Notes: generated by a model from the sequence alone, not told the origin. Numbered from the whole stretch's first letter, positions 1-63,757 are shown. The stretch is 63,757 bases of DNA, filler included, from Collodictyon triciliatum (GCA_043381765.1; 42 parts of 42 records of this genome joined end to end with filler, not necessarily neighbours in it), one strand, 5' to 3'. Numbers and translations: made by a program.

Positions 1-97
1 CTTTTTCTTTTTCTTTTTCTTTTTCTTTTTCTTTTTCTTTTTCTTTTTCTTTTTCTTTTTCTTTTTCTTTTTCTTTTTCTTTTTCTTTTTCTTTTCA

Positions 98-1185
98 TTG
101 CGTATCCCCTATTTTTTTCATCATAAATACTTACTGCTATTAACTTTTTTAATATTTTATATTTCATGCTTAAAGGGAGCTTTCTTGTGTGCACCTTGCC
201 GCCCAGGCTCTGGAAACTCTTGGGGAGGGGCATCTTGTCAAGTCTGTCCTGTTGGGACATATTCTGCTAATCTCTCATGCGATGAAGAAGCTCTTTGTCC
301 GAATTACCTCACACCGTTGATGTCTCGCCTTGATATGCATCATTATTTTGGGAGCATGCAAGTTCATGAAGATGAAATACCAAAGAGCTGTTGTCCATGC
401 CCCCCTGGTAGATTTGGAAGAGAGAAAAAAAAAAGAGAATCTAGAAAAATACACGCACTTGACTTTACTCGTTATGTTTCACAAACCTTCTTTATATATA
501 TGACCAACCAAATTAATCACCAAGTGCAAAACAGGAACTTATGGAGACACAATCGGACTTCCTATATGCCGTTCCTGTGGTGCGGGCTACTACAGCGATG
601 TTATCGGTGCTCGGGATAAGAGTGTATGCAGAAAGTGCCCTGATGGGCGTTACTGTCCGTACGAAAAAAATATTCAACCTGTTGCATGCCCACGCGACTA
701 CGCTTGCAAAGATGGTGCGAGTCAAGCACTTCCTTGTTCTTCCCTGCAATCTGCAGATGAGGGTTCATCGGTAAAACTTAAATGATTACAAAATATCCTT
801 CATAATATTATTGTCATTTAATTTATTGCATTCCTTTTTTTCTTTTCTATTTTCTTGTTTTAAAAAAAATTAAAATATTGACACCACCTTTATATTTCCT
901 GTATCATTTGTCGATATAAAATGAAAAAAAATTTTACTACAAGTCTCGTAGCCATGCAAAAGCGAGACAAACTTTTTCATGTCCAATGGGTACTTAAGTC
1001 CTTTTTTACAAATACTTTAGCAGTGCAACATGAACGAGAAGTTTGTGATTTTTCTGATTGTGGGGTTGGTTTGCGCTGCCGTTGCTACTGTTGGTATTGT
1101 GTTAGCTTACAAAAAGTACTATCGGAAAGGACAATCGGACAATCCATCATCTATGGCACCAAATCCTATTTATCAAGGTTTGTAG
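98..1185 (+). CDS. Cys-rich (TNFR/ephrin-receptor-like, GCC2_GCC3-type repeats) single-pass membrane protein, spliced, 5' end uncertain
   Basis: Exons read CAPCRPGSG..CQVCPVGTYS, then CKTGTYGDTIGLPICRSCGAGYYS..CRKCPDGRYC (from 525). Last exon (1024-1185) has TM helix FVIFLIVGLVCAAVATVGIVLAY, basic KKYYRK and tail NPIYQGL*. Confidence 0.7.
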
Positions 1186-1283
1186 GACAGGAGGCAGGGT
1201 GAAGACAATCCAAAGCCAAGCACATTACTCTAGTACAGGCACCTTGAACCCCATATCCAAGAAACAAATAACTGATAGTTACA

Positions 1284-1284
<1 letters not shown>

Positions 1285-1376
<92 letters not shown>
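1285..1376. repeat. (CA)n microsatellite
   Basis: Perfect dinucleotide run. Confidence 0.97.
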
Positions 1377-1378
<2 letters not shown>

Positions 1379-1427
1379 TGGGTAAGCAATAGCAGTCCAT
1401 CAAGTGCAAATAAACCTACTCTACACA

Positions 1428-1527
1428 NNNNNNNNNNNNNNNNNNNNNNNNNNNNNNNNNNNNNNNNNNNNTTAATTAATTAANNNNNNNNNNNNNNNNN
1501 NNNNNNNNNNNNNNNNNNNNNNNNNNN
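1428..1527. other. Artificial 100-nt contig spacer N44-TTAATTAATTAA-N44 (first of ~41; last ends at 62345)
   Basis: Identical palindromic all-frame-stop 12-mer in N runs at 1472, 2998, 4524, 6050 ... 60780, 62290. Spacing falls from 1526 to ~1510, so contigs are roughly size-sorted. Confidence 0.98.
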
Positions 1528-3053
1528 ATTTAAATTGCATTTCATATGAATGGGAAAGCTTCAAAGTAAAGTAAAATAAACAATGAAAAAATAAAATGGA
1601 TGTTGTTTTCGGTATCATTTTCTTCACGCATTCTGGTCTGTGAACATACCCTTTAATGCGGTTGTGTTCTGGGTTGTATCTAGGGCTTTTTGGGAGAATC
1701 ATCTAGAACGATAACGATGGTAAGTAGCTTTTATGTGGTAAAATCATGTGGCCTATATTTTGAATAAGATACCATCATTATACAACAGAATGCTACTGGT
1801 AAAAAATGTGCTCGATTTAGTAAAGGATAAAGGAAAAATGGATGCAACGCAGATTTCCTAACTTTTTCGAAAGAGGAACACAAAGGTCAAAAGTGTCCAT
1901 TTTTTAAATACATTATTTGACCGTGCTTTCATTTTTCCCGTCAGACTTTTTCATACTATCAGACAGACCGAGCAGCTTTTCCGAAAACAGAATGAAAGAA
2001 AAGGGACAGCAGCTACCGGTCCTTTCTGGACAGCCCATTATTTTGGTGTGTACTTTAAACATGCTTAAATGAAATATGCAGATTTTAGTAATCGAAGTCT
2101 GTGTCAAATAAATTAAGAATGAATGAAGTAAACTGCATGAATAAAATAATGGAGAGGTAAATACCACAAGTTAAAATAAGCGAACTTCAATACTTCAGAA
2201 GTATATTTGGCACACACAGACAGCTTCATTTCGAATAATGAGCCATGTAGTTTGACATTTGTGAGAAAGCTTGTTTGGAAAAGTTTTTAATTCATCAAAT
2301 AAATGGACTTTGGCTCGTCTTATAGAATCTAGGACATATATATATATATACAAGCTATGGGTCCAAACCGATAAACTTCTATGTGGCATAATTAAGGTTC
2401 TGAAATTCAGAACGGAAAAAAGGACATACGAAAATATATTATTAGTGGTAATAACATTTACATGGATGAATAATAAACGAAAAATCGGTAATCATACTTA
2501 TGTGCGATGAGCAATATCCATTGATTTTTATTTTGATGAGTCAAACTTGCCACACAAAAATCGTATACTTGCAAGCAGAGTTGTGGCGCTGACTTGGACT
2601 TTGACTTTGCCGTTATGGTTGGGCCGAATGACCAATTGTCAAATATTGATGTGATTGTCAGACATTTTTGGGTATAAAGATTGCACATTATCATAGCCTT
2701 CTTGAGAGAGCGGTATTTCCAGTGTAGTGGTTATTGCAGGCTGCTACATACACATGCATTGATAAAGCTGCTAATCGGAAAAGTTCATATTGGCCGACTA
2801 TTTTTGTGGCGATGCGTTTGGCTCCAATACATCTACCGTGCACCCACAATACCTAACGACAGTTAGTTCCGATAGAAGTGTTGAGAAATTAGATTCGGGG
2901 CTATGGAAGAATTTCGGTTAATTTCGTAACTTTGAGTCCAGCTTTGAAGTCGANNNNNNNNNNNNNNNNNNNNNNNNNNNNNNNNNNNNNNNNNNNNTTA
3001 ATTAATTAANNNNNNNNNNNNNNNNNNNNNNNNNNNNNNNNNNNNNNNNNNNN

Positions 3054-3175
<122 letters not shown>

Positions 3176-3394
3176 AAAAAACAAAAAAAAAACAAAAAAA
3201 CAAAAAAACAAAAAAACAAAAAAAACAAAAAACATATAAGATGATGTAAGAACCAAACTAGGAGAACATAGATACACAACATGTATTCTACGCACATGTG
3301 ATTGTCTCATAGCCTTCTGCATGTATATTTCCCCTACTCTCCTAATCATTCTACTAAACACTCTACTTAACACTTAACACCCACACACCCATAG

Positions 3395-3648
3395 AGGTTC
3401 CAGCAACATATCAGTCGTTCAAGGTGCGCTACTCAACCCTGGTGAAAGTGCTGCTTGCTGCGCCAGGCTACGCTGTGGAGATGTCTCAGATGGACGATCT
3501 TTTGACCCGGCAGGATTCCAGGTGGAAGCACAAGTGGGATGTCCAGACGGCCGAGCAGTACTGCCAACTCGCCAAAGACGACAGCGTAGTTGCGATGGAA
3601 GGCACCCGATGTCGCCTGCTGCCCGACCACATACGCAACGCCCACTGA
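3395..3648 (+). CDS. Probable terminal exon of a hypothetical protein
   Basis: GC-rich stop-free frame after a TAG acceptor (VPATYQSFKVRYSTLVKVLL...HIRNAH*), followed by pyrimidine-rich UTR-like sequence and AATAAA. Family not recognised. Confidence 0.4.
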
Positions 3649-4353
3649 CAATGCGCCGCTCTCGCGTTCCCTTGTTTCTCTGGCGGTGGTCTCTGGACTC
3701 TCCTGCTTCCGTTTCGCCCCACCTCCCTGAATAAATTCTCCTTTCCGCACAAAATCCCACACTCTTCGATTGTTTCCTTCCTTCTTTCTTTCGTTCTCTC
3801 GTTCTCTCGTTCCTTCGCTTTCCGTCTGAATACTGTCATTCTGTTTCACACGCAGCTTGTCACTACACAGACTTACTCCTTGCTCAGCCTCCCTTCACTT
3901 CCAATAAACACTCAGCTCAATATGATTGGTGTGATTGGGAGCTTTTTCTTTAAAATCCAGAGTCGCGGATTAGTACTTGCTGGGAAGCTTTTGGTGCGCA
4001 AGTCGGGCTCAGTTGCTTGGACGGAATAAGTCTGCGAAGTTTTGTTACATACGTATTCATAAACAATATCAACTAAAGAATGCCAGAGATGAAAAGAGAC
4101 GAGGCATGATTGAAAATGGGAAATATGATATTATTTGCTTTGCTTTGTTTTTGGTTCGTACTGGATAATGCGCGCAGTCTTCCTATAAAACAAATCATGT
4201 ATAAATGTTTGAGATTCAAATACTCAGAATACCAAATCAATCAATCAATCAAACAAACAATCAAACAATCAATCAAACAAACAATGAAACAAACAATGAA
4301 ACAAACAATCAAACAAACAATCAAACAAACAATCAAACAAACAATCAAACAAA

Positions 4354-4412
<59 letters not shown>

Positions 4413-5415
4413 ATAAAACTCTTTCTTTTTATTTGTTTTTTGTGATAAACCCGTTTTTTTTTTTTTTTTTTTAATTCTTNNNNNNNNNNNNNNNNNNNNN
4501 NNNNNNNNNNNNNNNNNNNNNNNTTAATTAATTAANNNNNNNNNNNNNNNNNNNNNNNNNNNNNNNNNNNNNNNNNNNNGCACCACGCAGCCGGCCGGGT
4601 AGAGTCCCTTCTCCTGCAGTCCCGCTGCTCGCTCCACCGGTCGCGTCCGGTAGTGCTCGTAGACCACATTCTCGTCGTCAAGTTGAGGCTTGGTTGCTAT
4701 TCGTGTGGTTTTTGTGCAAAACCAAATGGGGAGAGTAATATATGTTAAGAAACAAAGAGAATGGTGGATTAAAGCCACACCCCAGAATTCCAACAAGATC
4801 AAATCCTAAGCATTCGGCAGGGCTTTTTTCCCCTTTTTGCCCGTCTGTTGGTGTTTTCATTCAACCACTCTGAATACCGAAGCCGGTCGGGCGTGACCGA
4901 GTCGAAATGTGATGTCAAGCCCACGGAGCCACCGATACGCCGCTCACGAGATTTAAAGGGAGACTCTTTCCCAGCCCAAATATACAGACTCCAGACATTT
5001 TCATAACTGGATTATATAATATATTATCTAAAAATGCTAATAATACAACATTTAGCAAAAAATACTAATAATATAATGCAAAATATATTATTAAGAAATT
5101 ATGTTATTATAAATGCGGAATATATGAAAAGCAATTATACAAAACGTAAATAGGAGAACAGTATTATCAAATGCATGAAATATTAGCTTATTATACATGC
5201 ATAAAGCTCACATGTAGTTCCCGTTTCGCTTTGTTGCGTTCGAAATGCATAACTGTTGCACATTAACCGATCCAGCTGACACATAAGCAACCCCACAATC
5301 GACAACACTCGACCACCCGGCCGCACCAAACACCCAAGCCTTCCTCGGAACCAAAGGAAGTAGAGAAAAAAAGAGGAAAAAAAAAAGAAAAAAAAGAAAA
5401 CGAGAAGGAAACCCA

Positions 5416-5859
5416 ATGCTTACGACGCTGCGCTTCTCCCGATCAGCCGTGCGTTCGATGGTTAGACCCACCTCCGCATTTCCTCTCAAGCAGCCCCATT
5501 TTCGTCCAGACTCTTTCACCCTTTTTGCCAAACCTTATGGTGTCCTGATCGCAACAAACAACCACAAACACACTGGCTCACGGTCCTCTGCTTTTTATCG
5601 ATGAAGGTGACCAAGTACGGCTCTGTGCGCACAGAGAGCAATACGGGCATAGAAACAAGCACGCAGCCTGCAGGATCGGTCTCTCCATCTCTGCCGTCTT
5701 CCACTGTTGATTCTCTCCAGAAAACAGGCGCGTCGCTTGAAAAACGCCGTGCGGACCTTCTCAACAAACTCAAGGAAGGGCCGAGCTTTCAGGACTTTCT
5801 GGACTCTGGCTCAAAGCAAGGTGCTTCAAGCTGCTCCGCCCCGTCTGTCGATGTGTCGA
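5416..5859 (+). CDS. LIP5: Mitochondrial lipoyl synthase, N-terminal exons
   Basis: Arg/Ser-rich presequence MLTTLRFSRSAVRSM; GT..AG intron 5461-5606 keeps frame; then LLNKLKEGPSFQDFL, resembling the GPSFxDF motif of eukaryotic Lip5/LIAS N-termini; GTGAGT donor at 5860. Confidence 0.7.
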
Positions 5860-6429
5860 GTGAGTCCTTTATCCTGTCGCATATCTCTTTAGTTCACAGC
5901 AGCAACTTCGGCACGCCCAGATAAGAAACAAAAAACAAAAAACAAAAAACAAAAAACAAAAAACAAAAAACAAAAAACAAAAAACAAAAAAAAAAAAAAA
6001 AAAAANNNNNNNNNNNNNNNNNNNNNNNNNNNNNNNNNNNNNNNNNNNNTTAATTAATTAANNNNNNNNNNNNNNNNNNNNNNNNNNNNNNNNNNNNNNN
6101 NNNNNTATGTATGTATGTATGTATGTATGTATGTATGTATGTATGTATGTATGTATGTATGTATGTATGTATGTATGTATGTATGTATGTATGTATATTT
6201 CCTTGTTTGTGATTTGTTATTTTGTTTCTTTGGAAAATGAATACAATAATTAAATATTCGTTTTAAACTAAATTACACCATGACAGTTCTCAGTTTTTTT
6301 TTTTAAAAAAAAAAAACAAAAATTAAGTTAAATTACAAATAATCTGAGGTACTTGACCTGTTTTTCAAAACCTCCAAACATTCCTAATTAAAAATATCAA
6401 GTTTTTTTTTATCTCGTTCTCTCTCTCTC

Positions 6430-7323
6430 TTACTGAAGGTTATGGTAGACTTGGTCAACATCATCGTGGTCCTCCAAATTATCAAGAAGTTGGCTGAACC
6501 CTTCAGCGCCTTCTTTGTCGTCGACCTGATGGGTTGTGTTTGGGACGAAGGTCACCTATCATGGATAAATTTGGATAAAAAATCAATTCAACAGCACGGG
6601 CTCTGTTTTTTAGTTTAGTATCTCAAAGCTCTATATCAGAGGGAAAATACGAGGTTCTTAGAATACATTAGACACCATTTTACATACTTCAGCAGAGGAC
6701 GGATGAATGTCAGCAGACTCAAAAGATGTTTTAACCGAGAAAAATGAGCCGGGTTGGCAGTATACCTATGTTTCGTAGATTCAAATCTAGATATTAGTTT
6801 AACTATTCACATCTATCGTAATAGTTTGAAAATATGTCCTAAATTACTAAAGCTTGAAGAAGGTGTTTCTATTGTAAATTATATGTCACTTATATTTCTT
6901 TCCTTTATTCGATGAAAAAGATTTATCACTTATATAATCCAATAAGTATATAAGCTTTCGAAATACCAGGATTTTTCCACCATGCTCTTCGGTTTGGTTG
7001 ATGACATTAGTTGCGCCCGCCTCTATTGCAATATCCGTAATCTAAGATGCTTTGGAGTTCAATAATAGAAGTATATCAAATAATTTTGAATTGAATAAAG
7101 AGAACCACAAATGATTTCAAATGTTGTGGAAAATTACTCTCTTCCCTTTCTCTTTCTCTTTTCTTGGTAGGTAGAAAAAGAAACCAATAACTGGTTAAAC
7201 AATCGTTCGAGAATTCAAATTCAGCGAAAAGGAACCTTTTCTTCTCCATATTTCCCTTCGAATTGGAGAACTCCAAGACGATCAAACATCCACATCACGG
7301 ACCCATTAGACCCAAGATTTCCG
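6430..7323 (-). CDS. TACO1: YebC/PmpR-family protein (TACO1-like), C-terminal four exons
   Basis: Spliced exons GNLGSNGSVMWMFDRLG / ITDIAIEAGATNV / VYCQPGSF..SSAE / VTFVPN..LLDNLEDHDDVDQVYHNLQ*, all YebC-family hallmark motifs. Confidence 0.9.
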
Positions 7324-7474
7324 CTGCATATCGAAAATCAAAATACTTTTTACCATTAAACGCATGGAGAAAATAAATTATGATGGTTCTGACTATGCAT
7401 TATGTCTGCTGATTATTATTTTCCTTTATTCGATTCAAAGTGTATCTGCTGATTATTATTCTTTTTTTTTTTTG

Positions 7475-7531
<57 letters not shown>

Positions 7532-8519
7532 NNNNNNNNNNNNNNNNNNNNNNNNNNNNNNNNNNNNNNNNNNNNTTAATTAATTAANNNNNNNNNNNNN
7601 NNNNNNNNNNNNNNNNNNNNNNNNNNNNNNNGAGGTCAAGGACTCCACCAGAAGAACCAAGCGCACCAACACCCGCCGCTAAAAGCCTCGACCTCTGCCT
7701 GTTGTTTTCATAAACAAACCCGTCACTGAAGTCGCTATTGGTATCTCGAGCATTACCGAATCTAGTTCCTCATAAATCTTGTCCAAACCCTGCACCCTAT
7801 GCTACCGACTTAACACACGAAGGGGCGATAGCTCCCACATGAGGAAATTGGGCAACAACCGCATCAATATTATAATCTAATTCGATTTTTTTTTATTTAC
7901 AGAGCCTCATATTATCATAATTACTTAGGCATTAGATGTAGCTGTAGGACAATATAATGAAAGATATATAAATTCCAGGTATAGATATAATCCAGATTTG
8001 CGAAGCCCGGGTTGCCCCAGGTGACGTGGCAAAGAGACCACATCCAAATATAGGCGACCCAATTCGTGCTTTCGCTGGAACTTAGCGGAAATACCTTCTT
8101 TCGGCTTTACAAATGTGGACGTCCCAATTGATACGTGGTGCGTCAGTACAAAACACTATACATAATTATTACTTTGAGGAGGATTTTTCATTGACTAATA
8201 CACAAATATGGACAAAATGTGTCGAAAATTCTAGAGCATTTGAAAAAACAAAAGCATCTGTGCGGTACGTGATATATTGCTGTGATTTGGGCCGTGTGAG
8301 GGCACAATCATAACAGAAACCACTAAATGATTACCACAGAATCAGCTCGTCGAAGCTAAACCAAAACCAAAAAGACCAATTTCCCTATTTCATCATTGCG
8401 GAGAAGAACAACAATCGCAATGTAAGTGCTCTTCCCCAAGCCCACGGCCCTATTTATTAAATGCGAAAGCGCTCGACCAACATTAACAAGAAAAAAAAAA
8501 AACAACAAAGAAAAAAAAG

Positions 8520-8960
8520 ATCTCAGTGCAAATCAATGCCCCGTCTGCAATCAACCCAACCATATATTAGCCAGTGCAAAAGTGCTTCGGCCTTTGTCTT
8601 GCTGGAACGATCAGAAAAACCTCCTGTGCAAAGCAAAGTGCAACACGGCAGCCAAGCAATCATTTCGTTTGAATCAAGACACAAGTTGGCTGTGGCAAAA
8701 GTGCCCTTGTGGTCCGCTAGCCCGCGGCTTCCCTTCAGCACCGTCAATCTGCCTCACATGAAACAGCTTGTGCTCGTGGAGAAGTAAGCTTGTTGGTGCG
8801 CAGGGAATGCCTGGGACCAGTCTCTTGAAAGCACCATTGATTTTCCCTTACCCGAGCTAAGCTCCTTGCAAGAAAGAATCTCTCTCCTGTTGCCGTTTTC
8901 ACACGGAAAAATCGGGCTTGCCTATGTCCGGCAGTCCTTACTCAAACTGATCTTATACCA
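8520..8960 (+). pseudogene. Possible decayed gag-like remnant with a frameshifted CCHC zinc knuckle
   Basis: CPVCNQPNH in one frame continues as ISQC in the adjacent frame, giving CX2CX4HX4C across a 1-nt frameshift. Downstream frames are interrupted. Confidence 0.3.
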
Positions 8961-9169
8961 CGTCCCCCTCCTAACACACTTAACCAACCAACTAAACAAA
9001 CAAACAAACAAACAAACAAACAAACAAACAAACAAACAAACAAACAAACAAACAAACNNNNNNNNNNNNNNNNNNNNNNNNNNNNNNNNNNNNNNNNNNN
9101 NTTAATTAATTAANNNNNNNNNNNNNNNNNNNNNNNNNNNNNNNNNNNNNNNNNNNNCGAGAATTTTAT

Positions 9170-9409
9170 ATGCCTTTGGAAACAATACGAACATTGGTAT
9201 CTTCGGCATTAACACTCAAAGCCAGAAACGCACGGAATTATCGTAGGCGAACTTTTAAAAAAAAAATGATAAAAGAAAACACATCTGAGCCATTAGTGGA
9301 CAGCTACACATCAAAAGCTTCATCCAATTCATCTTCTACAGTCTCCCGTGAAGAATTATTAGAAACTGTTGCACGTGTTCGAAAAGTCATCGACTCTAAA
9401 CAATTATAA
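9170..9409 (+). CDS. Small hypothetical ORF convergent with the helicase gene
   Basis: 79-aa intronless ORF ending 43 bp from the helicase stop. No family recognised. Confidence 0.35.
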   Translation: MPLETIRTLVSSALTLKARNARNYRRRTFKKKMIKENTSEPLVDSYTSKASSNSSSTVSREELLETVARVRKVIDSKQL

Positions 9410-9452
9410 AATTTACAACTATGTTGTTGTTAATTTTATTTATTTCAATTTA

Positions 9453-10583
9453 TTAATCAAGAAGCTTCTGTCCTTGTAAATAGGTCTTGACCCAATCTTT
9501 ATCCAATTTATATTTTCGATATTTAATATTTTCAATTCCAATTTTTTTTAGCTCACGACCAAATCGTGCGTGCGTAAGAATACCATCTTGTTTACGTCCA
9601 GCATTCTCCATAACACGACGAAATAGAGCGTATAATTGACAGGGGCTCATTTCGTTATTATACGGTTCCTGATAACTTACATATTCAATATTGTCTAATG
9701 GTTTATCAGGATCTTCTTCTAATGTTTCATATGTCAATAGCAAGAACTGGTCCAGTTGAGAGATTTGCAATTGTAATTGAGCTTTCCACAATTCTTTATC
9801 TTTTTGCTGGTATAAAATGTAATGTTCACTATTCCAGTCTGAATCCATATTATCGCGTAAGAATCTAACAAAATTTAACACCGCGTCTTGATTATTAATC
9901 ATTGCTTTTAAATTTATTTGCATCTCTTGAGACATTTTTTGCTCTTTACACTGTATAATAGCATATCTACGATTACTTTGACCTACAGTAAAAACGGTAT
10001 CGTTATTAGTAGCACAACAAACGTGTATGTAATTGTTAGTCGTGTATTTGGAAAGGCCCTTCTTATGGATGACAATATCATCCGACACCAAATTGTCTTT
10101 CATAACATCGACAAATTTTGTAGCCTCTTGACGTTGCCCTTCCTCAATATTGATATATATTTTGTTTTCAATAAGGTCATTAAACTCGCCGAACATTTCG
10201 CTCATCTTACTAGTTTTTACACCGTATGTTTTGCCAATAATTCTTTTATAAAATAAATCTTGTAGAATAAATGATTTGCCAATTCCCTCTGTCTGACTGT
10301 AAAACACCAAACAAGTATGAAAGCGGTCCATTTCATGAGGCTTAAAAATGAGATGTGCAAACCACTGCAGAACGTATGCGTAGGCTTCTTTGTCTTCATT
10401 ACACAGATAAAACCAAATGGTTTGTAATATAAAATTACATTGTTCCTCATTGCCCTCTCCTATGTGTATGTCTCCGTGCTTTTCGATTTCAAACCCTTTG
10501 AATAGGTTGTAAGTGTTGGGATATTCCTCTTGGTCAAGGTCTTTTGGTAAATCAGGTCGCATAACAAGATGTTTTATTAAACG
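9453..10583 (-). CDS. SF3 helicase of phage/virus primase-helicase type (D5/DUF5906-like), 5'-truncated
   Basis: Intronless ORF of at least 369 aa, open to the contig edge. Motifs YNLFKGF, WFAHLIFKP, Walker A SQTEGIGKS, Walker B INIEE, motif C CATNN, Arg finger RRY. Confidence 0.85.
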   Translation of the reverse strand, partial: RLIKHLVMRPDLPKDLDQEEYPNTYNLFKGFEIEKHGDIHIGEGNEEQCNFILQTIWFYLCNEDKEAYAYVLQWFAHLIFKPHEMDRFHTCLVFYSQTEGIGKSFILQDLFYKRIIGKTYGVKTSKMSEMFGEFNDLIENKIYINIEEGQRQEATKFVDVMKDNLVSDDIVIHKKGLSKYTTNNYIHVCCATNNDTVFTVGQSNRRYAIIQCKEQKMSQEMQINLKAMINNQDAVLNFVRFLRDNMDSDWNSEHYILYQQKDKELWKAQLQLQISQLDQFLLLTYETLEEDPDKPLDNIEYVSYQEPYNNEMSPCQLYALFRRVMENAGRKQDGILTHARFGRELKKIGIENIKYRKYKLDKDWVKTYLQGQKLLD

Positions 10584-10852
10584 NNNNNNNNNNNNNNNNN
10601 NNNNNNNNNNNNNNNNNNNNNNNNNNNTTAATTAATTAANNNNNNNNNNNNNNNNNNNNNNNNNNNNNNNNNNNNNNNNNNNNTTCTCTTTTTTCTCTTT
10701 TTTCTCTTTTTTCTCTTTTTTCTCTTTTTTCTCTTTTTTCTCTTTTTTCTCTTTTTTCTCTTTTTTCTCTTTTTTCTCTTTTTTTCGAAAATAAGAAGAA
10801 AGCGCCCAATCGACAAGGAAAATATATCAGAATTTTAATAAATTATGAATTA

Positions 10853-11768
<916 letters not shown>

Positions 11769-11962
11769 CTACAACTATTTTCTGATATTGGACCGATAAT
11801 ATATTTTAGATATTGTAAATATTTTAGCAGTGTATTTGTTTGTCGTTTTTAACATCATTCATTTTTTCACTTCGTACAACGTAGGAAGATGTTGTCTTTG
11901 GTATTAACTGTGTGGGTTCTGATACCATGGTTAATTATATTCGACATAGTGTACAAGCCTAT

Positions 11963-12110
11963 TTTTTATGGGGTTTTTTATGGGGTTTTTTATGGGGTTT
12001 TTTATGGGGTTTTTTATGGGGTTTTTTATGGGGTTTTTTATGGGGTTTTTTATGGGGTTTTTTATGGGGTTTTTTATGGGGTTTTTTATGGGGTTTTTTA
12101 TGGGGTTTTT
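11963..12110. repeat. (TTTTTTATGGGG)n 12-bp tandem repeat
   Basis: About 12 perfect units at a contig end. Confidence 0.95.
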
Positions 12111-12210
12111 NNNNNNNNNNNNNNNNNNNNNNNNNNNNNNNNNNNNNNNNNNNNTTAATTAATTAANNNNNNNNNNNNNNNNNNNNNNNNNNNNNNNNNN
12201 NNNNNNNNNN

Positions 12211-13634
12211 CCATAAAAGACTCAAATCATACTATGCATGTCCAAAAGGCACATTCAACTCAAACTCCGGCTCATATGGAAACAAATCATGTATCGAATG
12301 TCCACAAGGTACTTGGAATGATAGAGATGGTCAAGCATCATGCACATCATGTCCCGCTGGTACATTCAACGATAAAACTGGCTCATTCAATCGATTATCG
12401 TGCATATCATGTGTGAACGGAAGCTACAGCTCAGAAAGAAGCTCTTCATGCAGTTTATGTTCATCAGGATTCTATCAAAAAGAAGGAATTGCAAAAGACT
12501 CACAATCATGCTATGCTTGTCCAAATGGCACATTCAACTCAAACTCTGTCTCATATGGAAACTCTTCATGTATCGAATGTCCACAAGGTACTTGGAATGA
12601 TAGAGATGGTCAGGCATCGTGCGCATCATGTCCAGCCGGGACATTTAACAATATAACTGGCTCATTCAATCAATCATCATGCATTTCATGTCCAAACGGA
12701 AGCTACAGCTCAGAAAGAAGCGCATCATGCAGCCTATGCCTATCAGGATTATACCAAAAAGAAGATACCATAAAAGACTCAAGCTCATGCTATGCATGTC
12801 CAAAAGGCACATTCAACTCAAACTCTGGCTCATATGGAAACGTATCATGTATCGAATGTCCACAAGGTACTTGGAATGATAGAAATGGTCAAGCATCATG
12901 CACATCGTGCCCAGCTGGCACATTTAACAACAAAACGGGCTCATTCAATCAATCATCATGCATTTCATGTCAAAATGGAAGCTACAGCTCAGAGAGAAGT
13001 TCATCATGTAGTTTGTGCTCACCAGGATTCTATCAAAAAGAGGGAAATACAAAAGACTCACAATCATGCCATGCTTGTCCAAAAGGCACATACAACTCAA
13101 ACTCCGGCTCATATGGAAACTCGTCATGTATTGAATGTCCACAAGGTACTTGGAATGATAAGTATGGTCAAGCATCATGCACATCGTGCCCAGCTGGCAC
13201 ATTCAACAACAAAACGGGCTCATTCAATCAATCATCATGCATTTCATGTCAAAATGGAAGCTACAGCTCAGAAAGGAGCGCATCATGCGGCTTATGTTCA
13301 CCAGGATTCTATCAAAAAGAGGGAAATACAAAAGACTCACAATCATGCCATGCTTGTCCAAAAGGCACATTCAACTCAAAATCCGGCTCATATGGAAATA
13401 CATTGTGCATTAAATGTCCACAAGGTACTTGGAGTGATAGAGATGGTCAGGCATCATGCACATCATGTCCAACTGGTACATTCAACGATAAAACAGGCTC
13501 ATTCGATATATTTTCGTGCACTTCATGCCCAAATGGAAGCTACAGCTCAGAAAGAAGCGCATCATGCAGCTTATGCCCGACACGCTCAACCACAATTAAA
13601 GAAGGCTCCAAATCAATAGATGATTGCAAATGCT
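12211..13634 (+). CDS. Cys-rich repeat surface protein fragment (GCC2_GCC3/ephrin-receptor-like); ~5 tandem 279-bp (93-aa) units
   Basis: Repeating CPxGT(F/W/Y)...CxxC motifs; nucleotide period 279 (anchors 12431, 12710, 12989, 13268, 13547); ends GSKSIDDCKC. Confidence 0.9.
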
Positions 13635-14575
13635 NNNNNNNNNNNNNNNNNNNNNNNNNNNNNNNNNNNNNNNNNNNNTTAATTAATTAANNNNNNNNNN
13701 NNNNNNNNNNNNNNNNNNNNNNNNNNNNNNNNNNTTTTCTATTGTTTTCTATTGTTTTCTATTGTTTTCTATTGTTTTCTATTGTTTTCTATTGTTTTCT
13801 ATTGTTTTCTATTGTTTTCTATTGTTTTCTATTGTTTTTTGTGGATCAGTGTTTTTCTCACTCCTGGGTATTAGTTTACAAATCTAAGAAAAAAAAGTGG
13901 TGTGAATATCTTCTCAGAAACCTTGACTCGGAGGTGTTTTACAGTCCCTTTCTGATTTCGGCGGCTGGTCTTGACTTCCTCCTGGGTTATGAAAAAGAGG
14001 CAAATACACTTGTGTCTGTGACTAAGTCTTTTGGATATGTATTTTTTTTTCTTTTGTCGAAGCTTCATGTAACAAACCTTTCAACGAGTGGTAGTCAAAG
14101 ATGGTGTTCCCTGTGTTTGCAAGTTGAGATATAAGGGCTGGGGGATGCTCAGCCCAGCAAAAGGGTTTTGCGGCTTCACTCTTCATTTGCCTTCGCGATA
14201 TAAGCATATATCATTTGGGGACAAGACATAATTGATGATATCAACATCTCGAGCAGATAAGTAGGAAAAGAATAGTGCAGCGAGCGAGCCAAGGAAACAA
14301 AAGCTCTAGGAGTGTTAGCCTACAGTCTGCCGATCTTCTTCTTTTCGGAGCACAGCAGCGAGTGGACATGCTGTATGAGAGAGGCATCGCAATGGTGAAG
14401 CGTGGCTTTCAGGGCGTCAGAGAGAAGAGGATCATGGGAAAGCGGGGCGATGTGAATGCGTCGGAGGCGCAGAGAAGGAACAGTTGCGATCACGGAAGTC
14501 GCTGCGAGGCTGCTCGTAGGTAGAAGCGGAGCGCGAGATGACATCGGTTGCGATTCTAGGCTGGCGGCTTGTCTA

Positions 14576-14670
14576 TTTAAGTGTGTCTTTTTAAGTGTGT
14601 GTCTTTTTAAGTGTGTGTCTTTTTAAGTGTGTGTCTTTTTAATTGTGTCTTTTTAAGTGTGTGTCTTTTT
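14576..14670. repeat. Short minisatellite (TTTTTAAGTGTGTGTC)n
   Basis: About 6 imperfect 14-16-bp units. Confidence 0.8.
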
Positions 14671-15083
14671 GGGCTCTTCCATGCAGAGAAAAGCGCAACA
14701 GGTCGTTGGTTCGCAATAATTTGGGATGTAGGCGGGTATCTCTTTATGACGCAACTATTGAACCGCAGCGGTAGCTAGACGGTTGATGCTCAGAGAGAGC
14801 GACACATGTGAATTGCAACCTTCCTCGCTTAAGTCTGTCGCACTGCAACGTATTACTTTGGTTCTTCTGACCATTGAAGCGAAACAACGCGGACAAGAGC
14901 GTCTGCCCCAGCAACTGCGAGGTACTTGTTTGTATGGTCGAAATCAAGCGTGTATATCCCTTTTGGAATCCCAGTCACGGTGCCAAGGTGCTGTTTCGAT
15001 GTAGAAGATATTATCAACTATCGCGAGATATTCATCTTGTGTTTTTTTTGTGTCTTTTACACCGTACATTATTATTATTATTA

Positions 15084-15159
<76 letters not shown>

Positions 15160-15540
15160 NNNNNNNNNNNNNNNNNNNNNNNNNNNNNNNNNNNNNNNNN
15201 NNNTTAATTAATTAANNNNNNNNNNNNNNNNNNNNNNNNNNNNNNNNNNNNNNNNNNNNTATTATTGGTATTATTATTGGTATTATTATTGGTATTATTA
15301 TTGGTATTATTATTGGTATTATTATTGGTATTATTATTGGTATTATTATTGGTATTATTATTAGTATTATTATTCCCAATCCACCGGTTATTGCTGATGT
15401 ATGTCTCAGTCCAAAAACTAGGGATTTTATCTATTCGGTATTCTATATTAATTGCACATTTGGATCACATAGGTAATAAATAAAGAAATAAAGAAGTAAA
15501 ATAAAATAAAAACCGAGCAATTGAGTTCTTTTGCGATCAC

Positions 15541-16528
15541 CTTAATATCTTGAATAGTCCAAACACGTGATTTTAAATCTGGTGATGCTATCTCCCCGAA
15601 TTGATTTGAGCCAATCATCAAGACCTTTTGATCTTTCGTTTCATTTTTCGATTTACTTTTTTAATGTATTGAGACAAAACCAAGCATCCATGCTTTTTAT
15701 CAAGTGCACATACCTGAGAGCAAAAGGGCAGTTGCTGACCAACCACACGAGGCCTTTTCCACACTGGTATGCATTCGATAGATTCCTCTCTGGTAAGATA
15801 AAACATGTGCTGGTTAGTGCGTTTGAATGCAGAACTTAAGTAACGTTAATTAATTTTAATTAATTTCTAAATAAAATATCAGTGAGGATAAGAATATTAA
15901 TGTATTCTATCGTGAAAACAGAAATCACTTCACCTCGTTACATACAAGCCCTGTATTTTCCCCGCCAATCTGACCATCGCTATTCAATCCACACCCATAC
16001 CAACAGCCATCTATAATGTGAGCGTAATTCGTGTATTACAAGACCTTTTATATGCGAATACGAAAATAATCCTATATGCAAAATCCCATCGCAAACGGGG
16101 GCTTAAAACAAATAGCTCACTCAGAAACCTTAATTTCAAATATGTTGACAAAGAAAAAAGAAGAAGATATTTTACTACTTTTCGAGTGTTGCGTGATATG
16201 ATGAAAAGGAGATAGGAGAGTGAAAAATAGATACAAAAGACAACACAAGACAACACAAGATAGCCTAGAATCTTACCCTCAAGAACAATTACCGAGTGGG
16301 TTCCTCCACATGCAATCCCCACTATCGACTCGTGACCGAATGGAAAGGACAGTTTTTCTGGTTTCGAACAGTCCTCCTGATGCCCCAGCCCAATCTTCAG
16401 CCAAGGTAGTGGACACCGCCATGAGAAAGAAGGAAATAATTAGGACGAATGAATGGAATAGAAGGCCGGCTTTGGGGTGAACCAACCTGGCCGTCGGAGT
16501 TGCTCCCAAATCCATAAAATAGAGTCAT
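15541..16528 (-). CDS. RCC1-repeat protein, SERGEF/ATS1(Kti13)-like, N-terminal exons
   Basis: Spliced MTLFYGFGSNSDGQ / IGLGHQED..IACGGTHSVIVLE / DGCWYGCGLNSDGQIG / ..ASCGWSATALL / DQKVLMIGSNQFGEI. The GxNxxGQxGLGHxED start is typical of SERGEF/ATS1. Confidence 0.8.
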
Positions 16529-16904
16529 AGGTGGCGTGTCCTTCAGATCTGAGCAACACGGTCAGTTGGGGGGTCTGTGGATTTGGTTTGACGTGCGAGA
16601 TGGAGAACGATGAAGCAAAAATTGGAATCGAAAAAAAAACACGTAACAAAGAAACAAAAAACAAAAAACAAAAAAACAAAAAAANNNNNNNNNNNNNNNN
16701 NNNNNNNNNNNNNNNNNNNNNNNNNNNNTTAATTAATTAANNNNNNNNNNNNNNNNNNNNNNNNNNNNNNNNNNNNNNNNNNNNAAGAAACCAATAAAAA
16801 AGAAACCAATAAAAAAGAAACCAATAAAAAAGAAACCAATAAAAAAGAAACCAATAAAAAAGAAACCAATAAAAAAGAAACCAACAAACATAATGCATAT
16901 AATC

Positions 16905-18181
<1,277 letters not shown>

Positions 18182-18965
18182 TGCAGCTTTGCATTTTTGC
18201 TTATACTTANNNNNNNNNNNNNNNNNNNNNNNNNNNNNNNNNNNNNNNNNNNNTTAATTAATTAANNNNNNNNNNNNNNNNNNNNNNNNNNNNNNNNNNN
18301 NNNNNNNNNACAACACATAAAATACAACACATAAAATACAACACATAAAATACAACACATAAAATACAACACATAAAACACAACACATAAAACACAACAC
18401 ATAAAACACAACACATAAAACACAACACATAAAACACAACACATAAAACACAACACATAAAACACAACACATAAAACACAACACATAAAACACAACACAT
18501 CACAAACCATCGCAAATCATCGCAACCCATCACAAACCGCCACTATTTTCTCAATAGCGCACAGAAATTGCCAATTTGATCAAGCACCCAAATAACGCAC
18601 GAGTTTTTACCAAAAATGCAAAGATTCTGAATTAATAAAATTTATCTAAATATAGGAGATTTGTCAAAACCCATAACACCATCAAAGAAAAAGAAACACA
18701 ATTTTTCTATTTTTTTTGGCTCAGATTGCCCAATTAAATACCGATCGATATATTTAATCGGCGCAGATTATTTAAACCATTTTATTGTCCCTGCAATCAG
18801 TTTTATTCATTGGAATCTCGCAAATCAGTATGCTCCATTAGTGCACAGAAGTTACCGATGGAAGGAAAAACACTTTTATCCTGCTAATTGCATCTTATTT
18901 ATCTATTCTCTTTCAGGTAACAGAGATCCATCTTCCAAAGGCGTTTACCCAGCGCTCAGATAGGA

Positions 18966-19733
18966 ATGGAGCCAAGTTCGAGACATCCTCCTTTCACAGT
19001 TTCTTCTATAGGTTTGGTACAGCAATCACCAGATGACCAAGGTTTTCTTCTCCAAAAATCGCAGATAGCCCATCAAAAAGTGTATACCTCTTACGACACA
19101 ACCGCGCCTTCAAGAGCGTCTACAAATGCACAAAGTGGGATGCCACCTCAGTCACCATCGCAGCAAAAAGCGTATACTTCTTACGACACACTTGCATCGT
19201 CAAGAGCAGTTGCAAATGCGCAAAGTGGGATGCCTCAAAATTTCACATCAAACCATGAAAGCAAAAAAGAAATTCGAGATGCTGAAACAGGCTCTATCTC
19301 GGTACTAGTAAATCGCAGAATGGAAGTAGATATCGATGCCAGTGGAAATAGGAAAGCAGGCTCCGCAAACACACACGCGACTTCTAGAGCCGTCTATGAA
19401 AAAGATCTACGAGATAACAAACATGGCCAAGTGGAAGAAAAAAAGGATAAGGGAACAAAGTACACCGTCGATCAAATTACAGTGAAAGATTCAAGCTCGA
19501 TGAAATACACTGGTGATGCCTCATCCAGTCTTACTGCGTTATTAGATATCGAAGAGGAGGGTTCCCTTGTCCATTCAAAGGGAAGTTCAAAAAGCAATAC
19601 ACTTTGGAGAATTAATAAACCTTTTCGGCATCATGGTGATATTAAAATCTTTGTACGATTACTTGGTGAAGAAAAAGATAAAGAATTGCTTTTAGATGAT
19701 TTTAACCGTAGGACAAAACAAGCATCTGAGAAC
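18966..19733 (+). CDS. Hypothetical protein (3'-truncated) with an internal 30-aa duplication
   Basis: Stop-free ORF over 250 aa; QK(V/A)YTSYDTxAxSRAxxNAQSGMP occurs twice, 90 bp apart. Confidence 0.6.
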
Positions 19734-19920
19734 NNNNNNNNNNNNNNNNNNNNNNNNNNNNNNNNNNNNNNNNNNNNTTAATTAATTAANNNNNNNNNNN
19801 NNNNNNNNNNNNNNNNNNNNNNNNNNNNNNNNNTGTTGGGCTCCAGAGTCGATTAAGACACTTACGACGGAAGGAAGCGACGAAGAACGGGCTGCGCTTC
19901 TTTGAGATCCGACAGTATAC

Positions 19921-21172
19921 ATCTTGTGTTTATGATTTGTGTTTATGATTTGTGTTAATGATTTGCCTTCTTTGTGATTTGTGATTTGTGTTTTTGATTT
20001 TATGATTTGTGTTTATGTTTTTGTCTTCTTTGTGATTTGTGTTTAAGATTTGTGTTTATGTTTTTTGTGTTTTGTGTTTTGTTTTTGTGTTTATGATTTG
20101 TGTTTTGTGTTTACCATTTGTGTTTGTGATTTGCCTTCTTTGTGTTTATCATGTGTGTTTATGATTTGTGTTTTTGTTTTGTCTTTGTTTTTGTGTTAAT
20201 GATTTGTGTTTATTATGTTTTTGTGTTTATCATTTGTGTTTTGTCTTTGTGTTTTGTCTTTGTGTTTTGTGTTTTGTCTTTGTTTTGCGTTTATGATTTG
20301 TGTTTGTGATTTGCCTTCTTTGTGATTTGTGTTTATGATTTGTGTTTGTGTTTTATGTTTATCATTTGTGTTCTGTGTTTTGTGTTTTGTCTATGTTTTT
20401 GTGTTTATGTTTTTGTGTTTATGTTTTTGTGTTTATGTTTTTGTGTTTATGTTTTTGTGCTTATGATTTGTGTTTGTGATTTGCCTTTTTTTTATGTTTT
20501 TGTGTTTATGATTTGTGTTTATGATTTGTCTTTGTGATTTGTGTTTAAGATTTGTGTTTATGTTTTTTGTGTTTTGTGTTCATCATGTGTGATTTGTGTT
20601 TATGATTTGTGTTTGTGTTTTTGTGTTTATGTTTTTTGTTTTGTCTATGTTTTTGTGTTTATCATTCGTGTTTATCATTTGTGTTTTGTTATGTTTTTGT
20701 GCTTATGTTTTTGTGCTTATGTTTTTGTGTTTATGATTTGTGTTTATGATTTGTGTTTTGTGTTTTGTATTTTGTCTTTGTTTTTGTTTTATTATGTTTT
20801 TGTGTTTATCATTCGTGTTTATCATTTGTGTTTTGTTATGTTTTTGTGTTTTGTGTTTTGTCTATCTTTTTGTGTTTATGATTTATGTTTGTGATTTGTG
20901 TTTTGTGATTTGTGTTTTTGTGATTTGTGTTTTTGTGTTTATGTTTTTGTGTTTATGTTTTTGTGCTTATGTTTTTGTGCTTATGTTTTTGTGTTTATGT
21001 TTTTGTGTTTATGTTTTTGTGTTTATGATTTGTGTTTTGTGTTTTGTGTTTTGTCTTTGTTTTTGTTTTGTCTATGTTTTTGTGTTTATCATTCGTGTTT
21101 ATCATTTGTGTTTATCATTTGTGTTTGTTGTGTTTTGTGTTTTGTGTTTTGTGTTTTGTGTTTTGTGTTTTG
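19921..21172. repeat. Degenerate T/G-rich simple satellite (TTTGTG / TTTATGA / TTTTTGTG units)
   Basis: 1.25 kb of shuffled short units; the ORFs called here are artefacts. Confidence 0.9.
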
Positions 21173-21357
21173 TGGATCAGCGCGCAACGGAACCGTCTGA
21201 ATATAGTATCAATAAATCGCTATAAAAAGGAATCATACCAAATGAGGCTGTTGTTTANNNNNNNNNNNNNNNNNNNNNNNNNNNNNNNNNNNNNNNNNNN
21301 NTTAATTAATTAANNNNNNNNNNNNNNNNNNNNNNNNNNNNNNNNNNNNNNNNNNNN

Positions 21358-22143
21358 GTCGTTGTATGCTCTCCAATCGATGCGCTTCGGGGATGCTGGC
21401 TTTCCTCCAGCTGTGTCTAGGAACGACACTATAGCACTGTGGTCCGATAGGTTCGTGTCGAATGTGTGCATCCATTTGAACCATGGCGACGTCTCGGTAT
21501 TGCACAGGAACCAGTCGATTCTGCTCCACGTCGGCCGCTTCTTGTTTGACGCCTGCACGTAGCTCCAAGCAGATTTGGGTAGAGAGTACTCCATGGGTCA
21601 TGTAGATTATGTTGATTGACCCAGTTGAAGAATGGCTTGTCTTGTCTTGTGGACACGCCTGTCCATTCTAGCTCTGGGTCAAGGACTGCGTTGAAGTCTC
21701 CACATATGATTGTATGAGGGGTTGTCGAGCTCCTTAGTGAGTTGCTCGAACTCCCCCATTCTTGTTTGGAGGCCAGTCGTTTGGATGACATGTAGCACGT
21801 GATTATCCTTGTTGTTTTCCCATCCATCTGGATACCCATGCTTATGGCGCGGCCGGGGGTAATGACTTTGAAGATGGACTTTAGCTTAGCAATCCGCCTT
21901 TTGCATAGGATTGCTACGCTGGCATGTTTGTGTTGTGATGGTGATAATGATGGTGACCATAGCTGAAGGCCCTTCCACCCGAAATCAGTAAATTGGGTCT
22001 CAGGGCTCTGCCACGTCTCTTGAAGACAGATGATATCCGCGCGGGTGAAAAGAGCTGTCTTGATAAACCTCTTTCCGCCTGTAGGGGTCGTTATTCCCCC
22101 TAGCGTTCCATGACAGAACCCCGAAACGCATGGTCTGTTATTA
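21358..22143 (-). mobile_element. L1-like non-LTR retrotransposon, ORF2 APE endonuclease, frameshifted
   Basis: MRFGVLSWNARG..DIICLQETW..IICGDFN..SRIDWF..LSDHSAI (APE motifs) spread over several frames; preceded by TAA TAA CAG ACC ATG. Confidence 0.9.
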
Positions 22144-22904
22144 AAGGGCTGTAGGGATGCTAATCATGAATGCTTTGTCTCGTAATCATACAAATAATGG
22201 CAAAGCCGAGCCTTATACCGCTACGATTGAAATCCGTCCCCGCTTAAAGCTGAAAAAGTATATATAACTACTTCGCTCTCTGGCGGATTATTTTCGTCTT
22301 TTAAACACGATGATTAATGGCATAAAATACCAGTAGTGAAGCTCGCCTCTTCTCATCGACTTTTGCTCTTGACACGAGCCTTTCCATTCGAAAAACCACC
22401 ACCTTGTCTTTCTGCACAGATACTGATGTAGCACCCAACAACATTGCTAAACTCACGATAAAATTACCTCCCACTTCAAAGCCCCTATTCTGTGGATGAG
22501 TGTCACTATTGAACTTTTTTCCCTTTATTCGATTCAAAGTGGCATTATTGTACTTAATGTAGTCCTCGGAAAGACAGAGTATAAAACAAGTATTCTCCCA
22601 TTCTTCCATCTAAGTTACGAGCTGTTTCGACTGCTTCCAACACAACCAAATCGTCACTTTATGTAGGGTTGCTATCCAGCTAATAAGCTCAACCTGCTCC
22701 TGCTCTCGACCCGCTCATTTTGTTCACCCATGAGGTTTTTGCTCCATTAACAATTTGATTATCTGCACACGATGTCCTGGTNNNNNNNNNNNNNNNNNNN
22801 NNNNNNNNNNNNNNNNNNNNNNNNNTTAATTAATTAANNNNNNNNNNNNNNNNNNNNNNNNNNNNNNNNNNNNNNNNNNNNTTTCTTTTTCTTTTTCTTT
22901 TTCT

Positions 22905-24304
22905 TTTTCTTTTTCTTTTTCTTTTTCTTTTTCTTTTTCTTTTTTTCCGCCTTCCTCTGGCGGGATGCGTTTGTGGTGAAAGCAGCAGGCCACGCGCGTT
23001 GGGCATGATTGGCTGTGGCGAAAGGGGACAATGGATCAAGCTGTGCCTCAATTACCGTATAATATAAACCATATATAAATTGCGGTATCGAAGGTGATGC
23101 TTCCTGTTTTGTGTGATAGGCTCCTGCCAGAAAGAGCGGTCTTTGCACACAGGGAGAACGCGGAAACGCTCCCAAAGGCAGAACGGTTCAAAGCACTCAG
23201 CAAATAATTCTTGCATACAAAGAGAGACCGCCTCTTCCTTCCGTTATTATATGCGACATCCCGCTGGCTTCAACAAGGGCGCCTCCGAAGAGGCCTGCAG
23301 AACAATATTCTCACCAATCCTCGTATACTTGGACACTCGAGATGGGTCTCGAATAACGATGCGCTGCACACGTCTCCAAACCCCAATCTAGACCACCGAG
23401 AGCAGAAAGACCTTCATCAGTGGCTCAATCCAAGTCGACGAAACAAACAAACATAGCCAACTTCATGCTCCAGAAAAGCCCCGATGTGACTCCAGCAAAG
23501 CGCGAGCAAATATCGAATAGCCCTAAAGAAGCGAACTCCAGCAACGACTCGCATCATCTCTCACCCGCGTCCCAAGATTTACGAGCAACCAAAACGAAAC
23601 AAACTACCGGCACACTACAAAACATCATCCATAATATTCGCGCAAACTCTAGCCCCAAAATGAAAAAGCATAGAGCTGACAGCCTCACCGGAAAACACAC
23701 AGCTCTACCGCAGAGGCCGTGGCGTCATCCTCACATCACACAAGGAAATCAATTACATCAAAATCCCGAAGGATGTATGCTGAGGTACCAAAAACAACTT
23801 CCAATAACAACAACCATAGCTACAGATGCACCCACAATCGCCACGACCGAGTCAAAATAGAATATTATTGTTGTTATTTTATTCTTCCTTTCAATTTTGT
23901 GCAGGATGGTGGAGATAGTGGCTTTGGTTACCGAGTCAGCACATATATCCGCAAGTACAATTAAACACGAAGAGAACGCTTCTACTCCCACAGAGGGTCC
24001 TCCCTCCATCCATTAGTAACAGACCATGCGTTTCGGCGTTCTGTCATGGAACACTAGGGGGATTAACGACCCTAACAGGCGGAAAGAGGTTTACAAGACA
24101 GCTCTTTTTACACACGCGGATATCATCTGTCTTCAGGAGACGTGGTGAATTATGATGTTGAATTTAGTGTATATTTGGTCATAAAACAAATGCGTCCAGA
24201 TGCAAAAACATTCTGGGCAGTGACGCGAGGCCATTTGCTATGGACTATGTGGATAGCGCGCATATACTCACGCAAAGCAAGACTCAACAACCAGCCACCC
24301 ATTC
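22905..24304 (+). mobile_element. Decayed LINE: ORF1 remnant, ORF2 start (APE 24026-24145), joined to a family-A ORF2 C-terminal fragment (~24170-24304)
   Basis: MRFGVLSWNTRGINDPNRRKEVYKTALFTHADIICLQETW is near-identical to the 22131 copy; RPDAKTFWAVTRGHLLWTMWIA matches 43458-43946. Confidence 0.8.
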
Positions 24305-24772
24305 NNNNNNNNNNNNNNNNNNNNNNNNNNNNNNNNNNNNNNNNNNNNTTAATTAATTAANNNNNNNNNNNNNNNNNNNNNNNNNNNNNNNNNNNNNNNN
24401 NNNNCAATTTTACTCATTTTGGTTCTTATTAATCTACTACGCAATATTTTTGGGGCCTAGAGTGATATAAAAAGAGAGTAAATCAATTTCAGTTTAAAAG
24501 TGAAAGATAGTTACTGATTAAACAACATCGAAATGCATTAGTTTTCATATCTTCTTGCTGGTGAATGACAAGGGCAACCAGCCTCTGGATAGCAGCTTTA
24601 TACCTGATGGGTATGATATCGTATTTGACGTATAAAAGATTGTTTAGAATAATATTCACATAAAATGGCCGAACTTTTAAGATATGAAACACACTGACAA
24701 AAATCCATTTTAGGGTTAGCATCCCACAGCCATATTTTTCAAGTTCAAGGGCAGGAGTATCTTATCCGCACA

Positions 24773-25826
24773 TTGACTGGTCATACTGATTGGGTTGTTT
24801 GTGTCATGGTTACTCCTGATAATTCAAAAATTATCTCCGGAAGCAGTGATAATACAATCAAAATCTGGAGCATTTCTGATGGAGCTTTGATTCGCACATT
24901 GTTTGGTCATACAAATATTGTCAGAGGTGTTACTGTTACTCCAGACGGTTTAAAAATAGTATCTGGGAGTTACGATAGTACAATCAAAATCTGGAATCTT
25001 TCTGATGGAGCTTTGATACGCACATTGATTGGACATACAGATTTGGTTATAAGTGTTGCTGCCACTCCCGATAGTACGAAAATAATTTCGGGAAGCCATG
25101 ATAACACAATCAAAATCTGGAATCTGTCTGACGGGGCTTTGATTCGCACCTTGACTGGTCATACTGATCATGTTCACAGTGTTGCTGTCACTCCCGATGG
25201 TACAAAAATAGTATCTGGGAGTTACGATAGTACAATCAAAATCTGGAATCTTTCTGATGGAGCTTTTATTCGCACATTGATTGGACACACAGCAGTTGTT
25301 TGGAGTGTTTCTGTAACTCCTGATGATTCAAAAATTGTATCTGGAAGTGGTGATAGCACAATCAAAATTTGGAATCTTTCAGATGGAGCTTTGATTCGCA
25401 CTTTGATCGGACACACTAGTCATGTTTGGAGTGTTCCTGTCACTCCTGATGATTCAAAAATAGTTTCTGGAAGCCATGATGGCACAATCAAAATCTGGAA
25501 TCTGTCTGATGGGACTTTGATTTGCACATTGGTTGGTCACACAGCAGCTGTTTATGGTGTTGATGTTACTCCTGATGGCTCAAAAATTGTTTCTGGAAGT
25601 GGAGACTACACAATTAAAATTTGGAGTCCTCCTGAAATAATTCCTCTTATTTCTTGGTATGAAAAGAAAACGTCGGAAAACTTGGGATTTGAAGTAGAGA
25701 TATACGGCAAGACAGCAGCTATTTCGATTCCATTCTGCGCAGGACCTCCGCCTCTGGTCAAGTGCAAAAGTGGGTTCATTCTGATGTACAAGGTTGATAC
25801 AAATAGCGGTTCGTGGGTTTACAGCC
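24773..25826 (+). CDS. WD40 beta-propeller protein with seven near-identical 42-aa repeats, 3'-truncated
   Basis: Seven GH..V.VTPD.KIVSGSxDxTIKIW units at 126-bp period with no introns, then a non-repeat C-terminal segment. Confidence 0.92.
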
Positions 25827-26136
25827 NNNNNNNNNNNNNNNNNNNNNNNNNNNNNNNNNNNNNNNNNNNNTTAATTAATTAANNNNNNNNNNNNNNNNNN
25901 NNNNNNNNNNNNNNNNNNNNNNNNNNAAGAAAAGGATGAATAATTTTCGCAAAATTTAGTTGAGTGGAAGTATTTCGCTGGTGAGTAATTAAATAGCACT
26001 GTGAAAGTGTTCCCCTTTTTTCTTTTTTAAAACAAACAAACAAACAAACAAACAAACAAACAAACAAACAAACAAACAAACAAACAAACAAACAAACAAA
26101 CAAACAAACAAACAAACAAACAAACATTTATTTTAC

Positions 26137-26857
26137 CTTTAATTCTCTCCTGCTCTTCAAGCCATTTCTTCTTCAACTCTTCACGCTCTAGCAGTTCCCT
26201 TTCATCGCGCTCCTTGTCAGGCAAAAATTCTGCATTTGCTCTTGGGTCGCGACCAACTTTGCTTCGCTTCAGAGACTCTTGTTCCTTCCTTTCTGCCTCC
26301 TCGGCTTAAAAGAGATCAGGTTTCATTAAAAATGCATTTGATTCACATCATAATTCTTTTTGACGAAATACCTTCGCTTTGTTTCTGTCCACTGTCATTT
26401 TCATCTTCACTATTCTCTCCATCTTCTTCATTCAAAAAAGTTAGTCGAGACACATTCGCTGATTTAAGCTTCCTCTTCTTCCTGCGAATATTTTAGTTTT
26501 ATTTTTATTGTATGAAAGTAAAATAAGTGGATTAAGTCATGCAAAAAGTGAACTACTTGATATTGAAAATTAAAAGCCTAAATCACTTAAGCTACAAACG
26601 CTAACATATTGAGACTCAGTCACTCATTAGAATCCATGTATCATGACTTTGTAGAGAGGGACTCACTTTAAATCCTCCTGCAAATCCAGCTTCATGCGCT
26701 TCTCCTTCTCGCTTTGCTCGAGTTCCTCACGCACTTTTCTGTATTGGTCCACTGAGACACGCCCGATAGTTTCGTCTTTCAAGCGGTCAACTACACTTTC
26801 TGTCTTTTTCGAGAATTTGTCGCTGATACTCACAACAGAAACATCGTTTGCTGCCAA
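26137..26857 (-). CDS. FAM50: FAM50/XAP5-family nuclear protein, internal exons
   Basis: DKFSKKTESVVDRLKDETIGRVS..., acidic LTFLNEEDGENSEDE, and FLPDKERDERELLEREELKKKWLEEQERIK (XAP5 hallmark). Confidence 0.8.
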
Positions 26858-27729
26858 ATTGAATAGGATTTTAGAAATATGCGTATATGTGTGATTGGAA
26901 TAAAGGGCAGGGACATCTCATATCGTCAAATGAAAGAAGAGCAGGTTGCTTTAGATGAATGGGTAATTTATGTGAGGGATAAGGCACTTTTGTAAAATAG
27001 TTACAAGTACATTTATATGCCATGACAATAGAACACTTGAAAAATTATATAGCCGATATCTCTTGGGAGAAGAAGTGAAGATAAAATAGAGGAAATAGAA
27101 GAGAAGAGAGAAGAAAGAAGAGAGAAGAGAGAAGAAAGAAGAAAGAAGAAAGAAGAAAGAAGAAGAAGAAGAAGAAAGAAGAAGAAAGAAGAAGAAAGAA
27201 GAAGAAAGAAGAAGAAAGAAGAAGAAAGAAGAAGAAAGAAGAAGAAGAAGAAAGAAGAAGAAAGAAGAAGAAAGAAGAAGAAAGAAGAAGAAAGAAGAAG
27301 AAAGAGGAAAGAAGAAAGAAGAAAGAAGAAAGAAGAAAGAAAAAGAANNNNNNNNNNNNNNNNNNNNNNNNNNNNNNNNNNNNNNNNNNNNTTAATTAAT
27401 TAANNNNNNNNNNNNNNNNNNNNNNNNNNNNNNNNNNNNNNNNNNNNTTGTTTTTTTGTTTTTTTTGTTTTTTTTGTTTTTATTGTTTTTTATTGTTTTT
27501 ATTGTTTTTATTGTTTTTATTGTTTTTATTGTTTTTATTGTTTTTATTGTTTTTATTGTTTTTATTGTCTTTATTGTTTTTATTGTTTTTATTGTTTTTA
27601 TTGTTTTTATTGTTTTTATTGTTTTATTTTTTTCTTGTTTTTACTGTTTTTATTGTTCTTATTGTTTTTATTGTTTTTGAGTTGTGATGACCAAGAGTAA
27701 AAATCTGATGTGTAATACAACCTCACAAG

Positions 27730-28660
27730 GTTAAAGAAGATGGCTCGAAGCAGCGGATGGGATGTAACGCTTATAGACCATCGGTGGAACGTTCCAGCAG
27801 ACGATTTCAGAACTCATGACGTGAGAAATAGCTTGCATGATATTGTCCTCTTATTTTACGTACCCATCGATTTAATGATGCCTGCATTTATTTATTTTTC
27901 AAGTCAGAATAAATTATTTACATCTTCTCGTGAGAGGAAAAATCGGCAAGTTTCGCCCTAATTATATGTGTTATGCTTGGAAGGTTGTTCGAAAATGTTT
28001 GCAAGGCGCCCTATCTTGCGACTACTTTGTAGTGATTTTAGGCTCCAGGTTTGTTTCATTTTAATCACTGAAAATTCCAACAGCCTTGAACCAAAGAGAC
28101 AGAGAGACAGAGAGACCGAGAGAGAAGAGAATTGCATATATAGCTACTCTAAGATATTCCTACTAAAATCAACAACATTTAAAGATACGACTGGTGTCCC
28201 GATGCAGAAAACAGGCATGAGTGGGATTCCTCCATAGAATCTGCATTTCCTTGGACAAAAGATTGCCGGGGGAAGAGCTTGGTTGAAATGGAGGTATTTT
28301 TTTCCCCTTTATTCAATTCAAAGTTGAAATAGAGATAGTTAATCATTCGAACTTAAGTGATGTCTGGTAAAGGACAACTTCATCTTGTTTAAATAGTAGA
28401 TTAAAGGAACCCCTATTCTCTACTTCCTTTTCTAAAAAAAAAAAAAAACTGGCTACGAATGTTCTCTACACTTAGCAGAATTCGTCCATTTCACCTTTGC
28501 TGAATGATTACAAATTATTTATTAATTATTCTTGCAGATAAACGGGGCAGTTTACGATTCGCAAAGTGTTGTTTCAAAATGCTTCTTTTTCATAAGACCG
28601 TCTGATATCTCTTCCAAGGTTCAAGAAAAATGGAGACTCCCGTCAGAAAGCTCCAAAGGG
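27730..28660 (+). CDS. DUF4062-domain protein (TEP1/NPHP3/NWD-type N-terminal domain), partial
   Basis: Exons VTLIDHRWNVP (cf. DLRWG), RYDWCP (cf. RYG.P), KSLVEME / INGAV..KCFFFIR (cf. S.TE.E..ffy.R). Confidence 0.65.
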
Positions 28661-29099
28661 GTAAGAGACAGCGAGAACGATAAAATTAAGACTCATCCAA
28701 GCATTCTATTCCATTTGAAATGAATATACTAGTTGGCTCTGTAGATTGCTTTAATGAAAGTCAAATCAATCGAAACTTATCCAAAATACTCTGTATTTTA
28801 TACTGGCCATTTTTCATAGAGAAATATGTTGCTCTCTCTATTGAAGCAAGTAGAGAATGAGTTTTCANNNNNNNNNNNNNNNNNNNNNNNNNNNNNNNNN
28901 NNNNNNNNNNNTTAATTAATTAANNNNNNNNNNNNNNNNNNNNNNNNNNNNNNNNNNNNNNNNNNNNAAAAGAAAAAGAAAAAGAAAAAGAAAAAGAAAA
29001 AGAAAAAGAAAAAGAAAAAGAAAAAGAAAAAGAAAAAGAAAAAGAAAAAGAAAAAGAAAAAGAAAAAAGGAAGGAGAGAAAGTGATTGATTGTTCAGTG

Positions 29100-29565
29100 T
29101 TTATTTTTTCTCGTTTTTATTATCATTTTACTCGTTTCTCGTGTTTCTTGTTTCTCGTTTATCGTTTCTCGTTTTTTCGTGTTTCGTTTCTCGTTTCTCA
29201 TGTTTCGTTTTTTGTTTCTCGTTTATTGTTTCTCGTTTATTGTTTCTCGTTTCTCGTTTCTTATTTCTCGTGTTTCGTTTCTCGTTTCTCGTTTCTCGTT
29301 TGTCGTTTGTCGTTTTTCGTTTCTCGTTTCTTGTTTCTCATGTTTCTTGTTTTTAGTGTTTCGTTTCTCGTTTCTCGTTTCTCGTTTCTCGTTTTTCGTT
29401 TCTCGTTTCTTGTTTCTCATGTTTCTTGTTTTTCGTGTTTCGTGTTTCGTATTTCGTGTTTCGTGTTTCGTGTTTCGTGTTTCGTGTTTCGTGTTTCGTT
29501 TCTTATTTCTTATTTCTCATGTTTTTTGTTTTTTCGTGTTTCTTGTTTCTTGTTTCTTGTTTTTG
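29100..29565. repeat. Degenerate (TTTCTCG)/(TTTCGTG) heptamer satellite
   Basis: Repeating 7-mers. Confidence 0.9.
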
Positions 29566-30487
29566 TATTTTTATTCACCCTACTCATCCGTCTTCTTTTC
29601 TCTTTGCTATGTGCTCTCTGAAGTATTTTCTCTCCTTTTTAACCTTCTATCACCTTTTTAAATTTATTTTCGTTGTTTGATTTCACAATATACACGCATG
29701 CTCTTTTATAGATCAATTTGTTTTATCTTTTCTTTCTGCCCATTTTTCTCTGCTATTCAATATATTCAATTTATATATGCCTTGTTTATGCTCTTATGAT
29801 TTTCTTTTGTTGTTTGCACTGTCATTTTGGTATGCTCTTTATTATTTAATAAATTTTTCTTATCCTTTCATTTTTATTCATAACCAAAACTATATAAAAG
29901 CCCATTGATCATTTTTTTCCATTCAGAAACAGCAACAAAAATAGCACCCTGCAAGTCGGGCCTTACCTCAATATACATGGGTGCATGTGTATGAGCTAAG
30001 AGCCCAGCTTCAGTACCAAGATCTCCATATTTATCCTAAACGTGCAACTGTCCTTAATCATGGTGCGATAAGTACCCCGGACTGTAATCAATATTTAAAA
30101 ACGTTGAATCAAATAAATGAAGAGAAATTACACTTTTTTTTATCCTTGCATATTTCTCTATGATATGTGTTACATACTCTTTGTTATATTATATATGCTC
30201 CATTATCTATGATCCATGCTCCATGCTCCATGCTCCATGCTCCATGCTCCATGCTCCATGCTCCATGATCTATTCTGTATGATCTATTCTGTATGCTGTA
30301 TGCTGTATGCTGTATGCTGTATGCTGTATGCTGTATGCTGTATGCTGTATGCTGTATGCTGTATGCTGTATGCTGTATGCTGTATGCNNNNNNNNNNNNN
30401 NNNNNNNNNNNNNNNNNNNNNNNNNNNNNNNTTAATTAATTAANNNNNNNNNNNNNNNNNNNNNNNNNNNNNNNNNNNNNNNNNNNN

Positions 30488-30582
<95 letters not shown>

Positions 30583-30759
30583 GTACGAAAGGCAAGATAA
30601 GTTGCTACTGAATCGTAATTAAGATTATTTATACATTCACAGTGCATAATAGAAATTCATGTATATTCCTTGAACAGACTTTTATCAGTCTGGATTGTAA
30701 CGGTGCGCTACGAGAAAAATATTATAATTTATCACATTGGTGTATAAAGTATGTTTTAC

Positions 30760-31906
30760 TTTCGGTAATATACTCCAGTTATTTGGCTGTGGTGTAAAGT
30801 CATAGATATTACTCCATGGGTTGATAAATGGATTCAAGCGAGACTTCTTGAAATGCTCTATTTGAATTACGATATATTGATAAGTTATTCTTTGATTTTG
30901 TCCGTTCGAAAAGTTTGTGCAGTAATTCAAAAGTGTTAGGAGAAACCTCTTAACAAGTCATAGTGAAATTCAAAGCAGCCAAATCTCATGTTCACAGATG
31001 ACTCAATGATGGGCTGGGTCAAAGCATATAACTTGATATCGACATCTTGGCAATCACGGGTTCTGAGAAAATGAAAAATTCTTTATGAGGAATATCGACA
31101 AAGTAGAGTTTGCTTCTTGATATGACGATTTCTTCAAGAGGTTCTTTACTTTACTTTGCTTCAATAAGATATTATGAATGTTGTATATTTTAAATATATT
31201 TTTCCCCCATTATTCAATTCAAACTATATCAACAATACACTACAAACCTAAATTGCTGACAGGCCACAATTATTTGACTGTTCTGAACATTCCGAATAAA
31301 TATACTGCAATTATGTAATGAATAGATTAAGAGAAAGGAATTCGCAGTATGAAATATCATAAAGCGTGATAAACAGTAGAGAAATAAGTATGACATGTTA
31401 CGAAATGTACATACAATCAAAAATATTCAATATCAGTAGTGTTTGTATCCATTAATATTCATGACCTAACCTGCCACCTATCGGCCCAATAAATATCCTG
31501 CAATCATTGCAGTGATCAATGGTGACCTGTGTCATGTGGTCCAAAAGGAATATATCGCATCCCTCACAATGGTCGATGATGAACTGAAGACCATCGATGG
31601 TTCTTTAAAAGATAAAGACATGGCCATATATATTTTTTAGAAAACAAGATAGATAGTCAAGAACTGATTGTGAGTGATGATTGGAAGCGAATATGGTGAA
31701 CATTTTTTAACAAAAAAAAATAATTATAACATCAATAGAAATAGAAATAGAAATAGAAATAGAACCCAGGCTCACGAATCAGCGTCTCCCCTGTCTTCTG
31801 GGAGAAAGTATAGTCCTTTGGGTCGGGCCTTGGTTTATCCCAACTGTACTGCTTCTTCTCCGGGGGAGCCGAAGCCGCACTTCCCGATTTCGCCTTTTCT
31901 TTCTCC
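30760..31906 (-). CDS. RP2: XRP2/RP2 (TBCC-domain Arl3 GAP), partial
   Basis: KQYSWDKPRPDPKDYTF / GLQFIIDHCEGCDIFLLDH..VTIDHC..IFIGP / IIVACQQFR / TRDC..TQPIIESS..FGCF / NPWSNIYDFTP. Confidence 0.92.
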
Positions 31907-33711
31907 NNNNNNNNNNNNNNNNNNNNNNNNNNNNNNNNNNNNNNNNNNNNTTAATTAATTAANNNNNNNNNNNNNNNNNNNNNNNNNNNNNNNNNNNNNN
32001 NNNNNNAAAAAAGAAAAGAAAAAAGAAAAGAAAAAAGAAAAGAAAAAAGAAAAGAAAAAAGAAAAGAAAAAAGAAAAGAAAAAAGAAAAGAAAAAAGAAA
32101 AGAAAAAAGAAAAAAGAAAAAAGAAAAGAAAAAAGAAAAGAAAGGAAAAGAAAAAAAGAAAAGAAACCGACATGTTATAGAAGCAGGCAAAAACGACCAA
32201 GTAAAATGGCAAAGAGCTTCCTTGTCTGTAGCAAGCGTACATATTGCTATCGATGATTGATTTTTTTTGAAGTAAATGTCACAACAAATGCATAAAAGAC
32301 CCAATATAATATTTACAGGGACAAATCGGAATAATTTTTTATCAAGAGACAAAAAAAGCCAACCTGAAGATACAAAGCAAAATCACTCCGATAAAAATGT
32401 TAACGATATTATCATATGTCGAAAACATAAAATGGTCGCTAAGCATCCCTTGTTGAATCTTATAGCGGAAGAAATGAAGTCAGACATGGGCGAACACAAG
32501 TTATTCAGATGTTTTGGGCGAATATGAAAAAAAAAATAGTGATGATGATTGGTATTTGTGTCAGCTTAATTGAACTTAGATGAAGTACCTTTCCAGCATT
32601 GATGGAGGGTGATACGTTGGTTTGTTTGGAGCCCTTTCCCTTACTAAATAACCCAGTTGAAGTCAGCAAAGGTCGTGGAATGATAATGAAATAAATCTTA
32701 ATTACACAGCTTAAAAAATGAATGCCGTTTTGGTATGTTTTGTGATAGCCACTTCGCATTCAATTAAGTAAACAAAATATTCAAGGCTGGACACATTTTT
32801 TTCAAAAAAGAAAGCTTCAGATTTAACATAATATTTTGTGTAGAGAACCTCTTAATAGGGGCGGAGTACTTTTCAATATCTTCTCGTTTCGGGGGCACGA
32901 TGAATTCGATTCTATATTTTTCATAGTTATAAAATAGACCAAGCTTGTACTATATATGATTGGAAAACAGAAATTATTATAGCAGCAGAGTGATAAAACA
33001 AAGTGTTAGCGATTAAGGTGTTAGCCTATTTCCATTTAAAACCTTTGAAAGTAATGTTGTTTGCTTTATATAGAAAAGATGATGTCTAGTTTGCTCACGC
33101 TTAGACAAGTAGTCGGTCTTACCCACTGACGAGGAGATGAGCCAAGTTCAGGTGTGGGGAGAACCGAACAATCACGAAAGAAATCACAATTGCAGTCGCA
33201 AAGTCAAAAGAAAGAATGCTTTGGTGGCTCTGACCGATCAAACGAAAAAAACGATTCAAGATTATTTAAGGCCTTAAGTAATTTTTTGGACAATTTTAAA
33301 GGACATTAGAAAAACAATTGACAAAAACAATAAAACAATAAAACAATAAAACAATAAAACAATAAAACAATAAAACAATAAAACAATAAAACAATAAAAC
33401 AATAAAACAATAAAACAATAAAACANNNNNNNNNNNNNNNNNNNNNNNNNNNNNNNNNNNNNNNNNNNNTTAATTAATTAANNNNNNNNNNNNNNNNNNN
33501 NNNNNNNNNNNNNNNNNNNNNNNNNAATATATTTAGATAGGGTATTAACCTGGTTTAATCTTTTTCCAGAGGCCTCGATATCACGTTTAACCTAGATTTT
33601 ATGTTGATTTGCATTAGACCCATCCTACGCTCATGCAGCAGACTTCGGACAATACAATAGTGAAAGTGTAAAGTGAATTAGCCGTATGAAAATGTGACTC
33701 GGACAAAAAAC

Positions 33712-34288
33712 CTTGGTAATGTGTAATATATTTTTTTATCACCTTGCCATAGTTTAACGTTATCAGAGCAATCAGCCAAACAGATGTCAGAGTCATCCCG
33801 AGTGACCATATAGCGCTTTCTGGAGACTGCTTTGCCACATCCGAGAGGTATGGCCAATAAAGCCCTCCAATATCATGGTCATATATTCTTGTTTGTATTT
33901 TATATTTTGTTTTTTTAGTGAAGATACTTAACAGATGAACATTGGTCGTTTAGCTCGGCACAGGAATTCTGGTATTATTAAAACTCAAACGCCAAGCAAG
34001 GGAGGGTCAAGAGCATGGCATAGATGGAAATAAAGATAACAGTAGAAGGAGAAGCCGAATGCAAAGAAACCTATTCAAGTAGATGGCGATGGACAAGGTA
34101 ACAAAGAAGGTTACGATGCCTGCAGCTGAAAAGAATCGGCTTGGAAAGGAGAAGGTGACGGAGCCAACTTCAGCCATCTTGGCCAGCTCCTTTTGCTGGG
34201 TTTTGAGACTGGGTGGCTCCTTGTGGGAGTCGCTCCCTTTTGGATTCGTCTTTGTCTGAGAGTAAGGATCGTGAATATGTGCCTCCAA
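33712..34288 (-). CDS. Frag1/DRAM/Sfk1-family membrane protein, N-terminal exons
   Basis: TM1 FFSAAGIVTFFVTLSIAIYL, then WPYLSDVAKQSPESAIWSLGM (PYISD..PES motif) and TM2. Confidence 0.75.
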
Positions 34289-34804
34289 AACTAATTAGCA
34301 ATTATTAGCATGATTTCCATAGAAGCCAAGGACATACAAACCTTCTTCCCTTGGGCCATGAAGCTCGGTCAAAGTATGCTGGGATCCCTGTTGACTCTAA
34401 CATAGCGAGAGAAGTGAGGAAAAAAGGTGGTAGATTTTTGGCTTTTGTTGGTAAGCGCTATTCATGGTTAAGCACAAGAATAGTCAGAAATGAACCCTCT
34501 ACTCTTGTTCGCCCTGATAGTTTTGAGCCTTTCCAGCGGTGTTGTTTTGGGAACCGACCTTGGGTTTCGTTCTTCTCTTTGCCGTCGATTCCTTCATGTC
34601 TCTGACTTTCCGCGATCCCAAGACTAAAGCGCAGTTTTTTTCTGTTTGTTTTTTATGGCATCGATTCGGCCGGAAACAAATCGCCCTGTGTTGGGTTTGT
34701 GGCTTGTGTGATTTAGTATATATTTGGAATATATCATTTGTATTTTATATTTATTTACTATACCAAATGAACCAATTTATTATATGAAATATTTTATAAA
34801 TATC

Positions 34805-34942
34805 AGCTACTTCCGAGGCACCGCACCCTACTTCTCAATATCTCTAACAGAGAGCTGTGGATAGGTGCGCGTGTAGTCCATGCAGCAACGACCTCCCCAG
34901 AATGCACCATGTGCCATAGCGAAGATGCTCTATCGAACACAC
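34805..34942 (+). mobile_element. LINE family B fragment (zinc-finger region)
   Basis: Nucleotide similarity to 51221-51360. Confidence 0.8.
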
Positions 34943-35359
34943 ANNNNNNNNNNNNNNNNNNNNNNNNNNNNNNNNNNNNNNNNNNNNTTAATTAATTAAN
35001 NNNNNNNNNNNNNNNNNNNNNNNNNNNNNNNNNNNNNNNNNNNTTTTGCAAGCAAGAGGGAGAAATCCCTTCGACAACCCCTACTGAAAAGACCCTAATA
35101 CGGTCTGGAAGGAGGTGAGTCAACCATGCAGAGAAGTCCTCTTTGCACTCGACCTAGTGCTTATCAAACGAACCTCACTTCTCTTTTCACCACCCTTTTC
35201 GACACCTTGCGCCATCAAAGCAGTATTCCCCCTCCTCCACCCAATCAATATCACCCGTCCCTTTTTTCTCATGCTCGTGGGACACTATCACGTGTCCCCA
35301 AAAGAAATCCATGCGTCTCTTATCAAGTCTTTCTTTTCCTTTTTTCCTTTATTTTCTTT

Positions 35360-36321
35360 TTAAATATCCCTGTTTTTTTTTCTATCTCCCACACATTCCC
35401 ACTTTGGAACTACATGTCTGATGGTTGAATGGTAGATTGTTGAGATGAGCTCAACAGCGAAGAAATTTGAAAGAGAAAAAAAGAGCAAGTCCTTGCTGCG
35501 TAGCCCGAAGTTGAAGAGCGTCAAGATGTTTGGGAGCTGCAGTTTGAGTATCATGTTGTCCCGCTTCTCAAAGTCCGTGATAAGCAGGTTTGCATATTTA
35601 TCACTGGTCAGGCGTCTGGTTGGGGCGGCCTAGATGTCTGACAGGACGTTGGCATCGGCCGCGGCCTGTGTTGGTGGAGGAAGTGTGTCAGAAAAATGGC
35701 ATGTGAAAAGCTGTGGTGTTAGGTAATGGCGAGTGGCTATGTACTTACAGGGTCGTACAGCTGCAGCTTTCGGAGGGCGTCGGCAAAGCTCAGCGTCATT
35801 CCTGGAAGTGTCTCTGCGTTATTCCACACTGGAAGAGCTGTGATGCTACGAGGCGCTCTCTTAATGGTCTGTCGGCCGTCCCACTCGACCCGGAGCCTCC
35901 ATAGATTCATGAGCGCTGTGATTTGTGGTGGGAGCTCCTCCATCTGCGTGTATCGTTGCCAACCAATTTCTTTTTTCAACATAAAAATATAATGGAAAAT
36001 AAATAAATAAAATTTTTATTCTGAAAGTCTAAACTGTTGAGCCCGTCTCAACAATCAAAATGAATATAAAATATATACCGGATTGTCACCAACGTCAAGA
36101 AATGTTAGACCAGTCAAACACGATATTTGTGCAGGCAGTGAAGATATCTGATTATTCCAAAGGCCCAATTCTTTCAAGTGGGTCAACAAGAAAACACCAC
36201 GCGGTACAGATGCTAACTCATTCCTTTCCAAGTCTAGACTTCCGAAGCTTGTTAAGGGGGTGATGGCGCGATGCCCCGTGATTTTCCGAAGCTCTTCTAA
36301 AAGCGCATTCCCGTCGGCCAT
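35360..36321 (-). CDS. Leucine-rich-repeat protein, spliced
   Basis: LDLERNELASVP..LKELGLWNNQISSLP..LDVGDNP / MEELPPQITALMNL; the 3' boundary is uncertain. Confidence 0.75.
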
Positions 36322-39300
36322 CGTGACAGAAGTGGGGCGGGGGCTGTTTGTGTGAGAGGACTGGTTGTGTGTGTGTTTGTTTGTTTGTTTGTTTGTTTGT
36401 TTGTTTGTTTGTTTGTTTGTTTGTTTGTTTGTTTGTTTGTTTGTTTGTTTGTTTGTTTGTTTNNNNNNNNNNNNNNNNNNNNNNNNNNNNNNNNNNNNNN
36501 NNNNNNTTAATTAATTAANNNNNNNNNNNNNNNNNNNNNNNNNNNNNNNNNNNNNNNNNNNNAAAAAACAAAAAAAAAAAAAAAGGACACCATAAAAAAA
36601 ACAAAAAAAAAAACAAAAACGTATATGGGCGGTGCAAAGAAGTATAGGGGGGGGGGGGGGGGGGGGGGGGGATTTACACCTCCATGAGTAGGCCATGAGG
36701 AGACGTCTGATTAGGAATTACACAAGATGAGGAGCAAATGATATTTTATTTCCTGCTTTACTATTTAATTTCTACTTGAAATATGATCATTTCATCTTGT
36801 CTTCATCTCCATCAGTATTGCATTTTGCTTCGTCATCCACGACCCAAATCTTTTCGCTAGGTTGTATCGAAGGGAGGTCAAATTCTCGCCCGTCTCCACC
36901 GCTCATAATATCATTCTGTTCATGAAATCGCTTTAGCATAAGAAATATCTTAAATGGTCATATATTGAGTGTTATGTCAATATATGGTATTATATATTTC
37001 AATGTATTAGCAGAAATATTCTTCTCTTAGCGGAATCTACTGCAAATATCATTCATGTATAACACGAAACATTCCCTTGTATGGCTTCACCCTCTTGCAC
37101 TTTGAATTGAGAAAAAGTAGATAAAAAAATAGATGAACCACATCAGTCGATGTAGACGAGAAATCGAAACGCACCCATTTCTCCTTGTTTGCCCATGTTT
37201 CTTCCTTTTTCCAGTACAGATCTTTGATAATATCCACAATAGACTGTAATGGAAGTGTAAGCGACCTCGAGCGGCTATAAGAGTGCATATGACTATGGGA
37301 CTGCCGTGATGCAAATGGACGAAATAATGGGATTCGGAATGTTCTATCCTCATGATGGAATCCGTCTTTTGAGTCTTGAAAAATATCTTGTTGAAATTGT
37401 GAAAACACGTGCGAGGATGGTGAAGGGCTTCGAGACGAATAAGGCGAATCGCATGGAGAATCTTAAATTACCAAAATTATTGTTTTTCAATAAAGAATTC
37501 TGATAATTTCATGCAAGTGGCGGATTTCATCTACCAACCCATGTATACATATTACGTGACTGGATCCGTTATGAAATGTCTCATATAATTACACTAAATG
37601 TTGTATTACCTTCTTTGCTCCTGTTTTCGAGAGACGAAGTCGGTTGTTCAGGAGACATCGTCAGTAAAGGTTGCCGGGAAGAAAGGCTGAGCGATAAGCG
37701 CTCTAATTGGCTTATCAGGGATTCTCCGAATGAATTAGCCAGCCCAGATGAATTCCTCAACAGAGCTAATAAAAATATAAAGTAGATATTCATATACATG
37801 TGAGTGAGATTGAAAATTACAGTATTAATAATAGTAAAATTTTAGTAATACTTTTAGTAATAATAATACTAATACTAATGATAATACTAATGATAATACT
37901 AATGATAATACTAATGATAATACTAATGATAATACTAATGATAATACTAATGATAATACTAATGATAATACTAATGATAATNNNNNNNNNNNNNNNNNNN
38001 NNNNNNNNNNNNNNNNNNNNNNNNNTTAATTAATTAANNNNNNNNNNNNNNNNNNNNNNNNNNNNNNNNNNNNNNNNNNNNAAAAAGGTATTGGGCTGCC
38101 TAGTGACATCAACTCGTATGAGATGGTCTTCTGGTCTATCTTGAATAAAGCATATTAGTATGAGCCACCACTATAGAATGAGGTCAGCACAAGAGCCATG
38201 GGCGGTGAATTTCCTCCTCTCTCCCATCGCATCATGTCCTTCATGACTCGCAGTTCTGAACCACAAACGCTGGGATAGAAAGTACGAAGCTCGCATCAAT
38301 TCCCGACAGATCAAGGCTGAGATCAAAGAGCTTCACCACCATCAAACCGGTTGTAATCCTGGTCACTCCAGGAATGGGCTTTGTCAGTGTCGCGGAAGCC
38401 GAAGAGTTTGTCACTTATCCCGAGAAGTCCACTACAAAGTTGCGTCCAAATCTGAAAATACAAATGAGATAAGCAACTCGAGTTTGATATCCTCATCGAC
38501 GAGCATGTGAGAGTTCTTATTTAGAGTTCAAGATCTTCCTCGCTCAAGCTGAACAGATATTAGAGGAGACCAGACAGTGGCAAGCTCGGCATTTCAAAAC
38601 CATCTCTCATTTCGTTTGTTATAATTTGCGGGTTTTGAGGCTTCTGCTCAGCCTCTCGTTGATTTCTGTCCTTATTGCCCATACATCCCTGACGCATACT
38701 CAGCATAATAATTATTCTGTCAGAAACTCTGCAGCTTTGCTTCTTTGTTGATACAATAGTAAGTGGGAAGGCAAAATAAAAAAAACTTTCATAACGCGTA
38801 AATATGAACAAAAGCAGATTAAACTGAAGCAAAATCATCCAAGTAATTCCATAAATAGGAATAATCTAAAATATACAAAAGCGGATATTATATAGTATGA
38901 TTAATTTTTTTGGACATTATTATTCGATTGATTTATTTTGTTGCAATTATTTGATTGCATGTACCATTAATTATTACGTTGTACAAATTTCACAGAATTT
39001 CATTACATGTTCGGTATTCAGAATGAACATCTCCACCACATGCGCTAATCAAGAACAACCCACAAGTTCAAGGAATCGGGGCTACTGAATGCTATGATGA
39101 TAGCATAAAATAGCTAATGACCCGAAACAGAACAGCAACGTTGGTTAAAATGGCGCTAGTTATCTAAAAGGTGCAGTGTCTTTTGTTCAGAATTAAGTCT
39201 ATTTCTTTGAATAATTCAAGAATTGTGGCTAATTTATCACCAAATTTGGAAAAAACAAAACTTTCTTCGCATTGGTTCTTATTTACTGAATTATAAGTTT

Positions 39301-39426
39301 TATTATCTGATTTCGAAAAATTCTAAGAATTCTCGTAGAAAACCAAAATTAATCAAATCTGGAAAATATAATTAATGTATTATTAAAATTTAAGGAAATT
39401 ATGGAGCTGATATATATATATTAAAT

Positions 39427-39456
39427 ACTAGCCGTGGTACCCGTGCATCGCACCGG
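39427..39456 (-). mobile_element. Helitron-type 3' terminus (GC-rich hairpin plus CTAG|T)
   Basis: Minus strand reads CCGGTGC-GAT-GCACGGG-taccacgg-CTAG-T. Confidence 0.65.
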
Positions 39457-41270
39457 AGATAGAAAAAAAAAGAAAAAAAGAAAAAAAGAAAAAAAGAAAA
39501 NNNNNNNNNNNNNNNNNNNNNNNNNNNNNNNNNNNNNNNNNNNNTTAATTAATTAANNNNNNNNNNNNNNNNNNNNNNNNNNNNNNNNNNNNNNNNNNNN
39601 ATACTAAGACAACATTGGATACCAAACTCGTTGAACAGCTTTCGATTCTTGACAATCATATATGTGAGCAACGGACCGATGGTTCGGCTGATAAATAAAC
39701 GTCGCACAAGTCGAAGATTGCAGTTCAATCCATGCAGATATCTTATCCAGTGACTTTTTCGATGTATTCTGGACAAATGGTTTATCACATTCAATTTAGT
39801 ATTTCTTGGAGAAATGGTTTGATTCAGTCCATTATATTGACATATTAAGACTTATTTTAAAATGAATATTTGGTTTACGGAAGTAATGTCGCGATTGCTT
39901 GGACAACGGAATCGCTTGTGTCAATATAATAAGGCGAATGATGTCCCCCGTCACCAGCTATGTACAAGCAGGGTAAGTAAGTCGCACATAATGCCATTCA
40001 TGGTCGGTGTGATGCGAAAAGGGGGCGCATATTTCGATCCAATGACATGATTAAATAGATAATATAATTGAAACCAAAAAAGAAAAAAGAAAAAAGAAAA
40101 AAGAAAAAAGAAAAAAGAAAAAAGAAAAATATAAAAAAAGAAAAAAAGAAAAATATAAAAAAAACCTAAGACCAGGGTAACAGGGAGATACGAAGTTTCT
40201 GGATTGCGCGTATTGTAGTCTAACACATCGACCCACTAAATATATTTTGCAGAGAACTGTCAATATCACGGTTTTCTGCTGCTATAAGGCAAATATCTGA
40301 CGCTGAAATTAATAAGATATTAAAAAAAGTCATCAGTTTTCATGATTTTTTTACAAGATAATAAAGTATGAGAATGTGTGAAAAATATTTTAATAGAAAA
40401 TAAATAAATAACAATTATCTAAATGGAATTTTATTACAGCTAAGGAGTAATTGTTGCACTGCCCGAATTTTAAAGATGACATAAAAGTCCGAGATATGGT
40501 TTCGCTGATGAATTTGTTGTCATATTGATGTTCGCAGTAATCCCTCAAAAGTTCAGCACGCTTCCTCCTTTTATTGTAAATCCATAGCGCAGCTATTGGA
40601 TATATCCATCGAATCACACTGTAAATCTGAATATCAAAATACACTAAGTGTTGATTTATTTTTCATGAGATTATTATCCATAAGGATTATTGGCAGGGCT
40701 GCCAAGAGCTAAGGTTGTCGTGAATAAAAAGAAAAAACTGTACAAAAAATCTTCTGAGCATCCAATATAGGAGAAAAAAAATATATCTCGTTCGATGATT
40801 GAAATCATTACGCGTATCTCTGTTTCAGTCCAAGCGCTCACTCGCGCACATTCATCACAAAATGATTGATACTCAGCTTCGTCAAAATTGGCAGTGTTTT
40901 GTTTTTTTGGGTAGAATCTACAGTGAAGACAAAAAGAAAGGTTTATCAAATTCTAAATTATTGCGAGTTGACAAAGAGAAAAGAGAAAAGAAAAAAGAGA
41001 AAAGAGAAAAGAGAAAAGANNNNNNNNNNNNNNNNNNNNNNNNNNNNNNNNNNNNNNNNNNNNTTAATTAATTAANNNNNNNNNNNNNNNNNNNNNNNNN
41101 NNNNNNNNNNNNNNNNNNNAAAATAAAATAAAATAAAATAAAATAAAATAAAATAAAATAAAATAAAATAAAATAAAATAAAATAAAATAAAATAAAATA
41201 AAATAAAATAAAATAAAATAAAATAAAATAAAATAAAATACTTGCTTTTGAATCTATCCGCCGTGCTGTA

Positions 41271-54409: not shown

Positions 54410-55841
54410 CTATGTATGTTGTTGATTAGGACCAGCTTATTCAAAAATTTTACACATCTAATCTAGACTAAGCTTGAAATATATCACATCACATTACTAG
54501 TTGATTTCTCTTCTTTCAGTAATGCATTACAATAGAGCTTTATTTTACGAGTTAATCATTCATAACCTCTTCCGAAATATAATAAAGAATAAAGAATAAA
54601 GAATAAAGAATAAAGAATAAAGAATAAAGAATAAAGAATAAAGAATAAAGAATAAAGAATAAAGAATAAAGAATAAAGANNNNNNNNNNNNNNNNNNNNN
54701 NNNNNNNNNNNNNNNNNNNNNNNTTAATTAATTAANNNNNNNNNNNNNNNNNNNNNNNNNNNNNNNNNNNNNNNNNNNNCATGGTTAACACCGCCACAAA
54801 TACTAACAGAACGAGCTGTCAAGTACAGAAAGACAATATCGACCCTTTTAAACCCAACCACCCGGAGCTATGGAAGAATAAGCATCGCTCAAGCAAGAAG
54901 CAACTCATACAAGAGCTTCCCAAAAAGAGCTGACGGGTTATTAGAGACGCGCCTCACACTTAAACAATCTGGACAAGCAATTCAAGGTGCAATAATATGA
55001 AGTCAGAATTATATATATTTTTCATGCAAAATGCAAGTTTACTTTTTCATTCGAATAGTACTAATATACAAGGATAATTCCTAACGAAGATTATCTTTCA
55101 TGATTTATCTGTTAATGCAAGGCACGTATGGAAAAAAACGCTTACGTTGAATGGAAGGCAAGCACCTAAGCCATGCAAAACTTAAGCGGTGGTGGTTTGG
55201 TATTTTTTTATCCCACGTAAAGCCTTCACGATGAAAATCTCAGGCTATAATTAACGGAGAGTAGTCCATGAGTATCGGTATTATAATTTTATTTTGTTTG
55301 TGAATTTTTCATCCTGTGGGAACATACTAACCACCGCATATAGTTTGAGACATTTGCACAATTTCGAATAGATTCAAAGGAATTATATCAACTTGACCTG
55401 GAAGAATATCAATCTATTACGCAGACTTGCATACATCACATTTGTTGTATTATACGAAGTATTTAGCATTAAGAGAATGTTTAGTGGCTGTATGATGCAT
55501 AAGCAAATCACATCCACATTATTTGCAACAAAAAGAAAGCAATTAAAATATAGAATTCATTTCATGTCGAGATATATTTGTATTCACGAATAGTTTATTT
55601 CAAAATAAATAAGAAAAAAATATTAAGAGTTGATAATATTGAGCTATGAGCTTTGATACAATATAACCTTGTCAGCCTATTGAAATTATCCAAAACGCAT
55701 TCAAAATATGAATCGATAAATAAAACAATTTCCATTCATGAAAAAGTAGAATAACTTCATTGATAATTGGCATATATTATAACCGATGTAAGCGATGTTT
55801 TTTTTATGCAACACACACGAAGGAATAGGAATATCCGAAAC

Positions 55842-56125
55842 ATGTCTGCAACCGAAACAAGCACCGAGGCCAACGTCAGCCTTGTCACCATTGACGAGGT
55901 CTATACAAATAGATGCATATTCATCAAGAAATATTTCATATATCGAAGAAGATTGATAACTTAATTTGGCAACTGAGCACAGGCTGTCCTTGAATGGGTG
56001 AACCACCACCTGGGAAAAATCGAGCTCAAGGCGAAGAACATCCGCGATGACTTAATGGACGGGTTCTTTTTGGCCATGCTGATTGAGGCGGTTACCGGAA
56101 AGTCCTTGGGAAGCTACCATTCCCG
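55842..56125 (+). CDS. Calponin-homology (CH) domain protein, N-terminal exons
   Basis: AVLEWVNHHL..NIRDDLMDGFFLAMLIEAVTGKSL. Confidence 0.8.
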
Positions 56126-56392
56126 CTTGTTTGCGTATGATTTATTTACTATATTCAAATATTTATTGTTTATTTCTTTCTTGGATTGGTATTTNNNNNN
56201 NNNNNNNNNNNNNNNNNNNNNNNNNNNNNNNNNNNNNNTTAATTAATTAANNNNNNNNNNNNNNNNNNNNNNNNNNNNNNNNNNNNNNNNNNNNATGTAT
56301 GTATGTATGTATGTATGTATGTATGTATGTATGTATGTATGTATGTATGTATGTATGTATGTATGTATGTATGTATGTATGTATGTATGTAG

Positions 56393-57469
56393 CAAAACTC
56401 CATTTGTCGATTATACATCACTCAAAATATGGATGCATACCGAGTATTTAAGGACACTATTGTCATGGTTTTTTTTTTATTCTTCCTTTCGATTTGTGCA
56501 AGATGGTGGGAATGTTGGTGTGATAGAGACATAGCACTCACCCACGTATTATTACCCATCGCAACCACACCCATCAGAATATGCCTATCGTTGAAAGGCA
56601 TGTCCTACCGTCACCCAAGAAGTCTTTTGGGCGCAGGAAGGAGCAATCTGAGCCCTTGAACGTTCCGAAGGACAAAGTTCTCGAAAGTCATCAAGCCAGT
56701 GCCCCAGATTCGTCAGCCATGAAGGCTCCAACACACCCCACCAGAGGCGGTCGGGTCTCATTGCCCCCGCTTCCCATCTCCGTGGCCGCAACGAGAACAA
56801 CTTTGATATCTGAAACGGCGTCCCTGAAAGGAATTACTTCGCTTCCCCCTCTCGCACTGCCTCTAAGCTCTAGTCCCTGCGATGCATCACACCCAGCATC
56901 ACAAACCCCAGGGGCAATTCAAGGAGCTTCCTTGGTGGCCAATCCAGAACATGAAACTCCTTCCTCGACTGCACATGAGCCGCACAAACCCATCTCAGAG
57001 GCTGCATCGGCTTCTCTGGATACCGCAAAAGCTCAAATGACAGAAAGTCATGTCGCCTCAATCCAGATACCTGCAGATTCGTACACAACTATCGACCTTT
57101 CAAAGTACCGTTTGGAAACCCTCCCAAAGTGCCCCTTGTGTGGGAAGAGTGCACGACCAAGTATATATGTCTCATGAAATGGATGAATTCTTCATCTTAT
57201 TTTCAAAATAGAAGGCTACTACTTTTGTGGTTATTGAGTTGTGTGTCGTAATTTCTTTATTCAATTTATTGATATGAAAGGGTTTATGCCCATGTTAATA
57301 TAGAGTTTATTAATCATGCTTAGGCATATACCTAAACGAAGAAGATTATTTTTGGATTAGCAATCACGCCTGCTGGAAGAATTATTTGTCTTGGATGATT
57401 GAGGTATGTAGGCAATCAAAAGCGAACAAGTGGAAGATTGTAATACTCGAGCTTGGGGCTGACCAAAGG
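56393..57469 (+). CDS. Sirtuin (Sir2)-like protein with a long Ser/Pro-rich insert, partial
   Basis: LPKCPLCGKSARP / SIYLNEEDYFWI..KIVILELGA (intron 57163-57323) resembles Sir2 PxCxxCGxxxRP and ELG motifs; upstream YITQNMDA resembles TQNID. Confidence 0.6.
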
Positions 57470-57917
57470 GTTCGTATTATAGAATTTTAAATAGAACATA
57501 CGGCCTAATTCCCATATTCTCTATTTTCTTTTTTGGAAATATTCTCTTTTTGTCTTAATCTCACCTCATTTTTCTTCTTTTCTCTTCTCTTTCTTCTCTT
57601 TCTTCTTTTTCTTCTCTTTCTTCTCTTTCTTCTCTTTCTTCTCTTTCTTCTCTTTCTTCTCTTTCTTCTCTTTCTTCTCTTTCTTCTCTTTCTTCTCTTT
57701 CTTCTCTTNNNNNNNNNNNNNNNNNNNNNNNNNNNNNNNNNNNNNNNNNNNNTTAATTAATTAANNNNNNNNNNNNNNNNNNNNNNNNNNNNNNNNNNNN
57801 NNNNNNNNAAAGAAAAAAGAAAAGAAAGAAAAGAAAAAAGAAAAAGTAAAAAAAAGAAAAGAAAAAAGAAAAAGAAAAAGAAAAAAAGAAAATATGGAAA
57901 AGATAAAAGATAAAAGA

Positions 57918-58175
57918 TTTTTTTCCCTTTATTCGATTCAAAGTGTAGCGAGGTTATGCCATACAAAGGGGCGGGATGGGAGCGCATGGTAGAACAAACG
58001 TGAGTAAGAGAAGACACAGTGGATATGATAATACTGGAAAATAATCGATAATAACGAGTAAGTCAGGTGGGCGTCCGAAGTGGTTGATTGGATGCGTGGG
58101 TAGCAGGGGTTGGATATACTGTGAGATATCGCACGACACATTCCCATATTTCCCTTCGCTTGCGGTCAGAGTAAC
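57918..58175 (-). mobile_element. 5'-truncated LINE family B copy with complete 3' terminus
   Basis: Reverse complement of 46860-47092, extended to ...cgctacactttgaatcgaataaagggaaaaaaa. Confidence 0.88.
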
Positions 58176-58749
58176 CGGGACGTGCGGGCTTACTTCCAGC
58201 TTTTAACTATCGGCGGGTCAATAATGCCTATAGTTTGGGCTCATCGACTCATTTTCTACAGTATGTAAGGATTCGGACTGGTGATATCATATCGAAACAG
58301 CTTGGAATATGTCATGGTCATCGAGAAAATGCGGAGAGTTGAGTGTGTTTGACCGTCTTTGGTGTAAAAAAAAAAAAGCAACTTAATACCTTCAGTCGTA
58401 CAATGTAGAATCTTTTTTTTTTCCTTTATTCGATTCAAAGTACAATGTAGAATCTTAACTGGTCTGTCTGGTCGGATGGGATGAGCTCGTTGAAAAAAAA
58501 TGTATTTATCCCGCCATTTGCTCAATACCAATTTATTGGATTTCACGTCATAATCGATGCGAGTGTACATTTGGGTTGGAAATCATTTAGTAAGATATTT
58601 TAGTGTTCAGATGTGCGATACAACCCATTCGATTACACCCAAATTCATATTGATAAAAAAACCGACTGATAAAAAAATAAGGCATAGAAAATCCAGAAGA
58701 TATTTTTGATAAATAATCCAAAACATGAAATGAGTGTATAAAATGATAA

Positions 58750-58860
58750 TTAATCGATATATATTTACTTGTGTACCGCCTTGTCCAAGTGATGTCCGTC
58801 CAAATAAAGGCTAGCGAACCAAGGCAACACCGCCCATCCTGCACAAAGTAAAAGCAGCAA
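58750..58860 (+). mobile_element. Old LINE family A 3' remnant
   Basis: tagcgaaccaaggcaacaccgcccatcctgcacaaa resembles the family-A stop and 3' UTR (reverse complement of 43420-43460). Confidence 0.55.
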
Positions 58861-60614
58861 TATATGATAATTAATTACTTATTGAAATTCATTAATTGCA
58901 AATAAATTACATTAACCATAACAATCACTACGAAATATCCGTTAAATTGGGAGGCATGCTGCTACCAACAACACGAAAGGACAATGTCTGAATGAAAATA
59001 CACCCATTCACTTGTATGCATACATATATTGATGTCAGGTCGGAACTAAACATTTAACACCAGGCAAGTTTTTTTTTTTTTTGATTAAAAACAAGTATCA
59101 ATCTGATTTGTTCAACTATTTTTTTAATTTTTCGACAGTCAGCCCCACCCCTCACAAGACTTCTAAGTATCTATGTCCCTCATGCAGCCGCGTCGCTCTT
59201 TTTGTATGTTCTGTCACGCGCANNNNNNNNNNNNNNNNNNNNNNNNNNNNNNNNNNNNNNNNNNNNTTAATTAATTAANNNNNNNNNNNNNNNNNNNNNN
59301 NNNNNNNNNNNNNNNNNNNNNNAATAAAAAACAATAAAAAACAATAAAAAACAATAAAAAACAATAAAAAACAATAAAAAACAATAAAAAACAATAAAAA
59401 ACAATAAAAAACAATAAAAAACAATAAAACAATAAAACAATAAAACAATAAAAAACAATAAAAAAAAACAATAAAAATAGAAAACAACAAAGACGGCATG
59501 TTTCTTTTCTACGAGTCATATATATTTTGTTTGTTTGTTGTGTTGTGTGAGGAAACTATAGGCAAGGTCAATCCATATAGTTGTGCATTTGCCGGTCTGT
59601 CATAGCGGGAGAATGTCTTCTGTGCAATTATACATGACAAACAACGCATAGGCAATCTCGTCAGCGGTGTTCAGCTTCAAGGGGCACAGTCGCACAACAC
59701 CGCTCACACAACTACACAAAGGTCGAAGCAGGTCGACAGAAAAGCCTATAATAATCAACATAAACGCGAGAAGGAGGGTGGATATGAGCATTCTCAACAC
59801 AAGCAAAACACACTTGAGCAGTCTTTCTTTTTTTAATTGATGAGCAGAAATCGCACGAACGAAAGGGTTTTTTTTATTGTGTTTTGCTTCTACTGTTTGG
59901 CTGTGTATCAAAAGTTATAGTCGCTGATGATAGGGAAACAAAACAAAACAAAACAAAAAAGTGTAATACTTCTTAGTTATCAGAATTATAGGCGGAGGAT
60001 ATGAAAAATGATATAAATGGATTGAGAAACACTTCAATAGATAATATTAGATGCAATAGAAGACGCATAACCTTTTTTTTCTTTATATGTATGTCCTAAA
60101 TAATAAGTATATAAGCACATGATAATTGTTCATTTTATTTGTTAAGGTTTAATGACAATCCTGATGACGTCGTGAGAAAGTATGCCATAGTCGACCATAC
60201 ATATGATTACTGGACATATAGGACAGGTTTCCATCTTGCATCATTTTATGCATAATGTTGCATTTGAATATATTCAACAATTAAAGCATACCACCTTTCC
60301 TTTCAATATCATAATTTTTTTGATATATTGCGTTCAATTGCATATGCTGTCAGTTCTGGCTTGAAACATGGAATCATCGTAGATCTATAACTATTTTCTG
60401 TTAAAAGTAGAACCGATGAGGGTGAACGGTTGTCTTTACCAACCTTTTTTTAAAACTTGATTATACAAGCTGACAAACTTTTGCTGGGCAACGAAAAGGA
60501 CTCACAGCCTGTAAAAATTTACTTAATTCATTCATATGTATAAAATCGTGAATGCATAATTATATTATAAATGAAAATAAGGACTGCAATATTGTGAAAA
60601 TCATACCTATCCCC

Positions 60615-60735
<121 letters not shown>

Positions 60736-60835
60736 NNNNNNNNNNNNNNNNNNNNNNNNNNNNNNNNNNNNNNNNNNNNTTAATTAATTAANNNNNNNNN
60801 NNNNNNNNNNNNNNNNNNNNNNNNNNNNNNNNNNN

Positions 60836-60990
60836 TTTAGTTTTAGTTTTAGTTTTAGTTTTAGTTTTAGTTTTAGTTTTAGTTTTAGTTTTAGTTTTAG
60901 TTTTAGTTTTAGTTTTAGTTTTAGTTTTAGTTTTAGTTTTAGTTTTAGTTTTAGCTTTAGTCTTAGTTTTAGTTTTAGTTTTCGTTTTAG
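60836..60990. repeat. (TTTTAG)n microsatellite
   Basis: Hexamer run at a contig end. Confidence 0.95.
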
Positions 60991-61273
60991 TTTCTTTGGA
61001 TTTTCTCTTAATTTTTATTTTAGTGCTTTTGAGTAGACTTTGTGAAGTGAAAGATAGTTGATCACAAGGTCATGCACAGGGTCATATGAATCAGAAGCCT
61101 ATTATGTCCATGAACAATAATGAACTCACTGATTCGTTTCTGCGTCATTTGCTTTATATTTGATGTTTCGATATGTTTTCTTTTCTTTTGTAGCTGTATT
61201 TAGATGCATTTACATATATGTACTGATATTTGCCTCTGATTTGATTGCATTTAATCACTCGTTGTGTGAATAG

Positions 61274-61851
61274 ATGCTCCAGCAGATGGGTCAGTGGACA
61301 AAAGACAATGGACTTGTAGGGGGAGATTGGGAGTTTCTTCGGACAGAGAGCGACATTGATATCTATCACAAACCCAATCACAGCTCACAATTCCGCTCCT
61401 TCAAGGCAAATACGATAATCCCACTTCCTACAGAGGTTTCTTTTAACTCTACTTTTAATGTTTAAAAGAAAAGTATTTCATTTTGTTGTTAGTTTGCCAC
61501 AGAGCAGTGTCCCACCAATAATCTCATCTATATGTGTACTTTCAAACTCACATTCCTGTAAAAGGATATAGTCTCTTTGTTGTGGACATCAGAATTCCGC
61601 CTGCTTTACGATGAATTGATGGAAAGGTATCATTTGCGGCATTGAATGAGAAATATCATTGTGGACATTTTCTTTCAAAATCCCTGGTCGTTTTTCTCAT
61701 GCATTTTGTTTTTTCTTTCTTTTCTTTTCTTTTCTTTTCGCATGATAGCTATAAAAATATTGTAAATATTGACGAAAATTTGCGAATTGAACGGCTGTCG
61801 TTCCGATCTCCCATAATGTTTATCAGAAACCGAGATTTTGTTGCACTTCAG
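61274..61851 (+). CDS. START-domain protein, internal exons
   Basis: GDWEFLRTESDIDIYHK..RSFKANTII / DIVSLLW..RLLYDELM / SPIMFIRNRDFV. Confidence 0.85.
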
Positions 61852-61950
61852 GTACTTTCGCAATTAACACTACGTTTTAAATACCTATTTATTATGGACG
61901 GATGGTGCTCTTTTTTTCTTTTCTATCTTTTTGAAACATGTCCTGCACTG

Positions 61951-62003
<53 letters not shown>

Positions 62004-62345
62004 CAAGTCAATATGCATGTGGCGAATCTTAACACCACATGCAGTGGTATAACTACCTAGATTCTGTATGGTTAAAAACAGCACATAACCTTAGTTTTCA
62101 TTTTCATTTTCATTTTCATTTTCATTTTCATTTTCATTTTCATTTTCATTTTCATTTTCATTTTCATTTTCATTTTCATTTTCATTTTCATTTTCATTTT
62201 CATTTTCATTTTCATTTTCATTTTCATTTTCATTTTCATTTTCATNNNNNNNNNNNNNNNNNNNNNNNNNNNNNNNNNNNNNNNNNNNNTTAATTAATTA
62301 ANNNNNNNNNNNNNNNNNNNNNNNNNNNNNNNNNNNNNNNNNNNN

Positions 62346-62440
<95 letters not shown>

Positions 62441-62555
62441 AAAATAAACAAAAAAAACAAAAAAAAAACAAAAAATACTCAAATCAATAAACAAAACACA
62501 TCAGTGACGTGTTCTCAACCGTAACTCCCCACACCCAGGTAAGCTCGCCGGAGCG

Positions 62556-63440
62556 ATGCTCTCGTCCCAGTGCTCCAACTGCCTCACCACAAACACTCCA
62601 TTGTGGAGGCGCGGTCCAAAAGGGCCGAGTGACCTGTGCAACGCCTGTGGAATCCACTGGGGTCGGCTTGGAATCCATCGACCTTTGGATGGAACGCCCA
62701 GCACAACTTCGATTTGCTATTCCTTTGAGACTCCAGGGAGCAGCACTAGTTATTTGAGCCACTCTTCTGCAGATTGCGAGTCTTTTCCGTCCCCTTCTCA
62801 AAGTCCTGCGTTTCACCCTGGTTCACCAGACACTTCTAGTTCTGTTGACCATCCTCGGAAACTTTCGAAACGCGGTGCACCCGAGCAGAAAAAAAGTGAA
62901 GCAGCCGAGCTAACTTGCAGGCTAGATCCGCTGGAAGGATCGTACCCCACCTCAGACGAAGAGTTTGAACCGCGCAGGAAAAACTCAAAGGCTGACCCGA
63001 TGATTGACTGGGTTATGTGTGATTTTTGCTATAAGTGGAGAAAGCTTCCAAGTTCTGTTCCTAAGTCCTCTATTCCAGACGAGGTAGGAATTACATAATA
63101 TACTGTTTTCTTCCTTGCTTCTTTCCCTAACATTTAAAATTTCTGTGACGCTACATTGTGTTCCATCGAAGACAAGACCCTTTTTTTAAAATGCCTGCGA
63201 GTTGAAAGTATACAATTTTGTTTTCATCTTATCTCCTTTCATCTTCCATAACTATTTGGTCTTTATTTTCCTTAATATTTTATGTCTCCTAATGTAGTCG
63301 ATTGTTGTGATATTAATGGATCCTTCTCCCTTTACAGTGGACATGCAGTATGTTTCCCGTCAAGGAACTCGCGGTATGCTCGTTTCGCAATCCTCCCAGG
63401 GTAACGGCGTCTATATCCACACCAATACCGCCTAAAAAGA
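62556..63440 (+). CDS. GATA zinc-finger protein with a CW-type zinc finger
   Basis: [27 protein letters not shown] (CX2CX18CX2C); [18 protein letters not shown] / WTCSM..AVCS across intron 63083-63337. Confidence 0.88.
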
Positions 63441-63757
63441 GTGAGTCCATGTTCCACCAGCTAAATCTCTGTCTCTTGTCCCTGAATCACCTCTATCTCA
63501 CTGCAACGTCTTCAAAAGCATCGCCTCATTTTCATGCCATAATATCATACAGATAAATAGTATCCGATATACTACCTTCTCGACGGATCAGCATTTCTTA
63601 ATGTTTTAAGCATTGATATGAATTGATCAAAATACAGGCACGAGCCAATTTCACTCGAATCGTCACCAAAGAGAACTTTGTCCTGCTGCACCCAAACCAG
63701 TCTCCATATCCCCACCGAAATCAATACTCCGGGGGAAGTCCGTCAAGGAAACACCCG

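Follow-up and report, generated by a model that had tools for sequence, protein, structure and literature searches.

Short insertions matching the 3' terminus of a putative L1-like LINE, enclosed by direct repeats, in Collodictyon triciliatum

Extreme 5' truncation, target-site duplications of the size described here and microhomology at the junctions are textbook features of L1 retrotransposons; in 'stringent' LINEs, such as the eel element UnaL2, the enzyme recognises a specific 3'-end sequence. For human L1, excerpts of PMC2912911 report target duplications that peak at 14-16 bp and junction microhomology in ~80% of the 5'-truncated copies, with full-length copies lacking it, and interpret truncation as abortive synthesis healed by end-joining; excerpts of PMC11702581 are similar on truncation and microhomology, and give TT/AAAA as the L1 target site and a median length of 712 bp for de novo insertions. 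A poly(T) insertion in NF1, in which almost only the tail was inserted, may according to PMC3219598 (in excerpt) be an Alu, L1 or pseudogene that underwent severe truncation. Other short retroposons are the SINEs with a borrowed LINE 3' tail, which combine a short unit, a LINE-recognised 3' end and flanking duplications with the use of LINE proteins, and Platy-1, at ~100 bp, is described as the shortest primate SINE in the excerpted text of PMC4864456. Here, we report short insertions in DNA from Collodictyon triciliatum (GCA_043381765.1) that share with 5'-truncated human L1 the A-tail, variable duplications within the L1 range, an A/T-rich nick site and 5'-junction microhomology, while differing from it in that they are mostly 17-25 nt long, end at nearly the same base and carry tails of only 2-10 A. 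Unlike the NF1 poly(T), a rare single event, they keep a recognisable ~20-nt piece of an element and recur. They are like the SINEs with borrowed tails, yet they are 4-5x shorter than Platy-1 and have no room for an internal promoter or a non-LINE head: the 3' part is common to a partner LINE, and neither a pol III promoter nor a tRNA, 7SL or 5S head is present. Such a micro-insert probably does not propagate from its own copies.

The window, that is the whole stretch of 63,757 nucleotides analysed, consists of 42 contigs of 1410-1427 bp in descending order of length, joined by N44-TTAATTAATTAA-N44 spacers (for example at 1428-1527 and 57709-57808), and neighbouring 'regions' of it are therefore unlinked. 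It is not one locus; the recurrence of one insertion structure on several contigs had been pointed out in an initial annotation of this DNA. The sampled DNA amounts to about 60 kb in 1.4-kb contigs of a fragmented assembly, a slice that is biased and repeat-rich. It is eukaryotic in character, with about 35% G+C and many micro- and minisatellites, and it has long ORFs free of introns, with WD40, ephrin-receptor-like, GATA/zf-CW and leucine-rich repeat features. At least two families of non-LTR retrotransposons, LINE-A and LINE-B, are present in the window.

The sequence GTACAATGTAGAATCTT occurs as a perfect direct repeat at 58398-58414 and 58440-58456 (17/17 identical), and the interval between the two copies, 58415-58439, reads TTTTTTTT+CCTTTATTCGATTCAAA, i.e. 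T8 followed by CCTTTATTCGATTCAAA. The end of LINE-B lies on the same contig and strand at 57918-57945 (T7 CCCTTTATTCGATTCAAAGTGTAGCG...), and 58415-58441 matches it at 26/27 bases in the same orientation on the plus strand. Both a perfect 17-bp repeat around 58415-58439 and an insert representing the reverse-complemented LINE-B 3' terminus, with the LINE sense on the minus strand, had been put forward in the initial annotation, and both were recovered. We refer to this insertion as m1, with the following parts.

58398-58414, no strand: left copy of the 17-bp target-site duplication of m1, identical to 58440-58456; 0 of 3000 random sites score as high
58415-58422, minus strand: A8 tail of m1 (T8 on the plus strand)
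58423-58441, minus strand: last 17-19 nt of LINE-B in m1, within the 26/27 match to the LINE-B end
58440-58456, no strand: right copy of the 17-bp target-site duplication of m1, from the repeat census

In LINE sense, m1 thus consists of the 5' duplication AAGATTCTACATTGTAC, the insert TTTGAATCGAATAAAGG and the tail A8, and its final GT at 58440-58441 (AC in LINE sense) is a microhomology common to the insert and the target duplication. Nesting of m1 within the adjoining long LINE-B copy was considered and rejected: sensitive blastn found no LINE similarity past ~58196, and we therefore regard m1, at a distance of about 200 bp, as an event of its own.

Three longer stretches of LINE-B were identified in the window, as follows.

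57918-58196, minus strand: longer 5'-truncated LINE-B copy of ~270 nt with an A7 tail, on contig 39; it defines the 3' end of the element
46758-47093, plus strand: LINE-B copy of about 360 nt on contig 31, 5'-truncated near 46758
50230-51646, plus strand: LINE-B body on contig 34, with an RT ORF at 50234-51430 and a downstream region overlapping 46758-46834

The copy on contig 39 aligns at about 57943-58173 with 47093-46856 of contig 31 (86% identity over 238 bp), with weaker similarity continuing to ~58196, and no target duplication was found around it. The copy on contig 31 is cut by the contig end 21 nt short of the LINE-B 3' end; its stretch 46787-47011 displays tblastn similarity to the C-terminal part of the LINE-A ORF, a protein similarity that persists in LINE-B to about 100 nt before the A-tail. 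The end of contig 34 overlaps with contig 31 at 93.5% identity, and the ORF at 50234-51430 matches RVT_1 (1.1e-32) and, below cut-off, zf-RVT (0.0013). From the contig overlaps and the RVT_1 ORF it follows that 57918-~58196 is the 3' end of an RT-encoding element. Among solved structures (PDB), the best match of this RT is human L1 ORF2p (3e-29), with R2 at 2e-14; in a large protein database its closest relatives are at most 37% identical, the named ones being plant and charophyte L1-type proteins (26-30% identity), and relatives of the RT carry PF03372. Since the RT is nearest to L1 ORF2p and its relatives do not exceed 37% identity, LINE-B is, as judged from its sequence, a divergent L1-like non-LTR retrotransposon. 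No endonuclease ORF linked to LINE-B was found on any contig of the window, the Exo_endo_phos (apurinic-type endonuclease) ORF at 21429-22163 grouping with the LINE-A-like contig 16, and the window holds no full-length LINE-B copy. The end of contig 31 (47093) reads ...CGCTACAC, within 2 nt of the micro-insert start, and the assembler graph could have branched at this point because the ~25-mer that follows is very abundant.

The A-rich 3' tails are A7 on the long LINE-B copy and A2-A10 on the short copies, and such short, uniform tails suggest priming on a short encoded A-tract. Together with the conserved terminal block, they also suggest a recognised 3' end, as in stringent LINEs of the UnaL2 kind; unlike these, LINE-B has an RT that is L1-like and not L2-like, and folding showed no conserved terminal stem-loop. 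Folding of the last 123 and 263 nt of the LINE-B RNA was no better than that of shuffles (z = +0.90 and +0.71, respectively), which leaves an enzyme-blocking hairpin at the LINE-B end unsupported. A self-cleaving ribozyme or a small-RNA gene in the LINE-B end was likewise discarded, as Rfam families matched neither the window, with gathering scores as the cut-off, nor contig 39 at E <= 1.

We searched the window for the 18-mer CCTTTATTCGATTCAAAG with up to 3 mismatches and obtained 9 matches, when 0.18 were expected and 0 of 100 shuffles reached 9; its first 12 bases, with at most 1 mismatch, matched 7 times versus 0.62 expected. Besides m1, seven short copies were delineated.

7405-7460, minus strand: m2, perfect 16-bp duplication (7405-7420, 7445-7460)
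22500-22555, minus strand: m3, duplication 14/17 (22500-22516 / 22539-22555), CAC microhomology
28282-28337, minus strand: m4, duplication 13/15 (28282-28296 / 28323-28337), AC microhomology
6886-6935, minus strand: m5, duplication 10/10 (6886-6895 / 6926-6935)
43239-43294, plus strand (LINE sense): m6, duplication 11/13; absent from the list of the initial annotation
7082-7109, plus strand: m7, degenerate short copy, TTTGAATTGAATAAAG variant with no clear tail and a weak duplication of 10/13 (7069-7081 / 7110-7122)
31200-31227, minus strand: m8, degenerate short copy, T5 C5 ATTATTCAATTCAAAC, duplication 7/8

The insert of m2 (7421-7444) comprises 22 nt of the LINE-B end, all of them matching (22/22), plus an AA tail; in LINE sense it reads as 5' duplication AATAATAATCAGCAGA, insert TACACTTTGAATCGAATAAAGG and tail AA. 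In m3, which is hosted by a LINE-A-like contig, the insert (22515-22541) holds 18-21 nt of the LINE-B end plus A6 and matches it at 27/27 bases (5' duplication AAGTACAATAATGCCAC, insert TTTGAATCGAATAAAGGG, tail A6). The insert of m4 (28298-28324) holds 19-21 nt plus A7 (5' duplication TATCTCTATTTCAAC, insert TTTGAATTGAATAAAGGGG, tail A7) and has changed from the LINE-B end by CG to TG in LINE sense (CA on the plus strand). Altogether, m1 to m4 match the LINE-B end at 25-27 of 27 bases (22/22 for m2), and the matching stops at the duplication. The m5 copy is a 24-nt insert followed by AAAGAA, the last 12 nt of which are the exact LINE-B end while the first 12 are only loosely alike; m6 is a 25-nt insert with A5-6 whose last 11 nt, TCGAATAAAGG, match the LINE-B end, beyond which G4 stands for G3 and then only loose similarity is seen. 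These two may represent diverged subfamilies, or may be filler in part. Finally, m7 and m8 show in degenerate form a TTGAAT variant that is also present in m4. We grade four of the short copies as clean (m1-m4), two as fair and two as weak. Among the further sites listed in the initial annotation, those at 7405, 22504, 28282 and 6886 held up, while that at 7077 is weak (10/13, p = 0.052). The contig that holds m2, m5 and m7 also has, at 7246-7260, an exact 15-nt match to the internal LINE-B 3' region 58144-58158, which may be due to chance.

We monitored the flanking repeats in two ways. A motif-blind census of the window for perfect direct repeats of >=10 bp with a gap of 5-80 nt, tandem arrays being excluded, returned 13 non-tandem repeats. 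The LINE-B terminus lies inside the two longest, of 17 bp (58398/58440) and 16 bp (7405/7445), and the motif is also found inside one (6886/6926) of the seven repeats of 10 bp. The repeats of 14 and 12 bp that come after the top two are part of a 90-bp coding repeat at 19074-19234; a census of imperfect repeats gave the same top ranks. The coding repeat consists of two imperfect 71-bp copies 90 bp apart in a 286-aa frame that has no Pfam match, and these copies account for the census repeats ranked third and fifth. In the second approach, repeats abutting the insert were scored at ten motif sites and compared with 3000 random non-tandem sites scored alike, with the following result.

58415 (m1): 17/17, reached by 0/3000
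7421 (m2): 16/16, reached by 0/3000
22515 (m3): 14/17, p = 0.003
28298 (m4): 13/15, p = 0.0013
6896 (m5): 10/10, p = 0.0007, optimistic, the insert limits having been set after the repeat was seen
43250 (m6): 11/13, p = 0.0047, optimistic for the same reason
31207 (m8): 7/8, p = 0.036
7084 (m7): 10/13, p = 0.052
43312: p = 0.20
30102: p = 0.63

The flanking repeats thus go far beyond chance: six short copies (m1-m6) reach p <= 0.005 against the 3000 random sites, two of the six with perfect repeats (17 and 16 bp). Their target-site duplications measure 10-17 bp, have an A-rich start and are preceded by TT in three of six copies, a pattern similar to the TT/AAAA site of L1. The window is rich in micro- and minisatellites and built of short contigs, which would be a setting for chance repeats, tandem-repeat slippage or assembly artefacts; we nevertheless give such an origin a negligible probability, as the same 18-mer is enclosed by perfect 17- and 16-bp repeats at two unrelated loci, the scores of these flanks are reached by none of the 3000 controls, the motif count is reached by none of the 100 shuffles and the repeats lie outside any tandem array under the census filter. 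The site at 43312-43338, about 30 nt downstream of m6, is a loose look-alike of the LINE-B end (T8 then CTTCATTCAATTCAAAAA), with flanks at chance level.

The motif might also have come from elsewhere than LINE-B, as the tail of a SINE-like non-autonomous retroposon sharing the LINE-B 3' end or as a host motif captured by LINE-B. That m5 to m8 differ from the sole LINE-B terminus in the window, with no matching long copies found, would agree with such a source. We consider it very improbable, since m1 to m4 follow the LINE-B end up to the duplication and stop there, the motif is nowhere in the window attached to a longer non-LINE sequence and searches for tRNA-, 7SL- or 5S-like RNA families gave no match. 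With flanks beyond chance and co-linearity with the true 3' end of the element, the initial proposal of target-primed retro-insertions made of the last ~20 nt of LINE-B plus its tail is upheld.

The lengths of the copies are clustered. In all 8 short copies the 5' end lies 19-25 nt ahead of the A-tail, within 6 alignment columns, and a sensitive search of the window with the 263-nt LINE-B end revealed no copy of 26-250 nt, the longer copies being of ~270 nt (contig 39), ~360 nt (contig 31) and >=1417 nt (contig 34). Of about 10 LINE-B 3' ends in the window, 6-8 have a length of just 17-25 nt. Long repeats break contigs in a fragmented assembly, and this biases the sampling of LINE-B copies; the gap at 26-250 nt is not due to it, because such a bias cannot have taken out these lengths and left copies of 270-360 nt in place. 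Under uniform truncation over the last 270 nt, the probability that six copies are all <=25 nt is about 6e-7, and if lengths fell off as a monotonic exponential above the 12-nt detection limit, the observed clustering would have a probability of 0.0002-0.002 even with the best-fitting decay, with test windows that in both cases were chosen after the data had been seen. The stereotyped end point suggested by the initial annotation therefore agrees with the window, in that 8 of 8 starts fall in 6 columns, none lies at 26-250 nt and three of four clear junctions share the same AC, although the copies are few and the tests post hoc; a stereotyped ~20-nt end point is consistent with the window on 8 copies.

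A steep but smooth truncation by a poorly processive enzyme, of which these copies would be the short extreme and no special class, could give a similar picture if the ~20-nt peak resulted from small numbers and a detection limit of about 12 nt for LINE-B tail copies, below which copies go undetected. Indeed, the match to the LINE-B end covers only 12 nt in m5 and 11 nt in m6; should their other 12-14 nt be filler and not a diverged subfamily, the lengths would range over 11-22 nt and the peak would weaken. The short LINE-A copies of 41 and 49 nt also indicate that the length is not fixed at 20, and a tail-only truncation has been proposed for the human NF1 poly(T) insertion (PMC3219598, in excerpt). 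Such a smooth process is nonetheless unlikely, given the 0 copies of 26-250 nt against 6-8 of 17-25 nt, the poor best exponential fit, the three junctions at exactly the same base and the long LINE-B copies, which demand a second mode anyway.

The junctions bear on how the copies end. The duplications of m1, m3 and m4 finish with AC, CAC and AC, respectively, and these 2-3 bases are also the ones found in the LINE just ahead of TTTG; the same microhomology junction is therefore seen in 3 of 4 cases; the 5' junction of m2 lies 3 nt further along LINE-B and has no microhomology. By chance, three or more of four junctions would show at least 2 nt of microhomology with a probability of about 0.0007-0.0014. 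The duplications that flank the short copies, their tails, their co-linear match to the LINE-B 3' end, the grouping of their 5' ends and the microhomology at their junctions, together with the L1-like RT, lead us to hold with moderate confidence that these copies are genuine retro-insertions made by the L1-like LINE-B machinery, in which target-primed reverse transcription ends after ~20 nt and microhomology end-joining seals the product. The LINE-B endonuclease would nick an A/T-rich target, and the freed T-rich DNA end would prime on the short A-tract of the LINE-B RNA. The RT would then copy only ~20 nt, corresponding to the A/U-rich terminal block ...ACUUUGAAUCGAAUAAAGG(G), and the second strand would be cut 10-17 bp away. 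The very short cDNA would pair by its tip with the upstream target end, in most cases over 2-3 matching nt (AC/CAC) just before TTTG, and host repair would fill the remainder, leaving a ~25-bp insert and a duplication of nearly the same length. That synthesis is cut short and does not run to the end of a short RNA is what we infer, as is the cause of the stop at this place. The terminal 20 nt of LINE-B are A/U-rich (7/20 G+C) and abut G+C-rich sequence upstream, and a pause where the weak hybrid meets this sequence could, we suggest, release the hybrid.

Alternatively, the enzyme could run off a pre-shortened template, with the LINE-B RNA cut or trimmed to a ~20-25-nt tail piece that keeps the A-tract and is copied to its end, for example after trimming by a 5'-3' exonuclease stopped at the bound RT or by a guided nuclease, so that the micro-inserts would be full-length copies of a tiny template. 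The 8/8 starts in 6 columns followed by a gap up to about 270 nt are as a fixed-size template would give, the short uniform tails (A5-A8 on the long copy and most of the short ones) point to an enzyme engaging a defined 3' end, and m5 to m8 have the same overall length despite their differing sequence. We regard this possibility as doubtful, since 2-3 nt of microhomology occurs at 3 of 4 clear junctions, a feature that in human L1 goes with truncated copies in the excerpted text of PMC2912911. In addition, no ribozyme or known RNA family was detected in the LINE-B end or the window, and a 25-bp insert is too small for a promoter, so that the template would have to derive from LINE-B transcripts. 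Because 3 of 4 junctions show microhomology, early termination with microhomology joining is favoured over run-off on a pre-cut RNA, and the junctions lean towards abort plus end-joining when these are weighed against a tiny template.

In its boldest form, which we entertain as a minor possibility, the template idea would make LINE-B the source of a discrete 'nano-retroposon', i.e. a defined ~20-25-nt RNA tail piece, perhaps protected by the bound RT. No smaller unit mobilised by target-primed reverse transcription would then be known; its insertions would outnumber those of the whole element and would leave thousands of AATAAA-bearing scars of ~25 bp, hidden from repeat annotation. Were this true, the fixed 5' end would map the grip of the enzyme on its template. 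Read in LINE sense, each micro-insert has an AATAAA with an A-run that begins no more than 3 nt after it (e.g. 58423-58439 and 7423-7444), and copies in genes could on this basis add a polyadenylation-like signal; the micro-inserts are probably neutral scars without function.

Searches of open-access papers by words, in themselves weak evidence, found no paper on recurrent ~20-nt LINE-tail insertions with a near-fixed 5' end that outnumber the longer copies. A 16-base degenerate pattern run against bacterial and archaeal genomes (596 Gb) gave at least 120 loci, where ~1100 chance matches were expected; those listed are all single, lie in unrelated bacteria and are taken as chance matches, and the T-run and the AG extension are both present in 1 of the 120 matches listed. 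If a ~20-nt class holds genome-wide, it would mark the commonest failure of an L1-like enzyme, or template trimming, right after initiation, a step that is hard to see in cells because neither reporter assays nor repeat masking picks up its products. Annotated genomes may then hide a real share of the retrotransposition events, which would appear only as short indels with flanking duplications; if the class fails, the copies would be the short end of ordinary 5' truncation.

The 3' end of the second family, LINE-A (ATTCTTCCTTTCRATTT...), occurs three times in the window, including two short copies.

56468-56518: short LINE-A 3' copy of 41 nt with a T11 run
23877-23929: short LINE-A 3' copy of 49 nt with a T4 run

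No target duplication was detectable at these two copies, the flank scores of which are at chance level. With 3' copies of 41 and 49 nt (n = 2), early stopping may be general in this genome, with family-specific lengths. On contig 16, 23881-24304 is a LINE-A mosaic in which the 49-nt 3' end lies opposite to endonuclease (24001-24145) and C-terminal (24166-24304) fragments, and which could be a 5'-inverted or nested insertion.

Other frames in the window were also recorded. The contig at 12211-13634 (plus strand) is as a whole one frame with 11 ephrin-receptor-like cysteine-rich repeats (4.8e-86), and a frame at 62508-63098 (plus strand) combines a GATA zinc finger (1.1e-15) with a CW-type zinc finger (1.1e-06). 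Finally, a 376-aa frame at 9453-10583 (minus strand), which runs off the contig end, displays DUF5906 (1.2e-12) and VapE-like (5.6e-06) matches, a primase-helicase kind that occurs in large DNA viruses and mobile elements.
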